Below the pieces are notes generated by a model. The model did not search any database. It had not been told where the DNA came from and saw only the letters and a program-made list of their open reading frames with translations. From positions 88,591 to 152,590 of the forward strand of contig CAVRRJ010000004.1 in the NCBI GenBank assembly GCA_963723585.1: a stretch of DNA of 64,000 bases, written 5' to 3'. This document shows positions 1-64,000 of the stretch, in pieces. How positions within the stretch are numbered: position 1 is the stretch's first letter; every line of letters begins with the position of its first letter. This stretch comes from an uncultured Solirubrobacterales bacterium (lineage in GTDB: Bacteria > Actinomycetota > Thermoleophilia > Solirubrobacterales > Solirubrobacteraceae). A program made the translations under genes and the position numbers.

Positions 1-2
1 AA

Positions 3-1106
3 CAGGACAAGTGCCTTGGCGATCACATACACGTCGAGGCGCACGCCGACATCGAACTCGCGCTCCACGAGGCCGCGCTCCTTGACCACCTCCCGGCTCG
101 CCGAGGTAACGCCGAGCCAGATCGACCCCGTCATGAGCAGGAAGACGACCTCGATCGCGTCGACCGGCGACGCGCCCGCGGAGTTCAGACTGCCCGGGTG
201 GAAGACGACCGCGATCAACAACCCGATGAGCGGGGCCTGAATGAGGAGCAACGCGAGCGTTCGGCGGTCCCGCGTGAGGATGCGCAGATAGCGGCTGGTC
301 AGGATGCGGAGCTCCAGCGCGAAGGACCGGGTCTGCACCAGCGCCGAGTGCGCCTCAGCGCCGACATCAGAGACGTCCAGTCTCGTGACCGGGTCCTCCG
401 ACGCCACCGGGTCCTCGGACGTGCGCCGGACGGCGTTGGCCACCGCCCCGAGATGGGTCCGAGCCTCCGATGGCCCACTACGAAATGCCGGCTCCCCGGG
501 TTCGAGCACCACCACCTCGTCGCAGAGGTCAAGGCTCGCGGTGGAATGAGTCGCCACCAGCACCGCCCGACCACGGTCGGCAATCCGCCGGAACAGCTGC
601 ATCAGACGGCGCTCGAGAACCGCGTCGAGTCCACTGGTGGGCTCGTCGAGCAGGAGGACCGGGGGATCTCCGACCAGCTCGAGGCCGCACGCGGCCCGGC
701 GCCGCTCGCCACCGGACAGATTTCGGATCAGCGTCTCCGCCCGGGAGACGAGGTCGAGCTCGTCGAGCACGAGCGCAACTCGATCATCGATCTGCGCACT
801 CTTGTCCAGGCGCAATGAGGCGGCGTAGCGCAACGCCTCGCGCGTGGTCAACCGATCGTGGACGCTCTCGCGCTGGGGCACGTAACCCAGCGCCTGGACC
901 GCCGAGACGGTCGGGACGGAATCCCAGGTAGCTGAACCGGAGCTCGGCTCGGCGATCCCGGCGAGCACGCGCAGAAGCGTGGACTTCCCCGATCCGCTGG
1001 CGCCCATCAGGGCGACGAGCGATCCGGGCGCGACCTCCAGGGAGACGGGCGTCAGGATCACGGTGTCGCCTCGCAGCCGCACCTCGACGTCACGCGCGGC
1101 GAGCAC
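3..1106 (-). CDS. ABC transporter ATPase fused to ABC-2-type permease (3' end beyond window start)
   Basis: Manual translation from GTG at 1106: VLAARDVEVR..., Walker A GASGSGKST; near base 1 the membrane segment LLMTGSIWLGVTSASREVVKERGLVEREFDVG. Not in the ORF track. Confidence 0.85.
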   Translation of the reverse strand, partial: MLAARDVEVRLRGDTVILTPVSLEVAPGSLVALMGASGSGKSTLLRVLAGIAEPSSGSATWDSVPTVSAVQALGYVPQRESVHDRLTTREALRYAASLRLDKSAQIDDRVALVLDELDLVSRAETLIRNLSGGERRRAACGLELVGDPPVLLLDEPTSGLDAVLERRLMQLFRRIADRGRAVLVATHSTASLDLCDEVVVLEPGEPAFRSGPSEARTHLGAVANAVRRTSEDPVASEDPVTRLDVSDVGAEAHSALVQTRSFALELRILTSRYLRILTRDRRTLALLLIQAPLIGLLIAVVFHPGSLNSAGASPVDAIEVVFLLMTGSIWLGVTSASREVVKERGLVEREFDVGVRLDVYVIAKALVL

Positions 1107-1115
1107 AGTGTGAGG

Positions 1116-1424
1116 CTATCGAGACCGGGAGGCGACCCGGCTGACGCTTACCACCACCCGCGTGGGTCGGGCTGGCACCGCCAGCGAGAGGAAGTCCCGG
1201 GCCGGCGCCGGGTGGCGGCAGAACGGACATACGAGCAGATCTGTCAGCCGCCGCGGTTCGCCGCCGGTGGTGACCGGCACATCGCAGTGCGGGCAGGCCA
1301 GAGTCCCATCACAGAGCCGGACGGTGGTGATCGCACGCCGCTCCTGAACCTCGGCTCCGGCGGCGCCGGCGTCGAGACCCATTCCCGCTCCGAACGAGTG
1401 GCCTGGGCCGCGAAGGAAACTCAC
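1116..1424 (-). CDS. Small hypothetical zinc-ribbon protein
   Basis: Two CPxC motifs (CPHC, CPFC) in a 102-aa ORF co-oriented with neighbours. Confidence 0.6.
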   Translation of the reverse strand: MSFLRGPGHSFGAGMGLDAGAAGAEVQERRAITTVRLCDGTLACPHCDVPVTTGGEPRRLTDLLVCPFCRHPAPARDFLSLAVPARPTRVVVSVSRVASRSR

Positions 1425-1623
1425 GCGCTAAAGCTTAGGGTCCCGGGCGCGCGGTGGCAGATGGGGACCCCCGCCGACGCCCACGGAGAGCGACACGCCG
1501 GCTCGGGACGAACATGGGCGGACGGGCTTGTTCGCAAGCTCTAATCGGTGTGCCCCAAAGAAGAGGGTCTGGAGATGGCGCTGCCTGGTCCGCAGCGCCA
1601 TCTCCAGAGGAGCAGCAAACGGG

Positions 1624-1803
1624 TTAGAGGCTGCCCGAAGTCGAGCCGAACAGACTCGAGATACTTCCGCCCAGGACGATTGCTGCGACAACGACAACCA
1701 GCGCGATCACGGCGATCAGGATCCCGTACTCGGCCATCGTCTGTCCCGCTTCACCCCGGAGGTGTGCTTGTAGGTGGCGCAATAGCGCTGAAACGTTCTT
1801 CAT
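1624..1803 (-). CDS. flp: Flp family type IVb pilin (59 aa)
   Basis: Manual translation MKNVSALLRHLQAHLRGEAGQTMAEYGILIAVIALVVVVAAIVLGGSISSLFGSTSGSL*; G/xxxxEY prepilin motif followed by a hydrophobic helix; below the ORF-track size cutoff. Confidence 0.9.
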   Translation of the reverse strand: MKNVSALLRHLQAHLRGEAGQTMAEYGILIAVIALVVVVAAIVLGGSISSLFGSTSGSL

Positions 1804-2186
1804 GCGCGTGTGATCGGCGCGCGCATCCAGGGGGGAGAAGCAGGAGAGACATGGGGGACATATGTACGAGGCCCAGCTGGGAGACGACCGGCACCGACGA
1901 ACGTCCTGCGTCCGTGGCGATCCGCGCCGACGCTCACGGTCTCGGGCCCTTGCGGGTCTGATTATTCGTCACCGAGCGCGATTGCCCAGACTCCGGCGGT
2001 GGCGGTGATCGGCGACTTTCGCGCGCCCGACGTGATCCGCGTCGGCTGTCGCCGTTGCGCACCACCTTCGCCGACGTCCTCGCTGGCGTGGGAGCCCTCA
2101 GGGCGCTGGTGCTCAAAGCGAGCCTTGACTTTGCCCGACAAAGTCCGCTAGGGTTTGTCCTACAAACTTTAGTTGGGAGACAGGCT

Positions 2187-2873
2187 ATGACTACTCACAT
2201 CGGACCGTCATCCGGAACCCCCGAGGAGGGCAGGATGGAACCCCACGAGGCGGCGCGCCTGCTGACACAGACGCAGGCGGACGCTCGGCGCACGCTGGAT
2301 TTCCGGGCGCCGTGGGTGTCGCTGGTGGCGGCGGTGGTGGCGCTGGCCGGCTTCGGGCTCGTGTGGCTAAACGTCCGCAATCAGCACCCCTTCACCGGCC
2401 CAGGCGCCGCGTCGCTGGTGTTCTTCTACGGGCTGATCGCACTCCGGATCGCCACCGTCATCTACGCCTACGCACGAGCGCGGACCGGCATCAGCGGCCA
2501 CTCCGTGAAGGTCCAGCGCGACGAGGCCGTGGTGATGAGCGGGGTCCTGCTTGTCTGCTACCTGGCGCTGATCGGGATTGCGAACAGCGGCTCACACCAC
2601 GGTGCAGGCTTCTACTGGTCGCTTTTCCTGAACGGAACCCTGATCGCGCTCGCCTCCGTCTGGGCCGGGCGCTGCGCGATCCACAAGCGCTGGCACGAAG
2701 TCGCGCTCACCGTTCCGGTAGCGCTGATCGCTGCCCTCGCCGCAATTGCCGGCCCTCGAGGCATGTGGCTCGTCAACGGTGTGGGGCTCTGCGTGCTGCT
2801 GCTGGCGAACGCGGCGATCGGCACGTGGCAGCGGCGCGCGACTCGAACCCACACGGTGCGGACGGGCGCATGA
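2187..2873 (+). CDS. Integral membrane protein (about 6 TM)
   Basis: Several hydrophobic helices; GGGAGA upstream; ATGA overlap with the following regulator. Confidence 0.75.
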   Translation: MTTHIGPSSGTPEEGRMEPHEAARLLTQTQADARRTLDFRAPWVSLVAAVVALAGFGLVWLNVRNQHPFTGPGAASLVFFYGLIALRIATVIYAYARARTGISGHSVKVQRDEAVVMSGVLLVCYLALIGIANSGSHHGAGFYWSLFLNGTLIALASVWAGRCAIHKRWHEVALTVPVALIAALAAIAGPRGMWLVNGVGLCVLLLANAAIGTWQRRATRTHTVRTGA

Positions 2874-3235
2874 CCGCCGAGGCGCTCGACCCGCTGATTC
2901 ACGTCCCGGCGCGACTCCAGATCATGGCGGCGCTGGCCACCCTGCCCGACGGCGACCAGCTGTCGTTCAAACGCCTCCAGGACATGATCGAGCTAACGCC
3001 GGGCAACCTGATCACGCACCTCCGCAAGCTCGAAGAGGCCGGCTACCTCGCAACCAGCAAAACCGGCAGCGGACCCGCCTCCCGCACCTCGGTCGCGCTG
3101 ACCCACGACGGGCGCCACGCCCTCGAGATCTACGCCACGACACTGCGGGGACTGCTGAACGGAGTGTCAGCCGGCCCCGCAGCCTCGGGCTCGCATCTCG
3201 GCACCGTCCAACCGCGCGCAGCCGGGCGAGCCTGA
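2870..3235 (+). CDS. Winged-helix transcriptional regulator (ArsR/MarR-like)
   Basis: LDPLIHVPARLQIM...LTPGNLITHLRKLEEAGY signature. Confidence 0.88.
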   Translation: MTAEALDPLIHVPARLQIMAALATLPDGDQLSFKRLQDMIELTPGNLITHLRKLEEAGYLATSKTGSGPASRTSVALTHDGRHALEIYATTLRGLLNGVSAGPAASGSHLGTVQPRAAGRA

Positions 3236-3354
3236 GCCAACCGAGACGCAGCCCCGAGTCCCGCTTTCGCCTCCCGACGTGCCTTGTCACACCGACGCTA
3301 GTGAACCCGCCATGCGCGGCGAGCAGGTCGGTCGCGGGTTCGATCGCACACCAA

Positions 3355-3459
3355 TACTTCGACCGGCTGCTGACGCGATCGTCGGTCGCTCGCGTGGTCG
3401 AGGAAGCCCGCCCCTACCGCGAGCTGTTCCCGCTGCCCTGGCCCGAACACGTGAGCTGA
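3355..3459 (+). pseudogene. C-terminal fragment of a glutathione S-transferase-like gene
   Basis: YFDRLLTRSSVARVVEEARPYRELFPLPWP* resembles GST C-termini; no N-terminal domain upstream. Confidence 0.55.
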
Positions 3460-3840
3460 GCGCCAGCGCGTAGGAGGTCAGGGCCACCGTCGTGGCAGCG
3501 TGGCCACGCAGCACAGCCGCGGCCCTGCTTTCGGTCGACGCCGCGCATCTGACCGCGACGCCCCTGCTTGTCCAGCCCTCCTTTGCCGACTGCACAGGCA
3601 TTGTTCAGACCAAGCGGTCGCTGCCGGATCGTGCGGAGAGCAGCAGCCTCGCCGAGAGTGCCGCCTCGGCGACTTTGCGGAAGCCTCGCCGCAGCCACGA
3701 GAGTGCCGAGATCGTCCAAGGGGCACTGCAGCGACGTGCTTGGGCGAGTCCACGGTGGCGCTCTCCGGAACCGGACCCGCAACTTCCGACCCGTGCGCGC
3801 GTTGGCAGGATGTGGGACCGTCACGATCGGAGGGGAGAAC

Positions 3841-5070
3841 ATGAAGCGGTGCGTGATCGGTGCGTTGTCCGGGGTCGTGATCGCATGCGCGTTCAGCTCT
3901 GCGGCGATGGCGGATTCGGGTCTGACGCTGTCGGCGTCGTTTGACCAGAGCACAGCCACGATCGGCAGCACGGACCCGTTGACGTTCACGATCACCGTGC
4001 CTTCCGGGGGCACCGGCGTGGCTGATCTCGGGTTGTCGGCCTCATTTCCCGCAGGTCTGAACGTCGCTGCCGGGACGAGCTCAGCGTGCGGCGGCACTGT
4101 GACCACGACGCCCGCACCCCCGCCCCCCGTACCCGTGCCTGGAGACAGCACCATGCCTGAGATTCAGCTCGCCGGGGCATCCGTTGGCGCAGGAGGGACC
4201 TGTAGCTTCTCCGTGCCCGTGCTCGTCCAGAGCGCCGGGACGCTGATCGTGAACGCCGAACCGCCGACGACCGGGGCGTACACAGAGGTGGGCAACGGGA
4301 CGAACGCGTCGGTGACGGTGCCGGCGACCGCCTCGCCGGCGACCGTCACTAGCTCCTTCTCGCCCGCCACGATCGACGCGAACGGCACGACGGCCTGGAC
4401 GGTGTCGATCACCAACCCGAACACGTCCACCACCCTGACCGATGTACGGTTCTACACGTCGCTCATCCTCACCCCCAGCTACGTCTTCCTGTGGCCGGAG
4501 GCGATCACGGGCGACAACTGCGCAGGAAACGGCAACATTGCCCCCGGCCATATCACCGAGCTCATCCCGAACGTCAACTACGGTGGCGGGACGCTGGCGC
4601 CGGGCGCGACGTGCACGATCACGGTCACCATGACCCCCGGCGACACCGCGTTCGACGATCTCCCGGTTCCGGTTACGGTCATGTCGAACGAGGGCGGGGC
4701 CAGCGCGGTCTCCACTGCAACGTTCACCTCGCTCGCACCGCCAACGCCTGTCCCCTCCCCGGTGCCGCCGTCTAACGCGTTCACCCACGGCAAGCCGAAG
4801 GTGGCAGCAAACGGCGTTATCACCGAGGTGCTGCGACTCCCCGGCAAGGGCACAGTCGGACTCCGCGAGAGCTGGCACGGCAAGCTCATCGCCCACATCC
4901 AGAAATCCGTCATGACGGGCAAGAAGCTGACGATCAAGCTCGTGCCGAGCGGAGCGATCCGCCGCTCCCTTAAGTCTCACCACGGCACGAAACTGAAGCT
5001 ATCGATGGTCTATACGCCGGCCGGCGGCACGCCCCGCAGCGTCACGCTCACCGCGCGCACCCCGCGTTGA
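3841..5070 (+). CDS. Secreted Thr/Gly-rich protein with two DUF11-like beta-sandwich repeats and a basic C-terminal domain
   Basis: RBS AGGGGAG, signal peptide ending AMA-D, repeated xAxGxTCx motifs, Pro-rich linker. Confidence 0.75.
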   Translation: MKRCVIGALSGVVIACAFSSAAMADSGLTLSASFDQSTATIGSTDPLTFTITVPSGGTGVADLGLSASFPAGLNVAAGTSSACGGTVTTTPAPPPPVPVPGDSTMPEIQLAGASVGAGGTCSFSVPVLVQSAGTLIVNAEPPTTGAYTEVGNGTNASVTVPATASPATVTSSFSPATIDANGTTAWTVSITNPNTSTTLTDVRFYTSLILTPSYVFLWPEAITGDNCAGNGNIAPGHITELIPNVNYGGGTLAPGATCTITVTMTPGDTAFDDLPVPVTVMSNEGGASAVSTATFTSLAPPTPVPSPVPPSNAFTHGKPKVAANGVITEVLRLPGKGTVGLRESWHGKLIAHIQKSVMTGKKLTIKLVPSGAIRRSLKSHHGTKLKLSMVYTPAGGTPRSVTLTARTPR

Positions 5071-5376
5071 CCCACCGCACACCGCGCCACGGCCTCGCCG
5101 CGGACGATCGCGTGCATCGGCGCAACATCGTGGACTAGAGGATCGTGTCGGCGACCCTTCCTCACTTCCGTCGCTCGCGATAAACGCTTCACCCGGGGAA
5201 CGCTCCCGCTGGATGGTGCCGGCGCGCTCGACGTTCAGCGTGTCCCTTCGGACGATCATGAAGTCATCGTGCTCGCGCCTGCTCGGTCGGCTGAGCGGCC
5301 ACCCGCTTTGAGCAGATCGGGCCGCCCGAGTCGCGTCTCGCTCACTTCCGCAATCATGTCTGAAGGGTCCGAGAGG

Positions 5377-5550
5377 ATGACCGATGAGTTTCTGACCGTG
5401 TTTGAGGTTGCAAAGCAGCTGAAGGTCAACCAACAAACAGTGCACAACTGGATCGATCGCGGTGAACTCATCGGCGTTCGCCTGAGTTCGCGCTGAGTGC
5501 GGGTGCTCCGCAGCGAATTGGACCGTTTCATTCGCGATAGCTCGACGGCA
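5377..5550 (+). pseudogene. Excisionase-family helix-turn-helix gene interrupted by in-frame TGA (5494-5496)
   Basis: MTDEFLTVFEVAKQLKVNQQTVHNWIDRGELIGVRLSSR*VRVLRSELDRFI; 3' end approximate. Confidence 0.8.
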
Positions 5551-5853
5551 AACGTTCCCGCCGCGAGTCTCATCGGGTTCATCGGACATACTTTGAGCTT
5601 ATCTGAGACCATCGTGGGTTCCGTCTGGCGGGCCAACTCACACTGGATGGTGCAGTTCTGGCTGCGGGCTTCTCGACAGCCGTCGTCACTCGTCAGTCGT
5701 CCGTCGCTTGGCCGCGATCACCGCGTAGCTCGCTGCGAACTTCCTCGAGTGGTCGGCTCGCCGCAGCGTGGTGCTGTGACTGCTGGTTGAGGTCTTGTCT
5801 GAGCGCTTCGGCGCGCTCGGAGCCTAGAACGGCCGTTTTGCGGGAGTTTACAG

Positions 5854-5926
<73 letters not shown>

Positions 5927-6013
5927 GTTCGCGCAGCGTAGCGGCTCGGCCGCCCTGGCGGCCCTCGGTCTCCGCCCGGGTCGGGGCCTCCGCCGGCGCC
6001 CGGATGGCGGAGG

Positions 6014-7313
6014 TCAGCCGCCGTAGGCGGCGTGGAGCAGAGCGGCCATGGCCGGAGCGCTGGACGGGCCGATCGGAGCGCCGCTCGAGTCGGCGAACCC
6101 GATCTCGAGGTGTGGTCCGGTCGAGATGCCGACGTCCCCGTAACCGACCTCGGAGATGACCTGGCCCCGGCTCACATGGGCGCCGACGGGGGTCCAGTTC
6201 CCGGGCCCGGCATGCCCGTAGTAGACGTAGTCATAGCCCGACAGGGAGCTGTCGCAGTGGATCACTGGAGCAGATGGGCCGAAGCCCCCGATTCCGTGCT
6301 GGACGATCGTTCCGGAGCAGACGGCATATTCGGCGGTGCCGCCCGGCGCCGAGATGTCAACCCCGTCGTCGAGTGACCAGGTGCTCGGGGGCGAGGCCGC
6401 GCTGGTGGGAAGCGGGAAGGTGAAGCCGCCACCACTCGACGGCGCGGGAGCGGGCGCGCTCCCTGCCGAGCCGCCCGATGACCCGGAGCTCGCGGCCGGG
6501 GCGGAGGAATGTACCGCAGCGGCCCGCGCCGCGCGGGCCGCCGCAGCTACCTGGGCCGCCTCGAGGTGAACGAGCTCCGCGTGCAGACCGGCGACGGACT
6601 GGCGCGCCAAGGCGAGCCTACCGGCCCTTCCGTTACGGACCCGCGTAGCCGATAGCTCCTCGGAGACGAGCGTCAGGCGCGTGCGGTCCACGCTGTTGCG
6701 CTCGTAGAGCACCGCGGTGGTGAGCTGCTGCTGGCGCTCTGAAAACGCCCCCAGGCGAGTTGCCTGGGCCGCCACCGCGCGACGGGCGGCCTTCACCTGA
6801 CCGACGATCCGGGTGTCCTGGTTGCCCACCCTTTCAGCGAAGGCCAGCTGCTCGAGCAGGTTCCTGAACCCGGTGGCCTCGAGCACGACGCTGACCAGGT
6901 CTGGGCGGTCGGCCTCGTAGCTACCGATTAGCTGCTGGGAGAGCACCGCCTCGGTCGTGAGTCTGGGCGGCCTCTAGGCGGACGAGCCGCGCCCGGGCGG
7001 TGCTCAGCTGAGCTTGCAGCCTCAGGAGCTGAGCCCGCTTGACGTTCAAATCGGCCTGGAGCCGATCGACCTGCCGCTGGAGCGAGGAGACGCTCTGGCC
7101 AAGGCGCGCGACGTTGCGGCTCGCTGCGCCGACCCCTCCGGCCAACGCTGAGACGCGGCCCTGACCAGCGGCGATCCGCTGCCGCAGTTTCCCGGTGGTG
7201 GCCGCCCTGGCCCGCGGCGGCCCGGCCGCGAGCGGCACCGCGACGAGCAGGGCCACCAAGCCGAGCAGGAGTAGGGCGGCCGCACGGTTCAGTGGCGTCT
7301 TGGCGAGGAGCAT
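6014..7313 (-). CDS. Secreted coiled-coil plus M23-family peptidoglycan peptidase (frameshift near 6950)
   Basis: Signal peptide and coiled coil in one frame; DxGVD, YYGH, STGPHL M23 motifs in the next frame. Confidence 0.8.
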
Positions 7314-7476
7314 CGGTGATCTGCTCGAACCGTGTGCGCCGGGCAGCCGCGAGGCGCGGGCCGCGCAGCCGCGGGGCTCGGACCGCGGTGACGCTAACAG
7401 TGGGGCCGGTTTCGGGGGACGTAGCCGGAGCATCTGCAAGGAAACCTGCAAGAGAAGGGAAATGGTCCTCCTCTGC

Positions 7477-8316
7477 TCATGGGCGCGAGATCGATACCAC
7501 CGTGAGGTCGCGCGGGGCCCCCTCGGCGCGCAGGCGCTTGGCCCGGCCGGCCTGCAGGTCGCCGAGCTCGAGGCGGGCGAGGAGCGGGTCGGAGACCAGG
7601 ACCTGGTCGGCCTTGGCCGCCGCGCCAACCCGGGCGGCGACGTTCACGTCGACCCCGAGATAGTCCCCGCCGAGCTTGCGCGGAGAGCCCCAGTGGATCC
7701 CCGCGCGCATCCGCGGAGTATGACCATCGAGGTCGATACCGGCGATCGCGTCCTGGGCGTCGAGGGCAGCGTCCACGGCCGGCCGGGGGGCCAGGAAGGT
7801 GGCCATGATCCCGTCGCCCAGGCGTTTGACGATCCGCCCGTCTCGCCCGGCCACCGCCGCCTCGAGCGCCGTGCCGACCCGGCGCAGGAGCTCCAGCGTG
7901 GCCGCGTCGCCGGCCCGCAGAGCCCAGCTCGAGAACCCGACCAGGTCGGTGAACAGGATGGCCAGCTCCTGATCCCCGCGTCCGCGTCCAGTGGCCTCCG
8001 ACAGCGACTGCCAGACCTGGAGACCGGCCAGGCCGAGCTCCTGGCTCACGCTGCGGCGGTCGGGCTGCAGGGCGGATACCCCGCGGGCCACGATCTCGGC
8101 CGGGTGGGTTCCGGCGGTCGACAGCGCGTCGCCGAAGCGCTCATCGCCGGGAAGGCTGCGCCGCAGCCGCTCGGCCGCGGTCAGCAGCCTGGGCTGGGTG
8201 TCGACCCCGACCGCGAAGCGCCGCAGCCGGCGTCGGCGGCCGTCCCGCTGATCTGATTCGGGCGGCGGATCAGGGCGATCGAGTTCGCCGGGGGGCTCGG
8301 GTTCGCCGGCTGTCAT
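7477..8316 (-). CDS. Class III adenylate/guanylate cyclase domain protein
   Basis: ILFTDLVGFS, VKRLGDG, DYLGVDVNVAARV motifs. Confidence 0.9.
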   Translation of the reverse strand: MTAGEPEPPGELDRPDPPPESDQRDGRRRRLRRFAVGVDTQPRLLTAAERLRRSLPGDERFGDALSTAGTHPAEIVARGVSALQPDRRSVSQELGLAGLQVWQSLSEATGRGRGDQELAILFTDLVGFSSWALRAGDAATLELLRRVGTALEAAVAGRDGRIVKRLGDGIMATFLAPRPAVDAALDAQDAIAGIDLDGHTPRMRAGIHWGSPRKLGGDYLGVDVNVAARVGAAAKADQVLVSDPLLARLELGDLQAGRAKRLRAEGAPRDLTVVSISRP

Positions 8317-8331
8317 GAGTGGGGTCACGGG

Positions 8332-8871
8332 TCATTCCAGACCCGGAATGGCGGGACCAGGATTCGAACCTGGGAAGGCAGAGCCAACGGGTTTACAGCC
8401 CGTCCCTTTTGACCGCTCAGGAATCCCGCCGAGCGCCGCCGAGTCTAGCGAGGCGACCCAGGCCGGCAGCGGTTGCCCGGGGTCGATTTCGTACTCCGCG
8501 TACTTGGGACCGCCGACGTCCAGGCGGGTCCCTCCGTCGACCGCAGCGGCAGGTATGAACCAGCGCCGGCCGTCGCCGACGAGGACGAACAGCTGGTCAT
8601 ATCGGGTCGGGTCCAGCCGCTTGACCACCCCGCTCCAGCTGCGGTTGCCCCCGCGCGTGCAGACAGCGACCGACCATCTGCCTTTGATGAACTGCGTCGT
8701 CGTCTTGACCTGGACGCGAACCAGTCCGTCGCCAAAGTCGGTGACCAGGTCGACGTCCGGGCTGTGCCCGATGGGCAGGAAGACCGGCCAGCCGAGCGCC
8801 ATCAGCCAGACGATGGCCGACCGTTCGCCCAGGTCCCCCTGCCCCCTTGGATCCCGCTTGAAAGTGGTCAT
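8332..8871 (-). CDS. Group I intron-type PD-(D/E)XK endonuclease (I-Ssp6803I-like), overlapping tRNA-Tyr
   Basis: GDLGE...VFLP...PDVDLV...RVQVKT motifs; -10 TACGGT 6 nt before the ATG. Confidence 0.85.
   Translation of the reverse strand: MTTFKRDPRGQGDLGERSAIVWLMALGWPVFLPIGHSPDVDLVTDFGDGLVRVQVKTTTQFIKGRWSVAVCTRGGNRSWSGVVKRLDPTRYDQLFVLVGDGRRWFIPAAAVDGGTRLDVGGPKYAEYEIDPGQPLPAWVASLDSAALGGIPERSKGTGCKPVGSAFPGSNPGPAIPGLE
8349..8430 (-). tRNA. tRNA-Tyr(GTA)
   Basis: GGCGGGATTCCTGAGCGGTCAAAAGGGACGGGCTGTAAACCCGTTGGCTCTGCCTTCCCAGGTTCGAATCCTGGTCCCGCCA; long variable arm; no intron. Confidence 0.97.
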
Positions 8872-8931
8872 GGGCCGACCGTAGAGAGCGGCCCGGCGTT
8901 CGTTACAAAGCGTTCGCCCCGGGCTGCGCGA

Positions 8932-10077
8932 CTACGAAGCGTCGCGCAGGCGCTGGGCTTCGGGCAGCGCCTCGAGCTTCTTCAGCGTGTGGTTCTCGAT
9001 CTGGCGGATCCGCTCACGGGTGACGTTGAAGGCGCGGCCGACCTCCTCGAGCGTGTAGGGCCGCTCGCCAGTCAGGCCGAAGCGCATCTGGATCACCTCG
9101 CGCTCGCGCTCGGGGAGCGCCGCCAGGGCGCGCAGGAGATTCTCCCGGCGCAGGTGCTCGGAAGCCAGCTCGAAGGGCGACTCGGCGCTCTGGTCCTCGA
9201 CGAAGTCCCCCAGCGCGGAGTCGTCCTCCTCACCGACCGGCTTCTCTAAAGAAATGGGCTGCTGGGCCATGCGCAGGATGTCGCGGACCTCGCGCACCGT
9301 GGTCTCGAGCTCGGCGGCGATCTCCTGCGGCGTCGGCTCGCGTCCCAGCTGCTGGACGAGCTGGCGCTCGACGTGGACGACCTTGTTCAGCTTCTCGACC
9401 ATGTGGACGGGAATGCGGATCGTGCGGCCCTTGTCGGCGATCGCGCGCGTAACCGCCTGGCGGATCCACCAGGTGGCGTAGGTGGAGAACTTGTAGCCGC
9501 GGCGATAGTCGAATTTCTCCACCGCCCGGATGAGCCCCATCGAGCCCTCCTGGATCAGGTCCAAAAACGTGAGGCCGCGGCCCAGGTAGGACTTGGCGAT
9601 CGAGACGACGAGGCGCAGGTTGGCCTCGATCATCTGCTGCTTGGCCAGCATGTCGCCGCGCTCAATGCGCCGGGCCAGGAGGACCTCCTGCTCGGCGGTG
9701 AGCAGGTTCACGCGCCCGATGGAGCGCAGGTAGAGGCGCAGCGAATCGAGACTCGGCTCCACGGTCAGATCGAGTTCCACCTTCTTGCGTTGCTCCGGGT
9801 CGGGAGCCGCCGCCCGCTGAGCCCCGGCCTCCACACTGCCGGCCTCGGAGCGTGACGGACGACCGTCGGACTCGACGACGTCGATCCCGTGCTCGTCGAG
9901 ATAGGCGTGCAACTCCTGCACCTGCTCCTTGGTGACCTCGGCCTCCTCCAGACAACCCTCGATCTGGGTAAAGGTGAGGAAGCCTCGCTCCTGCCCTTCG
10001 GCGATCAGTCCGCGCAGTTCGTCCGTCTCGGCGATCGGCGCGTCATCGCTCAACAGAACGATCTCATCAACGCTCAC
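8932..10077 (-). CDS. RpoD/SigA-family sigma-70 factor
   Basis: Region 1.1-like N-terminus, [37 protein letters not shown]...TRERIRQIE. Confidence 0.93.
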
Positions 10078-10290
10078 AGCCCCTGAGCTCCTCCGCTTGC
10101 GGATCTAGAGCACCCCCGATATCCATCGGGAGCCTCCCTCGTGACTCCTGATACGACCGTGAGGATTGATACCACAATCCGGGGCGGGCGCGAAACGCGC
10201 CTATGCAGGCCAACCGAGTGACCGCTCTACTCTTTGTCGCGAGCCGGCTGCACTCAGTGGCCGCAGACGTGGACCCGAAGGCGGAGTGAG

Positions 10291-11329
10291 ATGACCGACA
10301 GCCCCCCATCCCCGAGCACGCTGATCGACGTGCAGGCGCGAACCCCGGCGCTGGCCCTGAGCCTGTCCCGCGTCGGCGTCACCGGTGTCGAGAAGGTCAT
10401 TCGCCTGCGCCAGAACGGGGCCACCGCCACACCGACGAGTGGCGATCCGTCGGGAGGTCAGCAGCTGTTCTCGGCCCGTTCGAGTGCGTGGTCGAGCTCG
10501 GGTCCGAACCAGAAGGGCGCCCACATGTCGCGCTTCGAGGAGGTGGTCAACGAGGCGATCGGCGAGGTGGTGCTCGGCGACTCCACCTTCAAGGTGGAAA
10601 CGCTGGCCGAGCACATCGCCCAGCTGGTCCGCGACCGCCAGGGCGCGCGACGCGCCGAGGTCAGCGTCGAGGCTCGCTTCCCCGAGCACAAGCCCGCGCC
10701 GGTGTCGGGGGTCATCACCCAGGAGATGTACACGCTCCACGGGTGCGCGGTGGCCACCGAGCTCGGCACTCGGCGCCTCGTCGGCGTCACCGCTCAGGGG
10801 ATCACGGCCTGCCCGTGCGCCCAGGAGCTGGTCGCCGGCTCAGGCCCGGGAGCGGCTGCTGGAGGAGGGCTTTACCGGCGATGAGATCGAGCGGATCCTC
10901 GAGGCCGTCCCGGTGGCTACCCACAACCAGCGCGGTCTCGGCACGCTGCACGTCGGTTGCCCCGAGGACTGTGACGACGAGATCGACGCCGCCCTGCTCC
11001 TGGAGATCGTCGAGCAGTCGATGTCCTCGGAGATCTACGAGCTGATGAAGCGCACCGACGAGGCCCACGTGGTGGAGAAGGCCCACCGCCGCCCTCGCTT
11101 TGTCGAGGACTGCGTGCGCGAGATGGTTCGTGGGGTCATCGAGCGGCTGCCCCAGCTCGACGACCGGGCCTTCGTCTCCGCGCGCCAGGTCAACCTGGAG
11201 ACGATCCACCAGCACAACGTCGTCGCCGAGCGCTTCGGCACTTTGAAGGAGATTCGCGAGGAGCTTCGCAGCGCTACGCCGACTCCGGTTCACACCGGCC
11301 GCAGCGCCTGGCTTCACGCCACCGACTAG
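10291..11329 (+). CDS. GTP cyclohydrolase FolE2/MptA family (frameshifts near 10480-10500 and 10840)
   Basis: QKGAHMSRF, TACPCA, THNQRG, LMKRTDE, PRFVED, ETIHQHN motifs across frames. Confidence 0.88.
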
Positions 11330-11386
11330 TGGGCGGCCACTAGCCCCCGCTCGTATTGCGAGCCCCCCGGGGCACCTGACGCGCGC

Positions 11387-11973
11387 TCAGGGCTCGGCGC
11401 GCGGCGGCGCGGGCTGGGCGCCCGCGCGTTCGGTCGCCGGCTCGGCCAGGCGCCGGCGCAGCCCGAAGAAGTAATCCAGCCCCGAAACGACTGTCACCAC
11501 CACGGTCAGGTAGACGAGCGACCGTCATCCATACCGGTCGCTCGTCGAAGGCGATCAGGGCCATGACCATCGAGCACCTGGGTGGCCGTCTTGAGCTTGC
11601 CGAACGAGCTGGCCGGGATGACCAGGCCCTGCTGCGCCCCGGCGGCCGCCCGGAGCACGGTCACGGCGAACTCGCGGGCGATGATCACCATCGCCACCCA
11701 GGCCTCGAGCCGGCCCAGCGACACCAGCGCGACCAGCGCGGCGACGATCAGCAGCTTGTCGGCGATCGGGTCCATGAGCTTGCCGAACGTGGTCACAGCC
11801 CCCTGCGAACGCGCCAGCTGCCCGTCCACCGCGTCGGTCACCGAGGCCACGGCGAACACGATCGCGGCCAGCAGATCCCCGTCCGCGGTATTCGCCAGCA
11901 GCGCGACGACCAGTACCGGCACGAGCAGGATCCGCATGACGGTGAGGACATTGGGGACGTTGAGCGGAACCAT
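11387..11973 (-). CDS. pgsA: CDP-diacylglycerol--glycerol-3-phosphate 3-phosphatidyltransferase (frameshifts in 3' part)
   Basis: NVPNVLT, DGxLAR...TTFGKLMDPIADK CDP-alcohol phosphotransferase motif; C-terminal VSGLDYF in another frame. Confidence 0.88.
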
Positions 11974-12037
11974 CTGGTCCCCCGAACGCTAACGGGTCTC
12001 CGCAGCGCCGCCGGCACGAGCGGTCATCATTGACCCA

Positions 12038-12997
12038 ATGCGCGCTGCCGTCCTCGAGCACCCGCAGCAGCCGCTGCGAATCCTCAAGCGGGCAGATCCA
12101 CAGCCCGGACCCGGACAGCTGCTGCTCCGCGTCCGGGCCTGCGCGGTCTGCCGGACCGACCTGCACCTGCGCGACGCCGAAATCGAGGCCCCCAAGCTAC
12201 CGGTCATCCTCGGGCATCAGATCGTCGCCGAGACCGAGGACGGGCGTCGGGTGGGCGTTCCCTGGCTCGGCTGGACCGACGGCGACTGCCGCTACTGCCG
12301 CAGCGGTCGGGAGAATCTCTGCCTCCACGCCCGGTTCACCGGCCGGGACATCGACGGCGGCTTCGCCGAGCTGACCGTGGCCGACGAGCGCTTCTGCCTG
12401 CCGATCCCGGAAGCGCTCTCCGACGAGCAGGCCGCGCCGCTGCTCTGCGGCGGGCTGATCGGCTACCGGGCCCTGCGCATGACCGAGGCCGTCGAGGGCT
12501 CTCGCCTCGGGCTCTACGGGTTCGGCTCGGCCGCCCACATGATCTGCCAGGTCGCCGTCCACCAGGGCCGGACGGTGTACGCGTTCACCCGCGCCGGCGA
12601 TGAGCGCGGCCAGAGCTTCGCGCGCTCGCTGGGCGCCGCGTGGGCCGGCGGCAGTGACGAGCGTCCGCCCGAGGAGCTCGACGCGGCGATCATCTTCGCC
12701 TCCGCCGGCGCGCTCGTGCCCGCGGCGCTCGACGCGCTGGCCCCGGGCGGCAGCGTGATCTGCGCGGGGATCCACATGTCGGACATCCCCTCGTTCCCCT
12801 ACGAGGACCTCTGGCACGAGCGGAGGATCCGCTCGGTGGCCAACCTGACCCGTGAGGACGGCCACGAGTTCCTGCGTCTCGCGCCCCAGGTGCCGGTGCG
12901 CACGACTGTGACCGCCTACCCGCTCGAGGAGGCCGAGCAGGCCCTGAGCGACCTGCGCGCCGGACGCTTCACCGGCACTGCGGTGATCGTGCCCTGA
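12038..12997 (+). CDS. Zinc-dependent alcohol dehydrogenase
   Basis: CRTDLH, GHQ, CxxCxxGxENLC, GLYGFG. Confidence 0.93.
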   Translation: MRAAVLEHPQQPLRILKRADPQPGPGQLLLRVRACAVCRTDLHLRDAEIEAPKLPVILGHQIVAETEDGRRVGVPWLGWTDGDCRYCRSGRENLCLHARFTGRDIDGGFAELTVADERFCLPIPEALSDEQAAPLLCGGLIGYRALRMTEAVEGSRLGLYGFGSAAHMICQVAVHQGRTVYAFTRAGDERGQSFARSLGAAWAGGSDERPPEELDAAIIFASAGALVPAALDALAPGGSVICAGIHMSDIPSFPYEDLWHERRIRSVANLTREDGHEFLRLAPQVPVRTTVTAYPLEEAEQALSDLRAGRFTGTAVIVP

Positions 12998-13065
12998 CTG
13001 CTGTATCAGCGCGCCGCCAGTTAGGGGCCGCAGGCACGCCGGGCTGCATGTTCTAGGGTGAGGGC

Positions 13066-13647
13066 ATGCCCCTGGTCCCGATGGTCATCGAGCGGACGGC
13101 GCGCGGTGAGCGCGAGTTCGACATCTACAGCCGGCTGCTCAACGAGCGGATCGTCTTCCTGGGTACGCCGATCGATGACCAGGTGGCCAACCTGATCGTC
13201 GCCCAGCTGCTGCATCTCGAGTCTTCGGACCCGGACAAGGACATCTCGATCTACATCAACTGCCCGGGCGGATCGATCTACTCGGGTCTGGCCATCTACG
13301 ACACGATGCAGTTCATCAAGCCGCAGATCCAGACGATCTGCGTGGGCATCGCGATGTCGATGGGCTCGCTGCTGTTGACCGGGGGGGCCAAGGGCAAGCG
13401 CTTTTCGCTGCCCAACAGCCGGATCCTCATCCATCAGCCGTCAGCCGGCTTCGAGGGCCAGTCCAGCGACATCGAGATCCACGCGCGGGAGATCCTCAAC
13501 ATCCGCAAGCGGACCGATGAGATCTATGCCCATCACACCGGCCAGACCTTTGAGCAGGTGCACACAGACATGGAGCGCGACCGCTTCTTCAAGGCCGACC
13601 AAGCGGTCGAGTACGGGCTGATCGATCGCGTGATCGAACACCACTGA
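13066..13647 (+). CDS. clpP: ATP-dependent Clp protease proteolytic subunit
   Basis: [32 protein letters not shown]. Confidence 0.97.
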
Positions 13648-13667
13648 CAAATGCGGAGGTAGTGGCT

Positions 13668-14108
13668 ATGGCGATGGCAGAACGATCGGCGACGACGGTC
13701 TGGACGGGCAATCTTCCCAAGGGCAAGGGCACGCTCAACGGGGCCAGCGGAGCCCTCTCTGACCTAGGCGTCACCTGGGCCTCGCGGACCGAGCGATCAA
13801 ACGGGCAGACCAGCCCGGAGGAGCTGATCGCCGCCGCCCATTCCTCGTGCTTCTCGATGGCCCTGTCCAATGAGCTCTCCCAGGCCGGCAACGATCCCGA
13901 GCAGCTCGAGGTGACGGCCAAGGTCACGCTTGACGAGCGCGACGGCGCGCCCACCGTCACCACCTCCGAGCTGACCGTCACCGGCCAGGTCCCGGGGATC
14001 GATCAGTCGGCCTTTGCGCAAGCCGCCGAGACCGCCGGCCGGAACTGCCCGATTTCGCGCGCTCTCGCCGGCGTCGAGATCAGCGTCAGCGCCACGCTCC
14101 AGTCCTAG
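13668..14108 (+). CDS. osmC: OsmC family peroxiredoxin
   Basis: TSPEELIAAAHSSCFSMALS and CPISRAL; GGAGG RBS. Confidence 0.93.
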   Translation: MAMAERSATTVWTGNLPKGKGTLNGASGALSDLGVTWASRTERSNGQTSPEELIAAAHSSCFSMALSNELSQAGNDPEQLEVTAKVTLDERDGAPTVTTSELTVTGQVPGIDQSAFAQAAETAGRNCPISRALAGVEISVSATLQS

Positions 14109-14120
14109 CCACGATCTGCC

Positions 14121-14492
14121 CTAGGTGGCGGGCGCGCGACGGATCCGGCCCGAGCCCTGGCCACGGGTCTCCGGCGGCTCGGGCATGGTTGGGCGCGACA
14201 GCGCCCAGAAGACCATCAGGGCGCCGAACACGAGCATGCCGATGCCAGTCCACAGGTCGACGTTGATTCCCGCCGCCTTGTTCTTGACCTCGTGTGAGCC
14301 GGCCAGCCCGAGCACGGTCAGGATCACCCCGTAGAGCAGGAACAGGCCGCCGATCAGGCGGCGGATGTCAAACCGGTTGGCCGCCTTGGCCGCCCGGATC
14401 TCCTCCTCGTCGGTGGCGCCGGTCGACGGGAGTGGACCCGGATCGTCAGGCCGGTCGTGGCCCCCGAACGGACGTTGATGTTCCTCAGCCAT
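14121..14492 (-). CDS. Small two-TM membrane protein associated with the symporter
   Basis: FDIRRLIGGLF...GINVDLWTG; directly downstream of the SSS gene. Confidence 0.75.
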   Translation of the reverse strand: MAEEHQRPFGGHDRPDDPGPLPSTGATDEEEIRAAKAANRFDIRRLIGGLFLLYGVILTVLGLAGSHEVKNKAAGINVDLWTGIGMLVFGALMVFWALSRPTMPEPPETRGQGSGRIRRAPAT

Positions 14493-14504
14493 GTCGGCTA
14501 CCCC

Positions 14505-16170
14505 CTAGATGAAGATGATGTTCAGGACGATGACCAGGACCATGATCACGCTGCCGAGCAGGATCGGCGAGCGCCACCACAGCTTGTCGCGCGGATCGGC
14601 TTCGGCCTCGGCTCCTCCTTGCGCGTGCCTACCCCAGACCAGGCCGCCCAGCTCCTCCACGGACTTGGGCTTGGTGACCAGGGAGACCACCACCATCACC
14701 GCCGCGTCGACGAGGAAGGCGATGATCGCCTGCCAGAAGCTGGCGCTCAGCGGCGAGCCGAAGTGGAAGATGGTCGAATAGGCGTTCAGACGGTTGACGG
14801 CGTAGGCCGCTGCGGTCCCCGCCACGAGGCTGAAGAACCCGCCCCACGCGGTGGCCCGCTTCCAGAACATGGCGATGATGAAGGTGGCGAACAGGGGCGC
14901 GTTGAAGATCGAGAACAACGTCTGGATGTAGTTCATGATGTTCGAGTAGCCCTTGGCGATCAGCGCCGTGAGCACCGAGATCAGGATCCCGGCGATGGTG
15001 ACCATCCGGCCCGAGCGCAGGTAGAAGGCCGGATCGCGGTCCTTGGCGAAGTAGGACTGGATCAGGTCGTAGGTGACCACGGTGTTGAACGCGGTCACGT
15101 TGGCCGCCACCCCGGCCATGAAGGCCGCGACCAGACCGGTCACCGCCAGCCCCAGCATCCCCTCGGGCAGGTAGTTGCCGATCAGATGGGGGATCGCCGT
15201 GTTGTACTGGATCCCGAGGCCTTTGCCGATGCCCAGGCCCTTGACCGTGACCACGGCGATCAGCCCGGGGAGGATGATGATCGCGGGCAGGAAGATCTTC
15301 GGGAAGGCCCCGATCAGCGGCGTGCGCCGCGAGGCCGACATGTTGCGGGCCGACAGCGCGCGCTGGACCTCGGCGAAGTTGGTCGTCCAGTAGCCGAAGC
15401 CGAGCACGAAGCCGAGGCCGAAGACCACCCCGACCCAGTCGGACTTGAGCGGGTTGGTCACGTGATGGATGGCCAGGCCCTTGCCAGGCGTGCAGACCCG
15501 CGTTGCCCAACGGCTTGAAGGCCTTGATCTTGTTCTCGAGGCCCGACACCCCGCCCACCGCATGCAGCGCGACCAGGGTCAGCGGCAGCAGCGCGGCGAC
15601 GATGATGAAGAACTGCAGGACCTCGTTGTAGATCGCCGAGGTCAGGCCGCCCAGGGTGATGTAGACGAGCACCATCGCGGCGGCGACGAGGATGGCCAGG
15701 ATGATCGACCAGCCGAGCATCAGATGGATGATCAGGGCCAGGGCATACAGGTTGACCCCCGAGATGAGCACCGTGGCGATCGCGAACGTGACGGCGTTGA
15801 AGGCATGCGTGGGCTCGTTGAAGCGCAGCCGCAGGTACTCGGGCACGGAGCGCACCTTGGCCCCGTAGTAGAAGGGCATCATCACGATGCCCAGGAAGAC
15901 CATGGCCGGGACGGCGCCGAGCCAGTAGTAGTGGACCGCGGGCACGCCGTACTGGGCGCCGTTGGCCGCCTGCCCGAGGATCTCCAGCGCGCCCAGGTTG
16001 GCGGCGATGAAGGCCAGCCCGGTGATCCAGGCCGGCAGCGAGCGTCCGGAGAGGAAGAAGTCCAGGTCGGTCTTGATCGACAGCCGGGCCACGAAACCGA
16101 TACCCAGGACGACGACGAAGTAGATCGCCAGGATCACGTAGTCGACGGTGCTCGGATGGAGCCTCAGCAT
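14505..16170 (-). CDS. Sodium:solute symporter family protein (frameshift near 15490)
   Basis: DFFLSGRSLP, AANLGALE, GYWTTNFAEVQR, YIQTLFS in two overlapping ORFs. Confidence 0.9.
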
Positions 16171-16234
16171 CCCTTCCTCCTCCTCTCGGCGAGCCCGCGC
16201 CTACCCGACACCGCACGTCGAGGCCAGCGCAAGC

Positions 16235-17019
16235 TCATTCGACCGCAGTGCTCGATTTCGCCCAGGCCTTCGATCGCGATCCTCACCGAATCCCCGGATT
16301 TCAAAAACCGCGGCGGATCGAAGGCCTGTCCGACCCCGCTCGGGGTTCCGGTCAGGATCAGATCCCCGGGCTGCAGGGCGCAAGTCTGGGCGATGAAGTC
16401 GACCAGCGTCTGGCAGTCGAAGACGAGGTCAGAGGTGCGGCTGTCCTGGCGCAGCTCGCCGTTGACCCACGTGCGCAGCCGCTAGGTCATCGCCGTTTGG
16501 GACCTCTTCGGCGGTCGTCACCCAGGGTCCGAAGGGGCAGAACGTGTCAGCGCCCTTGGCCCGCGTCCACTGCGGCTCCCGGCCCTGGAGGTCGCGGGCG
16601 GTGACATCGTCGGCGATGCAGTAGCCGCCGATCCGGCCCGCGTCCCCGATGACGATCACCAGCTCGCCCTCGTAGTCCAGGCGCCGCACGACCTCGGGAC
16701 AGCGGATCGGGCCGCCGGGCGGGGCCACCGAGCCCCGGACCTTGACGAACACGATCGGCGTCTCCGGTGGCGTCGCCCCGGTCTCCTCGACGTGGGCGGC
16801 GTAGTTGAGCCCGATGGCGTAGATCGTCCCGGGCTCGGGGATCGGCGCCAGTAATTTCACCTGGTCCAGCGCCCACGACGCTCCGCTGCGCTCGGGTCTG
16901 ACCCCGCTCAGGATCTCAGCGACACCCAGATCATCCGCGAAGGCATGGACATGACCATCGCTCACCTCGCCGGCCCGGGGGCGGTCCTGATCGTGGGCAA
17001 GGAAGGTGGCCAGCCTCAT
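16235..17019 (-). CDS. Fumarylacetoacetate hydrolase family protein (frameshifted)
   Basis: GLNYAAH, LDYEGEL, DVTARD, AKGADTF; second frame gives PGDLILTGTPSGVG. Confidence 0.88.
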
Positions 17020-17078
17020 CGTCAGGGTGCGGTATACCCCGACGGCTCAGGTCCAAGCCACCCCACTCCGGGTCCCGC

Positions 17079-17531
17079 TCAGTGAACCCCGAGCGGCTGC
17101 TGGGCGCCGGCCGCCTCGACGTGGGTGACGGGCAGGCCGAGTCCTCGGGTCTTGGAGACCAGATCGAGCTTCAGCCAGCGCGAGAGCCGCGGCGGAAGGG
17201 TCGAGATGATGATCTCGTCAAATGAGCCCAGGTTGACCGCGTCCTGGATCGCCGACAGGGGTTCGGCATCGCCGATGTCCCCGGTCACTGTCGTCCCTGT
17301 CGCCTCGCTCAGCTTCGGGAGTGCCCCTGCGAGGGCGCGAGTGGCCTCGTCCTCCCCGGCATCCTGGGGATCGACGACCTTGTGCATGCCGTGGGCCTGA
17401 CGCGGCACGACGAGATGGAACGTCGCGGGCCCCTGGCGTGAGCGCTCGCGGACGGCGCCCAGGAGAGCGGGGGTCGCGGCCGTCTGGTGCGCGACGACGA
17501 GAACATGGGCCGGCTCTGACACAGTCATCAC
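17079..17531 (-). CDS. Universal-stress-protein-like hypothetical protein
   Basis: VLVVAHQT...FDEIIISTLP...SRWL..D...LPVTHV. Confidence 0.7.
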   Translation of the reverse strand: MMTVSEPAHVLVVAHQTAATPALLGAVRERSRQGPATFHLVVPRQAHGMHKVVDPQDAGEDEATRALAGALPKLSEATGTTVTGDIGDAEPLSAIQDAVNLGSFDEIIISTLPPRLSRWLKLDLVSKTRGLGLPVTHVEAAGAQQPLGVH

Positions 17532-17638
17532 CTCCGGCGGGTGAAGCGGAATGTGGGTCAGTCGAGTATCCCACCGGTTCCCCGGCGCGACAACCTCGGC
17601 ACTCGGGCTCGCCCGCCAGGGTCAGCCGGACCGCGAGG

Positions 17639-19590
17639 CTAGGTCAGGCGAGCGGCCAGTCCCCGGGCACTCATGTGGGCGATGGCCTGGATCGAGATCT
17701 GCGGGTTGACCCCAGACGCGGTCGGGAACGACGAGCCGTCGAGCACGTAGAGGTCCCGGACCTCCCAGGTCTGAGCGGCCGGATCACAGGCTGAGGTGCC
17801 GGGAGAGCCGCCCATGCGGGCCGAGCCCATGATGTGGAACGAGTTCAGGCTCACCTGACCGGCGCCGTAGCCAGCCGCATCGGCGTCGGCCATGAACTGC
17901 GTGCGGGAGCCCGAGCGCCCGGGGTCGTAGCAAACCAACTTGCTGTGCGAGGAGAAGATGCGCCGTGCGCCGGCGGCCTCCAGCATCTGCGCGGCGCCGT
18001 CCATGCCGGTGCGCAGGTGTCCGGCGTCGAAGTCCGAGAGCCGGTAGCGGACGACCGGCTCCCCATCGCGCCCGACCCGCACCTCTCCCCCGTCGCGGTC
18101 GCGAAGCAGGACGCCGATCGGCACCGTGTTGGCCAGGCCCTCCATGAGGGCAAAGTTCTCGCGCGAACCGCGCCACGGGCTGAACGGGATCAGCAGGTGC
18201 GGGTGGGAGGCGGCGGTCTCGAACTTCAGGCCATAGCCGTCGTCGAGGTCGCGGAACTGGTCGGAGTAGAGAGCCTGCATGACGCCCTCCCACGGCTTCA
18301 GCTCCTCGTCGAACACGCCGAACACGACGCCGGCCGGGTGCAGGCGCAGATGCTGGCCGATGTTCTCGTTCTCGAGACCCGAGCGGCGCAGCAAGGCCGG
18401 CGTGTGGATCGCCCCGCAGCTGGCGATCACGGCGCGGGCCTTGACGGTCAGCCGATGGCCGTCCGCCGGTGCGGCCGACCACCCCCCGGGCCCGGCCGCC
18501 CTCCACCATCACCCGGTCGATCTTGGTGTCGACGATCAGCTTCGTGCCCTGCGCATGGGCGTCGGGCAGCCACGTCTTGACGCACCGACTGCTTGGCGCC
18601 AACCCGGCAGCCCAGACCGCAATAACCGCACTCGCGGCCCTGAGCGCAGTTACGTACTCCGCGGGGCATGGCGTCGACGTGCCAGCCCAGCTTGACGCAG
18701 CCCTCCTGGAGCTTCTGCTCGCGGGTCGAGGGCTGGTTGTACTCCTGGCCCACGCCCAGCCGCTCGCAGACGGCGTCGAGGCTGGTCGTGTAGTCCTCGG
18801 AGGCGAACGCGGGCACCCCGAGCCCGGCCCATTGCGCGCGGACGTCATCCGGGGTGCGAAACGAGGTCGAGTAGTTGACCACGGTGCCCCCACCCAGGCA
18901 CGAGCCGGCGATCAGGCCGACGCTCTGGTCATGGGTCGCCGTGGGCGCGCCCATGTAGAAGTTGCTGATCGCCTTGTACTCGGCGCCGTCGAAGTCCTCG
19001 TCGTCGTAGTAGCGGCCGGACTCGATCACGATCACCTCGAGACCCGCTGCCGGCCAGCACCCCGGCGGCCGCGCCGCCGCCGGCGCCCGAGCCGACGATG
19101 ACCACATCGCAGTCCAGCGTCGTGTCAGCACCGATGCGGGTCACGCCCAGCGGCTTGGCCGGCGCGTCGGGCAGCGACCCCAGGGGGCCGTCGTAGCCGA
19201 TCACGTCCCAGGCCGGATTGCGGCCCCCGTCCCGGCTCGGGACGATGTAGTAGAAGAGCAGCGCGGCCTTGCGCAGCGCCTGGAACACCGCCCGCCGCTC
19301 CGGGATCCGCGAGTCCGCCCAGGACAGGAGGACCTGCTCGCGCTGCTCGCGGGTCATGGCGCTGAAGCGGCTCCAGTCCAGCCCCACCCAGCGCTCCCAT
19401 GACCGGCGTGTCCCACAGGGCCAGCAGCGCCGACAGCTGCAGCTGCTCGGCCGGCCGCGTGGCGTCGACGGCGGCCAGGACGGCGTCCACGGCGCCGAGC
19501 TCAGCCGGGGCTGGGCAGACCGTCGCCACCGGGGCAGAAGGTGGCGCAGATCTCCTCCAGGGCGTGGCGCGGCGCGGGGGAGACTCGCAT
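17639..19590 (-). CDS. GMC family oxidoreductase (multiple frameshifts)
   Basis: VVIVGSGAGG, LGGGTVVNYS, CxxCxxGC, HIMGSARMG, GVNPQISI. Confidence 0.85.
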
Positions 19591-19620
19591 TCGCCGAGAC
19601 CCTAACGGCTGCCGGCGCTG

Positions 19621-20472
19621 TCACTCGACGCGGTACTCGCCCCGAGCCACGATCACCGCGTTGCCGCCGACCCCCACCCGCTCGATCCGCTCGGCCGACC
19701 CCTCGACCACCGCCTCGAGCCGCGACGGCCGTCCGATCTCCTCGCCCTGGCGGATCTCGATCCGCTGCGCCGAAGCCGATCCGGCCGTGGCGGGCCAGGT
19801 GCACGGCCAGCGGCCCGGCCGCCGAGCCGGTGGCCGGATCCTCGGCCACCCCCAGCGCGGGGCCGAACATCCGCGTCTTGACCCGAGCCTCCGGCACGAC
19901 CGCGAAGCAGCTCACCCCGACCTCCCCCACCGCGGCCAGCGCGCCCAGGTCGGGGCGGACCGCGGCCACCGCGGCCTCGTCGTCCAGCGCCACGAACGCG
20001 TGCCGCGGGCCCGTTGTCGTAGACCTCGACCGGGAGCTCGGAGCGCTCCAGCTCCGAGCGCGGCCAGCAGCTCCGCCGCCGGCCCGAACGGCTCCCAGGT
20101 CGGGATCGGCTGCTCCATCTCGCCGTGGCGGACCCGGCCGCCCTCGCGCTCGAGTGTCACGCCTGACCAGCCCCGAGCCGGTCACGAGCCCGATCTCCTC
20201 GCCGCCGTCGCGCTCGCCGAGCACGAATGCGGTGCCCAGCACCGGGTGCCCGGCGAACGGGCAGCTCGGTCGCCGGGGTGAAGATCCGAGCGCGGGTGGC
20301 GCCGCCGTCTTCCTCGCTGGGCAGGACGAACACCGTCTCTGACAGGTTGAGCTCCCGGGCGGCCCGCTGCATCAGCTCCCCGCTCAGGCCCGCGCCGTCG
20401 GTGAACACCGCCACCGGGTTGCCCTCCAGCGGCGTGTCGGTGAACACGTCGGCGATCACGTATGGCGCGCAC
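19621..20472 (-). CDS. PhzF family isomerase (frameshifted)
   Basis: DVFTDTPLEGNPVAV, NLSETVF, RIFTP, EDPATGSAAG. Confidence 0.85.
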
Positions 20473-21011
20473 GTCGAGCCACCCGTCATCTCGGCCAGCA
20501 CGCCGACCGTGGTCCAGTTGCGCGCCGTCGCGGTCACGCCGAGGCTGCCGCCGGCCAGCTTGTTCCACAGCTTGGAGCGCGCCACGCCCGCGGGGTGCCA
20601 GGCGTAGATCTCGCGACCGTCGACGACCAGCGCCTCGGGGCCAGCCACCAGCCCCTGCAGCCGCTCGGCCACCGCCGGCGCGAGCGGGGCGGACAGGAAG
20701 CTGACCTGGTAGCGCTTGGGCTCGGTGGCCACGTCGCCGAGCGGATTGCGCGCCACCACCGCGGCCAGCTCCTGGCGCGGTGCGCACGATGACCGGCACC
20801 TCGAAGCCGAAGCGCTCGGCGATGAGCTTGGCGCCGTCGCGCTCGAGCTCGGCTGGGACGCAGCTCGCTGTCCAGCACCACGTTGCCGCTCTGCACGTAG
20901 GTCCCCACGTCCCCGTATCCGGCGTCGCGCGAGCAGCGCGCGCAGCTCGGCCATCGGGACCCGCCGGTTCGGCCCGAGGTTGATCCCGCGCAGCAGCACG
21001 GCCTGGCGCAC
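20473..21011 (-). CDS. DUF1697 family protein (frameshifted; 3' end approximate)
   Basis: LLRGINLG..RVPMAELR, TYVQSGNVV, ATARNWTTV. Confidence 0.82.
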
Positions 21012-21016
21012 GGCGG

Positions 21017-21299
21017 CTAGAAGGCCTCGGGTAGAACAGCGGCTCCTGGCCGGGCACGCCACCTGGCCTCGCCGTGCCGGCCGCGCGGCGTCTGCTGGCC
21101 CAGCGCGACGGCCAGGTCGTGGGCGATCGCCGCCCTCCGAGCGGGAGGCGATCAGCGGCTCCTCGATTCCCTCGACGTGGACCAGCGTGCGGCGGCCGTC
21201 GCCGCGGTCGGGGCCCTCCAGCGGGACCAGCGCGTAGACCCGGTCGGCCCGCACGAACTTGCCGTAGCCGAGGGCGACCAGCGGCATGATCCGCGCCAT
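21017..21299 (-). CDS. Small protein resembling RemA/DUF370 (frameshift near 21135)
   Basis: LVALGYGKFVRADRVYAL...GRRTLVHV...LIASRS; -10 TACGAT upstream. Confidence 0.55.
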
Positions 21300-21324
21300 G
21301 ACGCCGGATCGTAATCGCGGCGGG

Positions 21325-22584
21325 TCACGTCGAGGATCAGGCCGAGGCGGCGCTCGAGCGCGTCGCCCAGCGACCTCGCGCACCGGACCGGCCTCGAAGC
21401 GCTCGACCAGCGCGGCCAGGAAGCCCTCGATGACCAGCCGCTTGGCCGCCGGCTCGGGCAGGCCGTGCGAGCGCAGGTAGAAGAGCTGCTCGGGGTCGAC
21501 CTGGGCGACGGCCGCGCGTGGGTGCAGCGCACGTCGTTGGCCTGGATCTCGAGCCCGGGGATCGCGTCGGCGTGGGCGCGCTTGGAGAGCAGCAGGTTGC
21601 GCGACTCCTGGAAGGCGTCGGTCTTCTGGGCGCCGGGGTCGACGATGATGTTGCCCTTCCAGACCGCGCTCGAGCGGCCCTGGAGCACGCCGCGGAAGGC
21701 CAGGTCGGAGGTCGTGTTGGGAGCGGCGTGCTCCTGGGTGGTGTCGAAGTCGATGTGCTGGCGGCCGTGGGTGGCGTAGGCGCCGGTGACCCGGGCGTCG
21801 GCGCCCTCGCCGCCCAGCCGGGTCTCCATCCGCACGTGGCCGCGGGCCGAGCCGAAGCCGAGCGCCACCCAGTCCAGGCGCCCGTCGCGGCCGACCTCGG
21901 CGCGCTGGGCGCCGAAGATCCAGCTGCGCTCGGACAGGTCCTGGCCGCAGACGTAGCGCAGGCGGGCGTCGTCGCCGACGACCAGCTCGGCGACGACGTT
22001 GAACACGCCGTCGAGCTCTCGGAGCGCCGGACAGGTACTGCTCCCAGACCTCGGCCTCGGCGCCCTCCTCGAGCACGATCAGCGTGCGGCGGTGAAGCTC
22101 GGTCCTGCGCCTGCGACTGGACCTGGGTGAGCAGGATCGGCGGCTCGACGACGACGCCGCGCGGGACGTAGACGAACGCGCCGCCGCGTAAAGCCGGCGT
22201 CGTTGCGGGCCACGAACACGTCCTCTGCGCCGATACGACGCTGCCCAGGTGGCGCTCGACCAGCTCGGGATGCTCGGCCGCGGCCGACTCCAGCGTGCTG
22301 ACGATCACGCCCGTCGGGCAGCCCCTGGCCGTGGGCCGGAGCGTCGAGCCCGTCGCCACTGCTCGAGCCAGCGCGCCGTATCGGCGGGGGCGATCCCGAA
22401 CGGAGCGGCACCATCTGGCGCTCGCCGCAGGCTGATCGTCGGCGGGCCGGTAGTCGGCCAGCTCGAGCGCCGCTCAGATCGGTGAACTCCCAGCCCGGGC
22501 GGCCCTTGAACTGGGGCAGCTCGAGCGTGCTCGGCGCGGCGCGCTCGCCCGCTCGGCGACCGCTCGGCTGAGCGCGCTAGCCAA
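21325..22584 (-). CDS. sufD: Fe-S cluster assembly protein SufD (heavily frameshifted; ends approximate)
   Basis: [43 protein letters not shown]. Confidence 0.88.
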
Positions 22585-24038
22585 TCGAGCCCTCCATCTG
22601 GAGCTCGATCAGCCGGTTCATCTCGACCGCGTACTCCATCGGGAGCTCCTTGGTGATCGGCTCGATGAACCCGTTGACGATCAGCTTGGAGGCCTCCTCC
22701 TCGGAGATGCCGTGGGACATCAGGTAGAAGAGCTGGTCGTCGCCGACCTTGGAGACGGTGGCCTCGTGGCCGACGTTGACGTCGTCCTCGGAGATCCGGA
22801 TCGTCGGGTAGGTGTCAGAGCGCGACTCCTCGTCGAGCAGCAGCGCGTCGCAGACCACCTTGGAGCGGGCGCCGTGGGCGCCCTTGGCGATCTCCAGCAG
22901 ACCGCGGTAGGAGCCGCGGCCGCCGTCCTTGGAGATCGACTTGGCGAAGATGTTCGAGGTCGTGTTGGGCGCGGCGTGGATGATCTTGCCGCCCGCGTCC
23001 TGGTGCTGGCCCTTGCCGGCGAAGGCGATCGAGAGGATCTCCCCGTGGGCCCGCTCGCCCATCAGGTAGACGCTCGGGTACTTCATGGTCAGCTTGGAGC
23101 CCAGGTTGCAGTCGACCCACTCGACGGTGGCGTCGGTCTCGGCGACGGCGCGCTTGGTGACCAGGTTGAACACGTTGGTCGACCAGTTCTGGACCGTCGT
23201 GTAGCGGATCCGGGCGCCCGGCTTGGCGATCAGCTCGACCACCGCCGAGTGCAGGCTCGAGCGACGAGTAGGTCGGCGCGGTGCAGCCCTCGACGTAGTG
23301 CACGTAGGAGCCCTCGTCGGCGATGATCAGCGTGCGCTCGAACTGGCCCATCGACTCGGTGTTGATCCGGAAGTAGGCCTGCAGCGGCATCTCGACGTGC
23401 ACGCCCGGCGGCACGTAGACGAACGAGCCGCCCGACCACACGGCGCTGTTGAGCGCGGCCAGCTTGTTGTCGTTGGGCGGGATGATCGTGGCGAAGTACT
23501 CGCGGACCAGGTCCTCGTGCTCGCGCAGCGCGGTGTCCATGTCCATGAAGATCACGCCCTGCTTCTCGAGCTCGTCGTTGACCTGGTGGTAGACGACCTC
23601 GGACTCGTACTGGGCGCCGACGCCGGAGAGGAACTTGCGCTCGGCCTCGGGGATGCCGAGCCGGTCGAAGGTCTTCTTGACGTCCTCGGGCACGTCGTCC
23701 CAGGAGCGCTCGGCGCGCTCGGAGGCGCGCACGAAGTAGTGGATGTCGTCGAAGTCGACCTCGGCCAGCATCGGCGAGCCCCAGGTCGGCATCGGCCGGG
23801 CCAGGAAGTGGTCGAGCGCCTTGAGCCGGAAGTCGCGCATCCACTGCGGCTCGGACTTGAACTCGGAGATCTTGGCCACCAGCTCGGGGGTCAGGCCCTT
23901 GGGCGCCTTGTAGAGGTAGTTCTCGGCGTCGTGGAAGCCGTAGCGCTCGGTGTAGTCGGCGTTGATGCCGCGCAGCCGCTCGTTCTCGGTCAGCGGCGCG
24001 CTCGGCGTGTCGGTGGTCACGGTGTCGGGAGTAGCCAT
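22577..24038 (-). CDS. sufB: Fe-S cluster assembly protein SufB (frameshift near 23260)
   Basis: [50 protein letters not shown]. Confidence 0.95.
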
Positions 24039-24041
24039 TAG

Positions 24042-24359
24042 CTACTCCACCTCCAGCTTGATCGTGTCGCCCTCGATGATCACCGGGAAGGTGTCCACCG
24101 GGACATAGGCGGGCAGGGTCTTGGGCTTGCCGGTCGCCAGGTCGAACAGCGAGCCGTGCCGAGGGCACTCGACCGTGCACGCCTCCTCGTCGAACTCGCC
24201 CTCGGCCAGCGGGCCGTCGTCGTGCGAGCAGCGGTCCTCGATCGCGTACAGGGTGCCGGCGCAGTTGAACACGCCGATCTCCAGATCCTCCCATTCGACC
24301 AGGCGTCGCTCGCCGGGCGGGAGCTCGTTCACGGGACAGACTTCGATGACGGTGGGCAC
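24042..24359 (-). CDS. Rieske [2Fe-2S] ferredoxin
   Basis: CSH...CPRHG. Confidence 0.93.
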   Translation of the reverse strand: MPTVIEVCPVNELPPGERRLVEWEDLEIGVFNCAGTLYAIEDRCSHDDGPLAEGEFDEEACTVECPRHGSLFDLATGKPKTLPAYVPVDTFPVIIEGDTIKLEVE

Positions 24360-24367
24360 GATGTCGA

Positions 24368-24393
24368 GAATACCTAGCGTGGGGATCGGATTT
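24368..24393. promoter_or_regulatory. Putative Rrf2 operator 2 and internal promoter for Rieske-sufB-sufD
   Basis: GAATACCTA-N9-TCGGATTT, same pattern as 27465-27490; minus-strand TATTCT 7 nt before the GTG. Confidence 0.65.
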
Positions 24394-24404
24394 CCTAGCG
24401 AAGT

Positions 24405-24887
24405 CTAGCGGGCCGAGGCGTGGCGAACCGGGCGGCGTCGGCCCGGAGCCGCCCCGGACCGGCTACGGCGCCGCGCCGTCTCCGGCGTCTCGGGCTCCCA
24501 GGCCACGGCGTCGCCCAGCGAGGCGCTCTTGAGCACCTTGAGCGAGAGCAGCGCGCACTTCATCCGCTGCGCCGAGATGTCGATGCCCAGCAGGTCGAGC
24601 ACGAACGAGCGGTCGAGCTTGAGCAGCTCGGCCACCGGCATCCCCTTGACCTCGTCGGAGGCCATCGAGGCGGCGGCCTGGGAGATCGCGCAGCCGTGGC
24701 CCTCGAAGCGGACATCCTCGATCCGCCCGTCGTCGTCCACGGCCAGCTTGACCGTCAGCTCGTCCCCGCACAGCGGGTTGAGGTCGTGGAACTGCAGGTC
24801 GACGCGCTCGAGCTCGGGCTCGGGCGGGCTCCAGTTGTGGGGCCGCTTGTAGTGCTCGAGGATGTTCTCGCGATACAGGTCGTCCAT
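24405..24887 (-). CDS. sufU: SufU/NifU-like protein
   Basis: [35 protein letters not shown]. Confidence 0.92.
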
Positions 24888-24910
24888 GTCGACTTGCGAG
24901 GCTAGTTCGC

Positions 24911-26157
<1,247 letters not shown>

Positions 26158-26177
26158 CGGAACCTCAACGGCGGCGC

Positions 26178-26944
26178 TCAGGCCGCGTCCTGCACGAGCT
26201 CGTCGGTGATCCAGCCGTAGCCCTTGGCCTCGAGCTCGGCGACCAGCTCCGGGCCGCCCTCGCGGACGATCCGGCCCTGGTACATGACGTGCACATGGCT
26301 GGGCTGCACGAGGTGCAGGATCCGCTGGTAGTGGGTGATGATGAGCACGCCGAGATCGGGGCCGGCCACCGAGTTGACCCCGTCGGCGACCACGCGCAGG
26401 GCGTCGATGTCGAGCCCGGAGTCGGTCTCGTCGAGCACGGCCAGCTCGGCTTCTGCAGGGCCAGCTGGAGGATCTCCATGCGCTTCTTCTCGCCGCCCGA
26501 GAAGCCCTCGTTGAGGTAGCGGCTGGAGAACTCGCGGGGCACGCTGACCAGCTTCATCGCCGCCTCCACCGTCTCGCGGAACTCCTTGAGCGGGATCGGC
26601 TCCTCGCCGCGGGCGTCGCGGTGGGCGTTGAGCACGGTGCGCAGGTACTTGGTCACCGTCACGCCGGGAACCGAGACCGGGTACTGAAAGGCCATGAACA
26701 GGCCCATGCGGGCGCGCTCGTCGGTAGTGGCCTCGGTGATGTCCTCGCCGCCCAAGATGATCTGGCCCTCGGTGACCTCGAGCCCGGGGTGGCCCATGAC
26801 GGCGTTGGCCAGGGTCGATTTGCCGGAGCCGTTGGGGCCCATCAGGGCATGGATCTCACCCGCGCCGACGGTCAGGTCGAGACCGCGCAGGATCTCCTTA
26901 TCACCGGCGCGGACGTGAAGGTTTCGGATCTCGAGATCAGGCAT
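26178..26944 (-). CDS. sufC: Fe-S cluster assembly ATPase (frameshift near 26450)
   Basis: GPNGSGKST, FSGGEKKR, LDETDSGLDID, IITHY. Confidence 0.95.
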
Positions 26945-26965
26945 GCTTGTTCTTCCTTAGGGTCT

Positions 26966-27460
26966 CTAGGCGGCCGGCACGGGGATCACGTCCACCGTGG
27001 GCGCAGCAGTCTCGGGTTCGGGTTCGCGGCCGCCGGAGAACTCCACCAGCTCGGCCAGGGTGGTCGTCTGCAGCGAGCGGATGATGCCGCCCTGGACGCG
27101 GGTCCACAGCAGCTTGGTCGCGCAGCCGCGCCCGGCGTCGGGCTGGTGGGAGCACAGCACCCGCTCGGTGTGGTCGTGCACGAAGCACTCCATCGGGGCG
27201 ATCGAGCCCTCCAGGGCCTGGACGACCTCGTCCATGGCGATCTCCTCCGCCGGACGGGCGAGCCAGTAGCCGCCGTGAGCGCCGCGGGCGCTCATGACCA
27301 GGCCGGCCCTGCGCAGCCGGGCGACCACCTGCTCGAGGTAGGCCAGCGGGAGCCCCTCGGCGTCGGCGATCGCCTTGAGGCTGGTCGGGTGCTCGGGCGA
27401 CTGCCGTCCGAGCTCGATCATCAGCCGGACGCCGTACTCGGCCTTGGAGGAGAAGATCAC
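26966..27460 (-). CDS. Rrf2 family (IscR-like) transcriptional regulator
   Basis: SSKAEYG, YLEQ, RGAHGGY, three Cys in the C-terminal half. Confidence 0.92.
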   Translation of the reverse strand: MIFSSKAEYGVRLMIELGRQSPEHPTSLKAIADAEGLPLAYLEQVVARLRRAGLVMSARGAHGGYWLARPAEEIAMDEVVQALEGSIAPMECFVHDHTERVLCSHQPDAGRGCATKLLWTRVQGGIIRSLQTTTLAELVEFSGGREPEPETAAPTVDVIPVPAA

Positions 27461-27464
27461 AGGC

Positions 27465-27490
27465 TAAATCCTACCAGGGCGGTCGGTTTA
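27465..27490. promoter_or_regulatory. Putative Rrf2 operator 1 overlapping the -10 of the rrf2-suf operon
   Basis: Imperfect palindrome TAAATCCTA-CCAGGGCGG-TCGGTTTA; minus-strand TAGGAT 7 nt before the GTG. Confidence 0.7.
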
Positions 27491-27529
27491 GGCTGGGCGG
27501 CTCACAGTCCGAGACGGTAGGGTCCGCCC

Positions 27530-28714
27530 ATGGATGATGGGGGCCTGGCCACCGCACCTGAGGTGCTCGAGGCCGCGCGCGCCGCGCGCGCCGCAGGGCG
27601 GCTCGGAATCGACACCGAATTCATGTCCGAGGGCCGCTACCGGGCGCTGCTCTGCCTGGTCCAGGTGGCGGTCGAGAACCCCGAGCCCGGCAGCGACCCG
27701 CTCATCTATCTGATCGACGGACTGAGCGAAGTCGACGTCCGCCCCCTGGCCGAGCTCCTGGCCGATCCCGAGGTGGAGATCGTCCTCCATGCCGGGCGCC
27801 AGGACGTGGCCATCCTGCGCCGCGCCTGGCACACCGAGCTGAACAACATCTTCGACACCCAGATCGCCGCCGGCTTCAGCGGCGGCGGAGCCCAGACCGG
27901 GTACGGGAATCTGATCGGTGCGATGCTCGGCCGCCGGGTGGGCAAGACGGCCAGCTATACCCGGTGGGACGTCCGCCCGCTGACCGCGGAGCAGCTGGGC
28001 TATGCGGCCGAGGACGTGGCCCACCTGCTCGAGCTGGCCGATGAGATCCAGCGGCGGTTGAGCGAGAGCGGGCGCCTCGATTGGGCGCGGGAGGAGTGCC
28101 GCCGGCTGGAGCTGGCCACCGACGAGCGGGATCCGGAAACCGCCTGGGAGCGTCTGCCCCGCCTCGGACAGCTCGATCCTCGCGCCCGCGCCGTCGCACG
28201 CGAGCTGGCCGCATGGCGCGAGCGCACCGCGGCATCGCTGGACAGGCCCGTGGGCTCGATCCTGGCCGACCCGCCGCTGGTCGAACTGGCCAAGCGCCAT
28301 CCCTCCACGCTGGGGGGCCTCGAGCAGATCCGCGGGCTGCATCCGCCGACCATCAAGCGCCGCGGCCAGGCGATCCTCGACGCCATCGGCCGCGGGCGCC
28401 AAGCCGAGCCGATCGCGCGCGATGAGGCCCGCGCCCGCTCGGAGTCCGGCGACGCCCCCCTGATCTCCCTGGCCGAGGCCCTGCTCCGGGCCCGGGCCCT
28501 GGAGGCCGGCCTGGCCTACGAGCTGATCGCCTCGCGGGCCGAGCTCGAGCTGATCGTCGGCGCCGCTCGCCGGGGCGAGCCCGAGCCCGAGCTGCGGACG
28601 CTCAGCGGCTGGCGCCGCGCGCTGGTGGGCAGTGACCTGCGCGATCTGCTCGCCGGCGACAGCTGCCTCGGCGTGGCCGAGGATCGCCGGTTGCACCTGC
28701 GCTCCCACACCTGA
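27530..28714 (+). CDS. rnd: Ribonuclease D (DEDDy exonuclease plus HRDC)
   Basis: IDTEF, HAGRQD, FDTQ, YAAED, WRE...HRDC. Confidence 0.92.
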   Translation: MDDGGLATAPEVLEAARAARAAGRLGIDTEFMSEGRYRALLCLVQVAVENPEPGSDPLIYLIDGLSEVDVRPLAELLADPEVEIVLHAGRQDVAILRRAWHTELNNIFDTQIAAGFSGGGAQTGYGNLIGAMLGRRVGKTASYTRWDVRPLTAEQLGYAAEDVAHLLELADEIQRRLSESGRLDWAREECRRLELATDERDPETAWERLPRLGQLDPRARAVARELAAWRERTAASLDRPVGSILADPPLVELAKRHPSTLGGLEQIRGLHPPTIKRRGQAILDAIGRGRQAEPIARDEARARSESGDAPLISLAEALLRARALEAGLAYELIASRAELELIVGAARRGEPEPELRTLSGWRRALVGSDLRDLLAGDSCLGVAEDRRLHLRSHT

Positions 28715-28737
28715 TCCGGCGGCCCCGCGCCCCGAAC

Positions 28738-29208
28738 CTAGGCCGAACCCGACTCCAGCATCACCGACAGCGCCGACTGGCGGGCGATCATGGTTTGGGA
28801 GAGGACCCGGGCGATCATCCGCGAACGCTTGACCCAGCCGAGGTCCACGTCCTTGAGATCGAGCGCGGCGGTGGCGAACACGATGTGAAAGCGGTGACCC
28901 GGTGACTCGGCGGCGTGCTCATCCCCGGTCTCGGCGTTGACCAGGCCCCAGCCGAGTGCCTGCAGGTGCTGGCGCTCGCTTTTCAGCAACTCGTCCGAGC
29001 TGCCGTAGCGCCCCACCACCACCAGCTGCACCGCGCAGTACTGGTTGGCCCCCGGGTCACAGCGGGTCACGTGGGCGAGGATCCGGGCCCGCGCGGTCAG
29101 GGGCACCGCGGCCAACGAGGGGGTGCGGCTCTGGGCCGAGGACCCGCATCCGGCCACCACGAGCGTGAGCGCCACCGGCACAGCCCGTATCAAGGCACGC
29201 ACGCGCAT
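28738..29208 (-). CDS. Putative lipoprotein
   Basis: Lipobox VAGC after a hydrophobic stretch. Confidence 0.65.
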   Translation of the reverse strand: MRVRALIRAVPVALTLVVAGCGSSAQSRTPSLAAVPLTARARILAHVTRCDPGANQYCAVQLVVVGRYGSSDELLKSERQHLQALGWGLVNAETGDEHAAESPGHRFHIVFATAALDLKDVDLGWVKRSRMIARVLSQTMIARQSALSVMLESGSA

Positions 29209-29227
29209 CGTCTTCCCGAGTGAGAAT

Positions 29228-30220
29228 CTACCCGGCGTCGAAGGCCGAGAGCGCGGCGGCGATCCCGTCGCGGTCAAGGCCCGAGCCCAGGCAGCAGAGC
29301 AGGGCCATGCGCGCGGCCGGGGCGGAGAGGAAGGGCACGCACACTGCGCCGCAGTCGCGCAGGTCGGGCTCGGCGCCGTCGAAGCCGTAGGTGGCGAACA
29401 GCATCGACGCCCGCTCCGGGCGGCAGGTGATGAGCACCGGCTCCTCGCTCACCACGCGGCGAAGCGCGCGGAGCATCCCGGGGGGAAGATGCCCGGCGCC
29501 GAACGCGACGACGACGATCCCGTCGGCGCGCTCCGCGGCCTCGGCCAGCCCCACCCCGTCATCGCCCAGGCTGGCGGTGAGGATCTCGACGCGGTAGTCC
29601 AGGCTCTCTGGATCAAGCGGAGCGGTGACCGCGGCCGGCCGGGCGTGCAGCCAGATTCGCCCCTCCACCACCCGTCCGATCGGCCCCGCCCCGGGTGAGC
29701 CGAAGGCGGCCGGCCCGGTGCTGTCGATCTTGCGCACGCTGGTGGCAGCGTGGATCTCTCCCCCGAACACGACCGTCGTTCCCAGTCCGCCGGCCCGCTC
29801 GGCTCCAGCCACGGCGACCGCGTCGAGCAGGTTGGCCGGGCCGTCGGCGCCCGGGCGGCTGGCCGGCCGGTTGGCGCCGGTGAGGACGATCGGCGTCCCG
29901 GAATCGTGGAGCAATGCCGTGAGGACGGCCAGCTCCTCCAGGGTGTCGGTTCCGGTGGTGATGACCACGCCCTCCCCGCCCCGCGCGGCCTCGCGCGCGC
30001 GGCGAGCCAGGACCAGCGCGTCCTCGAGGCCGATCTGGGGTCCGGGCAGCGCCAGCACGTTCTCGGCCTGGAGGTTCCCGACGGCGCCCAGCTCCGGCAA
30101 CGCGGCCACCAGCTGGCCGGCGTCGAGCGCCGGCACCGCACGCTCTCCGCTCATGGCGATCGTGCCCCCGGCGGCGAGCAGGCGGACGGGGCGGGTCAGG
30201 GCGGCGAACGGGTTCGGCAT
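29228..30220 (-). CDS. Asparaginase
   Basis: GGTIA, TGTDTLEE, VLTGA. Confidence 0.92.
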   Translation of the reverse strand: MPNPFAALTRPVRLLAAGGTIAMSGERAVPALDAGQLVAALPELGAVGNLQAENVLALPGPQIGLEDALVLARRAREAARGGEGVVITTGTDTLEELAVLTALLHDSGTPIVLTGANRPASRPGADGPANLLDAVAVAGAERAGGLGTTVVFGGEIHAATSVRKIDSTGPAAFGSPGAGPIGRVVEGRIWLHARPAAVTAPLDPESLDYRVEILTASLGDDGVGLAEAAERADGIVVVAFGAGHLPPGMLRALRRVVSEEPVLITCRPERASMLFATYGFDGAEPDLRDCGAVCVPFLSAPAARMALLCCLGSGLDRDGIAAALSAFDAG

Positions 30221-30255
30221 GGCGTCCGGGCAGGCTAATGTCTCCGGGGCCGTTT

Positions 30256-32088
30256 ATGTCCAGCGCGACCGAACTTCTCTCCGATCCCGAACTGCTCGAG
30301 ACCGAGTGGGACCTGGCTCCGCTGGTCGATGGTCATGCCGCGACGGGCGCCGAGCAGCTCCTGGCCGAAGCGCTCTCCCGCGCCGAGCGCTTCGCGGAGC
30401 GGTTCGCCGGGCGCCTGGGCGAGCTCGACGTCGCGGCCCTGGCCGAGGCCATGCGCGAGCTGGCCGCGGTCCACGAGCTGGTCGGCCGCGCCGGGTCCTA
30501 CGCCGCCCTGCGCTTCGCCACCGACACGGCCGACCATGAGCGCGGCGCGCTGCTCCAGCTGGTCCAGGAGCGGGCCACCGAGATCGAGACCAAGCTGCTC
30601 TTCTTCGAGCTCGAGTGGGCAACCCTGCCCGAGGAGCGGGTGCGGGAATTGCTCGGCGACCCGGATGACCCAGACTCCGGCCAGTCCGGGGCACTTGACT
30701 TCTGCGCGCACTACCTGCGCACCGCCCGGCGCTACCGACCGCATCTGCTCTCAGAGCCCGAGGAGAAGATCCTGGCCGAGAAGGCGATCGCCAGTCAGAG
30801 CGCCTGGAGTCGTCTGTTCGGCGAGCAGGTGGCGGCGATCCGGGTGGCCGTTGAGGGGGAGGACGAGCTCCCGCTCGACGTCGCGCTGAGCCGCCTGCAG
30901 TCGGCCGACCGCGAGGTCCGCCGCACGGTGGCCGAGGCCGTCTCCGAAGCGCTGGCGCCGGGGCTGCGCACCCGCGCGTTCATCTTCAACACCCTGCTGC
31001 ACGAGAAGGCCGTGGAGGACCGGCTGCGGTCCTATCCGCACTGGCTGGCTAGCCGCAACCTGGCCAACGAGGCCTCCGACGAGTCGGTGATGGCCCTGAT
31101 CGAAGCCGTCCGGGGCCGCTTCGACATCCCCCAGCGCTGGTACGCGCTCAAGGCGCGGCTGCTCGGCGTGGAACGGATCGCCGATTACGACCGCGCCGCC
31201 CCGGTTCTCCCCCACGACGTCACCTTCTCCTTCGGCGAAGCTCGCGACATGGTGCTCGACACCTACGCGGACTTTTCCGCCGACGCCGGCCAGATCACCC
31301 GGCGGTTCTTCGCCGAGCGCTGGATCGACGCGCCGGTCAGGCCCCACAAGCGCGGCGGTGCCTTCTGCTCCTACACCGTGCCCAGCGTGCATCCCTACGT
31401 GATGCTCAACTTCACCGCCCGGCGCCGCGACGTGTTGACCATGGCCCACGAGCTCGGACACGGCCTGCACGCTGCGCTGGCCCAGCCTCAGGGCGTATTC
31501 CACCACTCGACGCCGCTGACGCTGGCCGAGACGGCGTCGGTGTTCGGCGAGTCACTGGTCTTCGGGCGGCTCCTCGACGCAACCACGGATGAGGAGGACC
31601 GACTCGGTCTGCTGGCCGAGCGGCTCGACGGCGCCGTGGCCACCGTGTTTCGCCAGATGGCCATGAACCGCTTCGAGCATCTCGTCCATACCCGGCGCCG
31701 CGCCGAGGGTGAGCTGTCGGTGGAGCGCTTCAACGAGTCCTGGGTCGAGTCCCAGGCCGAGCTGTTCGGCGACTCGGTGCAGATCACCGACGGCTACCAC
31801 ACCTGGTGGTCCTACATCCCGCACTTCATCAACACCCCGGGCTACGTCTACGCCTACGCCTACGGGCTGCTGCTGGCCACCTCGGTCTACCGCCGGTACG
31901 TGGAGGAGGGTCCTTCGTTCGCGCCGCGCTATCTGGAGCTGCTCGCCGCCGGGGGGTCGCGGAGCCCGGAGGCGCTGGCCGGGATGGTGGGGATCGATCT
32001 GGCCGACCCCGGCTTCTGGGACTCCGGCCTCGGCTTGATCGACGACCTGCTGAGCCAGGCCGAGACGCTGGCCGCAGCGCGCCGCTAG
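30256..32088 (+). CDS. M3 family oligoendopeptidase
   Basis: KRGGAFC, HELGH, AETAS, YVYAY. Confidence 0.93.
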   Translation: MSSATELLSDPELLETEWDLAPLVDGHAATGAEQLLAEALSRAERFAERFAGRLGELDVAALAEAMRELAAVHELVGRAGSYAALRFATDTADHERGALLQLVQERATEIETKLLFFELEWATLPEERVRELLGDPDDPDSGQSGALDFCAHYLRTARRYRPHLLSEPEEKILAEKAIASQSAWSRLFGEQVAAIRVAVEGEDELPLDVALSRLQSADREVRRTVAEAVSEALAPGLRTRAFIFNTLLHEKAVEDRLRSYPHWLASRNLANEASDESVMALIEAVRGRFDIPQRWYALKARLLGVERIADYDRAAPVLPHDVTFSFGEARDMVLDTYADFSADAGQITRRFFAERWIDAPVRPHKRGGAFCSYTVPSVHPYVMLNFTARRRDVLTMAHELGHGLHAALAQPQGVFHHSTPLTLAETASVFGESLVFGRLLDATTDEEDRLGLLAERLDGAVATVFRQMAMNRFEHLVHTRRRAEGELSVERFNESWVESQAELFGDSVQITDGYHTWWSYIPHFINTPGYVYAYAYGLLLATSVYRRYVEEGPSFAPRYLELLAAGGSRSPEALAGMVGIDLADPGFWDSGLGLIDDLLSQAETLAAARR

Positions 32089-32093
32089 TCCGC

Positions 32094-32468
32094 TCAGTGA
32101 CGGGCGCGCCGGGTGCGCGTGCGCTCCTGCTGGCGCGCCACCACGTTGGCGATCAGCTTCAGCACCTGCTCAATCCCGGTCGCCTTGGCCTCGCCCTTGG
32201 CGAAGGCCGCCTCCCAGTCGGCGATGTGGCCCTTGGTGGCCAGCTCGTTGAACTGAGCGCGCTGCACCTCGAGGCGAACCTTGGCGTCGGAGGGGATGTC
32301 CTTGGTCACCCTCGGTCCGGGCAGCTCCACCCGGTAGTGCTGGATGTCGCCGCGGCCCCGGAGCTCCAGCGCCGCGACCAGCTTCAGCGGCTGGAGCGCC
32401 GGCACCTCTTCGAGGAACCGGTTGACCGCGGTCTCGATCAGGCTCCTGGTATCGCCGGGCGTGGTCAC
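32094..32468 (-). CDS. Hypothetical protein, possibly SCP2-like
   Basis: Co-oriented directly downstream of the acyl-CoA dehydrogenase; plausible globular sequence. Confidence 0.6.
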   Translation of the reverse strand: MTTPGDTRSLIETAVNRFLEEVPALQPLKLVAALELRGRGDIQHYRVELPGPRVTKDIPSDAKVRLEVQRAQFNELATKGHIADWEAAFAKGEAKATGIEQVLKLIANVVARQQERTRTRRARH

Positions 32469-32475
32469 GCCGCGC

Positions 32476-33687
32476 CTAGATCTTGTGGCGCTCGAGCAGC
32501 TTGCGGCCGATGACCATGCGCTGGATCTCGCTCGTTCCCTCGCCAATCAACAGCAGCGGCGCGTCGCGGTAAAGGCGCTCGATCTCATACTCCTTCGAGT
32601 AGCCGTAGCCGCCATGGATGCGCAGGCACTCCTCGACGCAGAAGCGGCCCGCCTCGGAAGCGAACAGCTTGGCCATGCCCGCCTCGATGTCGCTGCGCTC
32701 GCCTGCGTCCTTCAGGCGGGCTGCTCTTTGCGTGAGGAGTCGGGCGGCGTCCACCTGCGTGGCCATGTCGGCGAGCTTGAACTGGATCGCCTGGTGCTGG
32801 GCGATCGGCTTGCCGAACGTCTTTCGCTCCTGGCTGTACTTCAGCGCCAGCTCGAGCGCCCGCTGCGCGATCCCCACCCCGCGGGCGGCCACGTTGACCC
32901 GGCCGAGCTCGAGCGCGTCCATCATCTGCGGAAAGCCCTTGTTCAGCCCGGCCTCCTCGCCGCCGAGGATGCTCTCGGCCGGGGTCTTGTAGCCATCGAA
33001 GACCAGCTCGGTCGACTCGACGCCTTTGTAACCCATCTTCTTGATCTGGGGCGGGACCGTCAGCCCGGCGTAGTCGCCCGTGTTCTCGCTCGCGCCCGGC
33101 TCCTTCTCGGCGATGAAGCAGGTCAGCCCGCGATGCTTGGGCTCGGCGCTGGGATCGGTTCTCACGAGCACGAACACGAGTCCGGCCCGCAGCCCGTTGG
33201 TGACCCACATCTTGCTGCCGTTGATCTCGTAGGCGCCGTCCTCCTGCTTGCGCGCGGCGGTCTTGATCGCCGCCACGTCGGAGCCGAGCTCGGGCTCGGA
33301 CAGGGAGAAGGCGGCCCTGATCTCCCCGGTGGCCATCTTGGGCAGGTAGCGCTGCTTCTGCTCGTCAGTGCCGAACTTCATCAGCAGATAGGAGCCGATG
33401 AAGTGGGTGTTGACGATGCCGGAGATGGAGATCCAGCCCCGCGACAATTCCTCGACGATCATCGCGTAGGTGCTCAGGTCAAGGCCCATGCCCCCGTACT
33501 CCTCGGGGATCGTCACCCCGAACAGCCCCAGCTCTTTCATCTGCTCGACGATCGGTTCGGGGAACTCATCCTCGTGGTCGTAGTGCTCGGCCTTGGGCAG
33601 GATCTGCTCATCGGCGAACTGGCGGACCATCTCGCAGATCGCCTTCTGCTCGTCGGTGATTTCGTTGTGCGGGCTCGCTACGGCCAT
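32476..33687 (-). CDS. Acyl-CoA dehydrogenase
   Basis: SLSEPELGSD, GSKMWVTNG, HGGYGY, IGEGTSEIQ. Confidence 0.95.
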   Translation of the reverse strand: MAVASPHNEITDEQKAICEMVRQFADEQILPKAEHYDHEDEFPEPIVEQMKELGLFGVTIPEEYGGMGLDLSTYAMIVEELSRGWISISGIVNTHFIGSYLLMKFGTDEQKQRYLPKMATGEIRAAFSLSEPELGSDVAAIKTAARKQEDGAYEINGSKMWVTNGLRAGLVFVLVRTDPSAEPKHRGLTCFIAEKEPGASENTGDYAGLTVPPQIKKMGYKGVESTELVFDGYKTPAESILGGEEAGLNKGFPQMMDALELGRVNVAARGVGIAQRALELALKYSQERKTFGKPIAQHQAIQFKLADMATQVDAARLLTQRAARLKDAGERSDIEAGMAKLFASEAGRFCVEECLRIHGGYGYSKEYEIERLYRDAPLLLIGEGTSEIQRMVIGRKLLERHKI

Positions 33688-33787
33688 CGGGGCTCCTGTC
33701 TGTCTCTCGTCGGCGCGGCCGAGTGTGTCAGAACTCTGTGCCGGTTTGCCCAGCCGGGACGTTCCGGTGGGACCCTCCGTCGATCCG

Positions 33788-34735
33788 ATGCCATATTGGC
33801 AACAGATAGACGGAGCCTCCTGCGAAACGGCCCTGGTTGCCCTGGCCCGCCGGCAGCATGGCAACGTAACCCGCGAACAGCTGCTGGGCCTCGGCCTCGG
33901 GAAGGCGGCCATCGCCTATCGGTGCCGGCACGGACGCCTGTTTCGGGCTCACCTCGGCGTCTATTCCCTGGGCCGCCCGCCCTCGCTGCCCCTCGAACGC
34001 GCGGCCGCAGCCGTCCTGGCATGCGGGCCTGGGGCTGTCCTCAGCCACCAGTCGGCCTTCTCCCTCTGGGGTTTCGCGAGCGAATGGCGCTTCCCGCTGC
34101 ACGTCACGGCCCCGGGCCGGCGCAAGCGCCCGGGCATCATCACCCACGAGGCGCCCGGCCTCGCCCGCGCGGACATCCGCACCCAGCTCGGCATCCGCGC
34201 CACGAGCCCGGCCCGGACGCTGCTCGACTGCGCGCCGGACCTCGGAGAGCGCCGGCTTCACCGCACCGCGGCTGACGGCCGCCGGGCGGGGCTGATCCAT
34301 CCCGCCGGGCTGATCGACGTCGCCGAGCGCTTCCGCTACCACCCGGGAGCCCCCCTCCTGCGCGCGATCCTGGCCGATCTGCATAACCCCACCCGCTCGG
34401 AGTTCGAGGACGCCTTCCTGGTCTTCTGCGCCCGCAATGGCCTGCCCACACCGCTGGTCAACACCCGCGTGGCCGGCCACGAGGTCGACGCCCTGTTTCC
34501 CGAACACGGCCTGATCGTCGAGCTCGACGGCTGGGAGTTCCATCGCGACCGGCACGCGTTCGAAAATGACCGTGACCGGGACGCCGACGCGCTCGTTCTC
34601 GGCCTGCCCACCGTGCGCGTCACCTGGGGGCGCATGACCGGCCGTTCCCAGCGCGAAGCCGAGCGCCTGCGCAGGATCCTGGCTGGTACTAGCCGCGGGT
34701 GTGCGCCGGGGCCGCGTTCTGGGCCTCCGACTTGA
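33788..34735 (+). CDS. AbiEi-like N-terminus plus DUF559/Vsr-like endonuclease domain
   Basis: ARRQHGNVTREQL, LSHQSA, TSPARTLLD, RSEFE, EVD...IVELDGWEFH...DRDRD. Confidence 0.85.
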   Translation: MPYWQQIDGASCETALVALARRQHGNVTREQLLGLGLGKAAIAYRCRHGRLFRAHLGVYSLGRPPSLPLERAAAAVLACGPGAVLSHQSAFSLWGFASEWRFPLHVTAPGRRKRPGIITHEAPGLARADIRTQLGIRATSPARTLLDCAPDLGERRLHRTAADGRRAGLIHPAGLIDVAERFRYHPGAPLLRAILADLHNPTRSEFEDAFLVFCARNGLPTPLVNTRVAGHEVDALFPEHGLIVELDGWEFHRDRHAFENDRDRDADALVLGLPTVRVTWGRMTGRSQREAERLRRILAGTSRGCAPGPRSGPPT

Positions 34736-35546
34736 CCCCGCGGCTCCAGGGTGACTCGGGGCGTTCCTGGGGCTCACCGTCGAGCTCGAGGTCCACCTTC
34801 TCGTTGAAGAAGCAGACCAGGCCCTTGATCCGCCCCACCTCGGGCAGCGGGTCCTCATAGAACCAGACGAGGTCCTCCCCGCCGACCGCGTGGTAGCTCG
34901 CGGTGCCCTTGTACGGGCAGCGGGTGACGGTGTCGGAGGGCTCGAGCTCGGCCTGGACGTCCTCGCGCGGGATGTACCAGCGGGGCGGGAGGTTGGACTC
35001 GAACAGGGCCAGGGCCCGGGAGCTCTCGGCCAGCAGCTCGCCGCCCAGCGACACGCGCACCACCCGGTCGGTCGCCACCACGTCGATGCGGTGGTAGGGG
35101 TCGCGGGGATGAACCCCGATCTCCTCGCCCTCCTCGAGCCAGCGCCCCATGCGGTTGAAGTAGAAGGCGATCAGGCCCCGGAGCGCCGGGGGTGCGCCCG
35201 GGAGCACCTCGGGGTAATACCAGGCGCCCGCCTCGACCGTCTCGCCTCCGGCGCGGATCGTGTGGTAGGAGGCATCGCCCTTCTTCGGGCAGTGGGTGTG
35301 GCGATCTGAGGGCTCGAGGAACTCGGCGCGCACATCCTCGGGCGGGAAGTAGTAGATCGGCTGCTGGCCCGACTCGTGCAGCAGCATCGCCCGGCGGCTG
35401 TCGGCGATGACTTCTCCCCCGACCTCGACCCGGATCCGCTTCGGTGTCGGCTCTAGGTAGAGCGCCCGCCCCGGCTCCGGCGGCTCGAAGTTGAACCGGC
35501 CCGCGGGCTGGCGCCCGAGCGGTCCGGTGCCGGTCATCAGGCCCAT
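34689..35546 (-). CDS. Tandem DUF427 domain protein
   Basis: Two repeats with CPxKGxASY; HPRDPYHRID. Confidence 0.88.
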   Translation of the reverse strand: MGLMTGTGPLGRQPAGRFNFEPPEPGRALYLEPTPKRIRVEVGGEVIADSRRAMLLHESGQQPIYYFPPEDVRAEFLEPSDRHTHCPKKGDASYHTIRAGGETVEAGAWYYPEVLPGAPPALRGLIAFYFNRMGRWLEEGEEIGVHPRDPYHRIDVVATDRVVRVSLGGELLAESSRALALFESNLPPRWYIPREDVQAELEPSDTVTRCPYKGTASYHAVGGEDLVWFYEDPLPEVGRIKGLVCFFNEKVDLELDGEPQERPESPWSRGVKSEAQNAAPAHTRG

Positions 35547-35580
35547 GCTCCACAGGGTACGCCCTGGCACACTGCGGACC

Positions 35581-37020
35581 GTGAACTTCGCCCGTGATGT
35601 CGTAGATGCCGCGCCGGCGCAGCGCCGCGCCCTGGTCGAGCTCCCCCGCGACGGCGCCCGGCGCGAGTGGAGTTTCGGGGAGGTCGCCGACCGCGCCGCG
35701 CGGCTGGCCGGCACCCTGAAACGGCACGGCGTCGAGCGCGGGGATGTCGTCATGACCCTGATCGGCAACCGGCCCGAGTGGGTGCTGAGCATGGTGGCCT
35801 GCTTTCGCATCGGCGCCGTCGCGCTGCCGTGTAACGAGCAGCTCAGGGCCAAGGACCTGCGCCGGCGTCTGGACGCCGCCCGGCCCAAGCTGATCGTGGC
35901 CGACGAGCGCAACGCAACCGAGCTGAGCTCCGCGAAGCCAGAGTGCGAAGTGCTGTTGATTCCTGATAGAGCGATCTATCTAGAGCCACCCGTGGCCGCC
36001 GTCGAGCTGGCCGCCACCGACCCCGCGCTGATCACCTTCACCAGCGGGACGACGGGCGAGGCCAAGGGGGTCGTCCACGGCCAGCGCTACCTGCCCGGCC
36101 AGCGTCTCCAGGCGGCGCACTGGCTCGACGCCCGCGCGGGCGACCTGGTCTGGTGCACGGCGGCCAGCGGCTGGTCCAAGTCGGCCCGCAACGTGTTCAT
36201 CGCACCCTGGCTGAACGGCGCCGCTGCCCTCCTGCACGATGCGCGCTTCGATCCCGCCCAGCGCCTGGAGATCCTGGCCACCGAGCAGGTCGACGTCCTG
36301 TGCATGGCCCCGACCGAGTACCGGGTGATCGCCAAGCGGGCCACGCTCGGGCCCCTCCCCGCCCTGCGCGGGCTGGTGGCCGCCGGCGAGGCGCTCAACC
36401 CCGAGGTCCTGCGCGCGTTCCGGGAGGCCACCGGCCTGGAGATCCGCGATGGCTACGGCCAGACCGAGACCGGCCAGCTGACCGGGGCCCCCGCCGGAGA
36501 GGAGGTGAGGCCCGGCTCGATGGGCCGCCCCCTGCCCGGGATCGCCCTGGAGATCCGCGATGGCGAGCTGACCCTGGACCCGAGCACCGATCCCACCTTC
36601 TTCGTGTCCTACCTGGACGGCACGCCCGCCCCGGAGTCAGAGACGTGGGCCACGGGGGACCGGGTCAGACAGGACGACGACGGCTACCTGTACTTCGAGG
36701 GGCGCACCGATGACGTGATCATCTCGGCGGGCTACCGGATCGGACCGTTCGAGGTCGAGTCCGCGCTCGTGTCCCATCCCGCCGTGGCCGAGGCCGCGGT
36801 CGTGGCCGCCCCCGACGAGGAGCGCGGCGCCGTCGTCCGCGCGGTGGTAGTCCTGCGCGACGGCGTCAGCCCCAGCGACGAGCTGGCCGGCGAGCTCCAG
36901 GACCACGTGAAGGCCGAGACCGCTCCCTACAAGTACCCCCGCATCGTCGACTTCGCCGAGGAGCTGCCCAAGACGACCAGCGGCAAGGTGCAGCGGGCTC
37001 TGCTCAGAGCGCAGAGCTAG
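35581..37020 (+). CDS. Acyl-CoA synthetase (AMP-binding)
   Basis: FTSGTTGEAKG, YGQTE, GRTDD, PKTTSGK. Confidence 0.93.
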   Translation: MNFARDVVDAAPAQRRALVELPRDGARREWSFGEVADRAARLAGTLKRHGVERGDVVMTLIGNRPEWVLSMVACFRIGAVALPCNEQLRAKDLRRRLDAARPKLIVADERNATELSSAKPECEVLLIPDRAIYLEPPVAAVELAATDPALITFTSGTTGEAKGVVHGQRYLPGQRLQAAHWLDARAGDLVWCTAASGWSKSARNVFIAPWLNGAAALLHDARFDPAQRLEILATEQVDVLCMAPTEYRVIAKRATLGPLPALRGLVAAGEALNPEVLRAFREATGLEIRDGYGQTETGQLTGAPAGEEVRPGSMGRPLPGIALEIRDGELTLDPSTDPTFFVSYLDGTPAPESETWATGDRVRQDDDGYLYFEGRTDDVIISAGYRIGPFEVESALVSHPAVAEAAVVAAPDEERGAVVRAVVVLRDGVSPSDELAGELQDHVKAETAPYKYPRIVDFAEELPKTTSGKVQRALLRAQS

Positions 37021-37030
37021 CCTGAGAGCC

Positions 37031-37777
37031 ATGACCGACTCGAGGCCCGCGATCGGCATCACCGTGTCCCGCACCGAGGCCACCTGGGGGGTGTGGAGCC
37101 AGGCTGCCGCCGTCCTGCCCTTCGCCTACGTGACCGCCGTCCAGCGCGCCGGCGCCACGGCGGTGCTGATCCCGCCCGACGCCGCCCTGGCCGAGGAGCC
37201 GGACGCGATCCTCGAGCGCATCGACGCCCTGATCCTGTCCGGCGGCCACGACATCGATCCGCCGGTCTACGGTGCCGAGACTCATCCGGCCACCCACGGA
37301 ACCGTGCCCGAGCGCGACCAGACCGAGATCGCCCTGGCCCGCCGCGCGGTCGAGCTGGACATGCCGGTGCTGGGGATCTGCCGCGGGATGCAGCTGCTCA
37401 ACGTGGCCTTCGGGGGCACCCTCCATCAGCATCTTCCCGACCTCTACGGGCATGAGGAGCATCGCCGCGTGCCGGGCAGCTTTGACGGCTCAGACCACGA
37501 CGTGAACCTGGACCCCGGGTCCCTGGCTGCCGACGCGGCCGGCGAGGAGGTCCACGGGACCAAGTCCCACCACCACCAGGGCGTCGACACGATCGGCGAG
37601 GGCCTCGCGGTAAGCGGTCATTCGGCGCTCGATGAGCTCGTGGAGGCGATCGAGAACCCCGAGTGCCGGTTCGTGCTCGGCGTCCAGTGGCACCCCGAGG
37701 CCGACGAGTCGAGCCCGCTGATCGCGGCTCTGGTGCAGGAGGCCCGGGACTACCGCACGGTCCGCGGCTCGGCGTAA
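37031..37777 (+). CDS. Gamma-glutamyl-gamma-aminobutyrate hydrolase family (peptidase C26)
   Basis: GICRGMQ, HHQG, VQWHPE. Confidence 0.92.
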   Translation: MTDSRPAIGITVSRTEATWGVWSQAAAVLPFAYVTAVQRAGATAVLIPPDAALAEEPDAILERIDALILSGGHDIDPPVYGAETHPATHGTVPERDQTEIALARRAVELDMPVLGICRGMQLLNVAFGGTLHQHLPDLYGHEEHRRVPGSFDGSDHDVNLDPGSLAADAAGEEVHGTKSHHHQGVDTIGEGLAVSGHSALDELVEAIENPECRFVLGVQWHPEADESSPLIAALVQEARDYRTVRGSA

Positions 37778-39009
37778 CCCGCGCCGCGCACGGCCCGGGT
37801 GACCAGCTCGGCGTGCTCGGGCCCCCGCGTCTCCAGCACGAGCTGGACCGCAGTTTCGCGCACGTGGAGATCGAACCCCTCGCGGATGTGCTCGACGTCG
37901 AGCAGGTTCGCCCCGTGACGGCCGACCAGCTCGAGCAGCAGGGCCAGCGAGCCCGGGCGGTCGGGCAGCCGGGCCAGGAGGACGAGGCGCCGCCCGGCCT
38001 GGCTCTCGTGCCGGCGGGCGATCTGGGCGAGCAGCCCGGCGTCGACGTTGCCGCCGGACAGGACCGCCACGGTGGTCCCGGGACCGGCCTGTACCGCGCC
38101 GGAGAGCAGCGCGGCCACGCCGACGGCGCCCGCGCCCTCGACGACCAGCTTGGCCCGCTCGAGCAGGAATACCATCGCCTCGGCCACCTCGTCCTCCCCC
38201 ACCAGCACCATGCGGTCGACGTGGCGGGCGATCAGGCCGAGGGTCAGCCGGCCCGGGCGCTTGACGGCGATGCCGTCGGCGATGGTCAGCGCCGAGTCGA
38301 CGGCGACCGGCTCGCCGGCCTCGAGCGAGGCTGGGAATGGGGCGCAGTTCGCGACCTGGACGCCGATCACCTCGACCTCGGGCCGGGCGGCCTTGATGGC
38401 GATCGCCGTGCCGCTGATCAGTCCTCCGCCGCCGACCGGCACGACGACCCGGGCCATCTCCGGGGCCTGACCCAGGAGCTCGAGGCCGAGGCCGCCCTGG
38501 CCCGCGACCACGTCCGGATCGTCGAAGGGATGGATGAAGGCCAGCCCGCCGGCCGTGGCCCGCTCCCGGGCGGCGGCCAGGCTCTCATCGACGCTGGATC
38601 CGACCAGGCGGACCTGCGCGCCGAGCGAGATCGCGCCTTCGACCTTGGCGATCGAGGCCGACTCGGGCATGAACACCTCGCAGGGCACGCTGCGGGCCCG
38701 CGCGGCGTAGGCCACCGCCTGGGCGTGATTGCCGGCGCTTCCGGCGACCACACCGCGCTCACAGGCCCGGTCGCCGAGCGCGGCGATCTTGGCCAGCGCC
38801 CCCCGGATCTTGAATGACCCCGTCCGCTGCAGGTTCTCGGCCTTGAGGGCGACGGTGCCCCCCACGCGCTCGGCCAGGGTCTGCGAGCTGAGCACCGGGG
38901 TCTCGCGGATCACCCCGGCGCCGGCCGCCGCGGCCCGCCGCACGTCGTCGATGATGACGTCGCGGTCAGCCAGCGCACCGGAGCTCCCGGCGGGTTTCCG
39001 GTCAGCCAA
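37750..39009 (-). CDS. ilvA: Threonine ammonia-lyase with ACT domain
   Basis: KAENLQRTGSFKIRG, SAGNHAQ, GGGGL, SGGN, DRPG. Confidence 0.9.
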   Translation of the reverse strand: MADRKPAGSSGALADRDVIIDDVRRAAAAGAGVIRETPVLSSQTLAERVGGTVALKAENLQRTGSFKIRGALAKIAALGDRACERGVVAGSAGNHAQAVAYAARARSVPCEVFMPESASIAKVEGAISLGAQVRLVGSSVDESLAAARERATAGGLAFIHPFDDPDVVAGQGGLGLELLGQAPEMARVVVPVGGGGLISGTAIAIKAARPEVEVIGVQVANCAPFPASLEAGEPVAVDSALTIADGIAVKRPGRLTLGLIARHVDRMVLVGEDEVAEAMVFLLERAKLVVEGAGAVGVAALLSGAVQAGPGTTVAVLSGGNVDAGLLAQIARRHESQAGRRLVLLARLPDRPGSLALLLELVGRHGANLLDVEHIREGFDLHVRETAVQLVLETRGPEHAELVTRAVRGAGYAEPRTVR

Positions 39010-39391
39010 GCGCGACCACCGCGTCCATCTCGACCTGAGCGCCCTTGGGCAGCGCGGCGACCCCGACGGCGACCCGAGCCGGCGGGTCTGACTCGAAGAA
39101 CGAAGCGTAGACCTCGTTCACCGTCGTGAAGGCCGACATGTCGGTCAGGTAGATGGTCATCTTGACCGCGTCACCGAGGCTGGCCCCGGCCGCCTGGCAG
39201 ACGGCAGCGAGGTTCTCCAGGCAGCGGCCGGCCTGATCGGCGGCGGAGCTTCCCACGAGCTCGCCCGTGCGCGGGTCGAGCGGGATCTGGCCCGAGCAGA
39301 ACAGCAGGCTGCCCGCGCGCACGGCGTGCACGTACGGACCGACAGCCTCCGGCGCACCCGCCGCGTTCACCGCTTCACGATGATCTGACAA
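39002..39391 (-). CDS. ridA: RidA family enamine deaminase
   Basis: GPY, SGQIP, NEVY, PPAR; adjacent to ilvA. Confidence 0.9.
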   Translation of the reverse strand: MSDHREAVNAAGAPEAVGPYVHAVRAGSLLFCSGQIPLDPRTGELVGSSAADQAGRCLENLAAVCQAAGASLGDAVKMTIYLTDMSAFTTVNEVYASFFESDPPARVAVGVAALPKGAQVEMDAVVALG

Positions 39392-39428
39392 ATCAGCTCC
39401 TTCTCAACGGGGTCCGATGCCGGGAAGC

Positions 39429-40151
39429 CTATTGCCAGCCTGCGCCCGAGGCGAGCCCCTCGCCGGCCCGGCCCCGGGGCTCCTCCCAATCCTCCTGGCG
39501 CCCGAGGGCGGTCATGTCGAGGTAGTAGTGCGTGCCGCCGACCTGCTCGGTGCCGCGCGCGTAGGTCGAGTAGGTGTGGAACACGCGATCCCCGTCGCGC
39601 AGGAACGCGCTCGTCCCGTGCAGCTCACCGGGCAGCTCGGCGAGCCCCCGCTCCGCCCACTCCTCGGCGGAGCGGTAGTTGTACTCCACCGGCGTCACCG
39701 CCTCGTCCAGGGTCACGTGGAAGTCGTAGTTGAACTCGCTGCCATAGGACGAGTACCAGGGAAACGTCCAGCCCTTGCGCGCCTTGAAGCGCTCGATCTT
39801 CTCGAGCGGGGCTCGGGAGACGACGGCCATGGTCGTCTCCTTGGCGTGCAGGTAGTCGAGGTTGCCGTACTGCTCGACGCGCCCGGTGCAGCTCGAGCAG
39901 CCGTCCTCCCACTCGGGGTCGAACATGAAGTGGTCGACGATCAGCTGCCGGCGCCCCTCGAACAGGTCGAGCAGGCTGGCGGGGCCGTCCGGCCCGGCGA
40001 ACACGTAGGGCTTGTCGATCTCGACCATGGGCAGCCGGCGCCGCTGGGCGCTGAGCTCGTCCCGGGCCTGAGTCAGGCGCTTCTCCTCGATCAGCAGCGC
40101 TCGGCGGGCGGCCAGCCACTCCTCACGGGTCACGACTTCAGGCAGGCTCAT
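39429..40151 (-). CDS. DUF899 family thioredoxin-like protein
   Basis: [31 protein letters not shown]. Confidence 0.9.
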
Positions 40152-40186
40152 TCTGCTCCTTTCACAGGGTCTCTACGGTAGAGAGC

Positions 40187-42166
40187 ATGCCCAACCGCCT
40201 GGCCGCCGAGACCTCCCCCTACCTGCTCCAGCACCAGGACAACCCGGTGGACTGGTACGCCTGGGGGGAGGAGGCGCTGGCTCGGGCGCGCCGGGAGCAG
40301 CGTCCGCTGCTGGTCTCGATCGGCTACTCCGCCTGCCACTGGTGTCACGTGATGGAGCGCGAGTCCTTCGAGGATCCGGAGATCGCCGCGCTGATGAACC
40401 AGACGTTCGTGTGCATCAAGGTCGACCGCGAGGAACGCCCCGACGTCGACGCGGTGTGCATGGAGGCCTGCCAGGCGATGACCGGCCAGGGCGGCTGGCC
40501 GCTGAACGCGTTCTTGACCCCCGAGCAGGCGCCGTTCTACACCGGCACGTATTTCCCGCCCGAGTCCCGCCACGGGCTGCCCAGCTGGCGCACCGTGCTC
40601 GAGGCGGTGGCGGCGGCGTGGGCCGAGCGCCGCCAGGACGTAGAGGCCTCGGGACGCCAGGTGCTGCAGGCGATCGGCGCGGCGACCCGCGTGCAGGCCA
40701 GTGGCGAGCCGATCACCGAGCGGATCCTGCATGACGCCGTGGCGGGCGTGCGGGGCGCCTACGACTCCCGCCAGGGCGGCTTCTCCGGCGCGCCGAAGTT
40801 CCCCATGGCCTCGGTGATCGAGTTCCTGCTCGGACGCGGTGAGCGCGAGATGGCGCTGCATACGCTCAGGTCAATGGCCGCGGGCGGCATCTATGACCAG
40901 GTCGGTGGGGGCTTCTCGCGCTACTCGGTCGATCCGACCTGGACCGTGCCCCACTTCGAGAAGATGCTCTACGACAACGCGCTCCTGGCTCGCGCCTACC
41001 TCCACGGGTGGCAGGTGTCAGGCGAGCCGATCCTGCGCCGGGTGTGTGAGGAGACGCTCGACTGGGCGCTGCGCGAGATGCGGGGCAGCCGGATGACTCC
41101 AGCGCGATCCAATCAGGCGCGGCCGGATGCCGAGCGGGCCGCGCTGGAGGGCGGCTTCTGCTCGGCGCTCGACGCCGACTCCGAGGGGGTAGAGGGCAAG
41201 TTCTACGTCTGGACCGACGCCGAGCTCCGCGATGAGTTGGGCGACCTGTACGGGGAGGCCATGGCCTACTTCCGGCCCCGGGAGTTCGAGCATGGCCTGA
41301 TCCTCGAGGCCCGAGGTCCCGAGCCGGCGGCTCGGGACGAGATCCGCCACCGACTGTACGACGCCCGCGCGCAGCGGGTGCGCCCGGGCCTTGACGACAA
41401 GCGCCTGACCACCTGGAACGCGCTCATGATCTCCGCCCTGGCCGAGGCGGGCGGCGCGCTCGAGCGCCCTGACTACCTGGACGCGGCAACCAGTTGCGCC
41501 GAGTTCCTGCTCCGCGAGCGGCGCGACTCCGACGGGCGACTGCTCCGGACCCCGGCGATCCCGGCCTACCTGGACGATCACGCCCACCTGCTCCAGGGGC
41601 TGACCGCGCTGTATGAGGCCAGCTTCGATCCCCGCTGGTACGCCGAGGCGATAGCCATCGCCGAGACGATCATCACCCGTTTTGCCGACCGCGAGCGCGG
41701 CGGCTTCTTCACCACCGCCGGTGACGCCTCGGGCTGGGCGCGGCGCAAGGACTTCGAAGATTCACCCGTGCCCTCGGGCGGCTCGGCCGCGACCTACGGC
41801 CTCCTGCGCCTGGCCCGGCTCTCGGGCCGGGACGATTTCGAGGACCAGGCCATGGCCGGGCTGCGCCTGCTCGCCCCGCTGGCCGGGCGCCATCCGCTGG
41901 CCTTCGGCCACGCCCTGCAGGCGTTCGACTTCTCCCTGGCCAGGGTGCGCGAGGTGGCCATCGTCGGCGAGGACGCCGGCGCGCTCGTGCGCGCGGTCCG
42001 AGGGGCGTACCGGCCCCACCTCGTCCTGGCCGGGGGGGCCCGGGGTCGCGTACCGCTGCTCGAGGGCCGCTTCCCGGTCGACGGCCGCGCCGCCGCCTAC
42101 GTGTGTGAGCACTTCGCCTGCCAGGCGCCGGTCACCGAGCCGGAGGAGCTGGCCGCCCTGCTCTGA
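40187..42166 (+). CDS. YyaL/SSP411-like thioredoxin domain protein
   Basis: [32 protein letters not shown]. Confidence 0.93.
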
Positions 42167-42191
42167 TCCAGGTGGCCGGATGCGGCCCGGC

Positions 42192-43529
42192 CTACAACAC
42201 CGGCAGGTAGCGCTCGAGCTCCCAGGGCGTGACCTGGACCCGGTAGTCGTCCCACTCCTGGCGCTTGATCTCGATGTAGCGGTTGAACATGTGCTCGCCC
42301 AGCGTGCGCAGGACGAGCTCGGACTGCGCGGTCAGCTCGATCGCCTCACCCAGCGTCTCGGGCAGCTGGTCGATGCCGAGCCGGCGGCGCTCCTCCGGGG
42401 ACAGGTGGTAGAGGTTCTTCTCCATCGGGTCGGGCAGCTCGTAGCCGTGCTCGATCCCCTCGAGCCCCGCCTGCAGCAGCACGGCGAACGTCAGATATGG
42501 GTTGCACGCCGGGTCGGGGCAGCGCAGCTCCATGCGCGTGGTCCGCTCGCGGCCGGGGTGATACAGCGGCACCCGGACCAGCGCCGAGCGGTTGCGCCGC
42601 GACCAGGCCACGTACACCGGCGCCTCGTAGCCGGGCACCAGGCGCTTGTAGGAGTTGACCCACTGGGCGAAGATCGAGCACATCTCCCGGGCGTGCCGGA
42701 GCTGGCCGGCGATGAACGCCTTCCCCACCGGGGAGAGGAAGTACGGGTCCTCGGCGTCGTAGAACGCGTTCTCCTCGCCGCGGAACAGCGACTGGTGGGT
42801 GTGCATCCCGGAGCCGTTCTCGCCGAACAGCGGCTTGGGCATGAAGGTGGCGTGCAGCCCGTACTTCATCGCGTACTCCTTGACCGTGATGCGGTAGGTC
42901 ATGCAGTCATCGGCCATCTTCATGGCGTCGGCGTAGCGCATGTCGATCTCGTGCTGGCTGGGACCGACCTCGTGGTGGGTGTATTCGGTGTGGATGCCGA
43001 GCTGCTCGAGGGCGAGCACGGTCTCACGGCGCAGGTCAGAGCCGGCGTCAAGCGTGGTCAGGTCGAAGTAGCCACCCTCGTCGAGCACCTCGGTCGACTT
43101 GGAGTCGCGGAAGTAGAAGTACTCGAGCTCGGGCCCGACGTAGAAGTGGTCAAAGCCCATCCGCTCGGCCCGCTCCACCGCGCGGCGCAGAACGTGGCGC
43201 GGGTCGCCCTCATACGGCGTGCGCTCCGGCGTCTGGATGTCGCAGAACATTCGCGCCACCCCGGCCTCGCCGGGACGCCAGGGCAGAGACCGGAAGGTGG
43301 TGGGATCGGGCATGGCGATCATGTCCGATTCCTCGATCGCGTTGAAGCCGGTGATCGAGGACCCGTCGAAGCCCATCCCGCCCTCGAAGGCGTCGCCCAG
43401 CTCGGTCACGTTGATCGAGAAGGCCTTGAGCTGGCCGAGGACATCGGTGAACCAGAGACGGATGAAGCGGATGTCCCGCTCGGCGACGAGCGAGATCACG
43501 TCCTCGGCGGTCAGCGGCGGCTCGGGCAT
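42192..43529 (-). CDS. glnA: Glutamine synthetase type I
   Basis: FDGSS, EESDM, HHEV, TFMPKP, GSGMH, GYEAP, NRSAL. Confidence 0.9.
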   Translation of the reverse strand: MPEPPLTAEDVISLVAERDIRFIRLWFTDVLGQLKAFSINVTELGDAFEGGMGFDGSSITGFNAIEESDMIAMPDPTTFRSLPWRPGEAGVARMFCDIQTPERTPYEGDPRHVLRRAVERAERMGFDHFYVGPELEYFYFRDSKSTEVLDEGGYFDLTTLDAGSDLRRETVLALEQLGIHTEYTHHEVGPSQHEIDMRYADAMKMADDCMTYRITVKEYAMKYGLHATFMPKPLFGENGSGMHTHQSLFRGEENAFYDAEDPYFLSPVGKAFIAGQLRHAREMCSIFAQWVNSYKRLVPGYEAPVYVAWSRRNRSALVRVPLYHPGRERTTRMELRCPDPACNPYLTFAVLLQAGLEGIEHGYELPDPMEKNLYHLSPEERRRLGIDQLPETLGEAIELTAQSELVLRTLGEHMFNRYIEIKRQEWDDYRVQVTPWELERYLPVL

Positions 43530-43590
43530 GGCTGCGGAACGTTACTTGCCCGGGCGCCCGCGAGTGGACGGGCGGCGCTACCGTTGCCGC

Positions 43591-44235
43591 GTGACTCGGG
43601 CCGTCCTGCTCCTGATCACTGTGGGCGCGCTGGCCGCGTGCGGATCCTCGGCCGCCTCGTCGACGGTGAGCTCCTCAGCCGCTCGGCCCCCCGCGCAAGC
43701 CGCCGACTGCGGGCCACCGGGCGCGCGCACGCTGGCTCGGGGCCAGCGGATACGCGTTTACGTCATGCGCGGAACGGTCTACGGATGCCTGCGCGGGTCA
43801 CGGCGCGCCCGGGCTCTGGGGGTCACCGGAACCTGCCAGCGGGCCGCCCGCGTGGACGCCGTCGCGGTGGGCGGACCGTTCCTGGCCGCCGGCCTGACGC
43901 GCTGCGGGGTCGACACCGGCTCGAGCACGGTCACGGTGATGCGCTTCCCGGGCGGCCGGCCGGTGTTCAGCCATGCGGCCGTCCCGGCTCCGGGGCCCGA
44001 GTCCTTCTCGACCGTGACGGCGATCGTCGTCTCTTCGGGCGGCGCGGTGGCCTGGATCGCGTCATCGCGGTCGATCGTCGGCCATCGTTCCGTGGTCCAG
44101 GTCGTGGCCGGTGATCGGCGGGGGACGCGGGTGCTCGATTCTGGCGCCCGGATCGCGCTGGGCTCGCTGCGCCTGTCCGGCGCGACGGTTCGTTGGCGCG
44201 ACGCCGGAGCCGAGCGGACCGCACGGCTGAGCTGA
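43591..44235 (+). CDS. Putative lipoprotein
   Basis: Lipobox LAAC; -10 TACCGT 6 nt before the GTG. Confidence 0.7.
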   Translation: MTRAVLLLITVGALAACGSSAASSTVSSSAARPPAQAADCGPPGARTLARGQRIRVYVMRGTVYGCLRGSRRARALGVTGTCQRAARVDAVAVGGPFLAAGLTRCGVDTGSSTVTVMRFPGGRPVFSHAAVPAPGPESFSTVTAIVVSSGGAVAWIASSRSIVGHRSVVQVVAGDRRGTRVLDSGARIALGSLRLSGATVRWRDAGAERTARLS

Positions 44236-44256
44236 GCCGCGTCGAGTGGACGTGCG

Positions 44257-44289
44257 GCATCTGAGTTGCGGAAACCGCTACTCAGATGC
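44257..44289. terminator. Strong hairpin between convergent genes
   Basis: GCATCTGAGT-T-GCGG-AAA-CCGC-T-ACTCAGATGC. Confidence 0.6.
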
Positions 44290-44304
44290 ATCACCCCCTG
44301 GCGG

Positions 44305-44667
44305 TCAGTGCGCTGCGGGCTTCTCGCCGAGCCAGCGTCGGGCCCAGGTCTGGAGCTCGGCCAGCGCGGGCTCGAGCTCGTGGCCCATCACTGAGAGCTC
44401 GTAGCGGACTCGCAGAGGCGGCCCGGGTATCACGGTCCGCTGTACGATCCCCCGCGATTCTAGCTCCTTCATCCGTTCGGACAGGAGCCGATCAGACAGC
44501 TCGGGGATCGCCGCGGCGATCTCCGAGAACCGCAGCGAGCCGTCCATCAGCACGCGCAGGATGGCTCCGGTCCAGCGCCGGCCGACCAGCTCCACCGCCT
44601 CGTGGTACAGGGGGCAGCAATTGGCCCGGGCTCCATCCTCCGTCCTGGTCTGCTCACGCGCGGCCAT
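44305..44667 (-). CDS. HxlR family transcriptional regulator
   Basis: CP...ELVGRRW, RFSE, LSERMKELE, VRYEL. Confidence 0.92.
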   Translation of the reverse strand: MAAREQTRTEDGARANCCPLYHEAVELVGRRWTGAILRVLMDGSLRFSEIAAAIPELSDRLLSERMKELESRGIVQRTVIPGPPLRVRYELSVMGHELEPALAELQTWARRWLGEKPAAH

Positions 44668-44733
44668 GACACTGTTCAGCTTAACGGACCCCGGGGCCCG
44701 TCCCGGAACAAGTTGCTGCTCGTGGGGGAATCC

Positions 44734-45297
44734 TCAGGCCGCCTCGAGGGCGCGGGAGGCCTCATTCGAGCCGTCGACGGGCACCTCGCCGGCTACGTTG
44801 ACCATGGCCGTGAAGCCTTCCAGGGTCAGCGCGGCGATGGCCTCGAGGATCTGCTCGTCCTCCCAACCCATCTCACGCGCCTCCTCGTGCAGGTGCATGG
44901 GGGCGTGACCGCGATCCACCAGCAGCGCGTTCAGGTAGCGCAGCAGGGCCGCCTCGCGCTCGTCCTTGGAGCTGAACTGGCGGGCCAGGGCCACCTCGTC
45001 GAGAGCCAGCCCCACACCCCGGGCCGCCCGCGAGTGGATGGCGATCCCCGGCGCCGAGCCGTAGTACTCGGCCACGCCCAGGGCGATCCGCTCGAGCGTG
45101 GGCAAGGTCAGCCGGCCGTGCCGGAGCTCGGAGCGAAAGCGCGCGTAGGCGCGCAGGGCGGCCGGGGAGCCGGCCAGGACGCCGAGGAAGTTGGGCAGCT
45201 GGCCCCCGGCGGACAACGCGCCCCGGAGCACCGTGGCCGATCCCTCCGGGGCGGTCAGGTCGTCGTGAATTTGGAAGCGGCTCATCGGAGTCTTCAT
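44734..45297 (-). CDS. Carboxymuconolactone decarboxylase/AhpD-like protein
   Basis: GQLPNFLGVLAGSP, ERIAL; the CxxC position reads SAPG (no Cys). Confidence 0.8.
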   Translation of the reverse strand: MKTPMSRFQIHDDLTAPEGSATVLRGALSAGGQLPNFLGVLAGSPAALRAYARFRSELRHGRLTLPTLERIALGVAEYYGSAPGIAIHSRAARGVGLALDEVALARQFSSKDEREAALLRYLNALLVDRGHAPMHLHEEAREMGWEDEQILEAIAALTLEGFTAMVNVAGEVPVDGSNEASRALEAA

Positions 45298-45360
45298 GGT
45301 TGACCCCCACGTGGTCTCGGGCCTTGGCAGCGGTGCGCTGCCCTTTAGTTTTCACATCTG

Positions 45361-45375
45361 CTTACGTGAGATAAG
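45361..45375. promoter_or_regulatory. Putative HxlR-type operator
   Basis: CTTAC-N5-ATAAG near-palindrome upstream of the CMD-hxlR pair. Confidence 0.5.
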
Positions 45376-45497
45376 TGTACCCGGATCACCCGGGTTCTCA
45401 CAAACGCTCAGCGGGGTGTTCATCCCTTATACGACGGGGGATGAACGCGGGATCACCCGGCGCGCAGAAGTACCTGATCGAGGGTCGTCAGTGGCGG

Positions 45498-46175
45498 CTA
45501 GTGGACGGCGAGCACGTGATGCGCGATAACCGCCGCGTGGGCGCTCGCCGCCGCGGCGAGGACCATCAGCACGCCCAGCAGCACGGCCCACATGGCCACC
45601 CGGTCGGGCTGAAAGCCAGCCCGCTCATGGCGCGGCAGCTGGCGATGGCGCTCGGCCAAGGAGGGACGCGTGCCGTTCCGCGTCGCAGAGCCCTCGGCGC
45701 CGTAACCGGTGATGGTCACGGTCCGGCGGCCGGGGGCCACCGGTCCCTTGGACCGGGGTCCTTCGAGCTCCTGCGCGGTCTCCCGGGCCCAGCTGTGCAG
45801 CAGCTCGCGATACGGGTCACCCGCGCCTCCGGCCTCGGCGGGCCGTGCCTCGGCGCTGCGTTCGGAGCCGGTGGTGAGCTCGCGGGCGCTGGTGCGCTCG
45901 GCGGCGCCGGTGCGCTCGCCGCCGGTGCGCTCGCCGGCGCCGGTCGCCTCGCCGCTGAAGCGCCGAGTACGGCGGGCCTGCCGAGCCTCGAACTGAGACC
46001 GGCGGGATGCGGTTCGCTTCCAGTAGCGCTCGACCTCCACCCGGTAGCTGTCCGAGGTCGGCTCCTCGGTGCCGAAGCGCTCGAAGGCGGCTCCCCCGCC
46101 GCCGTAGCGCTGACCCGGCCTGTCGTCGTGACGAACCCTCTCGCCCTGGGGCACTGATACGCCTGATCGCGGCAT
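45498..46175 (-). CDS. Hypothetical protein with C-terminal TM helix, downstream of the c-di-AMP riboswitch
   Basis: RBS AGAGGA; low-complexity body; PDRVAMWAVLLGVLMVLAAA tail. Confidence 0.7.
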   Translation of the reverse strand: MPRSGVSVPQGERVRHDDRPGQRYGGGGAAFERFGTEEPTSDSYRVEVERYWKRTASRRSQFEARQARRTRRFSGEATGAGERTGGERTGAAERTSARELTTGSERSAEARPAEAGGAGDPYRELLHSWARETAQELEGPRSKGPVAPGRRTVTITGYGAEGSATRNGTRPSLAERHRQLPRHERAGFQPDRVAMWAVLLGVLMVLAAAASAHAAVIAHHVLAVH

Positions 46176-46194
46176 CTCACGTCCTCTTTCTCGG

Positions 46195-46329
46195 TGCTTG
46201 CGGGGTTAGCTGACGGGCTCGCATCGAAAGAGCGACGCTACGCGTGAAACGCGATTAGCCCCAACAACTCGGGTCCCCCGCTTCCCTCCCACATAAGTGG
46301 CGGCGGTGGGTGTGTCTGGGAATTCAGCT
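46195..46329 (-). ncRNA. c-di-AMP (ydaO/yuaA) riboswitch
   Basis: Minus strand GCTGAAT...GGGAAGCGGGGGACCC...TTGGGGCTAATC...GAGCCCGTCAGCTAACCCCGCAAGC. Confidence 0.9.
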
Positions 46330-46465
46330 GTGCGAGTGCGCGACTCTACCAACGGTCCCGGATGACCGCAGGCTCGTCCCGGGACGGCCGTCGAACCTGC
46401 AGCGGGGGTACCTCAGAACCCGCAGGGGGGTGCCTCTGCGAGGCGCCTCCAGGGGCGCGGCCGGG

Positions 46466-47008
46466 CTACTCCTTGCCGGCGACGCGGGCCACGAAGTTGG
46501 CCACGTTCTGAGCGTCTCGCCCCTGGACGATCGCGGCCGGCATGACCCCCTGGCCGAGGCACTGCTCGCTCGAGTTGGCCCCCGACGCGTTGGGCAGGCA
46601 GCCGTTGGTGATCGTGTTCAGGACCAGGGAGGAGGGCGGCTTGAGCATGTCCAGGTTGGGCCCCACCTTGCCGACCGCGTTGGCGGCGGACAGCGTGTGG
46701 CAGACCGCGCAGTGCTCTCCGAATAGCTCACGGCCGACCTTCTCGCCGGAAGTCAGCTTCATCCCGGCCACCTGCCCGCTGGCGTTGGCGTGGTTGCCGA
46801 CCAGCAGGCCCAGGGGGAGGGCAATGCCAAAGCCGACCAGGACGACGGTGAAGCCCAAGCCGGCCAGGCGGCTGGCGCCGCGGGACTGGTGTTGCAGCGT
46901 GGCCCGGGCGCCGCCCAGACCGCCACGGGCGGCGATGAAGAACAGCCCGAACCCGAGCACGACCCAGAAAGCGATGAAGAGGCCAACACCAAGCAATGCG
47001 AGCGGCAC
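46466..47008 (-). CDS. Membrane-anchored cytochrome c
   Basis: Two TM helices, CAVCH heme motif, GPNLD, distal MP. Confidence 0.88.
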   Translation of the reverse strand: MPLALLGVGLFIAFWVVLGFGLFFIAARGGLGGARATLQHQSRGASRLAGLGFTVVLVGFGIALPLGLLVGNHANASGQVAGMKLTSGEKVGRELFGEHCAVCHTLSAANAVGKVGPNLDMLKPPSSLVLNTITNGCLPNASGANSSEQCLGQGVMPAAIVQGRDAQNVANFVARVAGKE

Positions 47009-47118
47009 CTTATCGTGCCCGCCCGGTGGATGGTCCGCGCTGGGGCCGGGATGGCGGTGGATGCTCCCGCGCGCCGGCCGGGCCGCGGCGCTGCCCGGGC
47101 GCGCCGCCCCGGAGGCGG

Positions 47119-50100
47119 CTACCGGCGGCGGCCGGAGGCGAAGCTCATGACCGGAGGGGCGACGGCCCGGAAGTCCTCGGCCTGCTCGGCCCGGCCACGC
47201 CTGACCTGCTCGTCGAGCATCGAGAAGTCCTTGACCTCGGCCAGGATCCGGTCGGGGGCGTCGATCGGTCCCACTCGGTCGACGAGCACGTTGATGGCCC
47301 CTCCGGCAGCGGCAAAGCGCTCGAGCTTGCCCTCGACCAGGATCAGGGGCTCGGTCCGCACGGTGAGCCGGTGTCGCTCATAGACCCTGGGCGGCACGAT
47401 CAGGTTGATCGTCCCGTATTCGTCCTCGAGCAGGATGAAGACGACACCACCGGCGGTCCCCGGTCGCTGCCGCGCCACGACGAGGCCGCCCACCCTGACC
47501 CGGCCTCCGTGCTCGAGGGAGCCGAGCTCGTGGCTCGTCGCCGCGCCGGCCAGGCGCCCGCGCAGCAGGGCCAGGGGATGGGTAGCGGTGGTCAGGCCGG
47601 TGGAGCTGTAATCGGCCAGCATGGCCTCCCATTCACTCAGGGCGCGCAGCTCGGGAGGTGCAGGCAGATCGAGCGGCAGGGCGAGCTGGGTGCCCCCGGG
47701 CACCCGCCGGCCCGGGGACATCACCCCCAGCTGCCAGAGGGCGATTCGCCGGGCCGAGCCGACCATCCGGCTCTCCCCGGCGGCCAGCTCGTCACAGGCA
47801 CCCGACCAGGCCAGCAGCTCCAGGGCCGACGCGCTCGATCCCGCCCGCGAGGCCAGATCGGAGAGGTTGCGAAAGCGCCCGCCCCGCTCCCGGCCTGCCA
47901 CCAAGGCCTGTACCTCCTCGCCCCGGATCCCCCGGACATAGCCCAGCCCGACGCGCACGCGCAGGCCCCGGCGACCCGCTTGCCCGTCATCCGGCTGGGG
48001 AGCCCCGGCCAACCGGGCCTGCGGGCCGGCCAGCTCGATGTCGCACTCGACTCCGCTGTGGTTCACGTCCGGGGCGAGGACCTCGATGCCCCGCCGCTGG
48101 GCCTCGTGGACCAGGGCGTCCGGAGGGTAGAAGCCCATCGGTTGCTCGTTCAGCAGCGAGCAGAGCAGCTCCGGGGTGTAGTGGACACGCAGCCAGGTCG
48201 ATTGGTAGGCCAGCAGCCCGAACGCGGCTCCGTGGGCCTTGGGAAAGCCGAAGCCGGAGAAGCCCTTGACCATCGCGAACACGCGCTCGGCCGTCTCGGC
48301 GTCGACGCCGTGCTTGGCCTGGGCGCCCTGCACGAAACGCTCGTGGTAGGCCTGGATGGCCGTATCCGAGCGCTTGCGGCTCATCGCCCGGCGCAGCCCC
48401 TCGGCCTCTCCGGGGCTGAAGCCGGCAAAGGCGATCGACACCTCGAGCACCTGATCCTGGAAGATGATCGTGCCCAGCGTCTCCCCGAGCACGGCCTCGA
48501 GCGAAGGATGCTCGTAGGGCACCTGGTAGTCGGGCTCGGCCCGCAGCCGCTGGCGGCGCTCGATGTAGGGATTGACCGCCCCACCCTGAATGGGGCCGGG
48601 CCGGACGATGGCCACCTGGATGGTGATGTCCTTGAGCGTCTCGGGCCGGGTGCGGCGCAGGGAAGCCATCTGGGCCCGGCTCTCGATCTGGAAGACCCCG
48701 GTCGTGTCGGCGTTCTGGATGCACTCGTAGGTCGCCGGGTCGTCGTAAGGGATGCGGCTCAGATCGATGCGCTCGCTCCGCGTGCGCGCGACCAGCTCCA
48801 CGCAGCGCTCCACGGCCGAGAGCATCCCCAGCCCGAGCAGGTCGATCTTCAGAAAGCCGGCGTCGGCGCAGGAGTCCTTGTCCCATTGGGCTATCTGCCG
48901 CCCAGCCATCGCGGCCGGAACGATTGGGCAGCATTCGATCAGGGGCCGGGTGGCGATGATCATCCCGCCCGAGTGCTGGCTTAGATGTCGGGGCAAGCCG
49001 TGGGCTTCTGCCGCGAGCTCGGCCAGCCACTCCCAGCGCCCGCTGAGGCCCCGGCCCGTGCTCTGGATGTCCTTTCCCACCTCCCGCGAATCCCAGCCTT
49101 CGCTGCCGCGGGCCACGCGCTCGATCTCCCCGGGGGGCAGGCCCAGCACCTTGCCCAGCTCGCGGATCGCCCCGCGCGCCCGGTAGGTGGGGAAGGCGGC
49201 GACCAGCGCTGAGCGCTCCCGGCCGTAGCGCTCGTGCACGCGGGGGATGAGCTTCTCGCGGATGTCGCGGGGGAAGTCGAGGTCGATGTCGGGCAGCGAG
49301 GTCAGCTCCTCGTTGAGGAAGCGGCCGATCAGCAGCTCATTGGCGATTGGATCGACGTGCGAGAGGCCGGTCAGGTAACAGACGATCGAGGAGACGCTCG
49401 AGCCCCGTCCCCGCCCCGGGGGCAGCAGCGCCCGGGCGCTGTCGGGTCCGCGCACCTCGACGGCGACCTCCCGCGCGAGCTCGAGCATGTCGTGGTGCAG
49501 CAGGAAGAAGCCGGCCAGGCCGAGTGAGTCGATGATCCGCAGCTCCTGCACCAGGCGATCCTGCGCGCGGGCCAGAGCCGCCTTTCCGCCGGCGTGGTAG
49601 CGATCCTTGATCCGCACGGCACAGAGCTCGGTCAGCTTGCGCATGGCCGCCTCGTCCTCGGCGCCCGGATAGCGGTAGCCGAGATCACTGCGCAGGTCGA
49701 AGCGCAGGCCGTCGGCCAACCGGGCGGTCTCGGCCACGGCCTCGGGATGTTCGGCAAACCGCGCCTCCATGTCCTGCGGCGAGACCAGCACGTGGCTGAA
49801 GTTCCCCCGTCGCTGGGGCTCTGAGCCGTCCAGGGTGGAGTGCAGTCGCACGGCCACGAAGGCATCCTGAAGCGGCGCCCGGGCACGGGCATGGGCATGC
49901 ACGTCACCGGTGGCCACGCAGGTCACCTCCAAGCGCCGGGCCAGAGCCTCGAGGCGCCGGTTCCGGGCCCGGTCATCGCGCAGGAACGGGCGCTGGAGCT
50001 CGACCCGCAGCCGCTCGGTGCCGAAGGCCTCACGCAGCCGGCGCAGCGTGGGCTCGTCCTGCACGCCGTGCCGAGCACAGCCGCTCAGGCAGACCAAGCC

Positions 50101-50466
50101 CTCGGCGTGCTCGAGCACGGTCTCGATCGCCGTCCGGGCATCAGCAGCCGGTCCGCCCGGGCGCCCGTCCCGCGTGTGCGCGTGCGCGCGGGTCAAGATG
50201 CGACAGAGATTTGACCATCCCCGGGCATCGGCCACGAGCAGGCCGATGTGGCGCCCGTCGTCCAGGTCAAGCTCAGCGCCGTGAATGGGACGTAGGCCGA
50301 GCGCCCGGGCCGAGACCGCGAATTCCATCGACCCGGAAACCGTGTTGTGATCGGTCAGAGCCAGCGTCCGATGACCGACCTCGAGCGCCGTCGCCACCAG
50401 CTCGTAGGGCAGGGAGACCCCGTCCAGGAATGAGAACGCCGAATGGCAGTGGAGCTCCGTATACAT
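47119..50466 (-). CDS. dnaE2: Error-prone DNA polymerase III alpha (DnaE2/ImuC)
   Basis: ELHCHSAFSFLDG, GRGS, PDIDLDF, QHSGG, KIDLLGL, NEQPMGFY, RQRPGTA; SOS box upstream. Confidence 0.95.
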   Translation of the reverse strand: MYTELHCHSAFSFLDGVSLPYELVATALEVGHRTLALTDHNTVSGSMEFAVSARALGLRPIHGAELDLDDGRHIGLLVADARGWSNLCRILTRAHAHTRDGRPGGPAADARTAIETVLEHAEGLVCLSGCARHGVQDEPTLRRLREAFGTERLRVELQRPFLRDDRARNRRLEALARRLEVTCVATGDVHAHARARAPLQDAFVAVRLHSTLDGSEPQRRGNFSHVLVSPQDMEARFAEHPEAVAETARLADGLRFDLRSDLGYRYPGAEDEAAMRKLTELCAVRIKDRYHAGGKAALARAQDRLVQELRIIDSLGLAGFFLLHHDMLELAREVAVEVRGPDSARALLPPGRGRGSSVSSIVCYLTGLSHVDPIANELLIGRFLNEELTSLPDIDLDFPRDIREKLIPRVHERYGRERSALVAAFPTYRARGAIRELGKVLGLPPGEIERVARGSEGWDSREVGKDIQSTGRGLSGRWEWLAELAAEAHGLPRHLSQHSGGMIIATRPLIECCPIVPAAMAGRQIAQWDKDSCADAGFLKIDLLGLGMLSAVERCVELVARTRSERIDLSRIPYDDPATYECIQNADTTGVFQIESRAQMASLRRTRPETLKDITIQVAIVRPGPIQGGAVNPYIERRQRLRAEPDYQVPYEHPSLEAVLGETLGTIIFQDQVLEVSIAFAGFSPGEAEGLRRAMSRKRSDTAIQAYHERFVQGAQAKHGVDAETAERVFAMVKGFSGFGFPKAHGAAFGLLAYQSTWLRVHYTPELLCSLLNEQPMGFYPPDALVHEAQRRGIEVLAPDVNHSGVECDIELAGPQARLAGAPQPDDGQAGRRGLRVRVGLGYVRGIRGEEVQALVAGRERGGRFRNLSDLASRAGSSASALELLAWSGACDELAAGESRMVGSARRIALWQLGVMSPGRRVPGGTQLALPLDLPAPPELRALSEWEAMLADYSSTGLTTATHPLALLRGRLAGAATSHELGSLEHGGRVRVGGLVVARQRPGTAGGVVFILLEDEYGTINLIVPPRVYERHRLTVRTEPLILVEGKLERFAAAGGAINVLVDRVGPIDAPDRILAEVKDFSMLDEQVRRGRAEQAEDFRAVAPPVMSFASGRRR

Positions 50467-50468
50467 AG

Positions 50469-50482
50469 CGAACATATGTTCG
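50469..50482. promoter_or_regulatory. LexA (SOS) box of dnaE2
   Basis: Perfect CGAAC-ATAT-GTTCG, 2 bp upstream of the ATG. Confidence 0.92.
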
Positions 50483-50520
50483 CACCTGGCCAGGACGGTT
50501 CGGCTTTGCGGCGATCCGGC

Positions 50521-50573
50521 TTGACAAATTATTAGTAACTGCTAACTTCTTCGTTTAGTTAGCAGTCACTAAT
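50521..50573 (+). promoter_or_regulatory. MFS promoter with paired putative TetR operators
   Basis: TTGACA...TAACTT; ATTAGTAACTGCTAACT (50531-50547) and its inverted copy AGTTAGCAGTCACTAAT (50557-50573), 16/17 match. Confidence 0.75.
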
Positions 50574-50588
50574 CTACTGGAGGACAGC

Positions 50589-52031
50589 ATGACCGTTTCT
50601 CGCCGGCGGGGTTGGACCCTCGTCATCGTCTCTGTGGGCCTGTTCATGGTTGTGCTCGACAACCTCGTTGTCAGCGTTGCGCTTCCGAGCATCCACCGCG
50701 ACCTCGGCGCCTCGATCCAGGCGCTCGAATGGACCGTCAATGCCTACACCCTGGCCTACGCCGTGCTCCTGCTGACCGGCGCCGCCGTCGGCGACCGCTG
50801 GGGACGCCGGCGCATGTTCATGATCGGGATCGCCCTGTTCACGCTCTCCTCGGCGGCCGCCGCGCTGGCCCCGAGCACCGGCCTGCTGATCGTCGCCCGG
50901 GCCCTACAGGGGGTTGGCGCCGCGATCGCCACCCCGCTCACCCTGACCTTGCTGGCCGACGCCTTCCCTCCCGCTCAGCGCGGCTTCGCCATCGGAGTCT
51001 GGTCGGGCATCAGCGGCGTCGCCGTCGCGCTCGGCCCGCTGGTCGGCGGGGCCGTCGTCCAGGCCGCCTCCTGGCATTGGATCTTCTGGATCAATGTCCC
51101 CATCGGCGCGGTCCTGGTGCCCCTGGCCGGGGCCCGCCTGAGTGAGAGTCACGGTAGGAATTCCTCGCTCGACCTAGGCGGACTGGCGCTCGGCTCGAGC
51201 GGTTTGTTCGGGGTCGTGTTCGGCCTCGTCCGCTCGCAGTCGCTCGGCTGGACGGCGCCCGAGGTCCTGATCGCACTGGCCGCCGGGGCGCTGCTGATCC
51301 TCGCCTTCGTCCGCTACGAACTCCACACCGCCGAGCCGATGCTGCCCATGGGCTTCTTCGCCCATCGCGCCTTCGCGGTCACCAACGTGGTGTCCCTGAC
51401 CATGTACTTCGGGATGTTCGGCTCGATCTTCTTCCTGAGCCAGTTCCTCCAGAACGTGCTCGGCAACACGCCGCTGCAGGCCGGGGTCAAGCTGCTCGTC
51501 TGGACCGGGGCGACGATGCTCGTCGCGCCTCTGGCCGGTTACTTCTCCGAGCGGTACGGCAGCCGCCCGTTCCTGATCGCTGGGCTGGCCCTGCAGGCCG
51601 TGGCGCTCGGCTGGCTGGCCGCGCTGAGTGGGGTGAGCGAGAGCTACACGAGCCTCATCGGACCGTTCATCCTCGGTGGCTCGGGCATGGCGCTGGTGTT
51701 CGCGCCCTCGGCCAACGCCGTGCTGTCCTCCGTGCGGACCGACCAGGCCGGCCAGGCTTCGGGCGCGACCAACGCGATCCGCGAGCTCGGCGGCGTGCTC
51801 GGCGTGTCAGTGCTGGCCACGGTGTTCACCAGCCACGGCGGCTACAGCTCCCCGCAGGCGTTCGTCAGCGGCCTGACTCCAGCCCTGTGGGTCGGCGGGG
51901 CCGTGCTGGCGGCCGGCGCTCTGGTGGCGACCGTGCTGCCGTTCAGCACCCGGGACGCCGCCCGGGCTCAGGCCGAGGCCGAGGCCCAGACCCGGGCACC
52001 AGCCCTGGCCGAACTGGTCCCCGCGTCATGA
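50589..52031 (+). CDS. DHA2 family MFS efflux transporter
   Basis: FMVVLD, GDRWGRRR, WHWIFWINVP, about 14 TM. Confidence 0.93.
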   Translation: MTVSRRRGWTLVIVSVGLFMVVLDNLVVSVALPSIHRDLGASIQALEWTVNAYTLAYAVLLLTGAAVGDRWGRRRMFMIGIALFTLSSAAAALAPSTGLLIVARALQGVGAAIATPLTLTLLADAFPPAQRGFAIGVWSGISGVAVALGPLVGGAVVQAASWHWIFWINVPIGAVLVPLAGARLSESHGRNSSLDLGGLALGSSGLFGVVFGLVRSQSLGWTAPEVLIALAAGALLILAFVRYELHTAEPMLPMGFFAHRAFAVTNVVSLTMYFGMFGSIFFLSQFLQNVLGNTPLQAGVKLLVWTGATMLVAPLAGYFSERYGSRPFLIAGLALQAVALGWLAALSGVSESYTSLIGPFILGGSGMALVFAPSANAVLSSVRTDQAGQASGATNAIRELGGVLGVSVLATVFTSHGGYSSPQAFVSGLTPALWVGGAVLAAGALVATVLPFSTRDAARAQAEAEAQTRAPALAELVPAS

Positions 52032-52126
52032 CGGCGCGTTTGGAGGAAATACACCTCACGGGTGCAAAATCTCCAAACGCCCCGCGTGTGGCCACGGGGC
52101 GAGGGCTAGCATCCCCCGGCACCGCC

Positions 52127-52780
52127 ATGGCCAGCGACTCGAGCATCGTTCAGCCGGTTTCACGCCAGCGCGTGCCCGCCGCCGAGCGACGGGACGCGCT
52201 GATCGAGGCCGCGGTCCACGAGTTCGCCCAGGGTGGGTTCCACGGCACTCCGGTCGACCGGGTGGCGCGGCGCGTGGGCGTGGCCCAGCCCTACGTGTTC
52301 AGCCTGTTCGGGAGCAAGCGGGAGCTGTTCCTGGCCGCCGTGGAGCGCGGCTTTGAGCTGGTCAGCGAGAGTCTGACCGCCGCGGCGGCGGCGTTTGACC
52401 CGGCCACCGCACCACCCGACACCGACGTCCTGAAGGCGATGGGCGACGGGTACGTCGAGCTACTCAAGTCAGATCGGGACTACCTGATGCTCCAGCTGCA
52501 CTCTTACGCGGCCTGCAACGACGATGTGATCCGTGACCGGGTGCGCGGCCAGTACGCGCGACTGGTGGCCCAGGTCCAGCAGATCTCCGGCGCCGACCAG
52601 GAGCAGATCGACAACTTCTTCCGCTACGGCATGTGGCTGAACGTCGCCGCCGCGATGGGGGTCGAGGACCTGTCTGTGGGCTGCGAGTGGGTGCAGGCCG
52701 AGCTCGGGGCGTCGGTGTCGGGGTCGGCGTCGGGGTCGGCCTCGGCCTCGGCCGGAGCGGCGACCCCGCGGCCGGCGTGA
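52127..52780 (+). CDS. TetR family regulator
   Basis: FAQGGFHGT...VARRVGVAQPYVFSLFGSKRELF. Confidence 0.92.
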   Translation: MASDSSIVQPVSRQRVPAAERRDALIEAAVHEFAQGGFHGTPVDRVARRVGVAQPYVFSLFGSKRELFLAAVERGFELVSESLTAAAAAFDPATAPPDTDVLKAMGDGYVELLKSDRDYLMLQLHSYAACNDDVIRDRVRGQYARLVAQVQQISGADQEQIDNFFRYGMWLNVAAAMGVEDLSVGCEWVQAELGASVSGSASGSASASAGAATPRPA

Positions 52781-52790
52781 TCAGCCCGGG

Positions 52791-53210
52791 TCAGGCGGCG
52801 GCCGAGCGAGACTCGGGGTAGCGCGGGAGGCCGTCGTCGGGGATCGGCTCCCAGGCCGCCGCGTAGGCGACGTATTGCCGGTAGCTCGGCCGGATGCCCG
52901 GATCGGCGTCGAGCGAGCCGAGCCGGACCCCGACCTGCCCGAAGTCCCGGCCGGGCGCGCTGAACAGGGCCGAGCCGCAGTCGGCGCAGAAGTACTTATG
53001 CATGCCGGTCTCGGGCTGCCAGGCCCGCAACCGGTCCTCGCCCTGGAGGATCCGGAACGTGCCCGGCGCGGTGCGGCCGTTGGGCGCTGCCGCCGTCCCG
53101 GTCCGGCGTTGGCAGCGGGTGCAGTGGCAATAGCTGGCGGACTCGAGCGGGCCGCTGATCTCGAACCGGACCGCGCCGCAGTTGCAACCGCCGGTGAGCG
53201 GCAAGCTCAT
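52791..53210 (-). CDS. GFA/CENP-V family protein
   Basis: GGCNCG, CHCTRCQ, FCADCGS. Confidence 0.92.
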   Translation of the reverse strand: MSLPLTGGCNCGAVRFEISGPLESASYCHCTRCQRRTGTAAAPNGRTAPGTFRILQGEDRLRAWQPETGMHKYFCADCGSALFSAPGRDFGQVGVRLGSLDADPGIRPSYRQYVAYAAAWEPIPDDGLPRYPESRSAAA

Positions 53211-54364
53211 GCCGCGACCCGCTGGGCGAGGTCGCGACCCGGCTCGATCTCCCAGCGCCGGGCTACGGCCGCAAGGCGCTCGTCAACGCCCCAGCGATCG
53301 GGTTGCTCATCGCCGCCGTGGGTCGGATTGGCGCCCTTGAGGGCCATGCAGCCGGTGTTCTCACCGATGGCCCGGATCTCGGCCACCTCAGCGGCGGAGA
53401 GCCTCGCCTGCTCGGGCAGCGCAGCCAGCTCGGCCCGCTTGTCCTCGACCGGGCGCGCGTGTGGTCCGACCTCCTGGATCAAGGTCGGGGCCACGCAGCT
53501 CACCGGCGCCTGGGCCAGATTCCACTGGCAGGCCAGCTGGATCATGGTCAGCCCGGCGCGGGCGGCGATCGGCCGCATCGCCTCAAGGCGCTCACGGCCG
53601 GCCTCGATCCAGCCCGCCGGACGAAAGCTCCGGTGATCGCGCGGAGCCAGCTCCTGCCCGGGGTGGAGATCATCGAAGAACAGCCCGCCGTAGTCGACCA
53701 CCCGGGTGATGAGCCGGACGTCGTGGCGGGCCGCGGCGGGCAGCACGAGCTCGCCGGGCCACGGCTCAAGCGGGTTGAGGATGATCATCGCCCAGTCGAT
53801 CTCGGAGCCGAAGCGCTCCAGGCAGTCGATCATGTCCAGGGTGAAGCCGTTGGCGGGACCGGGGGCGAGGCCGATCATCCGGGTCAGGCCGGCGTCGCGC
53901 AGCGCGGCCATCCCCCGCCAGACCGCCTCGCTGGTGTAGCCGGTCCGGTCGGGGTTGTGCAGCAGGAGCAGGTCGAAACGGTCCACGCCGCAGCGCTCGA
54001 GACTGCGCTCAGTGGCCATGCGGAGGTAGCCGGCGTAGTCCTCGGGCCCGCGCAGGGCGGGATCGGTGAAACGGGGAAATCCCTTGGGACCGTTGCGCTC
54101 GCCGGTGTAGAAATCATGGCCGACCGCCCCGACGACGCAGATCTGCTCGCGCTCGGACCCGGTGATCGCCCGGCCGAGCATCGCGTCGGCCTCGCCGGCT
54201 CCGTACACGTCGGCGGTGATCACCGTGCGGATGGCATCGTCGGGCCGGATCAGGGCCAGAAAGCGCTCGTCGTCCAGCGCGGCGCCGAAGTGCATGAAGC
54301 GACCGCCGCCCCAGGTTCCGATGGCAGCGGGGCCGGGATCGATGGGGGCCGGAGGGCTGGTCAT
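53207..54364 (-). CDS. Aldo/keto reductase
   Basis: TADVYG, SLERCG...DLLLLHNPD. Confidence 0.85.
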   Translation of the reverse strand: MTSPPAPIDPGPAAIGTWGGGRFMHFGAALDDERFLALIRPDDAIRTVITADVYGAGEADAMLGRAITGSEREQICVVGAVGHDFYTGERNGPKGFPRFTDPALRGPEDYAGYLRMATERSLERCGVDRFDLLLLHNPDRTGYTSEAVWRGMAALRDAGLTRMIGLAPGPANGFTLDMIDCLERFGSEIDWAMIILNPLEPWPGELVLPAAARHDVRLITRVVDYGGLFFDDLHPGQELAPRDHRSFRPAGWIEAGRERLEAMRPIAARAGLTMIQLACQWNLAQAPVSCVAPTLIQEVGPHARPVEDKRAELAALPEQARLSAAEVAEIRAIGENTGCMALKGANPTHGGDEQPDRWGVDERLAAVARRWEIEPGRDLAQRVAA

Positions 54365-54425
54365 CCGGGACCGAGTTTAGTGCTGGCGTGAGTACGGCCA
54401 GGCTTGGCGGCGGGAAGCCTTCGTG

Positions 54426-54668
54426 TCAGCGCTGGCGCCACCAGGTTCCCCTGAGGAGATCCCGGAACAGGACCTCGTTGCGCCCGCAGGTGGTGACGAT
54501 CTCCCAATAGTGGCGCCGCAACGGCTTCTCCGTCCACCAGCGGTCCTCGATCAGCCAGGATTCCCGCACAGCGTCGACCGACCGCCCGTCGACGAGCAGC
54601 GGTCGTCCGCCGGGGTTGGCCTCGACGGTGATACGCCGCGGGACGGCCAGGCGTCGAGGGCCGCTCAT
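54426..54668 (-). CDS. Small ImuB C-terminus-like protein (DUF6504-like)
   Basis: ESWLIEDRWW...YWE motif; ATGA overlap with imuB. Confidence 0.75.
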   Translation of the reverse strand: MSGPRRLAVPRRITVEANPGGRPLLVDGRSVDAVRESWLIEDRWWTEKPLRRHYWEIVTTCGRNEVLFRDLLRGTWWRQR

Positions 54669-55912
54669 CCTTCGTAGGGGGCCAGCACGGCTCGCCGCTC
54701 GGGAAAGCGGGAGTCTGGATCAACAGTGAGCACGCGCAGTGCGGCCTCGGGACCAGCCGCTACCCGGGCCTGACGGATCGCCTCGCGCAGCCGAGCGGCG
54801 CGCGCCGCCCCCGGCGCCTCGAGCAGCGCGCGCTGGTCGCTGGCCGGTGGCCCGAAGCGCGCGACGGCCAGCCTGAGCGTCTCCGCCGGAGCGGGCAGCA
54901 GGGCGAGCCGGGGGACCAGGGCCAGACGCATGCGGAGGGAATCCGACAGGGCCTCGCGGAACACGACCTGCTCGCGCCAGGTTCCCCCCTGCTCGACCAG
55001 GACGGCGGAGAGGACCACCGCACGCAGCGTCCGCCCCCTCCGCTCGTGCCGGGCCAGCAGACGATCGATGAGCAGGCCGAGTCCGCGTTCCAGCTGCACC
55101 CCCGATCCCGCTTCGGGAAGCTCGAGGATCTCGCGGAGAAATTCCCCGGGCGGCCGCGGGCTGAGCGCGCTGTCTCCTCCGCTGGCCAGCTTATGGGCCA
55201 GCAGACCGGCCTGCCCGAAGCGATCGGCCAGCGTTGCGGCGGGGAGGGCGGCGAGCTCGCCGAGGGTTCCCACGCCCAGGCGCTCGAGCGCCTCGGGCAG
55301 CTCGGTCAGCGCGGGGCGGGCACGCAGAAGAGCGACGGGCAACGGGGCTAGGTAGGCCCGGGCCAGCGCCCGGCCATCCAACCGCCGTCCGAGTCCCGCC
55401 CGCCTCAAAACGATCTCGGGTCGCCGGGATCGGGCGCGAGTGGCGGCGGCCACGGCGGCGAAGCGCGACGGGGCCACCCCGAAGCGAGCCGGTATGCGCA
55501 GGGCGCGCCGGGCCGCTGCCAGCACTCCGGCCAGCTGCTCGCTCTCATCCCCCGCCGGCGTCCTCCCGCCGTGTAGGCGCAGCAGCCCCCCGGTGTCGAA
55601 GCAGGCCAGGCCCGGGCGCTCAGGCTCCACCGCCGCCCCCATCGATTCCAGCCTGACCAGCAGCCGCTCCCACCGATCCGCAACCCCTGCGGGATCGGGG
55701 GGCACGAGAGTCAGTTCCGGACAGCGCGCCAGGGACTCTCCGAGCCGGAGCCCGGGCCGAACTCCGAACGCCTCGGCGGCCGGCGAGACCTCCCCAACCT
55801 GCTGGGCCCCGCCCGGCTCGGGCGCGAGCGCCGACGGCGCCTGAAGCAGCTCGCTACGGTCGCCGATGGCGGTGGTGAGGGCAAAGCGGGGAAGCAGGAC
55901 GCAGGCGATCAT
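54665..55912 (-). CDS. imuB: ImuB-like Y-family polymerase homologue
   Basis: MIACV, SPAAEAFGVRPG...LARCP, LERLGVGTLGELAAL, RFG; catalytic DE motif not seen. Confidence 0.85.
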   Translation of the reverse strand: MIACVLLPRFALTTAIGDRSELLQAPSALAPEPGGAQQVGEVSPAAEAFGVRPGLRLGESLARCPELTLVPPDPAGVADRWERLLVRLESMGAAVEPERPGLACFDTGGLLRLHGGRTPAGDESEQLAGVLAAARRALRIPARFGVAPSRFAAVAAATRARSRRPEIVLRRAGLGRRLDGRALARAYLAPLPVALLRARPALTELPEALERLGVGTLGELAALPAATLADRFGQAGLLAHKLASGGDSALSPRPPGEFLREILELPEAGSGVQLERGLGLLIDRLLARHERRGRTLRAVVLSAVLVEQGGTWREQVVFREALSDSLRMRLALVPRLALLPAPAETLRLAVARFGPPASDQRALLEAPGAARAARLREAIRQARVAAGPEAALRVLTVDPDSRFPERRAVLAPYEG

Positions 55913-55925
55913 GACGAACGTATGT

Positions 55926-57255
55926 CCTTACTCGATTTGAGTGGATATGTCCGGGTGCAGGGATAACGTGGCCGGACGATGGAAGTCCCTGAGTGCCCGG
56001 TCCCTGAGCACGCGGGTTCGAAGGTGGTTCGGGGTGGCTGGTATGGCAAGGCGCCCCATCGGCGTCAGCGGTGGGTGTGTCGGCCGGTCAACGGGGATGT
56101 CAAGCATCGGTTCACGCCGGTCCTGACGCGTCAGGGGGAGCCGCACCCGTTCTGCGTTGAGTGCTCGACGGGGTTGGAGCCGTGGGAGGGCCAGGCGGGC
56201 GCGCGGGAGTATCGATTCGCGGCCCGTGAGGTCGGCGATGCGTTGGTCTCGGCCGCGCATGGGACGAGCTATCGAGCGGCGGCGGAGATCGCGCGCCAGA
56301 AGGCGAGGCGAGTCCCGCCGCCTAGACCGCGACGGCGTCGCTCGGCCGCCAACGAGGGGCAGCTGGTCGCTAACTGGATCGATGTGTGCAGCGAGCTGGT
56401 GTGCGCGGGGGAGCTGCCTGACCGGTGGCCCGAGACGCTGCTGATCGACAGCCAGAACTTCCGGGTCAAAAGCGGCCCAAACGCTGGGCGTGGCTTTCAT
56501 GTTTTCGCGGCGGTCGGGCGCGATCCAGGCCAGCCGGGTCGATGGGCGTCGACCCCGCGGGTGTGGCGTGTTGCGCCCTATGCGCACCGCGATCAGGCGG
56601 CCTGGGAGGCGTTCCTCGGCGCGCTTGACGGGGCTCCCAGAGTGATCGTGACCGACGCCGACCACGCCCTGGCCCTGGCGGTCAAAAGCGTGTTCGCCGA
56701 GGCCACCGTCGAGCATCGCCTGTGCGAATGGCACCTGGGACGCAAGCTGCGATACCACCTCCCTGAGGAGCTGCTCGCTGACGTCGGGCATCCGGTCACA
56801 CGCGCGCTGCCGGACGCGTTTCGCAGCCCACAAGCTTGGAGCGCGCTGGACTACGCAATCCGAGAAGAGCACACCTCCGGTGTGCACGGGCCGCTGGCGC
56901 TCGCGGTCAAGTGGCTGGAGACCTACGGCCAGACCGCCAAGGCCCAGACGATCACCCGCAACCCGTTCGGGATCAACTCGACCGGCCCAGTCGAGCAGGT
57001 CCTGCGCGAGATCGACCGCCGGATCGGCGACCGCGTCGGCTCGTTCACCAACCGCACCCGCCTGGCCAAGCTGCTTGACCTCATGACCCTCGACATGCAC
57101 GGCAAAGCCGACGGGCGCGAGTGGGCCGACCGCCTGCGCGAACGCCTCTACCTCGCCGGCGGGCGCCCCGCCAACCAGCGACCACACGACGACCGCAAAG
57201 GCGTCCACTCGCTGTTTGTCTGAGGGCGAAAACGTATCCATCCGAATCGAGTAGG
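55926..57255 (+). mobile_element. Insertion sequence (~1330 bp) inserted in the imuB SOS box
   Basis: Terminal IR cores 55929-55950 and 57232-57253 (18/22 identity); direct repeat AACGTATGT at 55917-55925 and 57256-57264; single transposase ORF. Confidence 0.88.
55979..57223 (+). CDS. MULE/IS256-superfamily-like DDE transposase with N-terminal Zn-ribbon
   Basis: LLIDS (D), IVTDAD (D), CEWH (CxxH), STGPVEQ (E); N-terminal CPVPEH...C...H and CVEC. Confidence 0.85.
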   Translation: MEVPECPVPEHAGSKVVRGGWYGKAPHRRQRWVCRPVNGDVKHRFTPVLTRQGEPHPFCVECSTGLEPWEGQAGAREYRFAAREVGDALVSAAHGTSYRAAAEIARQKARRVPPPRPRRRRSAANEGQLVANWIDVCSELVCAGELPDRWPETLLIDSQNFRVKSGPNAGRGFHVFAAVGRDPGQPGRWASTPRVWRVAPYAHRDQAAWEAFLGALDGAPRVIVTDADHALALAVKSVFAEATVEHRLCEWHLGRKLRYHLPEELLADVGHPVTRALPDAFRSPQAWSALDYAIREEHTSGVHGPLALAVKWLETYGQTAKAQTITRNPFGINSTGPVEQVLREIDRRIGDRVGSFTNRTRLAKLLDLMTLDMHGKADGREWADRLRERLYLAGGRPANQRPHDDRKGVHSLFV

Positions 57256-57267
57256 AACGTATGTTCG
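57254..57267. promoter_or_regulatory. LexA box regenerated at the right IS junction
   Basis: GGAAC-GTAT-GTTCG keeps the GAAC-N4-GTTC core. Confidence 0.75.
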
Positions 57268-57341
57268 CATACGGTGCGGACGGCCTGCCTCCCGGGGAGC
57301 GCGAATGTTTCGTCCGGAGCGTCGGGCACGATGCTCGCCCC

Positions 57342-59012
57342 GTGCCACCTCTCCGTCCCCCCACCAACCGCTCCGGCCTGCGCGAATGGCAGCGTCGCGC
57401 GATGATGGCGATGGCCGCCTGGCGCGAGGGCCCGTTCCTGCTCTCAGCCGCGCCCGGGTCCGGCAAGACCCGACCCGCGCTCGAGTTCGCCCGTGAACAG
57501 CTGAGGAGCGGCGCGGCCAGCGCCGTCGTCGTGGCCTGTCCGACGGCGCCGCTCACTCGCCAGTGGGCCCGGGCGGCCGACGGGATCGGCCTCGACCTCG
57601 CCCCCGATACCGGCACGCCGCGCGCACCGAGCGGCTTCCACGGGGTCGCGGTCACCTACGCGCGGATCGCCAAAGCGCCGCTGCGCTGGGCCGAGGCGCT
57701 ACCTCGCCGCGTCCTGGTCATCGCCGACGAGGCCCACCATCTCGGTGAGGATCTGAGCTGGGGGGTGGGATTCACCCGGGCCTTCGGCTCGGACGCCCGC
57801 TGGCTGCTGCTGTCCGGTACCCCGTTTCGCTCCGACGCGACCCCGATCCCGGGCGTCCGCTACGACAGGGAGGGCCTGGCCGAGCCCGACGTGACCTACA
57901 ACTACGCCGAAGCTGTGGCCGACCGGATCTGCCGTCCGGTGTGCTTCGTGGCCTACGACGGGACGCTGTCCTGGCGCAGCGGCGAGGACGTGATCGAATC
58001 GAGCTTCGAGACCGTGCTCAGCACGCGTGAGGCCAGCCGCCGCTACCGCACGGCCATCTCCACCGAACTGCCCGATGGGCTGCTCCGCATTCTGCGCGAA
58101 GCCGACGCCCGGCTCCGGACGCTTCGCGGGCAGGGCCACCGCGATGCCGGGGGGCTGGTCATAGCCGCCGACTCCGAGCACGCCCGCCGGATCGCCCAGC
58201 TGCTCAAGCAGGTGACCGGACGGGTACCCCTGGTCGTCCTGCACGCGGAGCCACGGGCGGCGGCCAAGCTCGCTGCGTTCACCCGCTCCACCGATCCCTG
58301 GATCGTGGCCGTGAACATGGTCTCCGAAGGGGTGGACATCCCCCGACTTCGAGTCGGGGTCTACGCCACGGCGGCCAAGACGCCACTCATCTTCCGCCAG
58401 ATCGTGGGCCGCTTCGTGCGGACGACGCCGGATCAACCGCCCGGTCCGGTCGAGCCGAGCTGGCTCTACGTACCCGCTGACCCGGTGCTGCGTGACCATG
58501 CCGCCACGATCGAGCAGGAGGTGCGGCGCGCCCTACGCGCCCCGGGCGAACCGACTGAGGCGCCGGAGCTGGAGCGCGCTGCCCGCCGCGAGTCCGAGCG
58601 CGGGGCCGAGATCGAGTTCGTCCCCCTGGCCGCCGACGTGGCACCCCAGTTGTCGCTGTTCGGAGCGCCGTCCCCAGGTCCGCGGCCGGTAGGGGTCGCG
58701 CCCTGGGCCCGGGCCCCGCTCGGTGCCACGGGCGCCAGGGGGGCAAGGGGCGCACCGGTCGATCCGGAGTCCAGCTCTCCGGCGCGCGGGCGCGAGGAGC
58801 GCGAGATTCCGGCGTTTGAGCGGCGAGCGCGGCTGCGCGACGAGCGACACCGGCTCGTCTCCGAGGTGCGCCGGCGTGACGGAACCAGTCATCGGGAGAT
58901 CAACGCCTGGCTGAATCGCAAGTTGGGCATCACGAGCGTCGAGCAGGCCACCCTGGCCGAGCTCGAGCGTTCGGTCGAGCTGTTGGTACGCAAGCTGACC
59001 GCCCGGCGCTGA
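57342..59012 (+). CDS. SF2 DEAD/DEAH-box (ResIII-like) helicase; start uncertain (57261 or 57342)
   Basis: LREWQ, APGSGKT, DEAHH, SGTPFRSD, SEGVDIP, QIVGRFVR. Confidence 0.9.
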   Translation: MPPLRPPTNRSGLREWQRRAMMAMAAWREGPFLLSAAPGSGKTRPALEFAREQLRSGAASAVVVACPTAPLTRQWARAADGIGLDLAPDTGTPRAPSGFHGVAVTYARIAKAPLRWAEALPRRVLVIADEAHHLGEDLSWGVGFTRAFGSDARWLLLSGTPFRSDATPIPGVRYDREGLAEPDVTYNYAEAVADRICRPVCFVAYDGTLSWRSGEDVIESSFETVLSTREASRRYRTAISTELPDGLLRILREADARLRTLRGQGHRDAGGLVIAADSEHARRIAQLLKQVTGRVPLVVLHAEPRAAAKLAAFTRSTDPWIVAVNMVSEGVDIPRLRVGVYATAAKTPLIFRQIVGRFVRTTPDQPPGPVEPSWLYVPADPVLRDHAATIEQEVRRALRAPGEPTEAPELERAARRESERGAEIEFVPLAADVAPQLSLFGAPSPGPRPVGVAPWARAPLGATGARGARGAPVDPESSSPARGREEREIPAFERRARLRDERHRLVSEVRRRDGTSHREINAWLNRKLGITSVEQATLAELERSVELLVRKLTARR

Positions 59013-59259
59013 GTCCGGCCGAGCCGCTGAGGAGACCCTCGTCGGAACCCGGGCGACAGGGTGGCTTGGAGTCAGATGAGACCCGTGGCGGACACGAAAT
59101 GACTCCGAGTCGGCAGGATGCTCGCCGCGGCAGGCTCGCCGCGAGAGCGTCCGCCGCGGAAGCGCCGGCCGTGGACGCCCACGTGGCCGAGCTATATGCT
59201 CGCCCCAGGTGTTCCGTCCCGCCCGCGCGATCAAGCGTGTCCGGGCAGATTCCTGAGCC

Positions 59260-60234
59260 ATGCCTCCCGACCTGAGCGATCTGCCCGATCTGACCGACCT
59301 CGCGGTCGGCTCGCTGCGCACGCTGCGGGCCTTCGGCCAGCGCATCCCTCAGGCCGGAGGCCTGCTGGCCGGCTCACTGTCTCGGAGTGTCGGGGGCCGG
59401 ACGGTGATGATCACCGGCGCCTCGTCGGGTATCGGCGAGGCCACCGCGCGGGAGGTGGGAAAGGCCGGCGGGGTCGTGCTCCTGGTGGCGCGCACCCAGG
59501 AGAAGCTCGAGGCACTGGCCGATGACGTGCGCGAGGCCGGCGGCGAGGCCCACGCCCATCCTTGCGACCTGACCGATCCCGACGACGTGGACCGAATGGC
59601 CAATGAGGTGCTGCGCGAGTACGGGCAGGTGGACGTGCTGGTCAACAATGCCGGCAAGTCCATCCGCCGCTCGGTCAACCGGTCCTACGACCGCTTCCAC
59701 GACTACCAGCGCACGATGCAGCTGAACTACTTCGCGCCGGTGAAGCTGATCCTCGATCTCCTGCCGGTCATGCGCCGCCAGGGCTCAGGACACATCATCA
59801 ACGTCTCGACGATCGGCCTCCAGATCAACACGCCGCGGTTCGCCGCCTACCTCGCCTCGAAGGCTGCCCTGGATGCGTTCGCGCGCTCCATCGGACCGGA
59901 GATCATCGGCGACGGTGTACACGTGACCACCGTCTACATGCCCCTGGTGCGAACGCCGATGATCGCTCCGACCAAGATCTACGACCGCCTCCCCACGCTC
60001 AGCCCGGAACAGGCCGCGCAGATGATCTGCGAGGCGATCCGCAAGCGGCCCAAGAAGGTGGCCACAGCGCTCGGGAACCTCGGCCAGCTGACGTACGCGA
60101 TCGCGCCCGGCGCTCAGGACCTGGTGGTCAACCGGGCCTACCAGCTGTTCCCCGAGGGTGGGGAGAGCCAGGATCGGGTGAGGCAGGCCGAACAGCGCGC
60201 CTTCGCCCAGGCCACCCGCGGCGTGCACTGGTAG
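59260..60234 (+). CDS. SDR family oxidoreductase (fatty acyl-CoA reductase-like)
   Basis: TGASSGIG, NNAG, YLASK, MPLVRTPMI. Confidence 0.92.
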   Translation: MPPDLSDLPDLTDLAVGSLRTLRAFGQRIPQAGGLLAGSLSRSVGGRTVMITGASSGIGEATAREVGKAGGVVLLVARTQEKLEALADDVREAGGEAHAHPCDLTDPDDVDRMANEVLREYGQVDVLVNNAGKSIRRSVNRSYDRFHDYQRTMQLNYFAPVKLILDLLPVMRRQGSGHIINVSTIGLQINTPRFAAYLASKAALDAFARSIGPEIIGDGVHVTTVYMPLVRTPMIAPTKIYDRLPTLSPEQAAQMICEAIRKRPKKVATALGNLGQLTYAIAPGAQDLVVNRAYQLFPEGGESQDRVRQAEQRAFAQATRGVHW

Positions 60235-60256
60235 GGCCCCGGCCCGAGCCGGCCGG

Positions 60257-61162
60257 TCAGGCCATGAGCGCGGCGAACGCGGCGGCCCCGATGTTGGCCC
60301 CGGAGAGGACCACGCCGACCGAGGCGCCGCCCACCGTCACCGTGCCCGCCAGCAGCGCCGCCAGGGCGCAGGCGCCGCTCGGCTCGGTGACCAGCTTCGC
60401 CCGCTCGAACAGCAGCCGCATCGCGTCGACGATCTGAGCGTCGGAGACCGTCACCACCTCGTCGACCAGCCGCTGGATGACCGGCCAGGTGAGCTCCCCC
60501 GGGGAGGCGGTCTGCTGACCGTCGGCGATCGTCGGGCCCACGTTCACCCGCTCGCGCTGGCCACTGGCCAGTGAGCGGGCCACGTCGTCTGAGGCCTGGG
60601 GCTCGACGCCGATCACGCGAGTACGCGGGGAAAGCGACCCCAGAACCGTGGCCATGCCGGCGATCAGCCCGCCGCCGCCGACGGGCACGACGACGGCGTC
60701 GAGACCGGCCGGAACCTGCTCGAGCAGCTCCAGGGCCACCGTCCCCTGTCCGGCCATGACCCGCAGGTCGTCGAACGGGTGGATCAGCTCGAGGCCGCGC
60801 TCAGTGGCCAGTGTGCGCACGAGCTGCTCGCGATCATCGCGGTAGCGGTCGAACTCGATCACCTCGGCCCCGTAGCCCTCAGTGGCGGCCCGCTTGAGTT
60901 CGGGTGCGTCGGCGGGCATCAGGATCACCGCGCGGGTCCCACACAACCGGGAGGCCAGGGCGACGGCTTGGGCGTGGTTGCCCGAGGACACGGCGCAGAC
61001 ACCACGCCGGAGCGCGCCGGGGTCCAGGCTCGAGATCGCGTTGTACGCGCCGCGGAACTTGAACGCACCGCCGCGCTGGAAGCCCTCGACCTTGAGCGCG
61101 AGCTCCGCGCCGCAAGCCGCGTCGAGCGCACGGGAGCGGAGCACCGGGGTGCGGTGGGCCAC
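60257..61162 (-). CDS. Threonine/serine dehydratase (PLP), no ACT domain; frame stays open upstream through a (TP)n tract
   Basis: KVEGFQRGGAFKFRG, SSGNHAQ, GGGGL, EPSGA. Confidence 0.9.
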   Translation of the reverse strand: MAHRTPVLRSRALDAACGAELALKVEGFQRGGAFKFRGAYNAISSLDPGALRRGVCAVSSGNHAQAVALASRLCGTRAVILMPADAPELKRAATEGYGAEVIEFDRYRDDREQLVRTLATERGLELIHPFDDLRVMAGQGTVALELLEQVPAGLDAVVVPVGGGGLIAGMATVLGSLSPRTRVIGVEPQASDDVARSLASGQRERVNVGPTIADGQQTASPGELTWPVIQRLVDEVVTVSDAQIVDAMRLLFERAKLVTEPSGACALAALLAGTVTVGGASVGVVLSGANIGAAAFAALMA

Positions 61163-61344
61163 GCCATCGAGACGGAGCGCGGCGGCGCGAATGTCGCTCG
61201 GCGTCGGAGTCGGCGTCGGGGTCGGGGTCGGGGTCAGTGTGTCGGGGTCGACGTCAGGGGCCGGAGTCGGGGGCGCGCCGGGCAGATCCGGCGGCCGGCG
61301 GGCGAATTTGTCCGGCCGGCGCTGTGCACCTGCGCCGCGATGGG

Positions 61345-63999
61345 CTATTCAGCGCTGGCCGCGTCGCGCATCAGCCGGCCGACTGACACCGCGGACAAAT
61401 GATGATTGCGCAACCCGGCGAGCAGCTTGACGAGCAGTGGCTGGAGCAGCACCGGGTTGGCCACGGTCACCTCGATGACCTCGCCGGGGCGCAGCCGGCC
61501 CAGGGAGTCATCGCGATCCTGCAGGCGGACCGCTCCCGCGACGAGACGTCCGCCGGCGCCGTGGGCGAACAGCCATTGACCGAGGCTGGGCCCGTTCGAG
61601 GCGTAGATGAAGGTGCGGCCATGTCCCATCGGGCCGATCAGCTTGTGCAACTCCCCCCGGGTGCCGAGCCAGCGGACCAGACCCCCGCCCGGCAGTCGCG
61701 GGACGGCCTGGTCGCCGTAGTCGATCACGGTCGTGTCGACGGGGGAGGAGGCGCGGCGGACGGTGAACGAGGCGTGGATGCCGTAGCTCGAGAGCAGGCC
61801 GGCGAGTGCGGGCACCTGCCCGCCGGGGGCGTCGATGAGCACCCCGACCTCGGGGTGATCGGTCTCCACGGCGGTCACCGGCCGGATGTGGGCGAAATGC
61901 GAGACGAGTGAGTAGCTGGCCCCGGTGGTCAGGGTCCAGCCGGCCACGAGCACGGCGGCAGCGGTGGCGATCGCGGCCCGGGCGGTGCGCACCCGCCAGA
62001 CCGGCAACGAGCGGGCCCGGCGCTCATCGGCCAGGATCAGCGACGCCGTGGGCGGACGGCGGGCAAAGCGGGGGTCGGGCTCGGTGCGCAGCTCGAGCGC
62101 GCGGCCGATCTTCGGTCCGAGCTCGCCCGGGCCGCGGGCCACCTGGGCGAGCTGGAAGCGCTCGAGCGCCGTGTTCGAAGCCCTGACGTGGCCGACCCCG
62201 AAGCCGTAGGACACGACCGGGCAGCCACGGATGATCGCCTCGAGAACAGTAAGACCGGCACTGGAGTGGACCAGCACGTCGGCCGCGGCGAGCACGTCCC
62301 CCATCCGGTCGGTGAAGCCCATGATGCGCAGGCGCGGCTCGCCGGCGAAGCGCCGGGCGACCTTGGCCCGCAGCTTGTCGTTGCGTCCGCAGAGGCAGAG
62401 CACGGTGGCGTCCTCGAACTCGAGCGCGGCCCGGGTGGCCCCGGCCAGGTCCCCCACGCCCCAGCCCCCGCCGGAGACGGCGATGACTCGGCCGGTGGCG
62501 GGCAGGGCCAGGGCGCGCCGGGCCTCGGCCCGCGAGCGGGTGGCCAGGAACGCGGGGGCGGTGGGCGGCTTGGCCCACCGCACGCTGCCGGGCCCGGCGA
62601 TCTTCTCGACCTCGTCGGCCGACTCGGGGTGGGTGATGAAATGCAAATCGATGCCGGGGTGGGCCCAGAACTGGAGCCCGGCCAGGTCAGTGATCGACGA
62701 GTAGCAGGGCACCTTGAGCTTGCCGGTGCGGCGCAGCTCGCCGAGGATCGCCGTGACCCCCGGGTATGTGGAGACGATCTGATCGGGGTCGTGGGCCCGG
62801 ATCAGCCGCATCAGCCCGCGCCGGCCGAAGAAGGTCAGGAGCTTGCGCGACAGCCAGCGGGTGGGGGCGAAGTACATGAACAGCCAGTACTGGAAGTCGA
62901 ACAGCCACGGCAGGTACTGGAACATGAAGGCCGAGTTCTCGCGCAGGACCTTGGTCAAGATCGGGCCCATGGCCGGCAGCCCGTTGACGATCGAGATGTT
63001 GGCGTCGGGGTCCTCGTCGCGGAACTCGCGGGCTACTGCCCGCGCGGGGAGATCGTGGCCCTCGCCGATGTCGGCCGAGATGATCAGCACCTCGCGCGGC
63101 TTGGCCTCGGCGTCGGGCTCGCCGGCGGGGATGACCGCGGCCTCCTTCGCCTCCGCCTTGGCCCGGGCCTGGTCGTGGCGCCAGTCGATGTAGCGCCGGA
63201 CGCCCTCGGCAAACGGGGTGGCCGCGGTCCAGCCGAGCTCGCGCTCGGCGCGGGCCGAGGAGACGATCTTGCCCCCGAAGTCGCCGGGCCGGGCCGGCGT
63301 GTGGACGATCTCGACCTCCCCCATCAGCTCTTTGATGGTCTCGGCGATCTGCTTGATCGTGACCGTCTCGTCGCTGGCCAGGTTGTAGACCCGGTTCACG
63401 GCCACGTCGTCAAGTCCGCGGGCCACGCCGTCGGCGAGGTCCTCCACGTAGACGAACTTGCGCGACTGCGAGCCGTCACCGGCCAACGTCAGAGGCTCCC
63501 CGGCCAGCGCCTTGTTGACGAACGCGGGGACCACGGCGGCCTCGCGGGCTCGCGGGCCGTAGGGGATGCCGAAGCGCAGGATCGTGTAGTCGATCCCGTA
63601 GAGCTCCTGGTAGGCCTTGCAGTAGAGCTCCCCGGCCAGCTTGGTGCTCGTGTAGAGGTGGCTGGGCGGGGGCAGCAGGGTGTCCTCGTCGACCTCCTCG
63701 GGCTCGCAATCCGAGTAGACCCAGATCGTCGACGCGTAGACGATTCGCTTGACTCCGGCGCGCCGGGCGGCTTCGAGCACGGCCACCGTGCCGCGGGCGT
63801 TTACCCGCTCGGCGTCCTCGGGCTCGGCATGGACGTCATTGACGTCGGCCACCGCGGCGAGGTGGGCGACGGCGTCGCAGCTGTGCAGCGCGCGCTCCAG
63901 CGCCTCGCGGTCGGTGATCGACCCGAGCACGGTGTCGACCCGATCTCCGCCCGGGAGATCCGAGTGCCAGGGCGAGGGCCGCAGGTCATAGATGACCGG
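61345..63999 (-). CDS. Fusion: NAD-dependent epimerase + MGDG-synthase/UgtP-like GT28 glycosyltransferase + TM + C-terminal domain (5' end beyond window)
   Basis: HLAA, YTSTK (YxxxK), GDGSQSR; IGEGH, GGGWG, GFTDRM..., GLTVLEA; frame open to the window end. Confidence 0.88.
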   Translation of the reverse strand, partial: PVIYDLRPSPWHSDLPGGDRVDTVLGSITDREALERALHSCDAVAHLAAVADVNDVHAEPEDAERVNARGTVAVLEAARRAGVKRIVYASTIWVYSDCEPEEVDEDTLLPPPSHLYTSTKLAGELYCKAYQELYGIDYTILRFGIPYGPRAREAAVVPAFVNKALAGEPLTLAGDGSQSRKFVYVEDLADGVARGLDDVAVNRVYNLASDETVTIKQIAETIKELMGEVEIVHTPARPGDFGGKIVSSARAERELGWTAATPFAEGVRRYIDWRHDQARAKAEAKEAAVIPAGEPDAEAKPREVLIISADIGEGHDLPARAVAREFRDEDPDANISIVNGLPAMGPILTKVLRENSAFMFQYLPWLFDFQYWLFMYFAPTRWLSRKLLTFFGRRGLMRLIRAHDPDQIVSTYPGVTAILGELRRTGKLKVPCYSSITDLAGLQFWAHPGIDLHFITHPESADEVEKIAGPGSVRWAKPPTAPAFLATRSRAEARRALALPATGRVIAVSGGGWGVGDLAGATRAALEFEDATVLCLCGRNDKLRAKVARRFAGEPRLRIMGFTDRMGDVLAAADVLVHSSAGLTVLEAIIRGCPVVSYGFGVGHVRASNTALERFQLAQVARGPGELGPKIGRALELRTEPDPRFARRPPTASLILADERRARSLPVWRVRTARAAIATAAAVLVAGWTLTTGASYSLVSHFAHIRPVTAVETDHPEVGVLIDAPGGQVPALAGLLSSYGIHASFTVRRASSPVDTTVIDYGDQAVPRLPGGGLVRWLGTRGELHKLIGPMGHGRTFIYASNGPSLGQWLFAHGAGGRLVAGAVRLQDRDDSLGRLRPGEVIEVTVANPVLLQPLLVKLLAGLRNHHLSAVSVGRLMRDAASAE

Positions 64000-64000
64000 C

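Follow-up and report, generated by a model that had tools for sequence, protein, structure and literature searches.

A free-standing I-Ssp6803I-like nuclease gene overlapping tRNA-Tyr in Solirubrobacteraceae: probable intron-less homing linked to recoding of the anticodon stem

Why does an open reading frame for a putative nuclease run straight through an intact tRNA gene, and how would such an enzyme spare the gene that it overlaps? The window analysed here (64,000 nucleotides from an uncultured Solirubrobacterales bacterium) holds a 179-aa ORF on the minus strand (8332-8871) that starts at an ATG and ends at a TGA at 8332-8334; the 82 nt of tRNA-Tyr(GTA), on the same strand, account for about 27 of its codons. 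That this ORF reads through a whole, intron-less tRNA-Tyr gene was proposed in the initial annotation and is confirmed by the ORF call, ARAGORN and Rfam. Named relatives of the nuclease come from Solirubrobacteraceae and other Thermoleophilia, and the assembly, which is 74% complete, yielded one tRNA-Tyr and one PF11645 match, both in the window. The features of the locus are as follows.

8932-10077, minus strand: RpoD-like sigma-70 gene, the upstream flank in many filled and empty alleles
8903-8908, minus strand: possible -35 element TTGTAA, of putative function, also in relatives L001, L004 and L253
8878-8883, minus strand: probable nuclease -10 box TACGGT, 6 nt before the ATG, in leaderless geometry
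8461-8871, minus strand: nuclease core, codons 1-137, a PF11645 / I-Ssp6803I-like PD-(D/E)XK domain
8524-8526, minus strand: Arg116 codon, the strand position co-varying most with anticodon-stem base -4 across relatives
8332-8460, minus strand: read-through tail, codons 138-179 plus stop, crossing the tRNA promoter and the tRNA
8442-8447, minus strand: probable tRNA -10 box TAGACT, inside the nuclease ORF
8349-8430, minus strand: tRNA-Tyr(GTA), intact (ARAGORN; Rfam tRNA 57.6 bits)
8387-8403, minus strand: anticodon arm, stem ACGGG/CCCGT around the loop, the centre of the putative target region
about 8384-8406, minus strand: putative target region, by analogy with the 23-bp I-Ssp6803I site
7477-8328, minus strand: adenylate/guanylate cyclase-domain gene, the downstream flank, outside the element

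Elsewhere in the window, GC content falls to 58-62% at 5200-5926, just 3' of tRNA-Thr(GGT); a small ORF of HTH_17 (excisionase-like) type occupies about 5356-5496, and past it comes a DUF7933 protein; this is possibly what is left of an integrated element.

In the structural model, the nuclease core is shown to fold like I-Ssp6803I with its catalytic motif intact. The PF11645 match covers residues 9-73 (37.9 bits against a cut-off of 26.1), an NCBIfam search of the nuclease returned no match, and the core (about 137 aa) is modelled with a pLDDT of 87.7. The closest structure is that of I-Ssp6803I itself (2OST), which heads the Foldseek results (TM 0.74) and aligns over 124 residues in VIA-align (Z 14.5, rmsd 2.4; the next row scores 10.3). 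The catalytic residues D13, E16, D41, Q54 and K56 are all present, E16, D41 and K56 being invariant in 46 aligned sequences, and E16 aligns with the E11Q position of 2OST as given in an excerpt of the structural report (PMC2175346). A four-copy model scored 0.84 against 0.03 for the best control, with a pLDDT of 80 and agreement between runs in at least 66% of contacts; the mark applied is reached by 20 of 30 solved pairs and by 1 of 23 single chains, a calibration made with two copies only, and the predicted tetramer may reflect memory of 2OST. From strand alternation, high variability and absence from the predicted subunit interfaces, we infer that residues 60-69 and 116-118 are exposed and face the DNA. 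Residues 143-179 have a pLDDT below 50, although most of the 37 alignment rows share that tail.

The window's nuclease thus resembles I-Ssp6803I, encoded in a group I intron of the Synechocystis tRNA-fMet gene, in Pfam family, fold, catalytic motif and link to a tRNA; I-Ssp6803I acts as a tetramer, and the four-copy model suggests that the window's nuclease may do so too. Unlike I-Ssp6803I, with which it shares about 22% identity, it has no intron and precedes an intact tRNA-Tyr. Rfam found no group I intron family in 5000-11000, and identification as a group I intron-encoded endonuclease was rejected on these grounds; for such proteins, a database label like 'group I intron-associated' misleads. 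Homing endonucleases usually protect themselves through the intron, which splits the target. With no intron, self-protection cannot come from a split site, and the evidence below points to a whole tRNA with a rewritten stem.

The pairing with tRNA-Tyr extends well beyond this genome. We took 187 related loci (80 from genome contigs, 80 from metagenome contigs and 27 from a family search), 160 of them with an intact nuclease gene. tRNA-Tyr is adjacent in 180 of the 187, and six of the seven loci without it end within about 90 nt of the nuclease match; across the phylum, 31 of 32 other, more distant matches lie no more than 500 nt from a tRNA, so the association of homologues with tRNA genes holds. 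The gene is optional, with gain, decay and loss, and is poorly matched to the host phylogeny. Of 134 tRNA-Tyr matches in the family, 127 were analysed (one unpublished genome, two contig-end cuts, one unfetched locus and three second hits were left out); with two carrier loci added, these make 129, of which 17 are intact, 15 broken, 94 empty and 3 unclassified. This comparison of sigma-tRNA-Tyr loci with and without the ORF, suggested in the initial annotation, finds filled, decayed and empty alleles at the same place and upholds the description of an intron-less, patchy, tRNA-linked I-Ssp6803I-like endonuclease. A PF11645-type match, weak paralogues included, occurs in 35 of 151 family genomes. 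On a sigma tree of 117 rows there are 27 changes of carrier state, and nuclease distance barely follows sigma distance (rho 0.17, 73 loci). The tRNA body follows host sigma (rho 0.40) more than it follows the nuclease (0.19), so that long co-conversion is not evident. Relics of the gene's 3' end with the promoter persist at 4 clear and 2 marginal loci among the 105 classed as empty, and the idea that all empty alleles keep that end is wrong; the four clear relics all have variant stems (p 0.06 for all six).

Natural competence was considered as the transfer route and rejected: ComEC is present in 47 of 61 genomes, in both of the panels described below, does not track carriage, and was found in none of 4 genomes of the window's genus. 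Three genomes, G110 (L085, L246), G141 (L090, L217) and G103 (L098, L236), have two tRNA-Tyr loci each, with different stems and with the nuclease at one or both; duplication, a conversion intermediate or mixed bins could account for this. A tRNA-Tyr body of a very different type accompanies the nuclease at L070, L079 and L103, which are in distant genomes and include a family member whose nuclease is broken; this suggests replacement of the whole tRNA.

Anticodon-stem diversity follows the presence of the nuclease, which is the principal signal of this analysis and one that the initial annotation did not note. The 160 intact carriers have 42 forms of the tRNA-Tyr anticodon stem, with all five pairs kept in 159 of them, and the stems common family-wide, ACGGG and ACGGA, occur in six, the window included. 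In the 24 genera where no nuclease was found, ACGGG or ACGGA occupies 58 of 62 loci, there are five stems in total, and 2 of 17 multi-genome genera are polymorphic for the stem; the 20 genera with the nuclease have 30 stems at 67 loci, and 19 of 19 multi-genome genera are polymorphic. At sigma distances below 0.08, stem differences are 2.7 with the nuclease versus 0.0 without it (14 and 20 pairs), and at 0.08-0.12 they are 2.9 versus 0.3. Stems switch fast, being shared in 9 of 35 pairs at 80-90% protein identity. The carrier excess is smaller for the D stem and the variable arm, and the T and acceptor stems show the least of it; position by position, it falls in the anticodon stem and one D-stem pair, and the anticodon loop is invariant.

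Other tRNAs were compared in two panels of 30 genomes, which were picked by genus after the Tyr stems had been seen. Tyr itself has 22 stems in 30 in the carrier panel and 2 in 30 in the other, whereas Leu-TAG (6 stems in 24 versus 6 in 26) and Leu-CAA (19 in 24 versus 16 in 20) vary equally in the two; lineage-wide fast tRNA evolution is therefore rejected as the cause of the stem diversity. In the carrier panel, little variation is seen in Val-GAC (3 stems in 23), Cys (4 in 21) or Gly-GCC (1 in 13), and Thr-GGT has 2 stems in 30 carrier loci. tRNA-Leu(CAA) is hypervariable in stem, loop and arms in both panels (loci L381-L440). No hidden nuclease was found beside it, the shared neighbour being a membrane protein, and variable stems thus need no neighbouring nuclease; one guess is that this tRNA serves a rare codon and is under relaxed constraint.

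The association is also seen within genera. Across 18 mixed genera, the common stems are present in 4 of 42 carriers and in 18 of 45 empties (permutation p 0.001, or 0.025 without the window's genus). The window's genus is represented by 29 loci, that is, 26 of 30 returned from 61 genomes (three unpublished genomes and one without the tRNA were excluded) and three found earlier; ACGGA occurs there in none of 17 carriers and in 7 of 12 empties. Because ACGGA is common among the empties of the genus, the ACGGG of the window, one of the stems common across the family, counts as a variant in its own genus, differing from the commonest empty allele at the loop-closing pair. Phylogenetically independent pairs go in the same direction without reaching significance, at low power (median p 0.375 for 10 pairs; p 0.25 for 7 pairs). 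At one locus (L492, genome G466), the tRNA-Tyr is base for base that of the window, but the nuclease is a different one and stops before the tRNA.

Could the stems vary without being targeted at all? The gene might simply mark a recombination-prone spot, the stems varying through neutral paired drift and through imports from a range of donors. The variability of Leu-CAA with no nuclease beside it, and independent pairs that fall short of significance, would be expected on such a reading; it is harder to reconcile with Tyr stems that are almost fixed in genera lacking the nuclease when control tRNAs are equal, or with variation that is highest at the arm and follows the distance of neither the host nor the nuclease. 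A further difficulty for it is the co-variation of nuclease residue 116 with stem base -4, examined in 150 non-redundant carriers by clade-restricted permutation (family-wise p 0.010 and 0.017 over 460 tests), to which physical linkage could contribute. This is the one residue-base pair of those tested to survive correction, residue 67 with stem base -2 being borderline (p 0.06-0.20). Post hoc, G is found at -4 in 38 of 60 carriers with Gly116 versus 22 of 90 otherwise, and in 0 of 10 with Arg116; Arg116, again post hoc, is present in four of the six carriers with common stems, the window included. Exceptions to the Arg116 rule are G466 and probably P0003 (Gly116 with ACGGG). The sample of the window's genus, several genomes of which probably duplicate earlier loci, was kept out of the validation of the residue code.

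Phages provide what appear to be natural insertions. They commonly carry tRNA-Tyr, and relatives of the nuclease sit in lytic phages' own tRNA clusters; tblastn gave 46 distant phage records, and a search of viral contigs for close relatives gave none with a single query and one 40% match with an alignment. Acinetobacter phage CP14 has both flanks 99.7% identical to those of phage Ab_121 and, inside the resident tRNA-Tyr, a 490-bp insert composed of a distant nuclease relative (about 40%) and a foreign tRNA-Tyr; the 13 bp missing at the insertion are the anticodon arm of the resident tRNA-Tyr. As read from these sequences, the insertion fits a break at the anticodon arm, and the loss of exactly the arm again speaks against stems that are not targeted. 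In Vibrio phage Morian, the nuclease overlaps the 5' end of a replacement tRNA-Tyr-like gene at a site where Pylo, Wyman and Pontus carry another allele (both by eye). Nuclease and tRNA moved together in CP14 and in Morian. Two further phages favour the absence of targeting, their nucleases lying beside tRNA alleles with stems identical to those of some empty relatives: in Wilder the nuclease is between tRNA-Gly and tRNA-Lys, the stems of which equal those of the empty phage Faith1, and in Pylo it precedes a tRNA-Pro allele also present in Pontus and Morian. Wilder and Pylo may be ex-carriers or may have other targets. On the whole of this evidence, we regard variation without targeting as quite unlikely.

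Two details of the phage loci are worth recording. The 5' remnant of the broken tRNA-Tyr in CP14 (L475:1438-1475) has at its end, 5 nt ahead of the nuclease ATG, a purine-rich stretch that may be the ribosome-binding site of the nuclease. The tRNA-Tyr-like gene of Morian (L473:4368-4458) was missed by ARAGORN and by the annotation and overlaps the last codons of the nuclease.

The reading that we consider probable is intron-less homing at the anticodon arm of tRNA-Tyr, with immunity conferred by compensatory recoding of the stem and with cleavage as a prediction. In a rival tRNA-Tyr allele, the enzyme would cut the anticodon arm, and its own neighbour would be spared by an anticodon stem rewritten through paired base changes. 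The tetramer would read a roughly 23-bp pseudo-palindrome formed in the DNA by the anticodon stem-loop, as I-Ssp6803I does: in excerpts of the two reports, the latter has a pseudo-palindromic cognate site with the fMet anticodon loop at its centre (PMC2175346), and a tetramer of it reads 23 bp (PMC3384342). On an encounter between two alleles, repair of the break would use the carrier, and the nuclease gene would be copied together with the recoded arm. As targets are recoded, the specificity of the nuclease would shift through the exposed residues 60-69 and 116-118, and stems would keep turning over. Homing at the arm with paired recoding would explain the linkage, the patchiness, the decay, the stem pattern and the CP14 junction. 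If true, it would put rapid evolution of tRNA stems down to genetic conflict and not to translation, such genes could have given rise to intron-borne enzymes such as I-Ssp6803I, and the 42 stems and 160 enzymes collected here would form a table of natural variants for a very small nuclease with a long site.

The initial annotation had instead placed the target in the 5' flank of the tRNA. This is probably wrong: the excess variation is at the anticodon arm, CP14 lost its arm, and the I-Ssp6803I site described in the excerpt of PMC2175346 is at the arm. From sequence comparison and analogy, the anticodon arm is the more likely target. In the same proposal, homing to the flank was joined to a selected read-through, in which RNase P processing would make a non-stop mRNA and tmRNA would limit the enzyme. 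In keeping with it, the window's stop lies beyond the tRNA, tmRNA is present in the genome, and 83 of 160 intact relatives stop inside the tRNA (40) or beyond it (43), with one more running off. Yet 76 of the 160 stop before the tRNA, as do 7 of 9 intact copies in the window's genus. Because the coding frame has a stop ahead of the tRNA as often (76 of 160) as the two non-coding frames do (77 and 36), the read-through appears incidental, at chance level. The 5' flanks of empty alleles look unrelated by eye apart from the -10 box, and a flank target would not explain the recoding of stems. We find this combination highly improbable.

Considered by itself, the read-through was rejected as a selected feature, with no depletion of stops and no confident fold for the tail; a designed non-stop/tmRNA brake finds no support either, the tRNA being translated in all three frames among database homologues. 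Sequencing error was ruled out as its source: the same in-frame, tRNA-encoded tail is found in five close homologues from other assemblies (P0002, P0003, P0004, P0006 and P0010), and these homologous tails argue against the sequencing slip contemplated in the annotation, an indel whose correction would restore a stop before 8430. Cleavage by RNase P may leave a stop-less message in the window's copy as a side effect. The tail would be a by-product of a gene lying 45 nt from a tRNA in DNA of 70% GC. The 3' end of the gene would supply the tRNA promoter, which would hinder clean deletion, and the overlap would follow from the promoter sitting there. Promoters of host genes embedded in endonuclease ORFs are described for segG and others of T4 in an excerpt of PMC2988022.

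Both -10-like hexamers named in the annotation, TACGGT and TAGACT, are present at the positions listed above, but a strict scan for sigma-70 consensus promoters and terminators gave nothing and detected neither promoter. Of 160 carriers, 158 have a TAnnnT hexamer 15-28 nt ahead of the tRNA, a count made without a shuffle control. When aligned by eye, the nuclease -10 coincides with the -10 inside the LexA boxes of relatives. A perfect LexA box is found in 64 of 157 carriers versus 0.3 in shuffles, and the motif precedes genes that we take, from their N-termini, to be lexA, uvrA-like and dnaE2-like in the window's genome, where it is the real SOS box. Many relatives would thus be held under LexA; the window's copy has no LexA box, though in many relatives the box overlaps the nuclease -10.

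Control by LexA lends weight to host defence, in which the nuclease would, following DNA damage, cut the tRNA-Tyr genes or att sites of phages and integrative elements that enter the cell, and the host would recode its own stem to escape the nuclease. Phages do commonly carry tRNA-Tyr, and defence predicts the same recoding of stems as homing at the arm. It fits less well, however, with frequent decay and loss (15 broken versus 17 intact), with relatives residing in the tRNA clusters of lytic phages, with the missing LexA box at the window's copy, and with a sole PADLOC match that is to a weak homing-endonuclease model (26.4 bits). Defence is, in our judgement, unlikely. A LexA box also stands about 75 nt before tRNA-Gln(TTG) in the same genome (G000:C3:1984602-1984751), with no room for a gene between them; possibly a tRNA-linked nuclease since lost has left its promoter there.

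Parts of this picture are already known: the family to which the enzyme belongs, the anticodon arm as its target, and homing without an intron among the tRNA genes of phages, the last from reports seen here in excerpt (PMC2330249, PMC3984707). According to the first of these excerpts, SegB of T4 is free-standing, is encoded amid tRNA genes and, in relatives without it, cleaves within a tRNA gene. The window's nuclease is likewise free-standing and tRNA-linked, as are SegB and other Seg/Mob endonucleases in those accounts. In contrast, SegB is there a phage-borne GIY-YIG enzyme that reads a T-arm motif of many tRNAs, and the window's nuclease is a chromosomal PD-(D/E)XK enzyme beside the sole tRNA-Tyr. 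Its family also differs from SegB in that each subfamily keeps to a single tRNA type and many members have LexA control, and its putative site is about 75 nt from the end of the nuclease core. An excerpt of another study reports that changes in the anticodon loop of phage tRNAs evade tRNA-cutting defences (PMC10264068). Nuclease-driven change of tRNA sequence would be common to both systems; in that excerpt RNA is cleaved and loops change, whereas here it is the stem that changes around an invariant loop, and the nuclease belongs to a DNA endonuclease family. A literature search covering few subscription journals returned no title or abstract on free-standing chromosomal PF11645 genes and none on nuclease-linked stem recoding.

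How far does the arrangement extend? The tRNAs within 500 nt of the other matches in the phylum, two of which matches rest on the unpublished genomes G197 and G414, are Arg-TCT, Thr-TGT, Ala, Ser-TGA, Tyr and Pro-GGG. Subfamilies at loci L181-L210 and L107-L110 lie beside tRNA-Arg(TCT), Thr(TGT), Ala(GGC), Ala(TGC), Ser(TGA) and Pro(GGG) in same-strand, convergent and divergent orientations, with varied stems.

We put forward tentatively, at somewhat short of an even chance, that PF11645 nucleases are widespread intron-less gene drives on chromosomes and phages, each coupled to a single essential tRNA gene (Tyr, Ala, Arg, Thr, Ser and others), with the anticodon stem as a rewritable lock that co-evolves with the reading residues. 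If so, paired changes would keep the tRNA working while altering the DNA palindrome, in a continuing arms race, and selfish DNA would be a main force shaping the sequences of tRNA stems in these lineages. Hundreds of natural matched enzyme-site pairs would then exist on a 135-residue scaffold.

The pattern seen with tRNA-Tyr recurs in the tRNA-Ala(GGC) subfamily, where the common stem is present in 1 of 18 carriers and in 10 of 20 other loci, all picked by likeness to a query allele. In many family genomes (for example G016, G094, G010 and G025; loci L331-L351), comEC lies about 4-10 kb from tRNA-Ala(GGC).

Follow-up and report, generated by a model that had tools for sequence, protein, structure and literature searches.

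An insertion sequence family found at the centres of LexA boxes, with a predicted link to the host DNA damage response

Introduction

The target preferences known for Mutator-type transposases, as given in the available text of PMC3942029, are the edges of sigma-A promoters and the A/T motif of ISH6; within the first group TnGBS, ISLre2 and ISKra4 elements insert 15-17 bp upstream of the sigma-A -35 element, leaving the promoter whole. IS256-family elements move by a copy-out/paste-in route in which a promoter arises where the two ends are joined over a spacer of 6-8 bp (PMC7780238, in the part accessible). The transposase promoters of ISCR1, ISCR2 and ISCR8 include a LexA box, according to the accessible portion of a preprint (bioRxiv 10.1101/2025.11.21.689736), and the mutasome of mycobacteria is placed under both PafBC and LexA in the available sections of PMC8682763.

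Here we describe an insertion sequence (IS) that splits the LexA box of an imuB-like gene in an uncultured Solirubrobacterales bacterium, within a 64,000-nucleotide stretch of contig CAVRRJ010000004.1 that was analysed as a whole (the window). We consider it fairly probable that the element belongs to a family inserting almost only into the centres of LexA boxes (CGAAC-N4-GTTCG), that the palindrome is read by the transposase and that movement is induced by DNA damage. A search of the literature, covering mostly open-access papers without their supplements, returned no published IS that uses a repressor operator as its target and no PafBC-driven transposase; the element tables in the supplement of PMC3942029, outside that search, could contain a relative. 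New beyond an earlier note on this DNA are the rebuilding of the box by the right end, the copy of a promoter motif in the element ends and the predicted PafBC-type promoter of the transposase.

Results

The imuB insertion and its target duplication

The element is a Mutator-superfamily insertion sequence of an IS group so far without a name, present as one copy in its own genome (assembly 74% complete). In the 8-bp register it measures 1,331 bp, and its transposase ORF lies between the imuB-like gene on the minus strand and a superfamily 2 helicase gene. The features of the locus are as follows.

55926..57256, plus strand: insertion sequence, delimited by its junctions and inverted repeats; contigs of other samples and loose ends stop at the box halves
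55918..55925, plus strand: left copy of the 8-bp target duplication, the LexA box centre (junction reading)
57257..57264, plus strand: right copy of the 8-bp target duplication (junction reading)
55926..55950, plus strand: left inverted repeat, CC-type, 19/25 identical to the right repeat; rebuilds neither box nor promoter motif
57232..57256, minus strand: right inverted repeat, giving the outer bases of the rebuilt LexA box (junction and repeat alignment)
55915..55928, no strand: left remnant of the imuB LexA box, with one core mismatch (box comparison)
57254..57267, no strand: rebuilt LexA box at the right junction, with a perfect GAAC-N4-GTTC core (box comparison)
55979..57223, plus strand: transposase, 414 aa, with a Cys/His-rich N-terminus, a helical domain and an RNase H core
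54665..55912, minus strand: imuB-like Y-family protein, ORF intact (PF00817)
57342..59012, plus strand: superfamily 2 helicase-like gene, likely start GTG at 57342 (ResIII/DEAD/Helicase_C)
47119..50475, minus strand: dnaE2, 5 kb from the element
50469..50482, no strand: dnaE2 LexA box, intact, an unoccupied target-type site (box comparison)

The earlier note is confirmed on both junctions, the repeat, the 414-aa ORF, the ATG of imuB (55912) and the dnaE2 box, which is intact at 50469-50482. The note had also read a 9-bp target duplication; the duplication itself stands, with 8 bp as its likelier length, which puts the palindrome at its centre and the element end at 57256. In this register the 25-bp inverted repeats align without a gap and the ends of TCC-type relatives are symmetric, and an outgroup copy (L016) carries a clear 8-bp duplication, all of which argue for 8 bp. 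Symmetry in the TCC-end relatives is obtained only in the 8-bp or a 10-bp register, and the CC subtype of the window excludes the latter. A 9-bp duplication is possible because position 3 of the target is A in almost every site, and this register keeps a terminal C at both ends of the window copy. A further reading, a degenerate 14-bp duplication of the whole box, is rejected: among near-identical copies in one genome (L090-L094) the central four bases vary between copies but are the same to the left and right of any one copy.

In contigs of runs X1 and X5 window position 55949 is joined to 57233. The junction is tentatively read as that of a probable short, non-autonomous derivative, in which the two ends and 67 other letters add up to about 115 bp. 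Its depth in X5 is 532, against tens for internal parts, and its sides span fewer than 30 letters.

The transposase and its relatives

The RNase H core is predicted to contain D157, D226 and E339 together with C249xxH252, and D157, D226, H252 and E339 are invariant or nearly so in an alignment of 63 sequences. The structure model (pLDDT 75, with the N-terminal 80 residues modelled at low confidence) shows strands at 153-225 and a helical insert, the 113 aa between D2 and E falling within the 99-138 aa helical insert that defines the RNase H-like DDE core of transposases of the prokaryotic Mutator superfamily (p-MULT). The 25-bp inverted repeats and the duplication of 8 or 9 bp likewise lie within the p-MULT ranges (18-39 bp and 8-9 bp). 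C249xxH252, whose histidine is invariant, follows D226 by 23 aa, against 11-19 aa after D2 for the p-MULT C/DxxH, and most ends start with T in the 8-bp register, against a terminal cytosine in p-MULT; in the 9-bp register the window's subtype has C at both ends.

The closest fold is that of the ISCth4 transposase (Foldseek E 3.6e-9; Z 16.6, rmsd 7.8, 275 residues aligned), at 17% identity. Pfam MULE and Transposase_mut both match the window transposase below threshold, and are found in 23/63 and 19/63 of the wider relatives, respectively. Together, the ISCth4 fold match, the DDE core and the sub-threshold Pfam matches bear out the placement in the IS256/Mutator superfamily that the earlier note had proposed. 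The window transposase stays under every NCBIfam IS cut-off: the top score is with ISH6 (NF041731, 32.9 bits against 240), followed by IS256 (NF033543, 26.5 against 150) and ISLre2 (11.5 against 200). The IS1249 model (NF033544) gives no match for the window protein, and the relatives reach at most 22.4 bits against a cut-off of 300.

Near homologues numbered 249 among the candidates scored, and the wider search returned 1,399 representatives at E 0.001; they are annotated without an IS name or as 'hypothetical' or 'transposase'. Close relatives with a named host come from Solirubrobacterales and Thermoleophilaceae, with two exceptions, one unclassified actinobacterial bin and one small Dormiibacterota contig. 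The 1.6-kb contig of locus L088, assigned to a Dormiibacterota bin and possibly mis-binned, is the only genome-collection locus outside Actinomycetota; its element is 73% identical and sits at a dnaE2-type box. Some match was found in 15/401 family genomes, many of these being fragments, and in a 401-genome sample of the phylum the matches outside Thermoleophilia were weak (about 41-52 bits) apart from one 109-bit fragment. Viral contigs yielded no relative and no end motif (the broad alignment being too diverged for that scan), and plasmids no match. In the tree the box-targeting members are spread throughout and the non-targeting relatives form long branches.

Target choice across the family

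Protein similarity brought in 111 loci, 109 with a usable match, from which 3 duplicates were removed. Ends were placed by a profile of repeat positions 4-22 with the box excluded; the profile was trained on ends already seen and favours that end type. No junction could be read at 15 loci: 3 have outgroup copies whose ends differ, in 1 the copy is truncated and 11 are partial or lack a recognisable end. At the other 91 loci AC-N4-GTTC reads outward from the element at 130/146 junctions, against a background of 1.0e-4, and within one mismatch at 138/146, with the outer G present at 124; these counts are of junctions, which are not independent events. The earlier note had proposed from one insertion that the family may target LexA operators and had suggested scoring the flanks of homologues for CGAAC-N4-GTTCG. 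Given this strong enrichment, together with the empty sites and SOS-gene neighbours described below, we regard LexA-box targeting across the family as very nearly certain, judging from the junction sequences.

Of the eight junctions without a box, five belong to relatives whose terminal bases differ, two are damaged ends and one is a decayed tandem. Relatives L054, L060, L066, L070 and L075 (39-51% identity) have the terminal bases AGGT, ACGT, AGGC or CCGC, and their flanks are not LexA boxes. The targeting members form 39 clusters at 90% identity and reach down to 40% (55 near-full-length proteins). The five near-identical copies L090-L094 occupy five different boxes of one genome, each with a perfect duplication, and three GAAC-RYRY-GTTC sites in that genome are still free, one of them a perfect 14-mer. 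Across the family the 8-bp duplication is perfect in 13/21 genome-assembly loci and imperfect in 8/21; in metagenome loci, which often combine the flanks of separate copies, it is perfect in 8/36. When 331 genomes were searched for the end motif, 15 new matches appeared; 10 adjoin an exact box, 1 a box with one mismatch and 4 no box, and in one genome 7/8 new end matches were exact. Contigs from other samples break just outside the box halves.

The duplicated target has the consensus AC-RYRY-GT. An RYRY spacer occurs in 112/130 targets, against 15/38 of all cores in the host genome. The outer G is present in 124/129 cases at targets, against 20/28 half-sites of the RYRY boxes belonging to the host itself. 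The flank of outgroup elements is palindromic too, reading TA-N8-TA at 7/9 ends (three unlinked chance matches left out), which differs by one base from the GA-N8-TC of the LexA-box family.

Several side observations concern the elements themselves. The outgroup copies L003/L016, L147, L176, L177 and L007 have CCCC-type ends, and in several outgroup elements a cGTCcg-N10-xAxxxT promoter is visible by eye. Tandems of two ends separated by 8 bp occur at L026, L050 and L058 and may be second insertions or assembly artefacts; p-MULT elements form circular intermediates with a spacer of 6-10 bp, and these tandems were the only arrangement of that kind among the loci, no circle being seen. Five box-targeting elements (L055, L063, L079, L008 and L058) are 300-1,000 bp longer after the transposase, possibly carrying cargo, and in L109 some 1.3 kb interrupt the transposase. 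End-like motifs, single or paired, at L260/L267 (G002:C45:72235-72310) and L203 (G1183:C3:346811), with neither a box nor a transposase end nearby, are possibly decayed copies.

The target is the LexA operator of the host lineage

The host encodes LexA, and the box motif lies upstream of its lexA, dinB, dnaE2 and uvrA genes. Within the class it precedes 19/19 parsed lexA genes (11/30 were not parsed by the pattern). By these sequence comparisons the target motif is the LexA operator of the host lineage. The empty imuB-helicase site that the earlier note suggested seeking in relatives exists: an intact core beside the imuB start is found in 28/29 IS-free loci of the genus, the exception being L133, and the nearest relative retains the empty imuB-box-helicase arrangement, so that the box predates the insertion. 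Two of these 29 loci, L132 and L133, come from the unpublished genomes G424 and G428.

Of 87 loci, 27 have in a flank the orthologue of a gene belonging to one of 19 host boxes, frequently with the offset unchanged, and the neighbours of the IS include imuB, dinB, dnaE2 and uvrA. Pfam matches on 182 flank ORFs include Y-family polymerases, PHP, UvrA, radical SAM and DUF222, most of the ORFs having no match; PD-(D/E)XK_5 and HTH genes are among the matches of the flanks as well. Beyond the textbook SOS set, recurrent LexA-box genes of this lineage, seen at G000:C2:190278, C3:943138, C3:373777 and C3:1984603 and at orthologous target sites, are a radical SAM gene, a DUF347 region and a DUF1015 region.

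The element ends carry a promoter motif and rebuild the box

The full box core is rebuilt at 61/66 right junctions, and at left junctions rebuilding depends on the subtype (39/41 for TC-type ends, 0/31 for CC-type). The earlier proposal that the terminal GG rebuilds a GAAC-N4-GTTC core holds at the right junction of the window copy and fails at the left, where one mismatch remains. The note's further suggestion, that LexA may bind the ends and thereby link mobility to DNA damage, would in the window's subtype have a rebuilt box at the right end only.

In IS-free imuB promoters CGGAYG lies 13-18 bases past the position of the duplication (columns conserved in 22-25/28). On the gene strand the reading is cGTCcg and, after ten bases, gAacaT, in agreement with the PafBC consensus tGTCgg(N10)tA(N3)T given in the available part of PMC8635444, the form here being cGTCcg. 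The ends of the element carry the motif at its native offset in 60/66 right ends and 36/72 left ends, as an ATC variant where PafBC reads GTC; the ATC variant is found in 6/28 native promoters. In the target flanks the upstream motif stands at the fixed offset in 36/129 cases, against 0-3 at most shifts, the self-overlapping shifts +4 and +8 giving 13 and 9. Among two-sided loci with matching duplications it is found on neither side in 16/35. A second promoter class is seen at L012, L021, L032, L074, L084, L091 and L095, where a TTGAC-type hexamer 9 nt from the duplication replaces the PafBC-type motif. Four promoter features were placed in the window.

57239..57260, plus strand: predicted outward promoter from the right end, CATCCG-10 nt-GAACGT, spaced as the native IS-free imuB motif
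57277..57282, minus strand: native imuB upstream promoter motif, CGTCCG on the imuB strand, conserved in IS-free relatives
55948..55969, plus strand: predicted PafBC-type transposase promoter, TGTCCG-10 nt-TAACGT, 9 nt before the ATG, with conserved spacing
57311..57332, plus strand: predicted PafBC-type promoter of the helicase gene, with no LexA box; motif also in L113, L115 and L118

In the window copy the non-rebuilding left end faces imuB, so that, as far as the arrangement of motifs indicates, imuB is likely to be cut off from its own promoter, unless transcripts cross the element. The native imuB promoter motif is now 1.3 kb from the gene, to the right of the element and directed into it; no intrinsic terminator was detected there, and no sigma-70-type promoter at 55800-57400. 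The CC-type elements show no orientation bias towards rebuilding (6 vs 4).

A predicted PafBC-type promoter precedes the transposase

The two-part motif GTC-N2-N10-xAxxxT precedes the transposase in 47/74 distinct upstream regions, against 0-4 at other spacings, and is missing from the other 27/74. Its 10-nt spacing is kept in elements in which the distance from the end changes (L058, L063, L064, L068 and L090). In the host the same type of motif precedes recA, radA and ruvC as well as dinB, rmuC and an HD nuclease gene, and is absent upstream of uvrB. Genome-wide it is weakly enriched (21/600 vs 3-15 at other spacings; 12 vs 4-10 in a separate count) and also stands at genes outside repair, a guaB-like gene and ppx. 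TCCRTCCG occurs at 319 sites across the genome, a list that was set aside as not informative unless the -10 part is included.

The host encodes a fused PafBC-like protein with two WYL domains; its gene (L143:922-3138, G000:C2) directly follows the HD-domain nuclease gene with the PafBC-type promoter. Upstream of recA (G000:C3:931830) the motif is present with no LexA box within 260 bp, and at imuB, dinB and dnaE2 motif and box are both present. The transposase promoter fits the consensus of the PafBC damage activator, and the element is predicted to be switched on under DNA damage.

Discussion

The findings can be arranged in a cycle of six steps. Firstly, DNA damage would activate host PafBC, which would turn on the transposase promoter. 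Secondly, cleavage of LexA would free both the target boxes and the rebuilt box at the element end. The element might then be copied out as a circle, by analogy with IS256, its ends joined across a spacer taken from the box core, and a transposase dimer would cut the target palindrome with an 8-bp stagger, in either orientation. After insertion the end beside the host gene would restore an operator together with a -26/-10-like promoter, nearly always at the right end and at the left end only in the TC subtype; insertion would then often cost little. Finally, LexA would rebind, covering the element end again.

LexA contacts both half-sites of its box, and Ty3 is delivered to its targets by TFIIIB, which offers a parallel for a transposase that binds LexA, or a LexA fragment, on the operator and is delivered to the box in this way. 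The targets do track functional boxes, with RYRY spacers in 112/130, and the neighbours at 27/87 loci are orthologues of host LexA-box genes. The RYRY bias, however, follows functional LexA boxes in a way that fits guidance by LexA or the loss of insertions in coding sequence equally well, and it does not distinguish direct readout from delivery by LexA. Against delivery by LexA, the cuts fall inside the half-sites that LexA covers, the palindrome targeted by the outgroup elements is related but differs in one base, and at targets the outer G is kept more strictly than in host boxes. For these reasons direct readout of the palindrome by the transposase is favoured and guidance by LexA appears unlikely; the end-to-end tandems with an 8-bp spacer were also counted for direct readout.

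Alternatively, insertion could be directed by the promoter with its upstream motif, as the Mutator precedent in the available text of PMC3942029 would allow, and the motif does stand at a fixed distance in 36/129 flanks, resembling the element's own end. This explanation is rather improbable, since 16/35 two-sided loci with matching duplications lack the motif on both sides, promoters with the motif and no box (recA, ruvC, radA, helicase) were not seen as targets, 138/146 junctions have a box within one mismatch, and both orientations occur. Its extreme form, in which the target must resemble a whole end, was rejected because the upstream motif is missing at many targets.

Targeting could also be real without control by damage, if the motifs were ordinary sequences or mere transposase-binding sites and the element moved regardless of damage. 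The PafBC-type motif is only weakly enriched in the genome, and the motif in the ends sits where subterminal transposase binding is expected (PMC7780238, in the part accessible). The two-part motif nevertheless keeps its exact 10-nt spacing in 47/74 diverged elements and matches the host recA promoter, which makes independence from damage distinctly improbable. That there is no targeting at all, with broad insertion surviving only in LexA boxes or the box halves being part of the element, is scarcely credible in view of the 130/146 junctions against a background of 1e-4, the spacers, which vary among copies of a single genome, and the intact box found at the corresponding position in IS-free relatives, even though most metagenome loci have mismatched flanks (8/36 perfect).

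A broader reading is more tentative, and could as easily fall as stand. The transposon may be wired into both damage circuits of its host, PafBC turning on the transposase and the release of LexA opening targets and ends, while its inverted repeats may have evolved into copies of SOS-promoter halves (activator element plus operator half-site). Such an element would hide in the SOS regulon, could fill most LexA boxes of a genome and could rewire or silence mutagenesis genes such as imuB. In carriers a large share of the SOS regulon is struck (one genome has five copies and three free RYRY boxes), which could alter mutation rates and repair. The family offers a DDE transposase of one protein whose target spans 14 bp. 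The evolution of target choice can be tested directly in it (TA-N8-TA in the outgroup vs GA-N8-TC in the family), as can the idea that the host damage response sets the time of transposition through an activator and a repressor. The insertion sites also map the LexA regulons of uncultured Thermoleophilia.

With the IS256 family and ISCth4 (p-MULT 1) the element has in common a single ORF, terminal repeats, an 8-bp duplication and promoter parts in its ends (available parts of PMC7780238 and PMC3942029). IS256 is described there as inserting at random or in A/T-rich DNA, whereas the present family uses one 14-bp palindrome, and its transposase has an extra Cys/His-rich N-terminus relative to IS256 and ISCth4. 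The ISH6 family (p-MULT 2) has a conserved 8-bp palindromic duplication, given as AANATNTT in the text of PMC3942029 that is available; the AC-RYRY-GT of the present family is a different consensus, its target reaches 3 bp past the duplication and, unlike the A/T motif of ISH6, it is a repressor operator. TnGBS, ISLre2 and ISKra4 resemble the family in being Mutator transposases that choose regulatory DNA, whereas the present family cuts the centre of the operator, in both orientations, and rebuilds it. ISCR1, ISCR2 and ISCR8 share with the element an expression of the transposase tied to DNA damage, which for the element is a prediction; no operator targeting is described for them in the accessible portion of the preprint, and the element has a predicted activator promoter of the PafBC type. 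The element acts like an IS256-type element with a strict target, a member of the Mutator superfamily that falls outside the IS256, ISH6, ISLre2 and IS1249 models.
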